Below are positions 1-64,000 of a DNA stretch of 64,000 nt, piece after piece. The translations under genes were made by a program, and so were the position numbers. Each line of letters starts with the position of its first letter. Position 1 is the first letter of the stretch. The DNA comes from Moniliella sp. 'wahieum' (lineage: Eukaryota): the NCBI GenBank assembly GCA_003971905.1, contig RSEE01000007.1, positions 1,116,001-1,180,000 on the forward strand, read 5' to 3'. Below the pieces are notes generated by a model. The model was given only the letters and a program-made list of their open reading frames with translations, did not search any database and was not told where the DNA came from.

Positions 1-479
1 GGGGATGGGGATGGGTCGGAGTCCTCTTTGTTCCTAGTTTGTCATGTTGGGTCTCGCAGTTTTTTTGTTGCGGAAGCGCCGTATCCAATCCACTTCTCCT
101 TCACGATCGAAACGTTCCATTGAGCAGCGCAGGTCTTATCTGGGAGAATAGTAAAAGGGCCAGCAGGCTGTACGGTTGCGTGAGAAAGAGGAAGGGAGGG
201 GGAGAGCATTCTGTATAAGCGTTCTGGACCTATTTTGGTTGGGTTGGTCGGGGGGAGGAGATAGTGCACAGCTACCTTGTTTCGTCTTTGTGTAGACGAG
301 AGAGTGGAGAAGCGGGTATATTGGTACACTGAATACAGGTTGTGTAGGGGGCCGCAGAGATCTGGAAGGATGCTTGGTTGTAGAAAGGGCAAATAAGAGA
401 GGGTTGCCAGAGAGGTAGTGTGCGCACAAAGTGTGATGCGTATTATATAGGGGGGGTTGGGCATCAGTAGTTGAACCCT

Positions 480-1365
480 TCACGTAAGTGCGAAGGGCGG
501 GTCATCATGCTCAAAGGGGGGCAACCCCACAGAATTGCATGGACCGGGATCCAAAGGTAGAAGAGGAAGGGCATCCGTGAACAACGGTTCAGTGGGAGGG
601 AAGGTAGAGGGCGGGGAAGTGGCCAAGGAAAAAGGAGGCGAAGAGGTAGGAAACTGATACGAAGGCAGTGGGTTCGGCGGACTCAACTGATTCTGCGCCA
701 TGACGAGGGTGAGGGAATGGTGCAGTTGGTGAATAACGCGCCACAATTGGGTACGTTCCGATTGAGCGGCTGTCACTGCGTGCTGCAGTGCGCTCAGTTG
801 TGATTCTAGGTGCGCATACGAGGCGTGGTGCGCGTCAGTCTGCACCGCGGCACGCGTCGCCTCCCACCGTACTGTTTCCGAGTCGAGGGTACGACGACGG
901 ATGATGGTATCCAACAAGTCGGTCCTTCCCCGACGAAAGTGCGGGTGACTGAATTCCCACAGTTGGGGCTGCCAGCAGCTTTGGAGGAACGAAGGGGCTT
1001 GTTCATCTTGTAAAACCCGTACCTGCACAGCACATTGGTCAGCACCATTGCTTCTTCCATCACTGTCTATCCTTTCCAAACCACACCTCCAAACCACCAC
1101 AGGAAGAGGGGGGACGCGTACATATTGAGCTGGCGGACAAAGGAGCTGAAGTTGTGTGGTTGAAGTGTTGGCCAAGCACGTTGGTCGTAAATGCTTCCAC
1201 GTCGGAAATGATGACACTGGTCCCACTGGCGTTCCAAGCCAGGTGGCCAGCCGGGTCAGCCTCAGCGTCCTGGACCATCTTGTACAGTTTGTACACAAAC
1301 CTCGACTTGCGATCCTTTTCCCGGTAATCCATCAAGCCCTCTGGGACTGCTTGGGACAGAGGCAT
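480..1365 (-). CDS. HSF-type DNA-binding domain transcription factor (about 260 aa, 1 intron, frameshifted in assembly)
   Basis: Stitched translation MPLSQ...KSRFVYKLYKMVQD...LAWNASGTSVIISDVEAFTTNVLGQHF.H.NFSSFVRQLNM|YGFYKMNK...LWEFSHPHFRRGRTDLLDTIIRR matches the HSF DBD. Intron 1023-1121 (GTACGC...GCTGAC...CAG) restores LNMYGF. A short coiled-coil-like stretch follows (LESQLSALQHAV...LWRVIHQL). Confidence 0.88.
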
Positions 1366-4300
1366 GGCAGGAGCAGGGAGTAGGACCTCACTGCTTGTCC
1401 TGGGTACAGGGAGGGATGGGGGGCCCGGCGAGCAGGCAAGGAGCTGGCTGGGAGGAGGTCCGCGGGGGCGCGGGTGGGTTGTAAAGTGGCAAAGCAGGAG
1501 TAGGCTGGTGCTTGGTCCTGTCCACGAAGAGACGGCTGTGGGGGAGCACGAGAGGGACAAGTTGGGGTCGCTGGTGCAGAGTTCGGCGCTTGACGTGACC
1601 GTGTGTGGAATAAGCTCATAGGAGCTGGGAGTGTGCTGAACCGGCGGCCAGACGGTCGGTGGGACAGGGGGGAAGGAGTCCCGGAAGAGACCGGAGGTGA
1701 GGGGTGGGCTGGGGGCGAGTGGGAGAGGGGCGCGTGGGGGCTGGTTGTCAGAGATGGGGGTGTGCATGATCGATGTTGGTGGTTGGGAGAAGGGCAGAGG
1801 GGTTGGAGGCAGGGGCGAAGGGTACTGTCAGGCCAAGGCGAGGCGCGTCTGGTGGATATTTAGTGCATTTGCACGGCCCTTCTCCAACACTCTTTCTGAG
1901 AGGCTAGAGGATGCGGATAGAGGCGGAGGCATATAATGGTTGCGCAGCCTGCCGTGGGGTAGCAAGGGGCGAAAGGGCCCCTATGTATGTGTGCCAGCAT
2001 CATCACTATGATCGAAGTACAAAACACACACAGCCTACGTACGAACCGAGGTGAGAGACAAATGCAACCCCGTGAAGTTGCAAAACGGTGCAAGCAGACG
2101 ACGCACGCGCGAGTACCTGAGTACTACTCAGCCCAGTACCCTCCCAGCACTCAGTACTCAGTGAGTGTCCACAGTGGTGACATACCTGTGACATCGATCA
2201 TCCTGATCCACCACATTCGGATCTTGAGGCGACGCCGAGGCGGGGCCGAGGCGGAGCAGAGCCTCCAAACAGAGACTCCCAAAAGGCAGAACCGCCCAGA
2301 GCCGACCAACACGAACGGTACAACAGCGACATGTGGGACATCATAATCCGCATCCATCACCAGCGCAGCGCCTCTATCAGACCTCCAGGCCAGGTGGAAA
2401 CAACTCCGTCGGTCCTCACATCACAGTATTTTGTACCTAGTACGCCCCTTCCAAGCTTTTCTCCCTCCGCTTCCCGTTCCATGTACCACCAACCGCTGCT
2501 CTTGTGCTTTTGCCAGGCTCCCAAGGCTCTCCATCGATCCCCATATATCGTGCATCGGCCCATCTTCGACATCGATCATAGGAGTCTCCTGAATCTGCCA
2601 TGCATCACACATGCCCGCGACGACCGGCTATTTTTCGGTGCCTGGCGGTCGGCGGCACTTAATACGTGCCTCAGGCGTCAACCACAACACACTTATCGCT
2701 CTCACCAGCACCTTCAGCTTCAAAAGCATTACATACCCTGGACATGCGCCGCAATTCAGCGGGATTAAGCGATTAGGAGAGTAGCAACATAGCTACTAGT
2801 ACGGCCTAAAATTTCCTAAAAGCCCAACAACCAAGTCACTATAGTGACTTGCCCTCTGTGCCTCTACCCTTCTGCTTATTGCAAACCCTCTCCAACTCCG
2901 CACTTGCCCAAGTCCCTTGGTCTGAGATCTGAGTTCTTGAGAACTACTCGATCGCTCATCGCCTCAGGCCTGGGCGCCTCAGAAGCGCTGATATCTATGA
3001 GCCGCTGAGCGCGAGCGGGCGAAGGCCAGCGGCGGCGCGACTACCGATAGCACATGCAACGCCGAGCTTGGCACAGCCCTCGGTCTGTGATATGTCAGGG
3101 ATGTCGATGAGGTCGATGAGGGATGAGGCCTCAGCGCCTCAGCCTGAGGGATGTCGATACGTCTGGATGAGCGCTGCGCGCTGAGCGCGAGCGCGAGCAC
3201 CAGCTTGTGCGACTTGGAGCTTGGCACAAACCCTCTCTGACGTGGTGTCCAGCGTGGCGCCCCAGCCTCCATCATGCATCGCGCATCATGCATCGCCAGT
3301 CACACCGAGCACCGACCCCCGAGCACCGACCACCGAGCACCGGTATGTAGTAAGACCTAAGGCCCAAGGCCCAGGGGAGGACCAAACGAACCGCAGACAC
3401 CATCCAGTATCGGGCCCCTTTCTCAGCTAGCAGTCTGCTACAGCTCCAGTGAGTACTGAGTTAGGCCGGGGCTATGGGGGGAGGGGAGGAGAAAGAGGCT
3501 CAATACATAGTGCGCCCCATGCATCATGTCTGGGATATGATGCATGGCGTCTGTGGCATGCGACATGCGACATGCGACTTTGAATGGATGGGACATGGGA
3601 TTGTCTGATGAGTTCGATCAATCATAGTGACCATCTCGATCATCAAGCATATCTCAGATCTGATCTCAGATCACATGCATAACAGAGATTCATATGTTCT
3701 CGTTCAAGTTCAGCGGTGTACACTGGCCTGCGGCCTGAGGAGACACGTTTTCTGGACCAGGTGTGCAACAGGTTAAAAAGCCCCAAAGTAGCCGCGCCAC
3801 ATGCACAATACTCCGCGTATCCTTATACGTACCATCGGAGCCGCGCTGGGCCGCACTAGGCTGCGCTGCGCCTCTTTTGCGCATCAAGCTTCAAGCTCAA
3901 GCTGGCTCGTTTCCTTAACCTGATCTCAGACCCCGAAACGCCCCACTCGACTCCACACTTATCAAGGTCACTCGAGGCGGTGACATGGTGACCAAGTCGG
4001 GTTAGGCCTTAGGCATTCGTACTCTTAGTAGGGTCAGTCGGTTTGCCTCCTGTTGCTTTTGGTCTGTGCTCCACGCCACAAGTGGAAAAATTGACTCCAT
4101 CGGGCCACCGTCGGCACCACTTTTTTTTCAGATCTCAGACTGAGATCTCACTGGTCACCGGTCACCAGCCACCGGTCACCAGTCTCAGATCTCACCCCAG
4201 CCTGTCAAATTAAGAAGGTGGTGTGGACCATCACATGTCACAGCCACGGCATGACTTACTGGGTATCATATACCAAGCACGTTCGCTCCCGACCCCATGT

Positions 4301-4525
4301 CCGCCTCGGATTTTCTGGATTATCGACAACCATAGGTTTGAATATGAAGAGGAGGCATCTAAGTGGAGACGAGAGGGTGGCTGTATTGAATCAAATGGCC
4401 GGAAATGGTCAGGAGCTGGACAGGACGAGAAGGGAAAGTGGGGAAAAGGATCGCGACTGATGATCGATGATTGATGATCGAGGATGCTGACCGCTGTCCC
4501 TTTTTTGGTAACCCCCTCCTAAGCC

Positions 4526-5770
4526 CTATCGCACTAGCATGGCTGTTGACAGCACGAAGCAGACGAAGCAAGCGAAGGCTGCGAAGGCACTAAGAATATC
4601 ATCCGATAGCACTTCCTCGTAATGCATAACGCAGAACACTTGGTAGCATATATCACTTTTAAAGAAGATAGGACACTCGTTTTTGTTGTGGTACAAATCA
4701 CATATTGGGTTGCCGAACCCTGTTGGCATCGTTGGCAGCAGTAGGTCCACAAGCGTGCAAACCCGACCTTGAGCAACACCTGTTGTTGTTTGTCGAGAGG
4801 CGCTCGCACCGAGATTGCATCGAGGTTGCGCCTACGATCAGTGGGGCATATATGACAGGGAACTGGCCTTGGGAGTTGGGGGCAAAAAGCGTTGCGGTTA
4901 TTCCCGATACTCCCCCGTCTTGATGGCGAACGCCATCAGTGCGCCGACGCTTGACGTGGCTTTAACGTAATGGCACACGGTACTAATGACGCACGGTACG
5001 TCGCCCGTCAAGAGGGAGCACGCATACGAACCAAGGATGGTCTCAAAGGTGTGCATTAGAGGTGTTGGACAGTGGGTTGTCGGAGTAGTATAGTATGCCG
5101 ATGGGTGTGCTGTGTTCCACCGTAGAGTGTGGGGCCACAGACTATTCATACCCGGGTGCGCCTGGGGGAACGACGGATAGAAGGGAGGGGGGCGGTTAGG
5201 GGGGGGTCAGCAGGAGGGTCGCACGTCATACCTTTAGCTTCTTTAATGATCAGGTAGGGTACGTGCAACGACAAGGAAGGCGCGGATCCAGGATCGCGTT
5301 TGCGCATTCATTGTGTCACCTTCACATGGGCCTCTGTTTGGCAGAGCGTAGTTAGTCTTGGCCAATGCCTTGGAGATGATCAAAAGGGAGAGATCAATCT
5401 TCTTGTTTTACAAAAGAGGTCCGCCGACCGAGATGACATGTTTGACATACGCTTCTCCGCCGCTCCCACGTCCCAGTTCATCAGCATTTCCCATCAACCA
5501 ACTTCTCGATGACAATCTCCTTGAATTTGGGACCCTTCTTGTCGTGCGTTTCAGGGCGGGTTCAGTACAGCCCCATAGCGGGTTTCTTGTTGATCACAAG
5601 AGGAAGGGGAATATACCTTTGAGAACTCGAGCTTGAAGGTATTGATAAACGTCTTGCTCACCCGCTGCTCAGTCGCTTGTTCAGTCGGCGCCGATGCGCA
5701 TCGCCGCCGCCAGGCCGGGCACACCAAATTTGATCCGCACGGCAAGTCGGGAGCATTATAACTTACCTCG
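4526..5770 (-). other. Possible degraded or orphan intron-containing coding region, product unknown
   Basis: High-complexity, protein-like fragments in several minus frames (KGPKFKEIVIEKLVDGK; HTFETILGSYACSLLTGDVPCVIS; LLLPTMPTGFGNPICDLYHNKNECPIFF) and a GTAAGT donor near 5766. No family recognised. Confidence 0.25.
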
Positions 5771-5869
5771 GCATCGTGCTCGCAGCCCTTGGCAATGGTG
5801 TATTAATCGCGCTTCAATCACTCCCTCCTGCTTGGTCGCGTGGATCCTTTGTCGACCACAACGGACATC

Positions 5870-6150
5870 TAAGTACATCCACTAACCAAGCGTGAGCACA
5901 GGAGACTCTCTCAGTGGGAAGCACCCGAGCGCGACGAGCTCGGTAGTCCATTGATTCACACTACGCGTGAGCACAGAGACTCTCTCAGGGGGAAGCAGCA
6001 GATGGCTGGCCAGCTCGGCAGTACATTGACTAACTAAGTGTGAGCGCCAGTGCCTCTCTCAGTGGGTAGCATCCGAGAGCAGGGCCGCTCGGGGCTTCAT
6101 TGACTAGCGAAGCGTGAGCACAACAAACTCTCTCTATGGGAGGCACCCCG
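5870..6150. repeat. Degenerate tandem repeat, ~74-bp unit, ~3.5 copies
   Basis: GTGAGC starts at 5892, 5967, 6040 and 6114 (spacings 75, 73, 74). Shared blocks are GTGAGC, CTCTCTC(A), GGG(A/T)AGCA, GCTCGG and CATTGA. Confidence 0.85.
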
Positions 6151-7666
6151 GAAGGAAGGGTGGATCGGCTACGGCGTGACTAGGCCAGTGCTCCAGTCGG
6201 CAGGCTCTCTCGGCTACTGTCTGCCTGACCTGGGGGGTATAACTATAGGGCCCAGTAGTCGTCGCATCGAGCTGCAGTCGATCATTGCGACAACCACCCC
6301 CCCCCATCTTCTCACGCGTCAAACACATGTGCTTGTCTAATCCATCAGTATCATCGATTGAACCGTTGCGGGATGTAGGCGTCTGTCATAACAATGCATC
6401 GCCAAGTGACGGTACGAGACTCTCAAGTCCACCATTCTGCAATTCCGTAATGAGCGAACGATGCACATCTTCCTTCTGTTGTCCAAGAAAATCAACGAGA
6501 GACACAGATTTGAGGGTGTGTATTGTATGTAGGAACGCAACGGTTTGCATTATAGTCCCGCTGCATAATATGACCTTGCAACATGTCCAGCTGCAAAAAC
6601 GGCCTTGGAGATCGGTGATAAGCTTGTTGTCCGTCGTATTATATCACAGGCCTCGGAGGTTAAGCTTGACTTTGGTGCGGCTGTTTCTCTCTCAGCCCTG
6701 GCAGATGGGGGGAATTGAGCTGGTTTGAAGCTTGATCGCTTTGGTTCTCGATCAAGAGGTAGGGCACGTCAACGTGGGACGTATTGTAACCAATGGCTAT
6801 ACTATGTTGGGGTCCATACCTGTTGGACAACGCGCTCATTAATCATTTCTCCAACGCGTCCTTTTGCGAGGCAGAGCTGGCAGACGAAGGCGGCCTGCTC
6901 TGCCTGTTTGCTGTGTGGTGAAATGTGAAATGTGAAATGCTAAATATGAAACGTTCAACCTTAAACGTTCAACATGGAGGCGCTCCTTGTCGCTCTCACC
7001 TCTCACGCGTCACGTGCAATGCTGCCTGGGCACTTGGCTGGGGGGCTGCCCGTCTGCGCGTTGCTCCGCCTGGGCCGCCGGGTAGAGGCAGGTCGAGGCA
7101 GAGTGAGGCCTGAGGCGGACAAGCGGAAGGCATCAGCACCCAGCAGGAATACTCGGTGCAACGTCCAGGACCCGTGCACCGCAGCCACACAGCCCAGTCA
7201 TTTGTCCCGGGGACGCGCCAGTGGTGCAGTGCCAGTCTTCGTGCACCGTGTGTCCACCGCATTTCCACCCAGCCGCACCGGCTGAAATTTCACGCTCGCC
7301 CCATCCGATGGTGCGTGCGTGTGGTGCGACACGCGTGAAAGCGCGCGGGGGACGGGAAGCTGTCCGCTGCGCTTGGCGCTTCATACTTGGCTGGCCAGTT
7401 TCACGAACCCAGCATCATTCACAGCATCCCACCTGCTCTGGCCGCTGCGCGGGGCAAGCAAGCCCAGCCAGCCCACAGCAGCGCTTCCCAAGTCCACCCC
7501 AGCCGCACCCTGCCCACCTCAGCCTGCCCACCGGCCCACGACCCCTCCGACTCCCGGGCCCACCTTTAAGTTCACCAGCGCCTCCCCCCCCCCCCCTCCC
7601 CCTCGTCTTTTCCCTTTCCCTTTCCCTTTCCCTTTCCCACCACCACGTCCCCTCCTCCCCTCGACC

Positions 7667-8892
7667 ATGGCATCCACCGTTCCATCCTGGAAACGCTCGG
7701 CCGACCAAGGCCCCGTCCTGTCCTACCGTGCCCCCTTGTCGTTCGACACGCTCCTGGGCCTGCTCAACGCGACGCTCCTCAGGCCGTGGGCACTGCCCCT
7801 TCTCCCGCTTGGCGCGGTAGCCGAGGCCGTGCACAAGGGCACTGTGCCTGCGCCCGCATCGCTGCTCGATACGCTGCACACGCAAGGGGTCAACGGTGTA
7901 CTGACCGCTCTGCGGCCGTAGCGCACACGGCGACAGTGAGCAAGTGGCTGTTTGTCCTCGTCTTGCTCTGGAACCTGCACCGCACAGCGACGCGCTACGT
8001 GAAGAATTTGGGAGCCTTCCGTGCCGACCCAATTGATTTGAGAAGGATGTGATTGTCGTGACGGGAGGTGCGGCCGGGATTGGCAAGGCGGTAGTAGAGC
8101 TACTGTCGCACAAACATCATGCCAAAGTGGCCGTTTTGGACATGGCTGCTCCTACCTACGCACCAGCACCAGCTGGTGCCCCGGCCATCCTGTACATCAA
8201 CGGACGTGACGTCCAAAGCGGCTGTCGCGACCGCCGCGCGCAGATTAAGGAAACGTTTGGTTCTGACCCGGCCGTCTTGGTTAACAATGCCGGTTTGGCA
8301 GAGGGGCATCGGTTGTTGGATGTGGACTTGGCGTTGGTGGAACGCTTGTGGCGGGTGAATACGTTGGCGCACTATGTCACCATTCAACAGTTCCTCCCGG
8401 CTATGATTGCCGCCAACCACGGTCACGTCGTTAGTGTCGCTTCGTCGGCTTCTTACATGTCGATCCCGCAGCTCGGCACGTACGCCATGACCAAGAGCGG
8501 GGCTTTGGCTGTGCACGAGGCCTTGACGGGCGAACTGCGGGCGCGGTACAATGCGCGTAGGGTACGCACCACCGTCGTTTGTCCCACCAAGGTCCGTACC
8601 GCCTTGGGCGACGCCCTTGGAAGACCAAGCCAACCAATTGCTCGCACCTACCCTGGAACCAGTCCAAGTCGGCCAGCGCATTGTCGATGCCATTAAATCG
8701 GGGTTGAGCATGCAAATCATCATGCCGGGCATCATGAACATTCTCCCCATTGCCAGTCGCGGCCCGGCATGGGCACGCCGCCTGGTAGAAGTCATTGGCG
8801 ATACCGATAACAATGTCACGGACAAATCCATCAGTCGCGCCACTAGCAACGGCTACAGCGTCGACATGAAAGCACCCAACAAGAAGGACTAA
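7667..8892 (+). CDS. Short-chain dehydrogenase/reductase (classical SDR, retinol/17-beta-HSD11-like) with hydrophobic N-terminus; frameshifted
   Basis: Rossmann motif VTGGAAGIG, LVNNAG, catalytic S...YAMTK (YxxxK) and VCP. ATG 7667 and TAA 8890-8892, joined across about 3-4 frame changes. Confidence 0.9.
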
Positions 8893-10496
8893 TGGTCTCT
8901 CTGCGTCTCTGATCCGATCCGATCCAATTCAATCCGATCCGATCCAACAAGGTGTAAGCCCAGTGCTGCCCATCCTGGGAAACATTGGTTTCTCTTTCTC
9001 CTCCTGGCTGCATGCTTCGCTTTGGGAACCGTCGCTAGTCCCTGGTCCCCGACGACCTCGAGTGCGCAACGCGAAACGAAAGGTCTGGCATCCCATTCAG
9101 TTCCTGGCTAATGTCACATGTCATCGATTTTCGATACTCACTTAACTCGGCATACCTACTTTGTGTCCGTTGTGCATACATAGCTCGCACTCTGTAGGAC
9201 AGTGCTAGTGGTGCAGATGGATGAATTCATCAATCACGCACATGCACATAGATAGTACCTTCCGTCGCGCGCGTTAGTACGAGTGGAGAATCTCATTCTA
9301 CTATGGAAGACATGCAGGCACCTCTACTATAGTTCAACTCCCAGAAACGGCATCCGTCGCTTGACTCCTTCACGCTTCACGCTCCACGGTCCACGCTTTT
9401 CACTTCACGTGAAGCTTGAAGCAGCTTGAAGCTTGAAGCTTGAAGCCTCACGAGTCACTAGTCCCTCTTCAAGCTTCACGACACGGGGCGTTGGTTCCAT
9501 GGAGGAGGTGGAGAGCGGGACAAGAAGACAACGAAAAACCAAAACCAAAACCAAAAGGGAAAGAAAAAGGAAAGGGAAAGGAAAACGTGCACTCGCCGGC
9601 ATTCGAGCCGGGCAACTAACACTTGTTCGTGCAGTGTGTAGTACAGTTAGTTCCTCGTGATGGAACCCCATGGTCGATGGGAAAAGTTGCACCTTAACCA
9701 CTACTTGATCACGAGTGCGCGGGAACGTCATGAACGAAGGGGCAACGAGACGAAACTTGAAGCGTGGAGTTGGAAGCAGGATCGGTCCACGCTTAAACAT
9801 TGCGCCTTCCAGTCCAACAAGTTCAACCAGTCCAACAAGTTCAACCTTGGAAACTGTAGCTTGGTCGAATTTCCCAGCCGAACCAAAGTGGATGGGGTGG
9901 GGCTTAGGGCTTAGCCTTTACTAGGGCACATAGAGAGGGCCTATATAGGAACCTCCTACGGCAGCAGGCATCTATCTGCATCCAAAACTACCTATAGTAG
10001 TTCGGACCTCGTACCTAGAACCTAGCCACTAGTAGCCACCACACGTCCCGCATCACGCATCACTAGTGCTTTGCGTACCAGTATACCATTGCATATTGCA
10101 CCCAACCCAACGTCCAAGCAAACCAAAATCCAAAACCCAAAGACCCTGGACGGGCCGGGCGAACCGCCGAGACCAAGCGCCAACGAGGCCCGAGGCACGA
10201 CGCACGACGCAGGTCCAATCGATCATCCAGATCTACGATCTAAAATCTAATCCAGACGGGCCGATCCCCCGCGCCACGATGCACGATACCAGGTTACCAC
10301 GACACCAGGAGACCACACAGGAGACCACACAGGAGACCAGCATCATCGGTGACTCCGGTGACTAGTGACTGGGAATTGTTGGTACCCGGTACCCCCGCGC
10401 ACGCGTGGCGCCCGCGCGCCCCCGTGCAGTGTGGTGCCCAGTGGGGTACGGATGATCGAGAAAGCCGCAGTGGCTCGAGCCATGCCCCAGGCGACA

Positions 10497-10797
10497 CGCA
10501 AAGCAAAGCAAAGCAAGCAAAGCAAAGCAAAGCAAAGCAAAGCAAAGCAAAGCAGCAAGCAAAGCAAAGCAAGCAAAGCAAAGCAAAGCAAAGCAAAGCA
10601 AAGCAAAGCAAAGCAAAGCAAAGCAAGCAAAGCAAAGCAAAGCAAAGCAAAGCAAAGCAAAGCAAGCAACGCAAGCAAAGCCAAGCAAAGCAAAGCAACA
10701 AAGCAAAGCAAGCAAAGCAAAGCAAGCAAAGCAAAGCAACAAGCAAAGCAAAGCAAAGCAAAGCAAGCAAAGCAAAGCAAAGCAAAGCAAAGCAAAG
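10497..10797. repeat. (GCAAA)n pentanucleotide microsatellite, ~300 bp, interrupted by GCAA variants
   Basis: Directly visible tandem GCAAA units. Confidence 0.97.
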
Positions 10798-11940
10798 ACC
10801 GCCTGAGTTGGATGGTGGCTGGTGGCTGTTTTCTGCTGGCTTGGGGACGTGGGTGCAGGTTGGTACCAACCGGTACAGACCAAGCTCCCGCAACAGCGGA
10901 GAGTCCTCCCGTCCTGCATCCTGAGCGCCCTGAGCGCCCTGGGCCTCAGGTGGCCGGTGAGGCTCACCCTCAGGCTGAGGTTTCAGTTGACATGAACCCG
11001 GCGGCGCAGAGGTACTGAGTACGTGGAGGCGCAGCAGGGGCTAGGGTTGGCGTGTCGATCCTGGCGATCAGCATCATGCATCACCCATCACCGCTCAGCG
11101 ATCCTTCGATCCCTCGATCAGGGCCGGGCGCAGAGCACAGCACAGCAGGGCACAGAAGAACACGGCAGAGCACACAAGAGCACGGCAGAGCACTGCCCAC
11201 TGCCCACCGAGCGCCGAGCGCCGAGGCGAGCGCTTGCGCTTGTGCTTGCCGGGTACCCGCGGACGCTGGGCACGAGCGCCCAGCAGGAGCGCACTCAGGC
11301 GGACTACGATGTTTGATCGGTGATCAGTGGTCTCACAGTACAGTACTGATACTGCACTGGTCCTGAGGCACTGAGGTCTGGCTGGACTGGCCGCAGCAGG
11401 AAGGAGGGTTACTGGTTAGGCCGTGGGCTGGCGTATGCGTGGAGTGGCGGCGTGGGGCTGGTCACCGTCACTGGTCAGCCTGACCGCTCAGCTGAGCTCA
11501 GCGGACGCCTTGCTAGGCGCTGGTCCCCAGTGGGCGCGTGAGCAGCGACGGGTGACCATGGCTCGTCGTTTGTTGCTGGCTGCGGCCGTTTGATGCGCCG
11601 CCCCGATCAGACGAGCAGACCAGACGTCTGGTGGCGGCGCGAGAGAAGCGAGAGACAGCGCGAGTGTGCAGGCAGTACGCAGCACGCGCACGTAGCACGC
11701 AGCACGTAGCACACTGCACGCACCACACTGCACGCACCACACTGCACGCACCACACTGCACGCACCACACCGCACAGCACACCGCAAGAACACAGTCCCT
11801 AGGCACGCACGCAGTACACAGCAACTGCCCGCCGCTCTTTCCCCCTTTCCCACCCCCACCACCGCTTGCCCACCTCCGGCTCTGCGTCCCACCGCCTGCT
11901 TGCCTCTGCTCTGCTCTGCTCTGCCCCTTGTACCACGCAC

Positions 11941-14291
11941 ATGCGCCTCTACCTCGCCGTCGACTGTGGCGGCACCAAGGCTGCGGCGGTGGTGTGCGAT
12001 GGCACTGGCCACGTTCTCGGCCGAGGTCTAGGCGGTCCCGCCAACTTTACCGATGTCGGCTGGCACGTCTTTTTCCGTTCGCTGCGTACGGCCGTGGACC
12101 ATGCGATGGCCCAAGCTAAGGAAACCGCTTCGTCCCCCACTGCCTCGGTTGGCGACAAGGCTGTCCTGCCGCTCTGCCGTGCCTGGTCCGCCCAGTCGCG
12201 CGCATGGAAACGCAGGAGCATCCACGAGGGTATCGTACCCACGGGAGAACAGCATATTTTCGAAGCGGCCTGGCTTGGCATAGCCGGCGTCGATTCAGCC
12301 AGTACTGTGCACCTACTCTCACCCCCCGCCCGTAGCTGCGCTCTTGGCTTGCCTCCACCTCCTACCCCCGCCCTCGTGCTGGCTAACGATACTTCCTTGT
12401 TGGCTGCCCGGTGCACGACCTCCCCGCCCCGCCCGCCCTAACGCCAGCCGAACGGGCGTCGTGGTGATTGCCGGAACAGGATCGATCGTCACGGGTTACC
12501 GAGTGGGTAAGGCATCGTCCGACCTGGCTAGCTTTGGTCGCGTAGGTGGCCTCGGTTGGTTGCTCGGCGACGAAGGGTCCGGGTACGCTGTGGGACGCGA
12601 AGCCGTACGTGCCGTACTGCGCCAGGCGGATGCCGCCCGCTTCGTCGATGGCTCGGACGAGGACGATGTGGCTTCCGAGACGGAGGACGAGGATGAGGAC
12701 GAGGACGAGGAAGGGAGGGCGAACAATGAGAACAATGGCGATTCTGCCGACTCGGCGGCACAGGTTTACCCTACGCTTTACGTGATCGTATTCTTACGGA
12801 GTACAATCTCAGTTCGACCGACGAACTGTTTGGTGTGATTTACGCTTCGGACACGCACGGTCGCGAACCTAGCAAAGAACCTTCCTCCCCCGTCTCGCTC
12901 TTCCTTCCGCACCGGCCTCGCTCAAAGTAGAAGGGACGACCGGCTGCTCCCCCCGGTCCTAATGCGCCCACACTGAGCGAACCCTCACCCCCATCGCACC
13001 CCTCAGCACCGAACGGCCAGGTACACCCGCTTCCTTGGCCACGGCCAGTGAAGGAGAAGCCGAAACCGAAGGTGAAGGTGAAGGTGAAGTCGAAGGTGAA
13101 GAAAAGGCAGTGGGAGAAAGAAAGGCAGAAAGAGAAGCCATTCTCCCCCACGACGCAAGACAAGGAAGCGGAGAAAGACGAGGAACGAGCAGCGGCATCG
13201 TTGACAGCTGCTAGTGAATGGGCCGAACGTATGCTCTCCCAACCCCCCTTGGCTCGACCGCACCATCCGCGCTAAACGTCCCGCCCCAGCATTGAAGTTG
13301 GACAACTCGGATGAACCCCCCGCGGGGCAGAACCCCCAACCCCACCCCCAACACAACAGCAACATGAACAAGAACAACAACAGGGACAGGAACAGGACAA
13401 AACGAGGGCGGGACCGGGAGAAACGCACCTAATCCGCCCAATCCGCCTGCGGCTGCCAAACCTGTGATGGCCCAAGCGCCCAAACATAGGTTGGCAGCCT
13501 TGGCGCCCGTCGTGTTCCATCTGGTTTGTGCATGGAGACGCATTGGCGCTGCTGTGTTGCGCACGCAAGCAGATTGCATTGCGCGGCAAATTGCTGAGCT
13601 GGTCCGGCCCGTGCGCCCAACGGACCAAAGGGAAAGGGACCACAGAGATCTGTGCCCCAGCGGGCCCGCGGGCCCCGCGGGGTCTGTTGGGGCAAAGGGA
13701 TCTGTGCAGCCAGTGGGCAAGGGGGAGAAGAAAGTACGTTTTGGGCCTGGGATTATGCGGGAGCTACGCGTGTGGGGCGCCACCGTCGACCTCGTGCGGA
13801 AAATGCTGTGCTGTGTATGGGTGGAAGCTTATTGGGTGTGGATGCGTATGCTCATTTGCCTTCCTTCGCCAACTGGCTGCCCGTGGCGTGCACTTTGCTC
13901 GTGCATGTTTCGTACCGGACCGGCAAGGAGTGGCGCACTTGCCCTCGCGCGCTTATGGGAAGGTCGACGTGATGCGGGAGGTTGTGGGCGTGGGAGGTGT
14001 GGGGGGGGAGTTGCCCCCTCCAGTCCAGGGGGCGCGGGGGGTCAGGTTCAGAATGTGTCAAGTTCGCATCACCCTCGCGCTCCGCTTTCCTTCTTTTGTT
14101 GGTACCACGTCACACCACCCGAGCACGAACCCGAGCACGAACACGAACCCCAACATGAGTACGTACGAGTACGAACGTGTGAGTACGAGCTACGCGCCAG
14201 GTGCACTGGTTATCTGCTACGCGACTGGCGGCGCAGGACCCCAGTGCGGCGCCCGTGGCTGTGGCCGAGTGGGGTAATGCGATTTAATTGA
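11941..14291 (+). CDS. BadF/BadG/BcrA/BcrD-type ATPase, N-acetylglucosamine kinase-like; frameshifted, 3' end uncertain (~13970-14291)
   Basis: MRLYLAVDCGGTK...LGRGLGGPANF; AAWLGIAGVDS; LANDTSLL; VVVIAGTGSIV; RVGGLGWLLGDEGSGYAVGREAVR; RLAALAPVVF; PARSGALALA. These are the ASKHA phosphate-1/phosphate-2 motifs of NAGK-like kinases. Confidence 0.85.
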
Positions 14292-15751
14292 CGGACAAGG
14301 AGGCGGGGCAAAGCGCAAGGGCAAGCGCAAGGGCAGGGCAGCGATCAGCCGTGTCTGGTACCTAGAAACTGTCTGTGTATCTGTGTATCTGTGTCTCTGT
14401 GTATGTGGGGGGGGGGCAGTACGTGGGCCAGTGGGAAGGCTTAAGGCTTAAGGCCTAAGGTGAGAGGTGAGAGGTGAGAGGTGGGGGTTAGGAAGGGACG
14501 GGGAGGATGGGTGGATGGCGTGCGGTGGCTGACTGGGCTATGGGGGTGCGGCGACTTTGCTGGGAAGAGGGATGGGATGGGATGGGATGGGATGGTGTGC
14601 TGCCTGGATGGAAGCAGGTTGGCCCTGGCCTGGGTCCAGGTGGCGATTGGGCTAAGCTGTACGCCCAAGCTGTAAGCTGTAAGCTTTGAGCAATTTGAGC
14701 TTTGAGCTTGAGCCTTGAGCTTGAAGCTTAGGGACGATGGCGCGGGCCAGCAGCGCAGTTGAAATTGAAATTGAATTTGAATTTGAAATTGCACGTGCCT
14801 GCTATGGTGCTAAAATGAGTGCGTGTGAGTGCGTGCGCCCTGAGGCTCAGGCCGCTCAGGCATGATGCATGAATGCATCGTGGTGCATGATGGGGGCAGG
14901 TGCGCAGTGTCGACAACGCGCCTTGGAGCTTGGGGGCTGGGCTTGCGCTGGCCCGTTTGCGCAGCGCATGGGCGCACGCGCAGGGGGCAAGCGTACCATG
15001 GCGACATGGGACATGTGACACATGTGACATGGGACATGTGACATGGGGTGCCCAGCCGCCCGCGGCGCACTGGTACTGAGTACTGAGCACGGGGCCGGCG
15101 CACGGGGGGGGCCCAGTGCTCAAACTGAGTACTGACGTGCTGGCGCCTCCGACTCAGGACAGAGCTACTGAGGTACTGAGGGACTGAGGTACTGAGCTCA
15201 ATATTCAATTGAATCCTCAGACTGAGGACGGAGTTGCTGAGTTGAGGCGTGCTGAGCTGAGCTGCTCAGCGCTCAGGCTGAGCGCTAACGCCACGCACTG
15301 GCCCAGTGTGCCCTGCTGCAGCCGCAGCTGCAGGTCCATATTCCATGCCGATGCCGATGCAGGGGGGCCGGCCGAGGGGGCTGGACGTAGCATGCAGGAG
15401 GCAGCAGTGGGGGCAGTGGGGGCAGTGTGCGGGTGGCTGGACGACGGAGGATCATCGTTCGAGGATCGAAGATGTGTGATGCATTTGTGATGCATGGGGT
15501 GGTGCACGATGATCGATGCCATGTGCCATCGGGGCGGGGGGCGAGTGTGGGCCATGCAGCCCAGCGCTGGGCGGCGGCGGGCCGACGACAGCCCGGCGCC
15601 CACGGCCTCGCTACTCCGACGGGGGGCGGGGGGGACTCAGAGACCCAGGGACTGGGGGACGCGGCAGGAGCAGCACAGCGCATCCAGCTCCAGCTCGCCC
15701 TAACCCACCACGCTAGCAAGAGGGGGGGAGTTAGCCTGCGTTTGCCTCTGC

Positions 15752-15847
15752 TCATCTCACTTGGCCTCCACTCGTCTCTACTTGGCCTCCACTCGTCTCT
15801 ACCTGGCTCCCTCGTCTCTACTTGGCTTCCACTCGTCTCCACTCGTC
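15752..15847. repeat. ~21-bp minisatellite (ACTTGGCCTCCACTCGTCTCT), ~4 copies
   Basis: Units start at about 15759, 15780, 15801 and 15820. Confidence 0.85.
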
Positions 15848-15894
15848 GCCTCGCCTGATCCTCGCCTCTACTACTCCCCCCCCCCCCCCACGCC

Positions 15895-17819
15895 ATGCCA
15901 GCCGATCTGCTGCGGCTGCTCTAGACCCCCCACCCCCACCCCCCACTTTATGCACCTTCCCTGCGCCCCCCCCGCCCAGCCCCCCCCCCGCGTTGGGCGG
16001 CCCACTCCCACTCCCACTCCCACTCCCACTCGACTCACTTGCCCCTCCGCTCCCTCCTCCGCAACTTGCCCCTCCTCTCCGCTCTCCGCAACTTGCCCCC
16101 CGCTCCGCTCCCCACACCGCCCACGACGTCCACCGCGCCCGCCCTCGCTCGGCTCGACACCACCCCGCACCTCGCTCGCATAACCGCCCCGCCCGCCCGG
16201 TACCAGCCCCGTCTAGCCCACACACTGTCCTCTCCGCGTCCGAGTCGCAGCCGCACGCACATGCACATGCACATGCACATACGTTCGTCGCTTCCCCTGC
16301 TCCCTCGCTCGCGTGGGGCATGAGGACCGTATCGATGCACCCTTCTTTCCTCCCGCCCACGCGGTGGTATCTCCACCATTCTCCCGTCCTTTCTCTATGT
16401 CGGACCTGACGTGACGTGCAGGGAAGAACGTGGCGGCGCTCGAGGCGCTCGGGATCACGCATATCCTCAATATGGCTACGGAAATTCCGGATGGTTGGAT
16501 CGCCGCACCTCGGTCTGCCCAACCTGTTCCACTGTCCAAAGTCCCGCTTACCGACTCGGTCGAAGAGACTAAAGTCCAGGCTTCGATCACGCAGTTGTGC
16601 GTTTCTTGATCGTGCCCGTGATGCCCAGGGGAAAGTGTACGTCCACTGCAAGGCCGGTCAAAGTCGAAGTGTGTTGGTCGCTATGGCCTATCTTATTCAT
16701 AGCCAACACCTCACTTGGCGCCAAGCGTACCATACCGTCTTGGCCTCAACGCCCCGTTGCCTGTCCGAACTTGGCGTTCATTGCGGAACTCATGGCGTTT
16801 GAACGCGCCAGACTGGGTGAGCCTTCTTGGGCTTCCACCTCCACTTCCACTTCCACTTCCACTTCCATTTCCACTTCCACTTCCACTTCCATTTCCACTT
16901 CCACCTCTACTTCCACTTCCACATCCGCTTGGGACAACTCTGCTCCGGTTCCTCTGCAGCTTCCCTGGCTCCTATTCCTTCGTGTGTGTCGAGCGCTAGC
17001 GCCAGCGCAAGTACCATGCCAGTACCACTGCCATACCAGTGCCAGTACTACTGCCAATACCAGTGCCAGTACCAGCGCCACCGCCACTAGCGCCTGTACC
17101 TCCAGCATGTCTGGTCCGAGCCCTTGTTTGTCCGGACGAGCGCTTACACTGCTGCTGGTGCTGGTTACTGGTACCTCTAGCCCATGTTGCCTCCTGCCCC
17201 CGCTCGCCGCCAGGCAACCCATCCGCTCCTCCGTCAGCTTACACCGCCCCCGACCCTCTCGCCCTTACCCTTTCAAGAAGACCATAGTACGTGCGTGCGT
17301 GCGTGTGTGGTGTGGTAGCTTGCCCCATCGCATCATTCCATGGTTTCCTCCCCCCCCTACCCCTCTTCCTTCCTTATCCCCCTTATCCCCCTTATCCCCT
17401 TATCCCCCTTATCCCCCTTATCCCCCTTATCCCCCTTATCCCCCTTTCCTTCCGTCTGCTCCATGTGTCTGTGCTTGTCTCTGTGCTTGTCTCTGTGCTT
17501 ATCCCTATGCTTGTCCCTATGCTTGTTTCTATCTCCCCTCTCCCCTCCCCTCTCCCCTCTCCCCTCTCCCCTCTCCCCTCTCCCCTCTCCCCTCTCCCCT
17601 CTCCCCTCTCCCCTCTCCCCTCTCCCCTCTCCCCTCCCCCTCTCCCCTCCCCCCCTCCCCCTCTCCCCCCTCTCCCCTCCCCTCTCCCCTCTCTCCCCGG
17701 GCCTCGCGCATTTTTTGGTTACAATCCCTCGTTTTGCTCCGCACGGGTTCGGTAACGTGCGCCCCTTGGTGCAGTTGCCGGTTACGCTTACTCTTACGGT
17801 GGATCGGTTGATCGGTTGA
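15895..17819 (+). CDS. Dual-specificity protein phosphatase (DUSP); catalytic core ~16370-16820, termini uncertain, frameshifted
   Basis: ISTILPSFLYVGPD...ALEALGITHILNMATE...KVYVHCKAGQSRSVLVAMAYLI...RPVACPNLAFIAELMAFE contains the HCx5R active site and the AYL/PN.F..L..FE DSPc motifs. A probable intron donor GTACGT lies at 17287. Confidence 0.85.
16834..16922 (+). repeat. (TTCCAC)n hexamer repeat encoding a Ser-Thr tract after the phosphatase domain
   Basis: Visible tandem TCCACT units; translates STSTSTST. Confidence 0.9.
17374..17442. repeat. (CCTTATCCC)n 9-mer microsatellite
   Basis: About 7 visible tandem units. Confidence 0.92.
17532..17698. repeat. (CCCCTCT)n pure pyrimidine tract, ~167 nt
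   Basis: Only C and T from 17532 to 17698, mostly with a 7-bp period. Confidence 0.95.
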
Positions 17820-18870
17820 ACCGTTGATCCGTTGATCCGTTGAACCTACTTAATTGGATCTCTCTCTCTGCTTGATGGCAGAGACGCGTGTGGGTGGGCT
17901 TATGGGCTTATGGGCTGGTGGACTGGTTGGTGGGTTCGTAGGCTGATGCGTTCGTGGGCTGGTGAACTGGTGGGCTCGTAGAGGAGTAACTAGTAAGGTC
18001 TTATTATTATCCTCTGTCTCTGCCCGTGTTCTGCTGACCTCTTCAGTATACATTTGTAGTCCTGCGTGAGGTAACCGGTAACCGGTAAGGCTTGCTAGCT
18101 GGGGTCCTCATCAAAGGTCAACCATTGTGGTAAAGACTTATTGACCACAACTTCTTCCCAAGCCCTGATGGTCAGCACGTTGGTCTCAGGTCTTTCTTTC
18201 TTTCGACTTCTCCCTTTTCCCCCTTGACTTCTTCACCTTTCCGCTTCCGGTTGCACGACTCTGCCGGTGAACGTTGAACGTGAATCGTACTGTAGTGGGC
18301 ACTTCTTTCCCTCTCGGCTCTTCTAGGACGGAAGTGTCTTCTCTCACTACCACAACCGCTCGTCAACGTTCAACGAGCTCCCAGATCTCAGATCTCAGAT
18401 CTCAGATCTCATCCCTTCTCGTCATCGTAGCCCCCGGTCGGGCCCTCGTCAGTCACCTCGTTCTCCCCCATGCAGGCGATTGTAGTGCCTGGCCTCCTCT
18501 CTGTTGGATCTTCTCAGATCTCAGCAGCACGTCGCACAGTGCGTGGGTCATGAGACGGATTCATGTTCTGCAGCGCTCCGCTGATTGGTTTCATCTCGGG
18601 AAGTATATAGGGAGTGGAGATCATATACCCATCATATCAATAGCCTCCACGAAGGTTGCTGTCCTGCTATGACAACGGTGCCATCTACGTCACGAGTCTC
18701 CCTCCTTTTGACCAACCCCTGAACACTACTCCCAGAACCCAGCTCATTGGTCAATCAATCCTTCAAGCAGTCATTGCTTTTGGGGATGGGGCGAGCACGA
18801 TCATGAGAAACGCCAACTGGTTGAAGCTTGGGACAACGGCATAAAAGCAGCAATCTCTGTCGCGGCTGCT

Positions 18871-20156
18871 TTAAAGAGCACCCTTGTCCGCTGCCGCAAC
18901 AGCAGCCTTGGCAGCCTCATCAAGTCCGTCAAACGAGTAGATCTTCAACCCCGACTCCTTAATCATCGCCTTGGCCTCTTTCTCCTTGGTACCCTGCAGA
19001 CGCACCACAAGGGGCACCGATAGCTTGAGATCCTTGGTGGCTTGGATGATGCCTTCGGCAATCACATCGCAGCGCATGATGCCACCAAAGATATTGACAA
19101 AGATAGCCTTGACCTTATCGGAGCGGAGGATGATCTCAAAGGCCTTCTTGACAGCCGCTGCGTTGGCACCGCCGCCCACGTCCAGGAAGTTGGCCGGCTC
19201 CCCACCTTTGAGCTTCAACACGTCCATCGTCGCCATGGCCAGACCGGCACCGTTAACAAGACAGGCAATGTTACCGTCGAGTTGGATGTAGTTGAGGCCC
19301 ACCTCGGCCGCCTCGACCTCGTCGGGATTTTCCTGCGACAAGTCCCGCTGGGCAAAGATATCGGTCTGACGGAACTCGGCATGGTCGTCAAAGCCCAACT
19401 TGGCATCCATGCACAGTACGGCGCCGTCCTTGGTCTCGGCGAGCGGGTTGATCTCTACCTGCGTCGCATCTTTCGCCTCAAACAACTTGTACAGGTTGAC
19501 AAAGATCCGCGCCGCTTCCTTCTCCTGGTCCGGACCGCTAAACCCGAGCTTGTGCGCAATCTCCAGCGCCTGTTGACTGCTCAGACCTTTCTTGAAATCG
19601 ATCGGAGTGGTAATGATCGCTTCGGGATTGGACTTGGCCACCTCCTCAATCGACATACCACCTTGGTTCGAAGCGATCAACACGGGACCTTGGCTCGCAC
19701 GGTCGTTCAACAACGCAACATAGTACTCATGCTGCGGCGCACGCGCTTCAGCTAGAACCACCTTGTTGCAAATCCGACCCGCTGCCCCGGTCTGCTTGGT
19801 AATCAACTTGGATCCTAGCATTTGCTTTGCCAACGTTTCGCGGCCTCAGCGGCATCTTTGAGCAGGTGCACACCACCCTGCAAACCAGAGTCGAAGTGCC
19901 CCTTACCCCGTCCACCAGCAAGCACTTGCGCCTTGATCACCGCCCCGTGCGGAAAGGTTGCCGCTGCAGCTTTGGCTTCCGAAGGCGTAGAGGCAGGTAC
20001 GAACTTGGGTGTCGGAACATCGAATTGGTTCAGCACGCCCATGGATAAGTACTCATGCAGACTCAGGTTGCGCACTTGCTGGGCCCCAGGACGCAGACGA
20101 GGCATCATACTCGCCCGCGCTGCAGCACGAAGAGGAGCAGCTGTCATCGCACGCAT
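18871..20156 (-). CDS. LSC2: Succinyl-CoA ligase beta subunit, mitochondrial precursor (one frameshift near 19830)
   Basis: Arg-rich presequence ending QQVRNLSLHEY; VIKAQVLAGGRGKGHF; QVEINPLAET; CMDAKLGFDD; CLVNGAGLAMATMD; PANFLDVGGGA; VNIFGGIMRCD; VVRLQGT. Confidence 0.97.
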
Positions 20157-22236
20157 AATGTAGTGTGTAGTGTGTAGTGAGGCGTAGGGAGAGGAGAGAG
20201 GCGAGAAGAGGAGATAGGCGAGATCTCAGAAGAGAAAAGGTGAGGGGGAGAGAGAGACGGAAAGATGGAGCCAGAAAGTGGTGAGGGACAAGAATATATA
20301 TAAGTGACTGTCATGATGCGTGAGGCCGTGAGGCCGTGAAGTTCCCTGAGGCGCTGGGAGGGGGGGGGGGGGGTCACGCGTTCATGCGCCAATGAGAGCG
20401 CCGGCAGGAGCCCACTTGCCCAGCCATAGTCAGCATGGGCCACCCATCGGACGAGAGAGATGGGGTGAGGCGTAAGGCGTGAGGTGTGAGGCGTGAGGCG
20501 TGAGGCGTAGAGTGGGGGCTGTGGTGGGCCAGGCGGCTCAGGCGGGCGAGGCGGAGATGTGGGCGCGGATGCGGATGCGGGTGCGAGCGCGGGTGCGGGT
20601 GCGGGTGCGGGTGCGGATGGGAATGCTTATGCTGGGGCAGGCAGGGTTAAAACGTTAAAAACGTGTAAACGTTAATATTTAATCGAAATCTTAGATCTTA
20701 GACGAGGCCGGGGTCTGGGCTTCTCTGCTCGTCTGGGCGTCTGTGGGTGCGAGGCCCTGATGCACTGATGCGTCCTGCCGCACGGAGTACGCAGTGAGTA
20801 CTGATGCTCCGAGGCCTGAGGCTCAGGCCGAGGGGCGCAGGGGGGGGGGGGGGAGGCCTCAGGCCTCAGGAGAGCAGCTTGTGGTATCAATATTGACTGA
20901 CTGGTACTTTGCTGCTGTTGCTGCCGAAGGCGGTGCCGACGACGGCTACGCGCCACCACGACGTGCTCACCGGTCAGCGTCAGCCGCACACCCATGCACA
21001 GGCCACCCCGCCATCGACCATCTCATCCCAGATCTCATCTCATCTCATCTTGATCATCGCGACCACCGAACACCAAAACAATCATTAATCAGCGCTCAGC
21101 GTCAGCATCCGGCATCCGCCATCTGCATCAGTGCATCAGCACTGTCACCATGTCACCCTTGAAGCTAGCTTTAGGCTCCCGCAAGCTCCCGCGCTCCGCG
21201 CTGCCGCCGGGATCGGGACGATTGGTAGGGTCTGGTGGGGCCGGTGATGCCGGTGATGCATGATGCAAAGGCAGGTGCAGGTGCGTTTGCAGTCATAGTC
21301 ACCCAGGGTTACTAACGATGGCATACTAGCTAGACTCCCCCTCAGGCCTCTCAGGCCACGCCTCGGTGGTCGTCACCACAGTCACCACAGTCACCTGAGG
21401 CCTATACTAGCTAACCCACCACCCGGCCCAAGCTCCAGCGCTCGGCTTACGCGTTACGCGTTACGCCCAAACCTCTCTCTCAATCGCCCCACCAAGGTGT
21501 ACTAACTAGTGCTCAGTACTCTCTCTCAGTACTCTCTACCATCTACTCAGTACTCACACTACGCCTACTCATACTCACTCTTAGCTTCACCGGCACTGTC
21601 GCCCCACCACAGCCCCTTGCCATTCGCCAGCACGCCACGAGCCAGAATGCATTACCGGTTACCTATTAGTGCATTGGCGCTTTAGCCAGTTCTTAGTGCT
21701 AAGCCTATAGCCAGCGCTTAGCCACATTATGCATTCCCCACTGGCCCCTCCCTACCCCTCTCCCGCGCGCCCTTTGCTCCCGCTGTTTTCCTGGGGCCCC
21801 GCACTCGGGAAAACAAGCTCCGAAGAGTTAATAAGGCTACCTGACCACTGGTGATCGGACGGTGAGCGAACCCAGCAGACAGTGAATCATTAAATCATTA
21901 ATCATGCATCATGCACCATGCATGGCCATCATCAGCACCTCTGACATTTGCATTTACTATGGACAGCCCAACACCGCAGCCCACAGCCCACAGCAGTGTA
22001 CCCTCGCCCCTCTCTTCCTCCAACCTGCAGGTCCCACTCCCTCGCTCCCAGAGTTGCCAGCGGCAGGTCGCAGTGGGGCTGATGGATTTCGGATCAGGCA
22101 GCCTGAGTCTTAGTGGTGAGCTCACCGCTCTCACCCGACTTACCCAACACTACATATCGATAGCTATGCATCATGCATCAATCTTCTTAATTCCAGTGTG
22201 GCGCATCTGCATGATGCGATTGAGAATTGATCTTCA

Positions 22237-22290
22237 CACGCCCACACGCCCACACGCCCACACGCCCACACGCCCACACGCCCACACCCC
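22237..22290. repeat. (CACACGCC)n 8-mer microsatellite
   Basis: About 6 tandem units visible. Confidence 0.9.
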
Positions 22291-23519
22291 ACACTCTCAC
22301 CGCCTCAGGCCTCATCGCCATCCCTCTTCTCCCACCGTATCGTGTTCAAGTCAACCGTAGCATCTCGTAATCCCCTACACCCATCCACACCTGGCTTGAC
22401 ATTGACAGTTGACCGTCGTTGAGCCGCATCGTTTCTCCTCTCCGTTGATATATTCTCTCTTCTTCAAGAATTTCATAGCATAATCAGCAACCTTCACCAC
22501 ATATATCTCTTGCTTTCATCGATCATTGACATCCCGCTTGTTATTAATTGTTGTTCACACATCCATGATTCATCTCATCTCAGTACACTCAGTACTCAGT
22601 CGATCGCAGATCGCAGATCGCATGCCGTGTACCGTGCGAATCTGCCTTCCCCCCCCCCCCTCTCTCACGCCACTCAGTACTCACATCTCTGTAATATCTT
22701 TCTAGTCATGCTAGTCATCCATTTGATCGATCTCGACGTCGGCGAAATGAATTGAACCAACATTCGCTTCAGCGCCTCGATATCATCAGTCAGTACTCTC
22801 AGTCAAATGTAGGCTAGTTGCTCTTAGTTTCCGTCATCACCTTTCTGATGTACCACGACCGCGATTACCACTCTCCCACCCGCACAGGTCACATTACTGC
22901 CGTCTTCAATTTGACTCGCCATTCATGCACATGCTCGAAGACACACTTGCACAACCACCACCAATGAAAGATTCTCTCCGCCCAGCTTCTGTAGCTAACT
23001 TATAACTCCTAAGCCGCCTGTATCATCTATGATGTGAACGACTATATATAATGTTAAAGGTTGAAGCTTCAGTTGAAGGTTGAACCCGCCTTGCTGAACG
23101 GCTCCTTCGATGGAATCCAACCTTCTGCTTGATGCTGGCTGGGTCAGTGTCTCATCGATCATTCTTGTGGTTCTTGAGAGTTTGGATTACGGAGGTTGCT
23201 ACAAGCTACCAAATTCACCACAATACAATTAACATTTTGTTGCTGTACGAAGAGATTATATGTACCCCTGTGTGCCTCTCATCTCCACTCGTTCTCAAAA
23301 TACATAAAGCTAACAGTTCTTTTCTCTCTTCTTAGGATACCCACATTACCAAATTCCAACTCTCAACCCGCAACCCTCAAGCTTCAAATGAAGCCGCCCG
23401 ATAACTATAGGTCCTCTGAGGGAGCCTCACTAATCATTATTGAGAACAACTTGAGGGTGGAGAGCCAGCGAGGAGAAGAGGTCTCGACTCTGCGAGTTCT
23501 GTGCGACTGCTCGCTTTGA

Positions 23520-24600
23520 CTACAATTTATAGTCTACTGTAATTTTACTACGCTGCATTGCTTCCCCTTCACCTGTACTATAGCCTGTTTGAGTTTTGAC
23601 TCTCAGCTGAGCCTCAGCGCTGAGCCCCCGAGACACGTTGAAAAGTGCCGTCACTCTGTCACTGTGTAACTCTGTCAAATTCTGCTCACACGTTTGTGCC
23701 CCCCCGCACAAAAGACGGAGAGTCTGGGACATGCGAGAGGTGACAGTCTACGAATAGTTTAAGGGCACCAGCTGGCGACAGCCATATATCCTTCTGTTGG
23801 TGCTGTTTTGTTCGCATTATATTCGTGCGGCCTACCTCTTGACAGAGGAAGAATGGAGCAAACCCAAGGTGGGCGAGCGAGGCAAGAAGAGAGTCAGATG
23901 GACCCACATTGAGACGATCAGTAGGACCAGCAGCGTTTTTTTTGATGTAATTGGGACGCAGAGGTCAACCAATACCCCCCCCACAAAACGGCACCCGCGG
24001 GGAATATAGCAAGACTATTAACTACCAAAGGGGAGTTGGCATCCTGGAAAGGGAATCTCCCTGCAGATGGACATGGTTCATTGATCGTTGATAGTTCTTC
24101 ATCCAGTCTGTCACCCCTCTGGCTCGTCGGGCAAGGGGGGGGGGGGGAGAGAGACCTGGCGTAGGCCCGAAGCGTGGGCTTCGTACCAAAGAACTGTCCT
24201 TCTGCCTGGTTACCGGTATTCTGCCTGTACTGAGTCCTAGCGTCGAAGGCCGGTGTTGAGGGAGGACGTAGAACAAGACTATCGGCCGCTTGCCACCAAT
24301 CGAATGGATTCTTGTTCGGAGGGGTGTTTATATAGGCAGGCAATGTTCCGTGAGCTAGTATGCGATATAGGTAAGCGGCCAGGCTGTGGTCTGTTGCGAA
24401 CCACATATGGCTGAAGCGCTGAAGGTAGTCCCCCCCGCGCGATCGCACGCTCGGAGCACCGGCTATCAGAAGCCGAGAGCGATGAGCGATTGTAAGCGCA
24501 GCAGCGGTGCCAATGGTCGAATTGCCCTGTGACATGTGACACCTTCTCTACAACATAGGTTACAGGCACGAAGGCGCGAATCAGAAAGGGAAGATGCAAT
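23520..24600 (-). other. Possible orphan coding region (includes the 205-aa ORF 23918-24535)
   Basis: Long ORF with protein-like composition (DYLQRFSHMWFATDHSLAAYLYRILAHGTLPAYINTPPNKNPFDWWQAAD). No family recognised. Confidence 0.3.
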
Positions 24601-26585
24601 ACTGATTATCGATCAAAACCCCATCTCTCAGTACTGAGCCTTCATGCTGGAAGAGTTGGAAGAGGTGAACGAAGAGTGGACCAAAAAGTTTCTGCAATAT
24701 CCGTACCAAAACGTCTGGGTCTGGCACGGTTTGAGGAGAGGGGGTTTGTCCCTTCTCTAGTGTTCATGTAGTTTTGGGTTTTGGATAGGAACCAGGACCA
24801 GGACCGTAAGGAACCGAGTACTGATTCTGAGTCTGAGATCATCTCAGCCTTACAATGAGGACCGATTGGGGAAAAGATGGACGCTGCTTTGTTGAGATGG
24901 ATGATCGATTATCGATTATCGATTATCCCGTAAGGAGATGCCCCGGTCAAATGGTTGTTCTGGAGTCAATATTCAATCATACATGGTGTGCAGTGGCGGC
25001 AGGTACCAGGTGGTGACATGGTGACATCTCAATAACCCAATGCCGTGACACAAAAGCGGCGTCAACAAGTCAATTGCACGGGACTCTCGATAACGTTTGT
25101 TAAGTACGTGTTCACGGTTGAACGTGGAATGCTGAGCGGCTCAGGCTGGGCCGTGGCAGTTGCTGTTCAAGCTTCAAGGTACAATATTGGTCCACCGGCT
25201 GTCCACCAAGAGTATACAATGTCGTAACCGCATCCGGCAACTATTGCCCACATGGAAGCCGCCGGTACATCGTCGTAACTATTAAAACGCCATAGTAAGT
25301 AGCCCCTGCCTGCAAATGCCTCCTTCAATTGTTGTCATGCATCTCTTGTCGATCAACCTGCTCTTTCTTCGTATGGAGAGCGGTGGGCGGCTGAGCCTCA
25401 GCATCAAGTTGCTGTAAGCGTCAAGCTTCGAGCTTCAAGAGGGTCCATGATCGAATCCGGCATCGAGTTCGCGGAGGAGTCTACGTGGAAGCAGAGGCTG
25501 GCGCTGAGCTTGAAGTGCTGAAGAAGCTTGAAGCCAACAATGGAAGCGGACAGTCGTCGATCAGCACCAATTCAGACTGGCATGCGCCGGTTGTCCGCAT
25601 TCCAGGCATTGCACCGCGCTACCCATTCCTTTATTTTTTGTTTCAAACAATGGCTTGCGACAACGCAGCGAGGAGCATAGTCCTCAGCAAGTACTTCACG
25701 CGCGGTGTCACGCATCATTTGAAATTTGAACGTTGAACGCCAGCCATTGACCATCTCTTTGCATCGCTCCACTACGTTACTTACTCCCCCAGCCACCACC
25801 GTTATCTGCGTTCAATGGAACCAGGCCAACGAAGCAGCATCGACACTGTCGATCCGATCGGTCATTCTGCTTGTTGAGGCAACCCCAGTCCTGCACCCTT
25901 GGCCCCATGGACCAACACCCAGACCAGGAAGGGTTTGTGGCATGAGTGTATGAGAGAAGCCGGTGCCACACACTCATGCCGCTCTTCCTCCGGCCTTTCT
26001 GGAACAGGAAGATCTTGTGGAAGGCGGGCAGGATCGCTGTGACATGTGGCAGGAAGAGTGCCCAAACAAGTAGGATCTGCAGCCTGTCCAATCGAATCGT
26101 CCAGGCCCACACTCTACCCTTGCCCATTCTGGCCACAAAAGCCCAGAGCAGAGACGCATTCCGATCAACATTATTCTTTCCTTACATGCTACATTGGATC
26201 CCAGATCTCAGATCTCACCAGAGGACTGCGCACACCAGACGCTCCTACTGTGTGTTCTACTTGTCGCTTTGCTACAACAGGCATGGTGCATGATGCTCTT
26301 CTCTGCCACTGCTCTCCCTAGGTAATCAAAAGCAAGATACCCAGCACAGCAGCAGTGTAGTATACCTATCTATGGTGGCATCTCATACTGCTGCTCCGCC
26401 TTAACCGTATCAAATAGTATCCAGGGTGCCCAGTGTATATAAACCAGGGCCTATGTGTGGTCCTATTGGCTCTCTCTTCATCATCTCTTCTCCCCCCACC
26501 ACCCCCACCACCCCCCTCCTTCACTTACCCCGGGTACCTCTCCTTCCCCCCCACTCTTTTCCCTCACGGTATACGCTCTTTGATC

Positions 26586-28171
26586 ATGAAGGTCTTTAGT
26601 TCCTTGCTCGCTTGGACGACGGCCCTGGCAGTCGTTTCCTATGTTGAAGCAGCCAAATACACTCTTCCCACCAAGCAAATGTGCCTCAACCGGTTTTCAC
26701 ACACTGACAAGGTACGTTGCAACGCTTTTCCCTTTTCCCTTTTCGAAGACGACACACACATGATCGAGCGGCTGAATTAACATTGAACTGTCTTTTTCCC
26801 ACCCAGACAACCGTGTGACGGTGCATGTGTCCTGCTTGCAGTACGGCATTGCCAAGGACAGCAGTGTGAACGACCGGGTGGTCCATGGCAATGGCAAGCG
26901 CGAGTCTCGGCCCAAAGCGCGCCACTTGCGCCCCAACCCGCACGAGGGCATCCTAGCCCAGCGAGATGGCACAACGCTCTTGTCGGGCTTGGTCAACGTG
27001 GCGGTAGGCGGCAACGTGACCAACAACTACAACCAATGCAATGGCGACAGCCCCATCCTCTCTGGTTTGATCAACATTGCCATCGACGGTCACATTACCA
27101 ACAACTACAAGAGAGGCAACTTGGATGATATCTTGGATGGCCTGGTCAATGTCGGTATCCTCGGAGGCGACGTGACCAACAATTTTAATTCCCCCCCAGA
27201 CTGTGGTGCTTCCTCAAGCACTTCTTCCTCTTCTTCTTCGTCGGCGTCGTCTTCAACTGCTTCCCCGTCCTCTTCCACGGCTAGTAGCAAATCTTCCTCG
27301 TCGCGCTCGTCTACTCCCACTGCCTCCAGTTCCTCCTCGGTCTCGTCTTCCTCGGCATCGTCCTCCTCGCTCTCGTCCTCCTCGCTCTCGTCCTCCTCGG
27401 CATCGTCCTCCTCCTCTCCTCCCTCCTCCTCCCCCTCATCTTCTTCGTCCGTGGAACCGCCGCCGCAATGCGGTCCCACCTCGGTGCATCACCATTCTTC
27501 CTCCTCTACCTCGTCGTCATCGTCTACTTCCACCCCCGCTCACCACCATCACTCGCATTCGCACTCCCCTCCACTCCAAGTCTCATTCCAAGTCTCATTC
27601 CAAGTCGCGCTCGCGTCACCATTCTTCCTCTGCGTCGTCCACCCACTCGCGCCACCACCACTCTTCCTCCTCCAAGTCCCACACGCATACCCCCAAGTCC
27701 TCGTCCCACAGTAGCACGAGCCACCACCATCACCCTTCGTCCTCAACCAAGTCGTCTACCAAGCCTTCGAGCAAGTCGTCGACCAAGTCGTCTACCAAGC
27801 CTTCAAGCAAGTCATCCAGCAGCCTTTTGTCGACCAAGTCGTCCAGCAGCCTTTCGTCGACTAAGTCGTCCAGCAGTACCTCGTCGACCAAGTCGTCCAG
27901 CAGTACCTCTTCAACCAAGTCGTCCAGCAGTATCTCGTCGACCAAGTCCCGCAGCAGCTCTTCGCCGACCAGCAGCCATTCCTCGACCCGATCCTCTTCG
28001 TCCAGCAGCCGTTCGTCGAGTCAATCGTCATCGTCATTGTCATCGTCGTCATCTTCTTCTTCTTCCTCCTCGTCCCGCCCTACCTCTTCTTCCTCAGGAG
28101 GGGGAAACAACCTGCTTGACGGTATCCTCAACGTGGGTGCATTGGGGGGGCAAGTCAACAACAACTTTTAG
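26586..28171 (+). CDS. Secreted repetitive protein: signal peptide, four hydrophobic Asn-rich repeats and a long Ser/His/Lys-rich spacer (repellent-like)
   Basis: MKVFSSLLAWTTALAVVSYVEAA signal-like N-terminus; intron 26712-26806 (GTACGT...CAG). Repeats are LLSGLVNVAVGGNVTNNY, ILSGLINIAIDGHITNNY, ILDGLVNVGILGGDVTNNF and LLDGILNVGALGGQVNNNF-stop, with KR sites. Confidence 0.85.
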
Positions 28172-30178
28172 AAAATAACCTACTGTCATCTTATTGATGT
28201 CTCTCCCCTCCATCTCTCGGGCGGTTCCGTTGCAGCAAGAAGTCGATCACCCGACTCGACTGTGTGCATTTCGGCCCTCCCACCCCCACCCCCTTTTTCA
28301 CATCTTGGGGGCCGAGCTGGTTCTCTGGTCCCTTCAATTTCTTCGTCTCTCGTTTTCCGGATCCCCTATCTCCTCGTGTGGACCTCCCTCTCACCTCCCT
28401 CTCTTCTTTACCGCCTTTTCCTTCCGTTGTCCCCTTGGTCCTCGTCTTGTGTCTACTATCATTTTCATGAGCTCTTTTCCCTCTCACGCTATTGTTCATA
28501 TTGTTAGGCCGAGCTCTTCAGTTGAAGTCTCAGTTGGTATATAGCTGCCTTCCCCCTGATTGCATCTCGACCACCTCTTCCCCTACTGCCTTGCTCGCCT
28601 GCCACTGGCACAGCGATATAAATTGTCTTTTCTGTATTTTTATGCCCCGTGTTTGATTTCCTAGAGACGATCATTGAGATCAATCATCAATGTATCAATG
28701 CATTGACCATGATGCAATGCGTGACCAATGGTTGATCGATTGATATATTGGTCGGGCGAGGATGGAGGCCGCTGCGCTTTGGGGATGGGATCTGCTGGGA
28801 GAAGGGGAGCAGGAAGTTTGCTGTGGGGAAGCAGGGACGGATGCCCTACGCCTGTGGCGGCAGACTGGCCGGCGGGGGCGGGTGGAGGCGGGTGGAGGCG
28901 ATTGCCAAGCCAGGCGGCTTGGCAAACAGGCGCCCGCCCACACACACGGCGCAGAGGGGCGCTGTGCTGCGAGGATCAGCATCACATGCACATGCATCAC
29001 CGGTCACCATGCATCATGCATTCCTTCGCACTGCGACCCAGTACGCACTACGCCAGTACTCAGCACCCGCACAGACTCAGCCTCGCGCTTTGCCAAGCGA
29101 ATGCGAGCAACTGCCTCCACACTTGGCTGCTGCTGCACCCAGCACGACACCCGTGTTCCGCTGGCCATACGATCGTCCCTGGGGCTGTCTGCCTTGCTGG
29201 GGCAGCAGCCGAGAGGTCGATCCGCCGCGCTGCACATTCTCTGTTGGTCCCTCGTGCACACCATGGCTACTCTGGTCCCAGTCCTATAGCAACGAGCCAC
29301 TAGCCACTAGTCACTGTGCTGGCCATTACCTCGGGCCTCCACGCTTCCGCACTGGCTGGGCGTGCGCAGGCGTGCGCTGGGCATGCCATGCTGGCATACT
29401 GGAATGGACGAGGCGAAGGGGAGGGAAGACATGCCAAGGCGGCGAGGCGAATGGGAGGGACGCCATGCCAAGGCAGCGCAGCGTGTTGGGCATTGCGAAA
29501 GCAACCACAGTGGCGCGATACTCGTGTTGAACGTGGAGACGAGCACATGCACACCGTCTGTCTGTACACCGCCAGCCACCCCCTCTGGCACCCCGACAGC
29601 CTAGCCCCCCACAAGCCTACCCAGCTCGGCCGAGCGTGGGGCGCTGCCAAGACGCACTGTGGTCGATGATGGATGAATCGACGAGGGAGCGATCATTGAT
29701 CGTTGATCAGCACGTACTCAGTATTCAGAACCCAGTACTCAGTACTCACAATCACCATATGACCCTATGATCTCCCTGCGCCCAAACATTAATCGCAGTG
29801 CCTCCAAGCTCCCGGAGAGGACTGTCTGACAGAGCCCCATAGTGCATAGTGGGCATGATGTGTTTTCCCGTAGCCAGCCTGTCTGCCTCAACGCCTCGCA
29901 CCATCCTTGTGCCCCGCACCACTGGCTCAGGCACCGCACCGCACCGCCGCAGCCCTTCTCAGCGCTCAGCCCCCATCCACCTCCGCCCCGCCCCGCCTTT
30001 TCGCTGACACCTTCGTCCTCATCCGTATCCATCCTTATCCCCATCCCCATCCTCACCCCCCCTCTGCCCTGCCCACCAACCCCTGCACACCCACCTCCTC
30101 CACTCTCCTTTCACCGCCCGCTGTCCCCCTGCTCCACGACAGCCTTGGCTTCGCATTTCTCCTCTCCGCCTTGGCACA

Positions 30179-31819
30179 ATGCGCTTCCGTCCCTTGCCCG
30201 CTGTATTCCTCGCCCTCTCCTTGCTTCTCGCCCTCTTTGCTTCTCCTGTACAGGCGGCGAGCCAGGAGGAGAGCCAGGCCGACCCTACCCCCCGCCGCGA
30301 CAGTCCCAAGGTCTTGTATCCAGGGCCATCAACAGCTCAGCCATCCCCGAACCCCGCTTCGATCCCTTTTACATCCGCCCCGGCAACCTGAGCCTGTACA
30401 AACCAGGCGATGTCATCCGCCATCGCGTCATTCAAGCCCAATACAAAATCAATGGTGCCGGGCGCGTCTCCCAGATTGCGTACCGCACCACCAACTCCCA
30501 AGGCCATCCCTCTACCTCTGTCACCACCATCATCGAGCCTTCTCGCGGCGCTCAGCCCCGGATGCTATCCTACCACATCTGGGAGGACTCGACCAACCGC
30601 AACTGTGCTCCTTCCTACACCATTCTGAAAGGAAGCGATGCGCCCAACATTATGGTTTTGGGTGCGTTTGTTTCCTCCTTTCTCTTTGCTCGATATATCT
30701 AAGCACGCCCGCATGGTTGCTTCCCCCCTCCCCACGGATTCTATCCCTGCTGACACCGACCTGTTTTGCGATTGTCATTGCAGGTGACGATGTGCCCATC
30801 TGGTGGTCGTTCCTGCTCAACAACGGGATCAGCGTTGTGGTACCGGATTATGAGGGCCCCAAGTCGGCGCTCTTTGCTGGGTTTACAGCCGGCTACGCCA
30901 TTCTGGATTCCGCTCGGGCAGTGAAGCAGTACATGGCCTGGCCGGCCGATGCTCGGATTGCCATGACGGGCTACTCGGAGGGCGCCCACGTTACCGCCTG
31001 GGCAGCGAATCTGGCTCCGTCGTACGCGCCTGAACTCAACATTGTTGGTGTTACGCATGGCGGCACCCCCATCGACATGGAACTGTCGTTGCGTCATTTC
31101 GACAATACTCCCTTTTCCGGCTTTACGCTGGGCGGCATGCATGGCATCATGGCTGCTTATCCTAAGTTCAACCGGACCATCACCCAATTTGCCGACAAGC
31201 GCGTTCTCGATGACTTGGCCACCATCTATGCCCCGCCCGTTTGCCATTCCATCCTACGCGGCGCCCAGTTTGCTGGCATTCCATACATGGAGATGCTCAA
31301 TTTACCTGGTGGCGATCCGTATGCGCATCCGGTCGTCCGGGTGTGCTGGCGCGAGAGACAATGTGGAGCAACAAATCTTCGGTTGGCGTTGGGTATCCTA
31401 CTTTTCCCCGTATGATCTACCACGGCCGCAACGACGATGTGATTAGCTTTGAAGCGGTCCAGGTGTACGTCGACCAACAATGTTCCCACCCTGGTGTCCA
31501 GATCCAGTTCAACGTGTACGAAGCCAATGCGCACACAGCTCCCCAACTCGTCCTCGGTGGCGACTTGAATGCAATGAAGTTTGTTTTGGAAGTGATGGAG
31601 TCCAATGGCAAGTTCCTCACCCCCGTCCCGTGTGGTCAACCTTCCCCTGGCCTACTCAACTTTGCCACCTGGGGCATCACCAACATCCTCGGCGGCGATA
31701 TTGTCAAGGGCATCCAAGCGCTCAAAGATCAAATCGGTTCCGCCGACATGCCCAATGTTGGATTTGGTAGCGTTCCCATGTTGCTCAAGATGCTGCAGAA
31801 GCTCATTCCCCCCTTTTAA
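30179..31819 (+). CDS. Secreted lipase, LIP family (PF03583) / CalA-like; 1 intron, frameshifted
   Basis: Signal peptide MRFRPLPAVFLALSLLLALFASPVQA; DPFY; QIAYRTTN; SYHIWEDS...CAPSY; VVVPDYEG; GYSEGAH...APELNIVG..HGGTP; YHGRNDDVI; EANAHT. Intron 30662-30783 (GTGCGT...CTGAC...CAG). Confidence 0.92.
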
Positions 31820-33632
31820 CTTGTCTTTTTCTTTCGTTCGATGGCGCACTTGTTGATTTGCTTTTACCCCCCCTCTCCCTTCTGGGAAAGTGCCTGGGGT
31901 CAGCACGGTATATGTGCTGGAGCTTGGGTTGTTGCTCGGCTACCTTCTCCGTCGTCCTGTTCCCGTGCCCGGCTGTTCGAACCGAGTGATCCTGGCTGGT
32001 ACCGCCCTTCATTGCCAAACCTGCCAACTCACTTTTCCTTTCCAGCTCGCCACGAACGGGACCCCCCCCCCCCCCCTGAGGCTGAGGCACCGTAGGTTAC
32101 CCCGTTCTCCCCCTTCTCTTCTTCGTTTCATTAATTTCCTCGTGTTCTCCTCGGCTTTTTCCTTTGCCTTTGTCTCTACCTTCCTGCTACCACCTCCTCA
32201 CCCTTTCCCTCTCTTCTCCACCTATCGTTCTATCGTTCTTTGCACCGCGGCTCATCGAGCTCCTCTCTCTTTTTTTGTTATCCTCCCCCCCTTTGCTTTG
32301 ACTCTTCACTCTTCCGCGTTTGGCCGGGTATTATTAGCATTCCATTTGGCTGCAATGTGCGTTGGGGAGGGAGAGAGAATGCGGAACCACAGTGGCCAAG
32401 GGTTGGTGTGGTCGCGCCATCCTCCTCGTTCCCCCTGTCTGTCTCTGAAAAAATGGGTTTGTGGTGGTCTTTGGTCGTGCCGGTGTGGGTTCTGCGAGTT
32501 TTTGGCGGTTAGACCAGGGTTGTTGGGTTGCACTCCTCGTATATCCACCTCAATGCCCCCTCTCCACCCTTCTTGCTCCCCTCTTGCCTCTCCCGCCGAG
32601 TTGTTTGTAAAATGACCAACAAAAGTCTCCTTTGGGGAGCCTTTCCTAGTTACTTCCAGCGGCAGGTGCTGTGCATAGTCTCATTCCGTCCCGTCGTCTT
32701 GGTCAAAGGGCAGGGGGTATATAGAACACATCTCACGTCGGCCCCTTGGTGACGTTGACGTACCACCTGTGGTATACCATGGTACCTCCACGTCCATGAC
32801 TTATGTTCAGTTCAGAGACAGTACGGCACAGTGCTATACGGCGCTATGCACGGCGCTTTTTCTTGTGGTAGTCTCTGGCCGTGGTCTAGACCTCTGCATG
32901 GTGGATCACTATATAGTGTACTTAAGCGACGATGGTGGGAGTGTGTCTGCAGAGTTATGACTCGTCGTCCTGTTGCTTTGCGCTATACCCCCCGCTATAC
33001 CCCCTCCCCATCTCTTGTTCATACCTCCCAGGCGCGATTAACGTTTGCCATTCCTCTCTGGCACCATGTCCACAGATACCGCCGACCAAGGCATTGAAGC
33101 TATCGACGGACTGCCTCCCCTATCCCATCAGCCCACTCTCCGATGCTGCCCAAAGGCGAGTCGGCCATCCCCCGTTTCATACTGGCTATAGAGACTTGCA
33201 ACTATAGTTTTCCTGCCAAGGCGAACCGAACCTTTCTTTCCTGTCGTGCTCTTCACTACAACACTGTGCCCGACTCTGGACGGGGCCAAAGGTGGGTCGT
33301 CAAGTTAGCCTAAGTAGACCAGGGAGACCGGGTAGACCATGTAGACCATGTAGACCATTTTAGGATTGTATGGGCCGAACAGAAACGGTACCCAAAAAGA
33401 GCAACCATTTCCGGCTCTGGGATGACACAGTATCACTTTACTGTCCCATCCCGTGCGAAGCGACAAAACAGATGGAGCAACGGGTAGGTCGTCCGGTCGC
33501 TGTTCCGTCTTTTGGTAAGGGTGGTGAGGGTGGTTAAGGGCGGCAGGGGTGAGGGGGAGGGAGAGAAAAAAAATAGAGACCAAAGATTCAGTCCTGTCCT
33601 TCTCTCAACAGAGCATCGTAGCCTTCTGGTCT

Positions 33633-34089
33633 TTAGTTCGACACCGAGGAGAGCAGGTCCGAGTCACCCGCGTCCGTAACCGCGAGCACACTAGATCAAA
33701 GCCCATGTCAGTCAGTATACGGCAAGTGGGTCAAACCCGGCAAGAGGGGGCAGAGAACCAGAGAGGAAGAGGAAGAAAGAAAAAATGAATAAAGAAAAAA
33801 AACGTACCCAACACGGAAGAGCTTCCCGGACGCCGTGCCCAGAGCCACATTAGAGCCCTGGTAGTGGTGCACCAAGGTCTTGGACAGCATGGCGTAGTAC
33901 TCCAGCTCCGACTTGCGCAGCGGCGGCGTGTGTGGCCGAGATAAGAACCAACTTGGCCTTGCCATTGCGCAGCGTCTTGAGCGTGCTCGAGTAGCCCAGT
34001 TGCACCTTGCCCGACTTCATGACAAGTTGCAACTTGCCATTGATGTTCTCCTGCGTCGAGGTCTTCTTCTTGTTGCTCACAGGCGCCAT
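33633..34089 (-). CDS. RPL30: 60S ribosomal protein eL30; CDS intron 33691-33807 and 5'UTR intron 34095-34380
   Basis: [89 protein letters not shown], with canonical splice sites. Confidence 0.96.
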
Positions 34090-34380
34090 TTGGACTGCAT
34101 CATAACAGTCTGTCAGTATGGAACGTTCCCAGTTGCAGCATCAACGCGGCCACCACCCTTCCCAGCTCAGCCTTTACGCTTAGGTCCAGCACCCCGCATG
34201 CAACCCTCAACCACGTTCGGGTCCGGCTAGGGTGCCGTAGCCGCACCGAAAGCAGGACGAAGCCATTTCGTCGATTAATACGGCTGGGCCGGGGCTGGCG
34301 GGCAGGATGGGGGGCAGGACGGGAGGGCAGCAGGCCAGGAAAGAGCGTCGACGACAACAACCTCAGGGGGCGATACTTAC

Positions 34381-34757
34381 GAGCTTGTCGGTCCGGTCGG
34401 GGGCGTTGAGGAGACACGAAGCAGAGGTTTGGACCGCCCCGCTCGATGGCAGCGCGCGAAGGTTAGGGTTCCCGCCCTGGCCCCCGGCCCCGCCGTCAAA
34501 GACTGGCGCCATGCCGAAATCAATCAGCGACCGCAGCAATCACATAAACACTGGTCTGATGCCGGAATTATAAAAATTGCGCCTCCGAGCCACACTGCTG
34601 GGGTGCCCGTGACCTGTGCGGGTTGGGGGGCGGGGCTGGGGCGGAACGGAGGGGGGGCAGTCAGCCAGCGGAGAGCAAAGAGAAGACACTGGCCGAAGTG
34701 GCTGCTGCTGCTACACCACCTCGCCTTCCCCCTTCCTCCGCTAGGCTCGTTTATCAA
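34381..34757. promoter_or_regulatory. Putative bidirectional promoter plus first non-coding exons shared by RPL30 and RPL37
   Basis: Lies between the 5'UTR-intron donors of the two divergent genes. Contains TTAGGG (34463) and an AT-rich TTATAAAA (~34568). Confidence 0.6.
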
Positions 34758-34938
34758 GTACGTTTGACCGATCCATGCTGTGGTCCTGCGCACGCTCCTG
34801 GGCATTGATTTCATCTGCCATGCCCATCTGGAACCGGGGGCGTGCGCTTGGTCCCGCGTGCGGGAGTAGCGATGCATCCTGAGTCTGAGCCACTGACTCA
34901 CTGTTCTTCTTTTTGGTCCTCCCCTTCCCCGTTCAGAC

Positions 34939-35205
34939 ATGACTCGCGGCACCACCTCGTTCGGTCTGCGCCACATCAAGGCGCACACGCTGTGCCGTCG
35001 TTGCGGTAAGCGCTCCTTCCACAAGCAGCACAAGGAGTGCGCCTCGTGCGGCTACCCTTCGGCCAAGACCCGTTCGTACCAGTGGGGCCAGAAGGCCATC
35101 CGTCGCCGCACCACCGGCACGGGCCGCATGCGCTACCTCAAGACGGTCCCGCGCAAGGCCAAGAACGGCTTCCGTACCGGCGCGCCCAAGGCGGCTTCGG
35201 CTTAA
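34939..35205 (+). CDS. RPL37: 60S ribosomal protein eL37; 5'UTR intron 34758-34936
   Basis: [67 protein letters not shown], an intact zinc-finger eL37. Confidence 0.98.
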
Positions 35206-35826
35206 GCCGCTTTGCAGCCGAGTGCTCAGGAGGGAACCTGCGTTGCGTAGCACACATGTCTGCTGCTTTTCTCTTCCCCCCTATGCTTCGCCCCCCCACC
35301 AAAAAAGGCACAGCGGGAGATGCGCTGTGGACTGCATGCTTATGGTGTCTGCATGTGGGAACTGCTCGTGGGTTGGTGCAGTAGCTGTGTAGAGAGCGAG
35401 TTGCAGTGGAGGAGCGGGACAGAGACTGGGGATGCGTTGTTGCCGTCAGAATCTGATCTGGATGCGCTGCGCCAGGGGCAGAGGCTACAGAGGCTGCGGG
35501 TAGTGGAGCGATGGATTGAGCGCGGGATGGGAACCCAAAGGGCAGGCGCCCATTCAACTCTAGTAGTCCATAAATATTAAATTGATCTTCGACTAAGGGC
35601 TATGGAACAGAATCGAGTGGGCCTAGGCAGCTCGAATGGTTAACCGACGGCGGGCATGAGGCCAGCGCCGCAACTCGTCGAGGTGAACATTTCACAGGTG
35701 TTACATCAGCAGTGCGGATCCTTGCAATTTCAGATTGGGCTGCCACTTTTTTTTTGTTTTTTCTGTCGCTGCTCTTTGCCCTGGGCGAGAGACGCTGCTC
35801 CCCAACCGACCCGCCGCCGCCCCGCC

Positions 35827-38800
35827 ATGTCCAAGGCGCTCGACTTCCTCGACGGCCTCGCCCCCCCCGCACCTCCGCACCCATCCTCGCCGACCCCGAC
35901 GACGATGCTGCTGCCGACATGACTGCCGCCCTCATGGGCAGCAGCAAGCCCACCCCCCCGCCGCCACGCCGACAACGACGACAACGACGACGACGATGCC
36001 CAGCAGATCGAGCGCGCCCAGGCCAAGGCCATCCGCGACTCTACCCGCCAGGTCAAGCGCAATGCCCCTGGCTCCGGCGGCCCTGCTTTCAAAAAGGGCG
36101 GTGGCTTCCAGAGCATGGGGCTTGCCCCCTGGCTCCTGCGCGCCATTCTTCTCCGCAACTTCCACCTCCCCACGCCCATCCAGCGCGCCGCCATCCCTTC
36201 CATCCTTGCCCAACCCGCACGCGACGTCGTGGCCATGGCCCGAACCGGATCCGGTAAAACCCTGGCGTATGTCATTCCCTTGCTCCAGCTCCTGGGTGGC
36301 CGGCACCGCTCCGCCTATGGCGCCCGTGCGTTGGTCATCGTGCCATCGCGTGAGTTGGCGATGCAGGTGCTGCGGGTGGCCAAGGACCTTGGCCGTGGTC
36401 GCAAGTCCGCCAGTGGAGAGGATGATGCGGCGGAGCAGCTCCGATTTGTCTGCTCACCGGTGGTGACTCGCTCGAAGATGACTTTGCCAAGCTGGCGGCA
36501 AACCCCGATGTGATTATTGCCACGCCGGGTCGTTTGCTTCACGTGGTCGTCGAGGCGGATGTGGCGTTGAGCTCGGTACAGTATGCCGTCTTTGACGAGG
36601 CCGACCGACTGTTCGAGTTGGGCTTGGCCGAACAACTGGACGAGATCATTGCCCGTCTTCCGCCCACACGTCAAACGGTACTCTGCTCCGCCACTCTGCC
36701 CCGCTCCCTCGTCCAGTTTGCCCGGGCGGGCCTGCAAAACAACCCGCGCCTGGTCCGTCTCGATGCGGAAGCACACATTTCGGATGCTCTGCAGATGGCT
36801 TTCTTTTCCTCCTCGCCCGACGCCAAGGAGGCGGTGCTGCTCTGCCTGTTGCGCTACGTGATTGGCGTTCCGCTCGGACGGCAGGACAAGAAAAGTACCC
36901 CGTTTGCCACCGGTGCCAACGCACCTGACAAAGGAGCCAAGAAGACTACTCGTACCTTGGAGCCGTACCAAACCGTCGTCTTTTGCGCTACCAAGCACCA
37001 TGTCGAGTACTACCACACCCTGCTCACGGCAGCCGGTTGGGCCACCGGCGCACTCTACTCAAGTCTGGACCAATCCGCTCGGTTGAACGAGATGGCCAAG
37101 TTCCAAGCGGGCAAGACGTCGATTCTTGTCGTGACCGATGTCGCCGCTCGCGGAATTGACTTGCCCCTCTTGGGCCATGTAGTCAACCTCGACATTCCAC
37201 CCCAAGCACGCACGTTTGTTCATCGCGTTGGCCGTACAGCTCGTGCTGGTGCACAAGGGTGGGCCTACACCATTGTCTCTACTGCCGAACTTGCTTACCT
37301 AGCCGACCTGTCCACCTTTTTGAGCCGCTCCGTCGTTCGTACCCCCTGGGCCCCACCGGCACCTGCCCCCCTGCCCGAGGGAAGCGAGGCCATGCTCCAG
37401 TCCAACCTCGTTCTCGGCGTTATGACCCCGGACGATGTAGAGAGCGAACAGGCATTCATCACATCCACCATCCCGCTCCGCTCGGGCGCAGCAGGTACCG
37501 ACCTCAGTGGCTTAAAGCGAACCGCGGCCAAGGCGCAAAAAGATGTACGAACGATCTCGTCCCCAACCCACGCCGGCCGGTTACAAGAAAGCCAAAGCCT
37601 GGTCCACCCACGCTCACGATCCCACCGCCTTGTCTCGCGTGGCCAAGGCGGCTGAAAAGCAAGCTCATTCCGAAGCGCTGGAAGAATTGAGTACGTTGCC
37701 TTTGCCGCTCGTCGGAGCGCCATCTGCCGAAACGGGAGTACACATGGTCTATGCTCGTCCGGAACTGTTCGGACTGGGTCAGACGGCCGAGTTGAAATCA
37801 TCCACGCGCGTCTGGGGCGCTCCCACTCGCCCGGTACCAACGTGCAGCCGTCCCAGGTAGTTGTGGAGGCAGAGGAGGCAGCCGCTCGCGCTTCCTTGCT
37901 GGCCAAGTTGTCTGCGTTTACCCCTTCGGAAACCGTGCTTGAGTCTACCCGCTCTATCGCCAAGGGCGGACCGGATGAGACGACGGTGGAGTTGATGCGC
38001 AAGCGCCGCTCGACCTTGGCCCAGTCCCGGTTGCGCAAGGCGGCCAACGATGCACAGGCTTCAGCCGAAGCAGATGCCGAGGCCGAGTTGCAGCCCTCTG
38101 AAGAAGAGCAAGAGGAAGGGAGAAGTATGTGTCGTCGGATCTTGGTCTTGGGACACAAAAGAAGGTACTTCAATGAGGCGGCACCCGAAGAGATTGAGGA
38201 GGTGTTTGGTGCGGCTCGACCGCACAAGAAGGCCAAGGTGTCCCGCATGGGCCAGCTGGCTCGTCCGCAGCAAGGTGCGTACAAGGACCGTTCAGCCTAC
38301 CTCACCTATACCCCGCGTGGGGACAAGACCGATTCGGCCGGCATGTTTGTCGCGGAAGCGAATGCGTTGGCAGAGGATGCAATGAACGATGAGGGTGGAC
38401 GTGCGAAGGGACAACGTGCTGGCGACAGCAACCAGCGTCCCAATGCTCGACGGTGGGATACTACCAGCAAAAAGTTTGTCCGTACCGACCAGCGCGGACA
38501 GGACAATGCTAAGTTGATCAAGACTGAATCGGGAACCCGGTTGCCGGCCAGTTACCGCTCCGGACGGTACGATGCTTGGGCCAAGCACAACCGTATGAAC
38601 ATTCCCCGTGTGGGCCAGGACGAGCTGGATCTCAACTCGGTCGGTGCGCCGGACCTACGCTCTTCGCTGGACAAGGCGGCCAACATGAAGGGCGCTCCGG
38701 GTGGCAAGGGCATGAAGCACACCAAGCTCACCCCGCCCCAAAACCCGTTCAAGCGACAACACTGGAACCCGGCTGCACGGCAGGACCAACCGTCCGACCG

Positions 38801-38996
38801 TAAGAGCGGACCAACCAAGGCGTTTGCCAAGGGCAAAAAGAAGGTCGTGCCCAACTCGGGCACTCGTACCGCCAGCGGAGGCCGGAACGAGATCAAGTCC
38901 GCCCAGGACATTTACAAGCAGCGCACCATCATGGCTCAGCGCAAGGCCAAGAATGCGCGCAAGCCGGCCGGCGGCAAGGGCAAAGGTCGGCGTTAG
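35827..38996 (+). CDS. DBP10: ATP-dependent DEAD-box RNA helicase Dbp10/DDX54; frameshifted
   Basis: GGGFQSMGL Q motif, PTPIQR, DVVAMARTGSGKT, PSRELA, DEADRLFELG, SAT, TDVAARGIDLP and HRVGRTARAG, plus the DBP10CT motif WD..KKFV...IKTESGTRLPASYRSGRYDAW. Confidence 0.95.
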
Positions 38997-39862
38997 CATG
39001 GGGTGCGGATGAGGGTGTGAGTGGTACTGCTATATGGTTCGGTTGCCCTATATCTCCTTTGCTTGTTTGTATAGTCGGCGCACCGTATGCAACTAGTACG
39101 TAGCCATGCGAGACTGCGCGTTCACAAACCCGAAGGCCACATCGATTGGTTCTGTAGTCCCTCCCACCACCGGTTTGCATGAGTGCATGAGATCGGACCG
39201 TCCAACATGATGAATGAGTCAGGTTTCTGTAAGCACGCACTGCCTCGCTATCATTCGGCCTCGTACACCGGTCATGGCGGGGGAGCGGTGGTCAATCGGA
39301 GATGTCAAACACGGCGATGTTGCGCAGGCTAGTGCGCTCAGTCGGCCAAGTCCAGCCTGCCCACAGCAACTCAAGAACGACGCGGAACGTCTCCCACATC
39401 AGAGAGTAGGTTTTACGGGGGCTGTGTCCCGCTGCCTGAGTTAGTAGGGTCTTACATGGGATTCGTGCCCGGACGTCTATAGTGGAATGTATCCCTCCCA
39501 TCTCCAGTCACTTGCTCAAAAAGGCACTCCTTCCCGTCAGTGTCGGTGGCTCGAACCATGTAGTACATGCGCAGCGTTCCTCGCCTCCAGCGAGATACTT
39601 TTTTGCGGTGCATACTACAATCTCTCCAGCGGGGTCGCGACAGTGCTACGGGATGCATCCCTCAGTCCTAGGGCATCTCATCAATCAAGTAGCCCACACC
39701 ACATGCTATTACCTGTGCACCGACACTCTCCTTTTCCGTTCACTAATTCATTTGGCACCCATTGCATGCCAATTCACAAGAATGGCGAAAAGAGGTGAGG
39801 AGAGCCCGTTGGACGCGCAGTGACTACTGCACCACACTGCACCTCTTACATGTCACGAGCAA

Positions 39863-41312
39863 CTAGACCGTCAAAGATGTACGTAGTTTGAGGCGAGCAC
39901 TCATACGGGCTAGCATGCCCTCGAGCCCAACGTTGGCGTCCGTGCCGTACCCGCCCGTCATGGGCTTGCGTTCGGGCAAGTCGACTCTTTCGTAGTAGTA
40001 GGCCTTCTTGGAGTGACCCATGCGCCACATCTTGAGCATCCGAACCAACTCATTCAAACTCTTGCTGGCTGGGGAAAGGGGCGGCGAGCGCACGCAAGTT
40101 GGCATCGTATCCAGCCCAGACAAACGCTCGTTGGGCACCAGACAGGTGGGTGGGACGAACAGGATTGGGAATACCCAAGATGGAATCCAACGCTCGTACC
40201 ATAAACGCTTGGTTGCCCGATACACCTTCGCACCCGTCCCACCCCCACCCGTAAAACCCTTGCACGTACCGCGCCCACACATCCCTCTTGACCACATCGG
40301 GCTTGAGGTTCTTGTAAAAGTAGCCAAACGCAGCCTTGACCGCTGCCACCCCTTCTTCCAACGCAACACTGTCTTGCCCCGCTTCCAACTCGGCTGCAAA
40401 GCGGGCAAGACATGCGTACAACGGATGGGCAATACCTTCCATGATAACAAACAGCTTGGCCGTCCAGTGCTCGGCATCTTGCGAAGCTTGGTCAAACTGA
40501 TAAGGCAAAGCGTATATACTTGGTAAGTATACCAACCCATCCACTTCCTTTTCTATTCAGGGTGCGTCACGACCCTGAAGAGATCATCACCATATACGTA
40601 CGTTCTTGGTCACCAGATACTCCAGTCGGTCCTCAGCATGATTCCAGTTGTTGTAATACGTTGTGGTCACCGTCCCCCCCGTCGTGTGGAGTCCCAGACG
40701 GGAGTTGAGGTACAACATTGAGACCAACAGGGTATCGGGCAAAGAAGAGTGTGTATCATCTTGCGCAGCTGTAAGAGTTGGGATGGTGCCCCATCTGCTC
40801 ATGAGACATGCCCGGGTTTCAGTTAGCATTGCACTGCTTTCTCCTCACGCTCCTTCTCTCCTCTTCCCCTCTTGCGTCGCACCTGTCACCCCGGCGGGGC
40901 GACACGAGTGAGGCAGAAGAGTGCCCCAACGGATAAACGGATCAAGAGATCAAGGGATCATCGATCATCGCATCTTCAACGTACCGATAAAGATGAGCTA
41001 GGACAGTCACTGTAGCGGAGATACCGAGGAGCTGGTTTGGTCGAGCGTCTTGAGTGCGTTCATGGTTGCCTGGGCGGGGGGAAGCCGTTCTTCCACCCAC
41101 TTCCGATTCGGGGCATAGTCTTCGGCACTCAGCTGCGTCACATCCATCGTCTTGCACAGCACGTTGGGCGCTTCGAGACAGAGCTGGTGTAGGGTGCTAA
41201 GTGGCCCGGGGGGGAATTCATACGACGGCTGCGGCGGCCAGCTGCCACCACCTTCAAGGCAGAGTCGCTCGTACGCAGTGGCAAACGCGGCGGAAGCAGG
41301 GGGAGCAGTCAT
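39863..41312 (-). CDS. Uncharacterised IDO/PrnB-like heme-dependent oxygenase; at least 2 introns, frameshifted
   Basis: EGGGSWPP; LAHLYR|WGTIP (intron 40795-40984); WARYVQGFYGWG...GVSGNQ..VRALDSILG; LKMWRMGHSKKAYYY...PERKPMTGG. These resemble the IDO/PrnB GxS/TxxQ loop, the (F/W)RxxH proximal His and the TGG loop. Confidence 0.75.
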
Positions 41313-43787
41313 GATCCTGGCAGACAGGCGAGAGCAGTAGAGAGGAGGAGGAGAAAGTTGAAGAACGGGGAGGGGGGGAAGGCCTTGGTTTCGGTCGAGG
41401 GAGGTGGAAGGGGTTGAGGCAGATGAGAAGAGTCGTATGCAAATGAGTAACCCTCGTCCGTATTTATCTGGTTCGGACCGAGCACATGCGGCGCTCCACA
41501 ACTATAATGCTCGTACTATGCCTGTGCACCGTGTAGTACCAAGGGGTGCTGAGGCCGACCGGGTCACGCAGCTATCACCATCAAGCTTGAGACTTAGAGG
41601 CCTCACCTCCCTCAGCTCTCAAGCTAGGCCTTGGGGGAGACAGGGTGGCAGAGGATCGATGGTGGCCCGAGCGACGGTGGATGTGCGGGTAATTTTGGGC
41701 GGTTACGATAATTCGATAACCGGTTTTATTTCTGTTCGCCCTTCAAAGTTCAAATTTCACCGGGACGCCCTGGTCTGGGACCCTGGGACCCCATGAGGCC
41801 GTGTAGACTGTGCAGATCGTGCTCAAAAGTCTTCCGTCCTGGTCCTTTTCGAATCCACCCCAAGAAGACGTTTGAAATGGGACCTTAGAGCTTAACCACG
41901 GTTGGAAAGTGTTCATATAGCCGAAGAGTCTCCTTGTAGAGAGGTTCCTTTCCGTCTCATTTCCCTGTCTACCACACATGGCTACATTGCGCACAATATC
42001 ATCCGTCGGCCGGACACACGACTCTGACAGTATTGTAGTACGGGAGCGAACGAGCTCCTGGTTCTTTTTTCCCCATCGACGTTCTAAGTGTCATTACGCA
42101 GAGATAGGAGCTGCGTCGGACTCATGTTGCGGGAAAGTGAAGAGAAATAAGAAGAGGAACCATCAGCTAATGGATGTGGGGATACTTTGTGATATGGCAT
42201 GGTGCCTGTGTGCCTGTACCTGTGTACTAGGAAGATCAGTGTGTGCCCTCTTTGCTTGGAGATGAGCACTGATGCACTGAACGCTCTCTGACCCTTCGTC
42301 AACAAAAGTAGCGAAAGAGTCATGAGGCCTGACCTGTTATTCTGCTGGAGACACACCATTATCTTTTGGCTTTCTATAAGTGGGGGGCGTGAGCCATGGT
42401 TAGTAAACGCAGTATGTGTGCGAAGTTTTGAGGACTGGGGTGTTGTGGGTGTGAAGCTGGTATAGCATCCATTCCCTCTTAGCTTAATTGAGCTCAAGGT
42501 GGTTGACACGTTGACTCCCCCCTCATGGCTAATCGAAATTTCTGGTGCACAATCTTGTGGGCCTTGCCCACCTTGAATTTCGTACGTAGTCCCACATATC
42601 TATCCGGAACCTTGTTACCGGCATTTCGATTAGCTATGCTGCTACTCTTTTGTACGAGTTCAAATCCATCTGCACACGAAGACTCAGGTACTCAGGTGTG
42701 TTCGGTGGTGTTGGATCACCCCCACCACACCTGCCGAGCGCGGCTGCATGACCTGCATGACCGGGCATAACCAGGATCTGGGGTGATCACCTCTTATCGA
42801 AAACCGGATTATACCCCCCCGCGTTATCGATATCTCGACGGGGGCGGCACTTTATCAACTGTGGGGTAAATTCAGACATTTCGTACAACAAGCACTATCT
42901 CAGATCTCAATGCCAACAGGGCCCCAAGTCAATCTATCGACTACCCCCTGCCCTCCCGTGTGGTGTCCTGCGACATTGTGACAACGGGGAATATCACATC
43001 TGACCGATACCCACTCACACATGGAGCCGCGTATGGCGGTTCAGACGTTGCCGTACCAGCCACTTAATTGGACGTTCCAATATATCGAAGAAGAGAGCGC
43101 CAAAAAGCGTCTATCTGGGTCGGGGTCTGTGGGGAGGGGATGCCGAATGCCCCATCTCGTAGCTTGCAGATACGAGTGTGGATGTGGGGGTAGGAGCAGG
43201 CGCAGTTCGCCGCCTCTGTTCGGGAGGCGAATGTATGTCCACTCTTTCTGGGGAGCGTGCTGAACGCTGGTGGAGAGAAGAGCGTGGGTCGTTTTGGGGT
43301 CCCTGCTGCCGCGTGCCATCCACAGACAACTCCCTGCGATTACGTCATCAGTTGTCACGCATCACACCTCTGTCACCCATCACATATCACATGCGGTGCC
43401 ACTTGTTCGCTCGCGGGGGGGGGGGGGTGGCTGTAGCGCCTGGGGCCACGCGGGCGCTGCAGAGCACGCATCATCCATCCTGCCCCATCATTTGCGAGCG
43501 AGAGCAGGAGCGAGACGAGGGCGGGGCGTATATACTGGTCGTTCCCCCAGTGCCCAACGAGCGACCGAGGAAGCGACCCGTCCCCTCCACCGGGGAGCAT
43601 CGCGCGAGCAAGCGGCAGCCACCGCCACCGCCTTGCCCCCATGCTGGACCAGTCCAGCAGGCACACTACAGCTATATAATAGCTCGGTCCGGTTGTTCTT
43701 GGTATCCCTCGCTGCGATCCGTCTCGTTTTGTTCTTCTCGCACCCTCACCATTCTCCCCCCACTTCTTGCCCATCCACATCCGCACT

Positions 43788-46256
43788 ATGACCGGTGCTG
43801 AACTCGGACGACGAAGGGTCCTACGACGCCTACACCGCCCAAGCCCAGCACCTTCCCTACCGCGACAGTCAGCAGCTCCACGAGTTTGGCAGCCATGCTG
43901 CCTCCTCATTCTACTCGAGCTCCACCGCTGGCCCTGATGACGCTACTCAGGCTACCCACAAACGCAGCTTGGGGCAGCACCGATGCCCATGACCAGGATT
44001 TTGGTCCGTCACCATTTACCCGCGCGGGGTCGGGCAGCTACCGTTCGGCAGCTGCTCTTGGCTCGGCTCCCTGGGTCGGAGGACCCGCTGGCGGCATCAC
44101 CAGGCGTAGGTGTGCCTGCCAACAGCCACGCTGCGCTGGCCTCTGCTTCAGCACAAGGTGCGAGGACACCGGTAGGAGTCAAGTCGTCGCCAAGTGCAAC
44201 TACGACCGCAGTGGGAGCCTCGTCGTCCTCTTCGCCCGATGTGGCCTCGCGGTTCGGCCTGTTGGATCCCAATGCGCATCAACTTTCAGGATTGTATACA
44301 GCGAGATGGATGATTTGGACGACGACCTGCACGCATTGGCCCCGACGACATTGCCCACCGCAACAAGAATTCCGGTGGGATCAGCAAACGGGGGCTGTTG
44401 AACTTGAGTACCTTGGCCATCCTCATTCTTGCGTTGCTCATGTTATTTGCCGGGTACCCCATCTTGACCGCCATGCGCGACAAGCACGATCAACTGGGTG
44501 GGTATGGACCAGGAGGAACTAATGGTTCTGGCCAAGTCTCAGTATTCCAGGCGTTCGCACCACCTCATCGACCCGGATACGCCACAGGATGCCTACACGC
44601 GCAAATCGGGCGTCGACCAAAGTACCATGAACCTAGTCTTTTCCGACGAATTTGAAAAGCCCGGTCGGAGCTTTTATCCCGGTGATGAGTATGTCCATGT
44701 CCTTTTCCTCCCATTTTTTTTCCCTGTATACCTGTGGACCGATATTCTCGTCAATGTAGTGATGTTATATGAAGATACTGACCCCCCCCCCCCTCCCCCT
44801 GCTGCTATGTGTCCCCTCAGCCCCTTTTGGGAAGCTGTCGATCTACACTACTGGGCCACCAACAATTACGAATGGTACGACCCTGCGGCAGTCACGACCG
44901 CCAATGGTGCGTTGCGACTTACCATCAGCCAACACCCCGAGCACAACCTCAACTTTCGTGGGGCATGGTCCAGTCCTGGAATAAGTTTTGCTTTACGGGC
45001 GGTTGTACTGGTAGCCAGTGTACGGTTGCCAGGGAAAGCCAAAGCTTCAGGCTTGTGGCCGGCCATCTGGTTGATGGGCAACTTGGGCGGGCAGGGTACG
45101 GTGCTACCCTAGAAGGAACCTGGCCTTATAGTTACGATGCGTGCGATGTGGGCACCTTGGCCAACCAAACTGACCCAGCCACCAACTTGCCTGATTCTTC
45201 AACCTTGGGCAACTGCCCCTTTAACCAAAAACACAGTAGCAAGTCCCTTTCTTTCCTCCCGGGACAACGCTTGTCGGCGTGCACATGCCCAGGCGACGAT
45301 CATCCCGGCCCACAGTTCCCCAATGGCTCTTACCCGGGACGCATGGCCCCAGAAATCGATCTGTTTGAGGCCCAGGTCAACCAACAGGAAGGTATGACGG
45401 TCAGTCAAAGTTGCCAATTTGCCCCGTACAAGTATGTATTCCCCCCCTCCCCCCTCCCCCCTTTCACCCATGTTGGGTAGTTTCCAAATGACCCACTATT
45501 AGGAGAAGAGAGCTGACCGATCGGGGGCTATGCTCTTCCATCATTACTCATTCCGCAGCGCATACTATCGTCCCACTGCCAAACCCATGTTGCTCGACAA
45601 ACGTACCATTGTCAATAGCTACACGGGCGAGCTTACGCAACAAAGCATGTCGGGCGTCACCCCACCAACCAACAGGGCATGCAGTACCTCCAGGACAACT
45701 CGACGGGAATCTTTACCGAATACGCCGTCGAGTACCAACCGGGCCAGGGGGGGTACGTACAATGTGGGCGAGCGGTACGCCTGCCTGGCGGTTAAGGGAC
45801 GAGTAGCGGCCGATCCAGTGTCGAAAATTTCTTCCCGCCCGTACCGCCCGAACCACTATACATTCTCGCCACGTGGGCATCGCAAAACTTTGGCATCCGG
45901 CTTGGAAGCAACTCATTTGGCCTTCGGCCATGGAGCTGGATTGGATTCGTGTCTACCAGCCACAAGGTAAGTCCAACGTCGGTTGCGACCCTCCGGATTA
46001 CCTACCGCAGCCTACATTGCTCGCCATCAAGAAGCCTACACCAATCCCAATTATATCTCTGGGGCGAGGGGGGCTACGGCGGCGTCTGGCCCCGCAACCG
46101 CTTGAACCCAGATGGTTGTAACGCCGTTCCATCTAAAAACCCAGGAAGTCCCACCAAGCCATGCCCAAGGCTAAAAGTTTCCCTTCCCACGCCATTGGCC
46201 ACAACCAGCAACAGTGCCAGATCAATTCGTGGAAGGACGGACAGCAGCAGAATTGA
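43788..46256 (+). CDS. KRE6: Beta-glucan synthesis-associated KRE6/SKN1-like GH16 type II membrane protein; introns ~44689-44820 and ~45432-45558, frameshifted
   Basis: LILALLMLFAGYPI TM segment; LIDPDTP; LVFSDEF..GRSFYPGD|PFWEAVDLHYW; QSWNKFCFTGG; LWPAIWLMGNLG; WPYSYDACDVGTL; PGQRLSACTCPG; APEIDLFEA (GH16 catalytic motif); DWIRVYQ; VGCDP. Confidence 0.93.
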
Positions 46257-46339
46257 GTGGTTTTGCCAGGAAAGTGGGAGCTCGTGTGTGGTGCGAAAAA
46301 GATTTATCCACTCACCTTTTGCCCAATCTCTCCCTGTCG

Positions 46340-46374
<35 letters not shown>

Positions 46375-46894
46375 CTCGGCCACTCTCTATCCTCTCCCCA
46401 CTCACTGTTTCTGTCCCTTGACTCTCACACGTACTTTTCCTCATCCCCCCCTTTCCCTCCCGTTTTTATCCCTCACTCTCTTCATATCTCTCCCCCCCTG
46501 CCCTATTTCTCCACGATGTGACCCCCGTGACCTTGGACCCGTCTTTTGCTCTGTATCTAAGAGCGCAGCTCAAGCGAGACAGCCACAGTTACACCTACAG
46601 TTAGATATAGCAAGTGGCTAGTGATAGTGGCCGCGCGCGACCCGCATACAGATACTCCTCGATCGGTCTCGTCGGTTCGTCCGTTTGGGGAGAAGCACAA
46701 TGGCATTATTGGCTGGAATCCGGAGAGTCCCAACGGAAGAACCGAGCGAAAGGATGATCGATGAAGAGCAATGAATCCGCGCGGGAGCTCATTATTCGTG
46801 TACACAGAGGTGAGTAGCGGGGAACCTTGGAAACGTTCGGAGAACGTAGGACCTCGCCTCCAGGCGAGACTACTGAGGCATTCGGGAGGGGGAG

Positions 46895-46934
46895 ACGGAG
46901 ACACCGAGACGGAGACACCGAGACGGAGACACCG
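46895..46934. repeat. 14-bp tandem repeat (GGAGACACCGAGAC), ~3 copies
   Basis: Visible directly. Confidence 0.8.
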
Positions 46935-47059
46935 TTAAGGAGGGTTAAGAGTAGTCCACTCGGGAGATGTAAAGAAGCGTAGGAGCGCAAGTGATTCAAA
47001 TTATTGCTTTTCTTTCACATCAACACTCTAGATTATGTGGGCACTTGTGCTTTCAAACC

Positions 47060-47143
47060 GGGCGGATAGCTCAGTGGTAGAGCGCAAGCTTCGCATCGTT
47101 CTGTGCATTGTGTGAGGTCTGGGTTCGATTCCCTATTCGTCCA
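47060..47143 (+). tRNA. tRNA-Ala (anticodon CGC) with ~13-nt intron
   Basis: Acceptor stem GGGCGGA/TTCGTCC-A with the G3:U70 Ala determinant; D-arm GCTC-AGTGGTA-GAGC; TT-CGC-A followed by intron TCGTTCTGTGCAT; GGTTCGATTCC B-box. Confidence 0.9.
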
Positions 47144-47147
47144 TTAC

Positions 47148-47154
47148 TTTTTTT
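47148..47154 (+). terminator. Pol III oligo-T terminator of tRNA-Ala
   Basis: Run of 7 T immediately downstream of the tRNA 3' end. Confidence 0.75.
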
Positions 47155-47619
47155 CTTGTTTTGGGGAACAGACCACTCTCTTAGCCTGGTTGTGCTAACT
47201 AGCTACTACTAGCTACTAACCTCCTCGTCGTGGCGACCATCGTGATGGTACATTGCCCCGAGCGCGCCCGGACTCTCGTTCTGTTGTTTTAAGAAATCTC
47301 AACACAGCTATCGATGGACCATATGAACCGGAGAGGTTAAAAAAGGGTGAATAAGAGCGTAGAAGACGGGGATTACGAAGATCCTGATAAGCACTTGTAT
47401 CCAAAGCATAGAACTGTGCCCTCTGATACCTCCCTCGTAGTCGGCGGGGCTAGCGGTATCATCAGTGTACACATAAAAGTTGGTCATTGGTGTTTGTAGT
47501 TGGTGTTGGTGTTTGGTGGTGGCGGTTGGGGTGATGATTGATGATTGATGATTGATGATGGAAGGCCGAGGGCGTGGTCAAGGGCCCATCAAGGGCCCGT
47601 CGACTCGGATCGTAACCGC

Positions 47620-49665
47620 TCATTCCATCCGATCTCGACTGGCAGCTCGCGGGGTGGGAGGAACGAGCGTTGTCCTGGCCTCGGTCCGATCGGGAAAAAT
47701 CTCCGATCCCAACCCAGTTTCCGACTCGGCATCCCATCGCTCCAATTCCTCCGTCCCATGCGAACCCGAACCCGAACCCGACCCCGAATCGGAATCCGAA
47801 TCGGAATCCGATTCGAGGGGGGCCTGCACCGCTCGCACCGTCGGTCTTGGCGCCCAAGACCCGCCCAACCCGGGCGACGGAGCACGCACGCTCTTCGGTC
47901 GAACAGGCGTCGACGCAGCGGATGCAGATGCAGATGCCGACGCCGACCCCGACGCCGAAGCGGACATGGCCGGCTTCGACGGTATCGATCGGCCCCACGC
48001 TTCTGTCTCAGCAGCTGCATCAGGTGGCGCACCTAGCGCACTACTTTCCTCAGCGATCGGACTTGCCTCCCGCTCGCCCCAGGCGGGCACACTTAGAACG
48101 CTCCGGATCGACCCGTGGCTCGACCGACGAGGACGGCGTCGGTTCGCACCAGGTCGCGGCCCACGCGGCGCAGAGTTGACTGTTGCCCCGTACGTGCTCG
48201 TGCTGCGCGCCGCTTGCACTTCAGCACTCAAAGTCAAATCCAGCCGCTGGTCCAAAGGCCAGTAGTGCATTTGCAGTACCGGCCCCAACGAGAGCAAGAG
48301 TAGCGCCAAGAGCAGCGTGGGGACAGGATGCGGAGACCACCGCTGGGATCGGTGGGATCAGTGGGATTGGTAGGATCAGCGGGTTTGGGAAGGTACAGCC
48401 ACCCTACCACCCCGGCTCCCAGCCATGCTTGGCCCGCCGTCCAGCCAGCTCGTCCGACAACCGTGGCATAGACAAACGTCCGCCGTGGCGTACCCACACT
48501 GGCACAGGCTAACGTCACTAGACTCCCACATGGCCAGAACGCAATTCGCGACCAGAGAAGGTACGCTGCCAAGCGGTCCGTAGCTTGGGCATGCGAAAGC
48601 ACCTGACGCCAGTACCCGACATGGCTTTCTACCACTTCCATCCCAGCTAATGACATGCGCAGCAGTACGTCCAGCTCGTACGCTACCACACAGCTCGGGA
48701 TCGTCGCCTGCCGCCAAAAATGAAAAATGAACATGGGGGTGAGAGGGGAGTGGTGAGTGGTGAGTAGGCTTCCGGAACAGATAGCGTCAATACGTACCAT
48801 CAGTACCCATATCGTTGCCAACACAGGACTCCAGAAGGCTCCGGCACACATGGTGAGCAGACAGGTGCCCGGTAACGAGAATGCTTGCACACTGCCACGG
48901 AACTGGGTCAGCTAACTGTAGGGTCCGCACCAGCGCAGAGAGTAAGGGGCCAAGGGCAGAGAGCAAAGGGCCAAGAGCCGAAAGCAAAGTGCGAAAGGGA
49001 AGGCACAACGTACCAGAAAAAACAGGATGGTCCAGGCGAGGTGCAGCCGAACAGGATGCGCATGGACGTAGCGTCGGACCGCAGCGAGCAGCTGGGAAAG
49101 GTCGGTGTGGCTGCTGGGCCAGTGCCACAAGGGCCGGTCGGTACTAGGAGGGGAGAGGGGAGAGGGAAGAGGGCAGAGGTCAGGTTGCCGGCTACCTCGT
49201 CACGAAGAAGGAAAGCGAAAGCAAGAGCGAGAGGAGAGGGGAACGTACGGATCGACGTGGGCAAGATGCGCGCGACAGTGGTAAAGACAATGGCAAGAAC
49301 AAGGACGAGGATGAGGGCGGCACGCACGAGGGTGAGCAGCGTGCGTTGCTTAGCTACGGGGGGAGGCATTGTAGGCGGAAGAGGGAGCTCATCGGGTCAG
49401 ACGCATCGGCCTCAATGTCCAGGTTGACGTGCAGCGGCAAGTGCGAACTAGAACGAAGCGCGTACAGCGTGCCCCAGTCGTTCCGCCCTAGGTACTCGTC
49501 CTCGCCCCCATCGGCCGGCTCGACGGGGGCGACAATATCAATGTGCGCACTGGCGTCGGCGTCGTCCGTGTCGGGCAGGAAGAGGATGGGGCGGCCTGCG
49601 TCGGCGGGCGGGGAGGCTGGCCGTGCGTGGGAGGCGACGGGCTCCGGCGTGGACACGGCGGCCAT
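47620..49665 (-). CDS. VTT/SNARE-associated (TMEM41/Tvp38/DedA-like) membrane protein with acidic disordered tail; introns and frameshifts
   Basis: TM segment LVRAALILVLVLAIVFTTV; QAFSLPGTCLLTMCAGAFW re-entrant motif; YLLWSRIAFWP...LVTLACASVGTPRRTFVYATVVG, similar to the VTT motif R..P...N......FF..T.IG. GTACGT donors at ~49248 and ~48797. Confidence 0.7.
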
Positions 49666-50011
49666 CGCGAGCTGTTCGACCGACCGGCTGGAGGGGGTCG
49701 GGGGGGGGGGTTACCGGAGTCGTGTTGTGTTGGTGTTGTGTTGATTGTGGTTGGCGGGCAGGCCGGCACGGGGCGGGAGCGCATTAGCTAAGCTAAGCCG
49801 CGCCGTCATCCATGCCTGTCACCCATCCCTCCCCCCGCCACGTCGCTCGAGATCGGCCGGACGCATCTCACCCATCGCACCGCTCACCCTTGGACCCTCT
49901 CGCCACGCGCCGACTGGCTACGGAAGAGAGCAAGCAGCTCGTCCAGCGCCTATGTCGCGTCTCCCACCACACTACACTTACTTCGTGCTTGCCATCGATT
50001 GCAGCTGGCCT

Positions 50012-50898
50012 CTACGCACTGCCCGCGCCAGTCATCGTGGCCTGCGCAGACGACGTAGCAGCGAGCCGGTTCCGCCTCCGCTCCGCCTCGGCCTCCTTCT
50101 CCACCTCAATCTCCTTCACCACCTTTTCGATCCGGCAGCTGCAGTGTCCGCATCTGCCCATGCCCCTCAAACACAGCCAGCTCAATGTCTGCCCCAACAC
50201 GCGTCGTCAGTATCCTCACCGCAGGGAGTAGTAGCAACGCAACCCAGGCCGCCAAACAAGCAAACAAGCAAGCAAGCACGTACTCTTCGCCCCCGTCTGC
50301 ACCACCTCGAGCAAGCTCTTGACCGCGAGCTTGATTGTGTCTTCCTTGTTCATCTCATCCTTGTAGTTCTTCTCGAGAAACTCGCGCACCGTCTTGGACG
50401 ACCGGCCGATGGCACACGCCTTCCACGAGTAAAAGATGCCCGACGGCTCGGTCTGGTACAGCCGCGGCGTAGGGTCGTTGGGGTCAAAGCCCATGATGAG
50501 GCACGAGATGCCGTACGGCCGCACACCGCCTGACTGGGTGTACTTTTGCGCCATGCCACCAATGTAGCGCGTGATGTACTCGACCGTCACGGGGTCCTCG
50601 ACGGTCAGACGGTGCGACTGGCACTCGACCCGAGCACGGTCAATCAAAATACGTGCATCGGCCTGCAGACCAGCAAAGGCAAGGCACACATGGTCGTCCA
50701 GCATCGCCGTCTTGCGCACCGTACGCGGGTCCTGCAGTTGCAGCACACTCTCTTCTCCACGCCGAGCACCACAACGTCCTTGCCCTTCACACCGAGCGCA
50801 CAGGTGCCCTTGCGCACAGCCTCGTTCGCATAGTCCACCTGGAACAGATGGCCGTCGGGAGAGAAGACAGTGAGCGCACGGTCGTAGCTGCGGGACAT
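50012..50898 (-). CDS. PRE6: 20S proteasome alpha-4 subunit; intron 50189-50283
   Basis: [110 protein letters not shown]. Confidence 0.97.
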
Positions 50899-51292
50899 GG
50901 TAGTGGCGGTGGTGGTGGTGGGGGGGCAAGGCAGCGAGCGCCTGGGCCTGGTTGCTGGTGCGACACGACGCTTGCTTGGCCCGACCAGGCGGCGCTGACG
51001 TTGCCTCGGCCCGTTCCGCCCCGGGCGTTCCGCTGTGGGCGACCGCTGATTGATGAGAATGGGTGAGGGGGCGCAACGCAGAGTACGTAAGGGTGTGCCA
51101 GTAGGGTTGGGGTGAGCTGTTTTAAAGTTTAACATTGAAGCCGATGCTTATCAATATCAACCAACTGCGGGGCATTCCGTTCCATCCCAGCATCCGCCGC
51201 CACATCGCATCGCATCCCTCGGCCCTCAGGATCCACTGCACGCCTCCATCGACCCCCTCCCTGGAGCCACCACGGCCACGCCTCTCCCGCCC

Positions 51293-52860
51293 ATGTTCGC
51301 CCGCGCCCGCCCCCCACCCCCTCCCACCCTCCACCCCTCTCGCCGCCATGGCCAGCGCGCCCCCGCCGCGCAGCGCCCAGCCCCGTTTCTCCGCCCCGTC
51401 TACGACCCGCAGCAGTGCGCCACCACCCTCGTCTGCTCCATCACCGCCCTGCCCCCGTTCGAGCGCCTGAGCTTTGAGGAGCTGCGCGCAGCCGACTATG
51501 CTCATGGACGCGCGCCACCTGTCCCGCTGATCAGTGCGGCCGATCGCCTGTGGGATCCTTCCTACCATGCCCAGGTACACGAGGAAGCCGGTGGGATCAT
51601 CATGTCGCCGGTTACCCTACCTGGGTACGAGCACCTGAGTTTGGAGGAGTTGCGCCTGCTCGATTCCCGTTATGGCTTGGTTTTCCTCCTTCCTCCTGCC
51701 CTGTACCTCCAAACGGCACAATCGCTCACCCCGAATACGCCCGGCCTCCTTGCCCGATGGATTGTACATGTCCATCACAGCCATGCTCCCCTATGCCAAG
51801 GCCAGCTTCGAAGAGCTCCGGGCGCAGGATTATGCTTGCATGAAAGCCCGAACAAGCTTGGTTGCGTCTCCAATGCCATCGCTATCGAAATTGCCTTCGG
51901 AATCGCAATCACCGCAATCGCAAGCGCAATCCCAGCCGGTAGCTTCCGTACCTACTGCGCCTACAACCGGCCCTGCTGTGCCCCACAATGTTGACGCCCT
52001 ACGAGAGATGAACCACTGGCACCTTTGCCATCGCACTCGGTACCAGCATTGTCGCGCCCACGTTCTTCCTCTGTGGCTAGCGCCAATCCTCCATGCCCCT
52101 CTCGAGAGGACAACTGCCCTTTCACTCTACCTGTTCCCCCCACCGCATCAAGCGTCCTCCACCCCTCGACATCGGGATCGACTATGCGCCTGTTTGATCC
52201 CAACAAGGAAGTGCAATCCATGCCCAAAAGCCTTACCGCAGGTCCACCCTTATCTCTGCCCCGCCCTGGAGGAGCGCCGCCCACCGACCCGGGCGCCTAC
52301 ACGTCCATCGAGCCGGCATCTGGATCGGGATCGGGATTGGTATCCTTGCCTTCGTTCCATTTCTCCGCACCACTGAGTTTCATCCGATGGGCTACCACGT
52401 CTCCCCTCCCCTTCGCCACCTGGCCACCTTGTCCCCGGCCCAGTTGGCGCAGTTGACGATCTGACGATCCAAAGGGACGGCTATGGCCTGATCCAGTTCC
52501 TCGAACCGGTCGATTTGACCCAGGTACCACTCTCGACGCTGTTGGGCGGCGTGGTGGTGGTGCGCAAGAAGACCGTGCTGCTGTACCCAGACGCAAAGGA
52601 AGTGGACGAATCGGCAGAGGGCGTAGTGGATGGCTGGTCGGCGTTCCACGTCCACCAGTAGGAACGGGCCTATTGTGCACCGCTTGGTACGCTTGGAACA
52701 GTGCTGGCCTACCACACCGCACACTAACTTGCCCATTCGCGATGCCGCCCATTCTGCCTCCCGTCGGTACGTGGCGAGCCTGCGCGCCCGCCCGAAGCAA
52801 CGCTTTGTCGCGTACGACGCAGCCAAGGGCCGCTGGACTTTCCTCACGCACTGGGATTGA
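51293..52860 (+). CDS. Nup98/Nup116-like paralog: three GLEBS motifs plus C-terminal Nucleoporin2 (autopeptidase-like) domain, no FG repeats; frameshifted
   Basis: GLEBS-like CSITALPPFERLSFEELRAADY, MSPVTLPGYEHLSLEELRLLD and MSITAMLPYAKASFEELRAQDY. C-terminal GYHVSPPLRHLATLSPAQL..VDDLTIQRDGYGLIQFLEPVDLT...VLLYPD...LEQCWP...RFVAYDAAKGRWTFLTHWD-stop. Confidence 0.85.
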
Positions 52861-53317
52861 GCGATGGGAATGAGCTAATGAGCACAGCGTGGGGGGTGGG
52901 GGTGCGGGTGGTGGGAATTCTTTTCTTCTTCTTTTGAGCCCGATTGGGTTGGGATGTGCATGTGGATCGGAGCAAACATCTGGGAAACTGTCGCAACCAA
53001 CAGATATATAGTCCGCGTAGATCTTACCGCCCTTGGATGACGATGATGATTCGATGATCGATAAGTGCGGCTGCGTTGAAACGTTGAACATTGAATGGCG
53101 AGGGGCGTCCAAGCGTCACCCATCTTTCACGCATCATCCGTTTCCCTGTTGCCTCTGTCGCCGTTCCGCCAGGGGGCGGAATGGGTGTGCAGCGCACTGA
53201 TGCTGCGCCATCGCAAGCCGTGTTGTCGTAGATGCTCCCCTCGCCTCACCGGGCACCACCACCAACGATTGCCACCCCCATTACCACCCCCATTGCCGCC
53301 ATTGCCTGTTGCGCACG

Positions 53318-56300
53318 ATGGACGAACGTGACGAGCGTGGGGCATCCGACATGCTCGGGGGCCTTGGCCTGGGCCAGGTGCTGCGTGAGCTCGGCGTCGC
53401 CGACGAGGGGTCGTCCGAGGCAATGCACAAGCTCGGGCTGGCCCAGCACTCGGCTCTGCAGGCATCAACCATCTACAATGACACTTTGAGGACGACGATG
53501 GCGGTCTTCCCGAGCCCGAGATGACCGAGGAGGAAAAACCGCTCGCGCCCAACAGCAGGCCGAAGCTGAAAAGTATTATCGTCTTGTGCCGCCTCGCTCC
53601 TGCCACAACACAGTCGGAGGAACAAATCCTCCGCAGAAAAAGGAGAAAGCCCAGCTCGTTCTTAACCAACTCAAACAATTGTTGCCTGCGTACAAACGCG
53701 ATGCCGTACTCGACTTTACCGAACTATTTACTGCACCCCGCCCAGCCAAGAAGCGCAGGTTGGTCCCACCCAAGGGGTTTGGTGCGTATCCCCATCTTTT
53801 GCCCTTGCCCTCGCCCCCCCTCCCCACCCCCCGCCACTCCCTCGGCGCTAACACTAACACTCTCTTCCAGGTCTGGCTCCTCCTCCGGCCGTACCCTTGG
53901 AGCAACGACAGGAGGTGTCGCGCTATCACCCAGATGTGACAGTGCGGCAGTTTCAGACTTGGTGGACAAATTCAAAACGACCTCGGGCCGGCCCGCGGCC
54001 GGGGTGGAGCAATTGCAGGAAGAACTGTTGGACCCTTCCTTGTCGACGGAAGGATGGAAAAGCCAAGCTTGGACTGTGGCTGAGGGCGACTTCTTCCGTA
54101 AGGCCGCACACTCACTGACGACTTTGATTGGGACGACGCGATTCGGTGGCACGCTCAACTCAAACCCAAAGGACCCACGCAGTTTTACTTTGACCTGAAC
54201 GATGACCAGATGGTGTTTGAGGAGGTGACGCCGGATGCGTCCAGTGCCCAGGTACAGCACCTTTCTGCCCGCCACGCTCGGCAGCCAACTTGAACCCACT
54301 CAACTTGTCCAACGACCGGTTCTATGAGATCCCAAAGAGCATCGGCAGAAGGTGCGACAGACTTTGGGTCAATTGGTTGTCCAGCACGCTCGTCCTGCTG
54401 CCCATCTTCAACTGCCGTTCTACAAGACGCGCTTGATCAAGGAAGAGCTCAATTCGTTCCATCGTCCTCCCATCCAATTCCCAACCAACATTGTCATCCC
54501 GTTCAACAAGGTCCAGTCCAGTCGCAAGGACCGACACAAGAAAGCTAAGGGAAAAGACGCGTTTGACGTGTTCCACTCGACCAGCGATTTGAGTCTGAAG
54601 GATACAAGCTCGTTTGTTTGTACGAGTACTCAGAGGAACACCCGCCCGTACTGTCCAACTATGGTATGGGCCACATTCTCGTCAACTACTTCCGTAAGAA
54701 GAGTGCCAAGGAAGAAACCATCCCGCGTGCCGACTTGGGGAGACATTTGTGTTGGAACCACAGGACGAATCGCCGTTTATGGGGTTTGGTCAGGTGGAGC
54801 CAGGACAGATGCAGCCAACACTGTACATAATATGATCCGAGCCCCGCTCTTCCCCCACAAACCCCAACCCACTGATTTCTCTTGATACGCAACACCAACA
54901 AGGACCAAGTCACCTACCATCTCCGCAACATTCAACACGCCTTTGTTGTCGGCCAACAGTTCCCCATTGTCCAGATCCCCGGACCACATGCACGCTTGGC
55001 CACCAACCTGATCAAAACTCGCCTCCACATGATTGCCCACAAACTCATCCAGCGCAGCAAGGGTCATCGGATCAAGATGCATCGCGTGATGCGCTACTTT
55101 CCCGATTACAACGAGTTGCAGATGCGCCCAACGACTCAAAGAGTTTATGGAGTACAACCGCAAGCTGGCGATCCCGACCAGGGCTTTTGGAAATTGATGC
55201 CCGGAGTGGTGGTGCCAGAGGAAGGTGCATTGTACAAGCAGCTCCCACCGGAACATATGGTCCTGTGCGAGAGCATGCAAGCTGGCCAACAGCGTTTGGT
55301 CGATCTGGGTCTGCTGAAATTGGGCGACGATGCGAATGAAGATGAAGATTCGGGCGAAGGGAACGAAGTGGAGCAGTCAGTGGCACCTTGGTTGTCGAGC
55401 AAGAACTTTTTGAATGGTGCGTCGGGCAAGGCGATGCTGGCCCTCCATGGAGAAGGTGATCCGTCCGGGCGTGGCGAGGCGTTCAGTTTCATTCGTGTCG
55501 ATGAAGGAGATTTTCATTGCGGCAGGCGAGGATCCATTGGAAAAGCGCGCGGCAATGGAGGCTGAAGCAATGAGCAAGTCGGGACACCGGTACAATGTCG
55601 CAGAACACAACAAATCTATCGCTCGGAAATCAATCGTATCTGGGCGGCGCAACGGCGTGCGCTCAGCGCACACAAACCCCCAAATCACACGTCGCGACTT
55701 GGTCCCCCTCCACCGTGCCGTGCGCGCATACGAACAGGAAATCCTGGCCAACCAAGAAGCAAGGGAGGACGAGGCGTTCTCGGCTCCACCTACGAACCAC
55801 GATCGGTACGAGGGTAAGATCCTTCGTATTCGTCGCTTGGTCGATGGCGAGTGGCGCACCGAGTATGTACGCGACAGGTCAACAATGGAGGATTACCTCC
55901 GCCAACGACAGACCATGTTGGATGCCCAGATGGAGACGGAACAGCTGGCTCCGACGGGCGATGCAGTGTTGGATGCTGCACGGCAAAAACGCATTGCACA
56001 AGCTATTGCTCATCTTAAGAAATGCCAGGACCGGCGGATGCAACGGAAACAAGCCCAGGCTGCCTCGGTGGGCAAAACGTTGGAAATCAACTTACATAAA
56101 GCAGCGACCAAACGCACGTGTGGCCGGTGCGGTCAAGTAGGCCATATGGCCACCAACACTTCCTGTCCCTTGTTCAATAAAGTCCCACCGGCCCGCCTCT
56201 GCCGCCGCAGCTGCCGCTGCAGCTGCAGCAGACGCTAATATGTCCTTGACCAACATGCCCGTCGGACTGGGATCAGCTAACCCCTTTGCCCTGTCCTCCT

Positions 56301-56461
56301 CGACGGTTAATATTCGTGGTCCGGCAGGTTCGCCTCCAGGCTCAGCTCGTAGCCCTATCGCCCCTCTCTCGGCGGCCTCATCCCCTCCCCCTCCCCTCCC
56401 CGCTGGACCAAAGCTCAAGTTTAAGATGAAGAAGCGCCCGAGCACCCCGGCTGCAGGGTGA
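53318..56461 (+). CDS. TAF1: TFIID subunit 1 (DUF3591 domain plus zinc knuckle, no bromodomain); many frameshifts
   Basis: AYKRDAVLDFTELF; FNLSNDRFY; RQTLGQLVVQHARPAAHLQLPFYKTRL..FHRP; DLSLKD; EYSEEHPPVLSNYGMG; NMIRAPLFPH; VVGQQFP..PGPHAR; ESMQAGQQRLVDLG; APWLSSKNF; LHGEGDPSGRGEAFSFIR; CGRCGQVGHMATNTSCP. Confidence 0.95.
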
Positions 56462-56463
56462 CA

Positions 56464-56511
56464 CGGACGTGGACGTTGGACGTTGGATGTGGACGTTGGA
56501 CGTTGGACGTT
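56464..56511. repeat. (GGACGTT)n degenerate 7-mer repeat directly after the TAF1 stop
   Basis: Visible ggacgtggacgttggacgttggatgtggacgttggacgttggacgtt. Confidence 0.8.
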
Positions 56512-58524
56512 GATGGGCTGCGAACGTTTTGTTCCGTTCTGTTCCGTTTCGTTCCGTTTGGTTTCGTTCGGTAGGCCAAGGGATATGCCTGCTGAACGCG
56601 GACCCGTCGGATCGCACAGTGTATTTTTTCGGTTGTTTTTTATTTTTGTTTGTTCGGGTACTCGGGTACCAGTACGAGGTAGTGCACGCAAGTACTCCGT
56701 AGAAGAAGGTCAGGCATTCGTTTGGGGAGCAGAGTCGACATGGTTGGGAAGGAGACGAAGGGAGAAGGTATAGATAGAGCCGAGCGCAAAAGATAAGGCC
56801 GAGGCGCAAGGACAATGCAACTATACTAGTGGGTGTGGTCAGGGCAGGGCAAATGCAGATTCGCTCGGTTGACGGATGATGCACTGATGACTCTCGCGCT
56901 GAGCCCGCAGGCGTGTCGCAGGAACAGACTTACTAAGGCGGGCCCAGTTGAATTTATGATCGTGGTCGGGGTAACAACGAAGGAGGTACGATACTGGTCG
57001 AGAATGTGGTTGACTTCCTTGGCTTGGCCGTCGTTTTGGCGGCGGTTAGCGATCCGAACCACCCTGATGCTTCATTACCCCCAGGATAACTGTGCTGCCA
57101 CTGGCAACAGTGCCCCCCACGGGAGGCCCCTAGTACACCACCAATCGATTACCTTTCGCCCTGATGGCGCCACACCTGGCACGTAAGACGCCCGTGGCTC
57201 TTTGTGGTTTGTTCGCTTCTTGTTCCGGGAGCAGATCATTGGGCCATAAGGCCTAAGGTTCCATAACGCGCACCGAGGTGCTGATAGCACGCCACGGTAT
57301 CCATGTATGACCGCATTGCCCATGCTGAGCGAGAGGATGTGTTCACCAGACCGACTGCCAGAGTAAAACCATAAAGAGTTTCACACCCAATCATCCCGTC
57401 CCTTGCTTGGATGCGTCGCAAAGGGCACCACACGCCCCTCTTATATATCTCCCGTCTGGACTATAGGCCACACAAAACTTGGTCCTACCAGATTGGCCGT
57501 GTGATTAGGTGGACACATGGGACCGTTCAGTACTCACTCCGCCCCCGGCCATTGGCTATCAACGACATCCCAGCAGTTCGACGAGGTGACCGTTTGGGCT
57601 GTGGGTTCGCTGCTTTCGTATGGACGTTTCGGCCGAGGAAGCACGAAGCAAAAGAAAACACGCCGGCTGGTTGCTCCTGAAAGGATAATCGATCATTAAT
57701 CATTGGAGCACGTTCTGTACGAGACAACAGCTGCCCTTAGTACCTGCCAATGGGACGCCTATGTATTGTGTACGAAGGGGATTGCTTTGGGTGCCGAGAT
57801 GGTATATATTCCTCCAATATTCAGGCCTCAGGCTGCATGGAATGGTGCCTTCTATACCAGAGGAGACGGAGAAGCAATCGCACACGGTACACGTCGCGTG
57901 ATGCATGATGAGGGAGAGAACACAAAGGGGTCAAAAGATTCAAGGAAGATCTAGAACAGAGTCATACGCACAGCCGGGGATATGTGTGTGTGACCCGTCA
58001 TATAGACTAACTTATTACTGGTGGAAGAAGCATGTTATTAAGTTGGGTGAGTTTCAACGATCCCTAGTCACTAGTAAGTCACTCCGAACATATTCATAGT
58101 CTCATGGTCCTCATCGACCCCCGCTGCGCGCACTAGAGCCACACGAGAGCCTAACCTGAAGCGAGCCGTTCATTAGGTTCACTCCGGCGCAACTTTTTTT
58201 CAGGCCACAACCGAGATAGGGCTCTAGTTTCTTTTCGACCGCAGCTTGGGGGTCTTGTTGATCACATCTACTATAGCGCCTGACATTTGCCCTTTGCGGG
58301 CCCCCAAGCAGGGCCGAGCTGCCACCGCTCCCCTTCCCCGTCGCAAGCGCCTCATCGATCATCCCAGGCATCTACCTCTAGCACCACGCTACGGCTACCA
58401 CGACTGCTCTACACAACCAAGATGGGAACGGATTGAAAGAGAAAACCCCCAACAACAAGCTTGTTACCACTGTTGGGACAAAGTATGGAACCGAGGCAAG
58501 GACAAGGAGGCAGAGACGTAGACT

Positions 58525-59723
58525 TTACTCCGAGTCCGACTCTTCTTCGGACGAGTCATCATCGGCCTCTTCAAGCCACTGGAGGAAAGGAGCAGCCGAA
58601 CGACGAACCCTTCTTGGAGATTCCTTGTCAACGTATTTTTGCTCACATGGGTCCCCCAGTTCTTGACAAACTCGTCGTCCAGCACATCGAGCTGGTACAG
58701 CATCATCAGCAGTTTCGGCACGCCGAGAGGACAAGCGAAGGTTGTTCAACCCCGGCCAAACGCTCCAAGCCGCCCAACAGGGACTTTTGGTGCTTCTCCG
58801 ACGTGCACATCTTGGCAATCACAGGCTCGTACTCTTCCAGCTCCTTGACGGCATCGGCCGTAAACAGGTTTTCCATCAGCACCTGCAACGTCTTGTGTTT
58901 CGACGCAATCCCCAACTCTTGGGCCATCTTGTACACTTCGGGCGCAGGCGCACCACGGTGCTCGCGCAGCCATTGGCCATACTGGCCATAGGGCTGTTGG
59001 CATCATCGCCCTCGTCGTCGTCACCAAGGACGAGAGAGGTGGCCATGCCGCCAGCCAAGGCCTCGGTACGAGCCTTGACGGCTGCCTCGGACATATCGGT
59101 CGCCCAGCCCTTGGAAGCGGCAGTATCAGTAGCGACGGCAGGGTAGCGGCATCCGAAGTAATTTGCTTGGTCATCTCATCGTCCGAACCAGCGGCAGGGG
59201 CGCCATCGGCGTCCTCTTCATCTCCGCCTACATGTTGGCCAGCATCCTTGCCAGCGCCCTTGACACCCTTTTTGCGCTTGGGAGGGGGGTGGTGGTTGAT
59301 AATAAAGGTGGTGAGTTTGTGACGCATGTCAACCATAGTGACAGCGCCGCAGGCCTTGCAGTTGCGGCGGATCAAACCATCTTTGCCCTTGAGCACAAGG
59401 TCCGTCTCGGGATTCTGCACTCGCCACAGAGGACAAACTTGTCGATAAACACGTCCGAACCTCGCGCAGACGGTCGGCCTCGTGCTTGCCATTGATAATG
59501 TAGCGCTCGTTCTTCTCGTCAAACTGCGTCTGGGCACCGAGCTCATAGCCAAAGAATTTGGTCGGGTACGACTGGCGGGCGCGACAGCGCACGGCCAATG
59601 TCGACCATATTGGGGATCACCGTTTTGATGCCATTGCCACGGCCTTCGACCTTGGTCTCAAGGAGCGGCATCTTGTAGCGGTAGACTTGTCGTCACATCG
59701 CGACGCACATTGACATTCACCAT
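58525..59723 (-). CDS. TIF5: Eukaryotic translation initiation factor 5; 5'UTR intron 59734-59799; frameshifted
   Basis: MVNVNVRRD...[75 protein letters not shown]2 domain [16 protein letters not shown]...SKKYVD...[18 protein letters not shown]. Confidence 0.96.
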
Positions 59724-60252
59724 GGTGGGCAGTCTGCAAGGCCAAGGGGGGTGACGGTTCAGTCAGGCCGGCGGCGAGAAGGGGACGAGAGGTACGTACA
59801 GTTAATGCTTAACAGGGGAGTGGGGGCAGGGTTATAGGGAAAGGGAGGCTTGGACCTGCGGGGGCGTGGTGACAGCGGACGACGTGGCCGGAAGCGGGTA
59901 GACATGTAAAGCGGGCGAGGCAGCAGCTGGGTTGCAGGGAAACCACAGGGGTGGACGCGGGGTGCGGGTGTGGGCGGGGGCGGGCAGCAGCGGGAGATGG
60001 GGCTCGTGCGCTGGCGGAGTGCGGATGCGGTGGGTGCGTGCATCGGGGGGCTGGCGACCCACGATGCGGTTGGGGAGGAGGTGGTGGTGGTGGTGCGAGT
60101 GGCGGGCGGCGCGGGTGTAGGAGTCATGTCGGCGGAAGGCAGAAGGCCGAAAGAAAGAACAAGGCGGAATTGCGGCGGCGGTTCTGCTGGCGGGTTCCCT
60201 GGCGGGACAGTGGCGCTGTGCCTTGCCGCCGCTCACGCCACTCGTCATCGCC

Positions 60253-60309
60253 TGACGTAAGCGGTGCCTCCGCAGCCGGCAGGGCAGCAAGCAAAGAGGG
60301 ATGACGTAA
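60253..60309. promoter_or_regulatory. Two CRE/ATF-like TGACGTAA sites upstream of eIF5
   Basis: Identical TGACGTAA at 60253-60260 and 60302-60309, same orientation, 49 bp apart. Confidence 0.45.
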
Positions 60310-61348
60310 CCCGCCCATCACATTCATGCCCAGGAAGCAGTCGGCATTGAATTGGCGGCGCTAAAAGAAAAACAAACCACAGTGGCTCCTGCACCAACGC
60401 TGCCCCCCACCACCCTCCTTTGAACAGGTCCCCGACACAGCTGCTGGGACACCGTCCGAACGGTCTGTATCCTGTTCAATGTTTTCGGCGCCGTTGCATT
60501 GTTTTGTTTTTATGTCCCCTTCGGTGACAATACTTTTGTTCCAAGGAAGATATACGCACACTTTTCGTTTCACCCCCCTGCTCTCATTTTTCTATCAGCG
60601 AGTTTCATTCACACTGAGATGGAAGGACTGACACTCCGAATCTTTTCTCGGTAGTGGATGGCATCAGTCTGCAGAGTATTATATCTAGTGCAACCAATAT
60701 GGCAGCTGGTGTGGCACGCACGATCCACACGGCGCAACAAGATCTACTGAGATTGCGCAATTCGAATCTCTGAGACTGGACGGCCCAGGTGCATGTCTTG
60801 TTGCCCATTCTTACTTTCGAAGCAAAACCACACAGGCACTCTCCTCGGAGAGTGCCAGAGCGCTGTGCTCCTCCAAACGGATATAACCCTCACCCGACGG
60901 AAGAGCAATGGTAAACTTTTGGCCGATCCCTTTCACTGACTTTTACGCGGCGTCGCGCTGCCGCCTTCCCGCTCCAGCGCATATAGACAAACGCCGTCTT
61001 GGGACAGCAACGCTCGATGTACGCCTCGTTAACCAGGTCTCCATCTCACACTCTTCCACCGCCCGCCCGAGGCAATCCCCTGAGAGGGCCCCGTCATTGT
61101 ATCATGTTACCATATCGATGTCCATTTCATCCTGCGTCAATGCCTCTTCTCCACGCGAGGGTGGTGGAGCTGCTCCACCACGGCATCCTCTGCCGTGCAC
61201 GTTCTTCATCGCCTAGTCCGCATCCGGTCGTGTGTCGGACAGGTGCCTGGTTATGTAAGGCGATCCCACACCAGAGTACCCCACGCTCTTCTTCTATCCA
61301 GGTCGCCTACCCAAGACGATCCATCACAGGGTACAAATCCAGCCAGGA

Positions 61349-61351
<3 letters not shown>

Positions 61352-61406
<55 letters not shown>
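61352..61406. repeat. Poly-G homopolymer (~55 nt)
   Basis: Uninterrupted G run. Confidence 0.95.
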
Positions 61407-61407
<1 letters not shown>

Positions 61408-61519
61408 GGTACCAACCGCTCACGGAGGTGGACCACAAACCGCAGCCGCGGCACCATGTTTATGTAGTTGTCGGGCAGCAGCATCCTTCTCCTTCCATCC
61501 GAAAGAGGTTCATTCCATT

Positions 61520-64000
61520 GGTCTAGACGACCATCCGTCCATCACCCTCCTTAGTTGTCTGAGGGGCCGGGTTAGCCAAGAGCCTTGCTGTGGCACAATT
61601 GTGGGGTTTACGAAGGATGGGCTTAATGGGTTGGGAGGTAGCGTTGAGGCGCGATGTTCCAGTCCTACAGTGGAACGCGTAGCCGGTATCGCCATCGCGT
61701 TCCAGCATGCTGTACAGGTTCCATGTCACGCTCGCTTGCTTCCGGAGCGTGTTCTCATCCGATCGGTGGAGTCTACCGAGGCATTCAGCAAGTTTAGTTG
61801 TTCCATGAATGCGGTGTGCAGGTCGTGCTCGTCCAACCGTGAGGTCATGCCCATCACGTAGCCAAAAGGAGGCTTATTATTGCTCTGCAAAGGACAAACA
61901 TGCCCGTCGGGTCAAGACGCAGTGGCCCCAATGATCTGGTCCGTGGCTTGCAGGCACGAAAAGGCACATACACGTCCGGTTCAATCCACCGTCGGGTCAT
62001 AGTATGTGCCTCCTCATTGGGCAACACGCAAACGAAAGCGAAAGGGGAAGGTGGTGAACGTGATTTCCTCCCCTGCCTGGCATGGGTCCAATCCAGCACA
62101 TTTACAAACAACACACCTCCGAATGGCTGCCACCAAATATTACCTCGGGACGCAGCTCGCAACCATGCCGTCCACATCTCTTCCAAAAACTCCTGCGACG
62201 AGGCAGCACATGTGGCCTATCCATCAGTGCTAACATCCACCGGCGCCCCGCCGTGGCCGCTGTTGGGGCCAATGGGTGCGATGCTTTGCACCCAAAGTGC
62301 CCAGTTTTGGAAGAATCATTTTCCTGCTGGGCCCGGCTGTGCGCATGCTGAGACGCTAGCGCCTTTGTTGGAAAACGCGCTGCGTATTATTAGTCTTTAT
62401 CTCTCTGAAAAGCTCCCCTATCCCGTGTTGATCCCTTTTAGGAGGCCGATCCCTTCAGTCTGTAAGCCCCTGCTATCTACGGTTTGCTAGTTGTGGTCTC
62501 CTTATCAACCCTCCTCTGTTCCTTACCCGTTGTTTACCAACCAACCTCTCTCCAACTTTGCTTAGCATCTCGCCCGCCCTCTCACCTTCTCCCACATACT
62601 ACGCATTTACTACTACACCGACGCCGGCTAAGGACTGGTTATTGTACCCATCCCTGCTCACGATAGGACGTGACTTGTCTCCAGGAATCTTCCACGACTG
62701 AATCTCATTCTTCTGTGAAAAGTCAGTTACTCTGGTCTGCAGGGACACTCTCCAGTCGGTTCAGCTTGCCACATGCCCCTTTACCCCATTCACGTTTTCC
62801 TCGGCGTTTCGTAGGAAGTTTCCTTGATGTGGGGCCCAGTTCGAAACGGAATGCGATGCTCATCACATGCGGCAGGGAAATATCGGTGCCAGCGTCTCAC
62901 TAAGATTAGCCATAATCAGGAAACCTCCATCTACTGCGGTACCTCATGCCACGCGTAGAGGCATGATCTCCATCCAGACGTCCATCCACGTAGGTATTTC
63001 ACTCCATTGTGGGTCCCTCTCCGCAGAGAGGGTCTCCTTCCACGAACTACGCAACCAATCGTGACGCTTCCGAGTCCTTAGGTACTCGCGTATCTCGCAC
63101 ACCTTGTTGCCAGTAGAAAGCGCTCGGAGGCCAGACGAGTACGCACGTGGCCGTGACCCTGTGGGCTCAGCCGTGCCAACATAGTCTCCCCCCAATCGCT
63201 TGTTGCCAGCGTCGAGGTTGTACGTCAAGTAGGGACGGCCTGTTTTCAAGTAGGACGCTCCCCCGTGCAAGAAGTACGTGTAGGCAATCAGTCGCTGGGC
63301 GGCTGCTGCCCACGGTGCATCCGAGCTTTCATGATGGTCCGTAAGCAGAACCATCTTCTGCCAGCCTCCTTCAGGCCCTTGATTGCCTGCTCCCTGCACC
63401 ACACACAGCAGAATGGAACCTCTTGTCCTCACCACCATTCGCATGGTTGTAGTGATTATAGGTTGGACCATTTGTCCGGGGAAAGGCTGAGAATTTTTGC
63501 CAAACCAACTGCGTCTCGGTAAGACCATTTGCACGGTGCAACTGTCGGCGACCAACTCAATTAACTGGTCCCCTCCGTCATCTGCGCAGTTCCACTCACA
63601 AACAACTCATTTGACAGTTTCGCTTTCGTTCGCCCGTATGACTGGTTGCGGTTGTTGCATCTCCCCGATTCGAGGGCGTTGCCACAGAACCACCATGGAC
63701 CCCATTCTGATATCAGTGATCGCAGGATGTTCCACGACGACCCCGACCGCGACTCATCCCTGCTGTCTGAAGGCGAGAGACCCCGCTTATCAGTGATACC
63801 AGTGATACCAGCCTGTTTGGCGATATCCAGACGGCCTGGGACTGAAGTAAGACAGTTCGGCGGAAATTTGGACAGTAACTCATCAAAATTTCGAAGAGAT
63901 CATGATGGGAGATATCAAGTTTCGAAGAAGTCATGGATAGGGTTGGCATGCAGAACTAACGGGAGACGATGTTTTGGAAGGGATCCGGGATTTCACGACA
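61520..64000 (-). other. Probable multi-exon orphan coding region, product unknown, may start outside the window
   Basis: Colinear minus-strand ORFs with protein-like content (63713-63949; 62944-63555, 203 aa; 61854-62186; RLDEHDLHTAFMEQLNLLNAS) and intron-like signals (GCTAAT-CTTAG near 62900-62915). Confidence 0.35.

Follow-up and report, generated by a model that had tools for sequence, protein, structure and literature searches.

The window, a 64-kb stretch of DNA, carries at 51293-52860 on the plus strand a Nup98/Nup116-type gene encoding about 520 aa, and along the inferred protein three GLEBS-like motifs (two strong, one weak) are followed by an FG-free, Pro/Ser-rich linker, a Nucleoporin2 domain (autopeptidase domain, APD) and a terminal THWD-stop. 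It is proposed, with about an even chance of being right, that this is a real gene whose reading-frame breaks are assembly errors and whose ~520-aa product belongs to the Nup98/Nup116/Nup145N lineage but lacks FG repeats. The initial annotation had placed a product of ~500 aa at 51293..52860, and the features lie at the coordinates it gave or a few bases away. They are, with the neighbouring genes:

50899..51292, no strand: divergent intergenic region between a proteasome alpha-subunit gene and the Nup116-like gene (Pfam and three-frame translation)
51293..51295, plus strand: candidate start ATG, sharing its frame with R1 and R2 and taken tentatively as the start
51349-51351, plus strand: alternative ATG in another frame, with a stronger Kozak-like context (gccgccATGg)
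51419..51511, plus strand: GLEBS-like repeat R1, core 51437-51499 SITALPPFERLSFEELRAADY, found with Pfam and a custom HMM; EE pair present
51599..51679, plus strand: GLEBS-like repeat R2, degenerate, core 51605-51664 SPVTLPGYEHLSLEELRLLD, found with the custom HMM; EE pair present
51677..51746, plus strand: spacer between R2 and R3, with the first frame break(s), either one +1 or two -1 shifts (one, at ~51746, in the codon-model path)
51759..51845, plus strand: GLEBS-like repeat R3, core 51771-51833 SITAMLPYAKASFEELRAQDY, the best match to the human Nup98 GLEBS
51846..52375, plus strand: linker of ~170-175 aa with 20% Pro, 19% Ser and no FG in the frames taken
52381..52857, plus strand: Nucleoporin2/APD-fold domain (Pfam PF04096, PDB matches, and tblastn with four environmental, ascomycete-like Nup116-type loci, L001-L004, and with the Salvia splendens protein P0001)
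52849..52860, plus strand: C-terminal H-W-D-stop in place of the HF|S autocleavage site (His kept, Phe replaced by Trp, the nucleophile Ser by Asp, then TGA)
53482..55562, plus strand: downstream neighbour, a TAF1-like gene (DUF3591, Pfam), used as an internal control for assembly frameshifts

The N-terminal part is built of three tandem units, each ~56 aa long and carrying a core of the Nup98-type GLEBS, the sequence by which the RNA-export factor Rae1/Gle2 is bound in known nucleoporins. All three motifs claimed by the initial annotation are present near the positions it named, with R2 far weaker than R1 and R3. Against the Pfam profile Nup98_GLEBS (PF21240), the test it had suggested, R1 (E 3.8e-5, 24.1 bits) and R3 (E 1.6e-4, 22.1 bits) match under the gathering score of 27 and span only profile positions 17-39 of 39, the C-terminal half; no PF21240 match is reported for R2. 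A custom GLEBS HMM was built from 29 repeats in nine other proteins and searched against the 1765 six-frame ORFs of at least 20 aa in the window; partly circular because its training proteins were retrieved with this same gene, it gives E values of 4.5e-11 for R3, 9.8e-11 for R1 and 0.0068 for R2, the best background being 0.65. With all six frames of the 64 kb translated, the core pattern [SH]xEE[LM]Rxx[DE] matches only in R1-R3, once in each. R2 differs in having PVTL in place of ITA(M/L) and LLDSRY in place of the xxDY end. R3 aligns with residues 29-53 of 3mmy_B, HQCITAMKEYESKSLEELRLEDYQA (pattern ITAMxxYxxxSxEELRxxDY), in which the sole adjacent EE is that of LEELR, to which R3 is aligned; this adjacent Glu-Glu pair (xEELR) is kept in all three repeats. 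The Nup98 GLEBS residues E201/E202 are described as making conserved salt bridges to Rae1 R216/R172, with E154/E155 as their equivalents in Nup116 (PMC3783196). Amino-acid identity between the repeats is 12/27, 15/27 and 9/27, with differing codons at 7, 8 and 6 of the identical residues, and the repeats are old copies preserved at the motif.

Conservation in the protein is highest in the APD. The domain lies in four frame pieces (52381-52446, 52449-52622, 52640-52672 and 52663-52857), and PF04096 matches it in two, with 43.9 bits (E 3.3e-11, profile positions 23-76) and 32.4 bits (E 1.2e-7, profile positions 86-139); both exceed the cut-off of 28.4, so the gene possesses the APD that characterizes the Nup98/Nup116/Nup145N family, in agreement with the Nucleoporin2-like C-terminus assigned earlier. 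Among solved structures the best matches are Nup116 CTDs (3nf5 at 5.9e-8; 7tbi, 3pbp and 2aiv at ~5e-7 and 1e-6), which outrank Nup145N and Nup98 in both halves of the APD, the Nup98 APD structures matching more weakly (E 0.0034-0.12); the earlier comparison with yeast Nup116 is thus apt. Relative to its homologues the domain has a loop insertion of ~12 aa after YPDAKEVD. At its end the codons ACG CAC TGG GAT TGA (52846-52860) read T-H-W-D-stop, and past the C-terminus the remaining two frames are closed by stops in ~30 codons. The Nup96 coding region is not downstream, since the next gene is TAF1. The marks of an active peptidase S59, HF|S with its Ser nucleophile and a downstream Nup96/Nup145C, are therefore both missing, just as the initial annotation had read the replaced Ser and the absent Nup96. 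Its description of the domain as non-cleaving is correct yet nearly trivial, because with a single residue beyond the scissile-bond position there is nothing to release.

If the gene is real and functional, the APD would anchor the protein at the pore via the sites used by Nup116 and Nup98 APDs, and the GLEBS array could dock up to three Rae1/Gle2 beta-propellers per molecule; Rae1/Gle2 docking, with its mRNA and pre-60S export roles, would then be gathered at the pore with the FG barrier uninvolved. A decidedly unlikely alternative is that the product is a soluble buffer or decoy of Rae1/Gle2 (or Bub3), with an APD-like end that no longer binds the pore and GLEBS motifs that titrate a WD40 partner, or act as its chaperone, in nucleoplasm or cytoplasm. 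It would accommodate the ~12-aa loop insertion and the altered C-terminal tail, and it has parallels in the APD-less multi-GLEBS proteins that make up 8 of 9 GLEBS-bearing matches (see below) and in the report that GLEBS alone, over-expressed in HeLa cells, mislocalises Rae1 and blocks poly(A)+ RNA export (PMC3783196). However, an APD that is the most conserved region and Nup116 CTD-like in both halves sits poorly with a loss of its binding role, and the motif seen by Pfam is of the Nup98 type, with no other family at E<=1 and no Bub1/Mad3-type match.

The Pro/Ser-rich linker is disordered and free of FG. It contains a frame break at ~51984-52000, and its frame is uncertain since two frames are open over 51995-52376. 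No significant similarity was found between it and the linkers of L001-L004 or the metagenomic protein P0005; BLASTP of P0005 against the linker reached only E 0.59, and a KEV..MP resemblance spotted by eye was discarded as unsupported. The inferred reading path contains no FG dipeptide, and all three frames of 51116-52900 together hold two FG and one GF, while Nup98 FG domains are reported to have a median of 9 FG per 100 residues (n=666; PMC4283134). Across the 64-kb window the only FG-dense ORF is a minus-strand simple repeat at 47.5-48.0 kb. The FG/GLFG repeat domain of the Nup98/Nup116/Nup145N family is accordingly missing from the gene, and the Pro/Ser linker is as FG-free as had been claimed. 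It is very improbable that the locus shows only part of a canonical gene whose FG domain lies elsewhere, whether as a result of gene fission or mis-assembly or on a distant 5' exon, in which case the whole protein or complex would have FG repeats after all. The assembly is poor enough to admit this, but the upstream neighbour is the proteasome alpha-subunit gene on the minus strand (ATG ~50898-50896; Pfam Proteasome_A_N and Proteasome matches), in the opposite orientation and 394 nt away. This gap is too short for an FG-repeat exon, and between the proteasome gene and R1 no FG appears in any of the three translated frames. Use of the ATG at 51349-51351 instead of that at 51293 would require one extra single-base correction ahead of R1.

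The gene is not one open frame; its pieces are spread over all three frames with at least six breaks, the count depending on the method (at least 4 by stop-codon logic, 6-8 by homology, 6-9 by a codon model). In the spacer between R2 and R3 the frame path is ambiguous in three-frame translation, with no homologue to settle it. The four breaks bearing on the APD (~52376-52380, 52447-52449, 52623-52640 and 52668-52672) are all -1, and each resembles a single-base deletion across which an ungapped homologue alignment is regained, as in AQLAQ|VDDLTIQRDGYG, which is in register with L001 and Candida glabrata Nup116 (VENLVVGNKQYG). An 8-nt exact tandem (TGACGATC x2, 52454-52469) was considered as the cause of the break at ~52450 and rejected; a lost G in CAGGTT is preferred because keeping VDD reproduces the spacing in L001, where the conserved Tyr and GYG are 29 residues apart, and VDD then aligns to VEN of C. 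glabrata Nup116. The same type of error occurs in the neighbouring genes: TAF1 has four successive -1 breaks between 54604 and 54874 (4 in ~550 nt), across which the Pfam profile coordinates are contiguous (14-96, 94-140, 128-165 and 183-392), and the proteasome alpha gene has one (profile 1-24 | 29-175). The breaks therefore look like assembly errors and not decay. A codon-usage Viterbi model finds the four TAF1 breaks and is unstable in the Pro/Ser-rich linker (6-9 breaks of mixed types), so its values are to be read as a range only; by this model the density is 6-9 per 1568 nt in this gene, 4-5 per 1235 nt in TAF1 and 4 per 3070 nt in a DBP10-like gene. Since the density is at or above that of the neighbours, some breaks could be real.

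These breaks, 6-9 in 1568 nt and as dense as in the neighbours or denser, are what a decaying pseudogene would present, namely a Nup116/Nup98-like duplicate in which frameshifts are accruing after loss of the FG region; a degenerate R2, an empty orthologue search, the lost Ser nucleophile and the Phe to Trp change at the C-terminus would fit it as well. We nevertheless regard this origin as unlikely. The four homology-placed breaks share the single-base-deletion type with those in TAF1 and the proteasome gene, conservation is undiminished past each break up to the last residues (RFVAYDAAKGRWTF), no in-frame stop interrupts any of the seven inferred pieces, and the repeats retain their motif residues despite many synonymous differences. 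These points favour a real gene broken by the assembly, although the draft sequence has too many errors to prove it a working one.

Nup116 of Saccharomyces cerevisiae and Candida glabrata (2aiv, 3pbp, 7tbi, 3nf5) neither undergoes autocleavage nor is fused to Nup96. The gene in the window resembles it in pairing GLEBS-like motifs with a C-terminal APD-fold domain that lacks a Nup96 fusion and autocleavage. Among the three yeast paralogues, GLEBS is reported in Nup116 alone, as one copy inside a 740-residue FG domain (PMC4283134), whereas in the window gene three GLEBS-like units occur without any FG, and the linker has no detectable likeness to the ascomycete linkers compared. With the Nup98-Nup96/Nup145 precursor (NUP98 1ko6, 2q5x and 3mmy; Nup145N 3kep) it shares the APD family. 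The canonical Nup98-Nup96 order is given as an FG domain with embedded GLEBS, an intervening domain, Nucleoporin2 and Nup96 (PMC4283134); the window gene differs in having no FG domain and no Nup96, HW-D-stop instead of HF|S, and a GLEBS count of three against one. Among the APD sequences retrieved, those of L001-L004, ordinary FG-bearing fungal Nups, come nearest (45-52% identity over 55-58 aa); in these loci the APD is likewise terminal, ending in ...VDHF-stop with no long ORF after it. Unlike the window gene, L002-L004 have ~30-44 FG in upstream ORFs (upper bounds, with some overlap between frames) and one GLEBS each, which a short intron interrupts; the L001 locus is truncated upstream, with 6 FG listed.

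An orthologue with the same architecture was not found in homologue searches with aa 1-128, the APD piece and a one-frame read with X at stops. Neither aa 1-128 nor the APD piece gave a scoring match against longer proteins, nor did the one-frame read, scored on the APD piece, against near-length proteins; in the ESM Atlas, aa 1-128 had no usable match and the C-terminal APD piece matched generic Nucleoporin2 clusters only. An exhaustive phmmer search with aa 1-128 against 1.84 billion representatives yielded 12 matches at E<=1e-3, the best (2.5e-10, 37% identity) from a plant, and multi-GLEBS proteins turned up elsewhere, among them a NUP98A-like protein of a plant and proteins of a chytrid and a diatom. 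Eight of the nine GLEBS-bearing matches lack an APD, and two of these end in a RING finger. We found no papers on multi-GLEBS or FG-less Nup98-family proteins in a limited literature search, and none describing Salvia splendens XP_042009968.1 or other multi-GLEBS proteins; Nup98 is absent from the main text of PMC2951903.

It is possible, though on balance doubtful, that FG-poor proteins with tandem GLEBS are a recurrent, undescribed kind of adaptor that clusters Rae1/Gle2, with independent origins in fungi, plants, chytrids and diatoms and with APD or RING-finger ends, and that the fungal gene encodes a functional triple Rae1/Gle2 dock tethered to the pore. To our knowledge, in all well-studied Nup98-family proteins the Rae1/Gle2 docking site lies within the cohesive FG domain, and the docking role is hard to part from the barrier role because the site is embedded there. 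Were the adaptor reading true, docking of the export factor would be uncoupled from the FG barrier and could be probed by genetics with the barrier left intact; a natural protein with a pore anchor, a tripled docking motif and no FG would be a ready-made separation-of-function variant, and the question would arise why certain lineages multiply GLEBS. Should the locus instead prove to be a pseudogene or assembly artefact, its interest would not go beyond that of a curiosity in a single poor draft genome.

The NUP98A-like protein of Salvia splendens (XP_042009968.1, P0001), a database prediction only, resembles the window gene in its tandem GLEBS, FG-poor sequence and terminal APD (residues 881-1021); Pfam finds seven GLEBS stretches in it and the core pattern matches seven times, with 8 FG and no GLFG in 1021 aa. 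With 37% identity in the best stretch, its GLEBS array is clearly an independent plant expansion. The metagenomic proteins P0005 and P0008 have, like the window gene, three GLEBS and a 56-aa spacing of the first two; unlike it, P0004-P0010 are without an APD. P0005 is collinear with R1-R2, with 41% identity over 83 aa.

The closest known system in its probable working is yeast Nup116, which has in common with the gene at 51293-52860 a GLEBS (Gle2/Rae1-binding sequence, Pfam PF21240) and a non-cleaving terminal APD (Nucleoporin2 domain, Pfam PF04096). The FG domain, one of the defining features of the Nup98 family, is absent, and the gene is therefore filed as an FG-less relative rather than a GLFG nucleoporin. 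The window is eukaryotic and fungal-looking (G+C 53-63%), and the features discussed here are as follows.

44314-46102: KRE6/SKN1 beta-glucan synthesis gene, a housekeeping neighbour
Opposite strand, start 394 nt upstream of the Nup116-like gene: proteasome alpha subunit gene
51293-52860, plus strand: Nup116-like gene, about 520 aa
51437-51499, 51605-51664 and 51771-51833, plus strand: cores of its GLEBS-like repeats R1, R2 and R3
Downstream of the Nup116-like gene: TAF1 (DUF3591)
Elsewhere in the 64-kb window: DBP10-type helicase, succinyl-CoA ligase beta and other housekeeping genes

Two pieces of the gene match Pfam Nucleoporin2 above the cut-off (profile 23-76 and 86-139); for both, the best solved-structure matches are the Nup116 C-terminal domains of C. 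glabrata and S. cerevisiae, with Nup145N and Nup98 ranking behind, which supports the likeness to Nup116 suggested in the initial annotation. The protein ends in T-H-W-D-stop, which lines up with the ...HF terminus found in relatives at a position that we take, following that annotation, to be the HF|S site. Compared with HF|S, the His is kept, Phe is changed to Trp and the Ser nucleophile to Asp, and one residue only lies past the scissile position. The N-O acyl shift requires Ser, Thr or Cys. Both the terminal domain ending in HW-D and the loss of the catalytic Ser stand as originally described.

R1 and R3 match the C-terminal half of the Pfam Nup98_GLEBS profile (E 3.8e-5, 24.1 bits and E 1.6e-4, 22.1 bits, respectively), both below the gathering score of 27, and no match was reported for R2. 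A custom GLEBS HMM, trained on 29 repeats taken from nine other GLEBS proteins, was run against every six-frame ORF of the window (1765 in all); it is partly circular, as these proteins were retrieved with the Nup116-like gene as query, each having its own Pfam GLEBS support. Its top ranks are R3 (4.5e-11), R1 (9.8e-11) and R2 (0.0068), the best unrelated ORF scoring 0.65, and the three occurrences of the GLEBS core pattern in the whole six-frame translation all fall in this gene. The claim of three GLEBS-like motifs, two strong and one weak (R2), is supported by custom HMM and core pattern, and falls short by Pfam. R3 aligns with the human Nup98 GLEBS chain of 3mmy (ITAMxxYxxxSxEELRxxDY). Conserved salt bridges to Rae1/Gle2 are made by E201/E202 of Nup98 (E154/E155 of Nup116), as stated in PMC3783196, and this EE pair is kept in all three repeats. 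Judged from their sequences, R1-R3 are old repeats: pairwise, 9-15 of 27 residues are identical, 6-8 of these with different codons, so that the GLEBS motif was maintained during drift of the rest.

The inferred reading path contains no FG dipeptide, its linker being 20% Pro and 19% Ser, and all three frames of the whole locus yield only two FG and one GF. With the opposite-strand proteasome gene beginning 394 nt upstream, the missing FG barrier region is confirmed; so is the absence of Nup96, since every frame reaches a stop within ~30 codons 3' of the gene, followed by TAF1. The sole FG-dense stretch of the 64 kb, on the other strand at 47.5-48.0 kb, is a simple-sequence repeat (47500-48025, minus strand) translating as GFRFGFRFGVGFGFGF; it is no nucleoporin FG domain.

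The gene is split into pieces across all three frames. From the ATG at 51293 the frame stays open across two GLEBS-like units, the third lying in a different frame. A second ATG (51349-51351), 56 nt downstream in another frame, has a much better Kozak-like context (gccgccATGg) and could be the true start (MASAPPPRSAQPRFS...), given one more single-base correction. With four environmental fungal homologues and one plant protein as tblastn queries, the APD runs in the order 52393-52443, 52443-52622, 52640-52672 and 52663-52845; every step is a -1 shift, and ungapped alignment is regained at each break. If a G is taken to be lost from CAGGTT, the reading becomes AQLAQ-VDDLTIQRDGYG, which keeps register with both the metagenome locus L001 and the C. 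glabrata Nup116 sequence VENLVVGNKQYG. Directly at one break there is an exact tandem duplication of 8 nt (TGACGATC x2, 52454-52469); deleting it would likewise restore a frame, but homologue spacing favours the lost G.

Break density in this gene, 6-9 per 1568 nt, reaches the top of the range in neighbours, and the path between R2 and R3 and within the linker is ambiguous; a recent pseudogene is a less likely reading. TAF1 carries four successive -1 shifts at 54604-54874, within a stretch of ~550 nt, its Pfam coordinates staying contiguous; the proteasome alpha gene has one single-base-deletion-type frameshift (~50750, minus strand), and no internal stop occurs in the inferred pieces. KRE6/SKN1 likewise has several such frameshifts. 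Because register is kept, the same signature recurs in genes that cannot be dispensable and internal stops are lacking, the breaks are read as assembly errors. Deletion-type frameshifts in conserved housekeeping genes indicate a systematic indel error, so that any pseudogene call in this genome requires polishing beforehand.

The sequence gives the architecture alone, from which we infer the functional steps. Specific APD partners are Nup82/Nup88 and Nup96/Nup145C. PMC4283134 and PMC3783196 describe, respectively, anchoring of Nup98 to the pore scaffold by its APD and GLEBS as a non-FG site anchoring Gle2/Rae1 at the pore. A protein that combines such an anchor with three docking motifs and lacks FG repeats would gather Rae1/Gle2 at the pore while adding nothing to the barrier. 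If the APD has lost binding, the GLEBS array would instead be a soluble buffer or decoy, consistent with the effect reported for over-expressed GLEBS in PMC3783196.

An exhaustive phmmer search of residues 1-128 against 1.84 billion representatives returned 12 proteins at E<=1e-3, none below 1e-10. Nine carry Pfam GLEBS, with no orthologue among them, and three are unrelated repeat proteins; word-indexed protein searches found no relatives.

GLEBS-bearing matches to residues 1-128
P0001: Salvia splendens XP_042009968.1, NUP98A-like, plant; 7 GLEBS, 8 FG in 1021 aa, terminal APD
P0004: Zopfochytrium polystomum KAI9359234.1, chytrid; 3 GLEBS
P0010: Epithemia clementina KAL7576467.1, diatom; 2 GLEBS and RING finger
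P0003, P0005-P0009: metagenome or unnamed eukaryotic proteins with tandem GLEBS

These nine have arrays of 2-7 tandem copies, with a terminal APD and very few FG in one and a terminal RING finger in two, whose sequences would suggest E3 ligases docking Rae1. In the metagenome proteins P0005 and P0008 there are three GLEBS and few FG, and the first two GLEBS are spaced as in the Nup116-like gene (56 aa); P0005 is collinear with R1-R2 at 41% identity. Within the limited collection searched, we found no description of multi-GLEBS or FG-less Nup98-family proteins and no literature on P0001 or P0003-P0010; the Salvia prediction, of the same kind of architecture, is already in databases.

Scanning metagenomes with the APD piece yielded 17 loci; L001-L006 were examined, L007-L017 matching just 18-20 residues. 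L001-L004 are ordinary fungal Nup116-type genes (APD identity 45-52%) with VDHF-stop as their terminus; FG repeats are numerous in L002-L004, each with one intron-split GLEBS, and L001 is cut off upstream. In L002 (1899-2074) and its L003/L004 equivalents, all environmental and ascomycete-like, the ~50-nt intron falls between custom-HMM positions 31 and 32 of 44, inside the conserved core, so a plain EELR pattern search missed them. L005 and L006 are unrelated proteins that match over a short stretch. The L005 match (1709-1831, 26-kb contig) lies in a very large ORF (>1000 aa) that resembles a surface protein, carrying repeated Ig-like segments and, at its C-terminus, a membrane anchor. The stretch SGYGTIQFLEPVDLSG in it shows 46% identity with the APD core across 37 residues, which may be coincidental or may mark an APD-like module beyond the nucleoporins.
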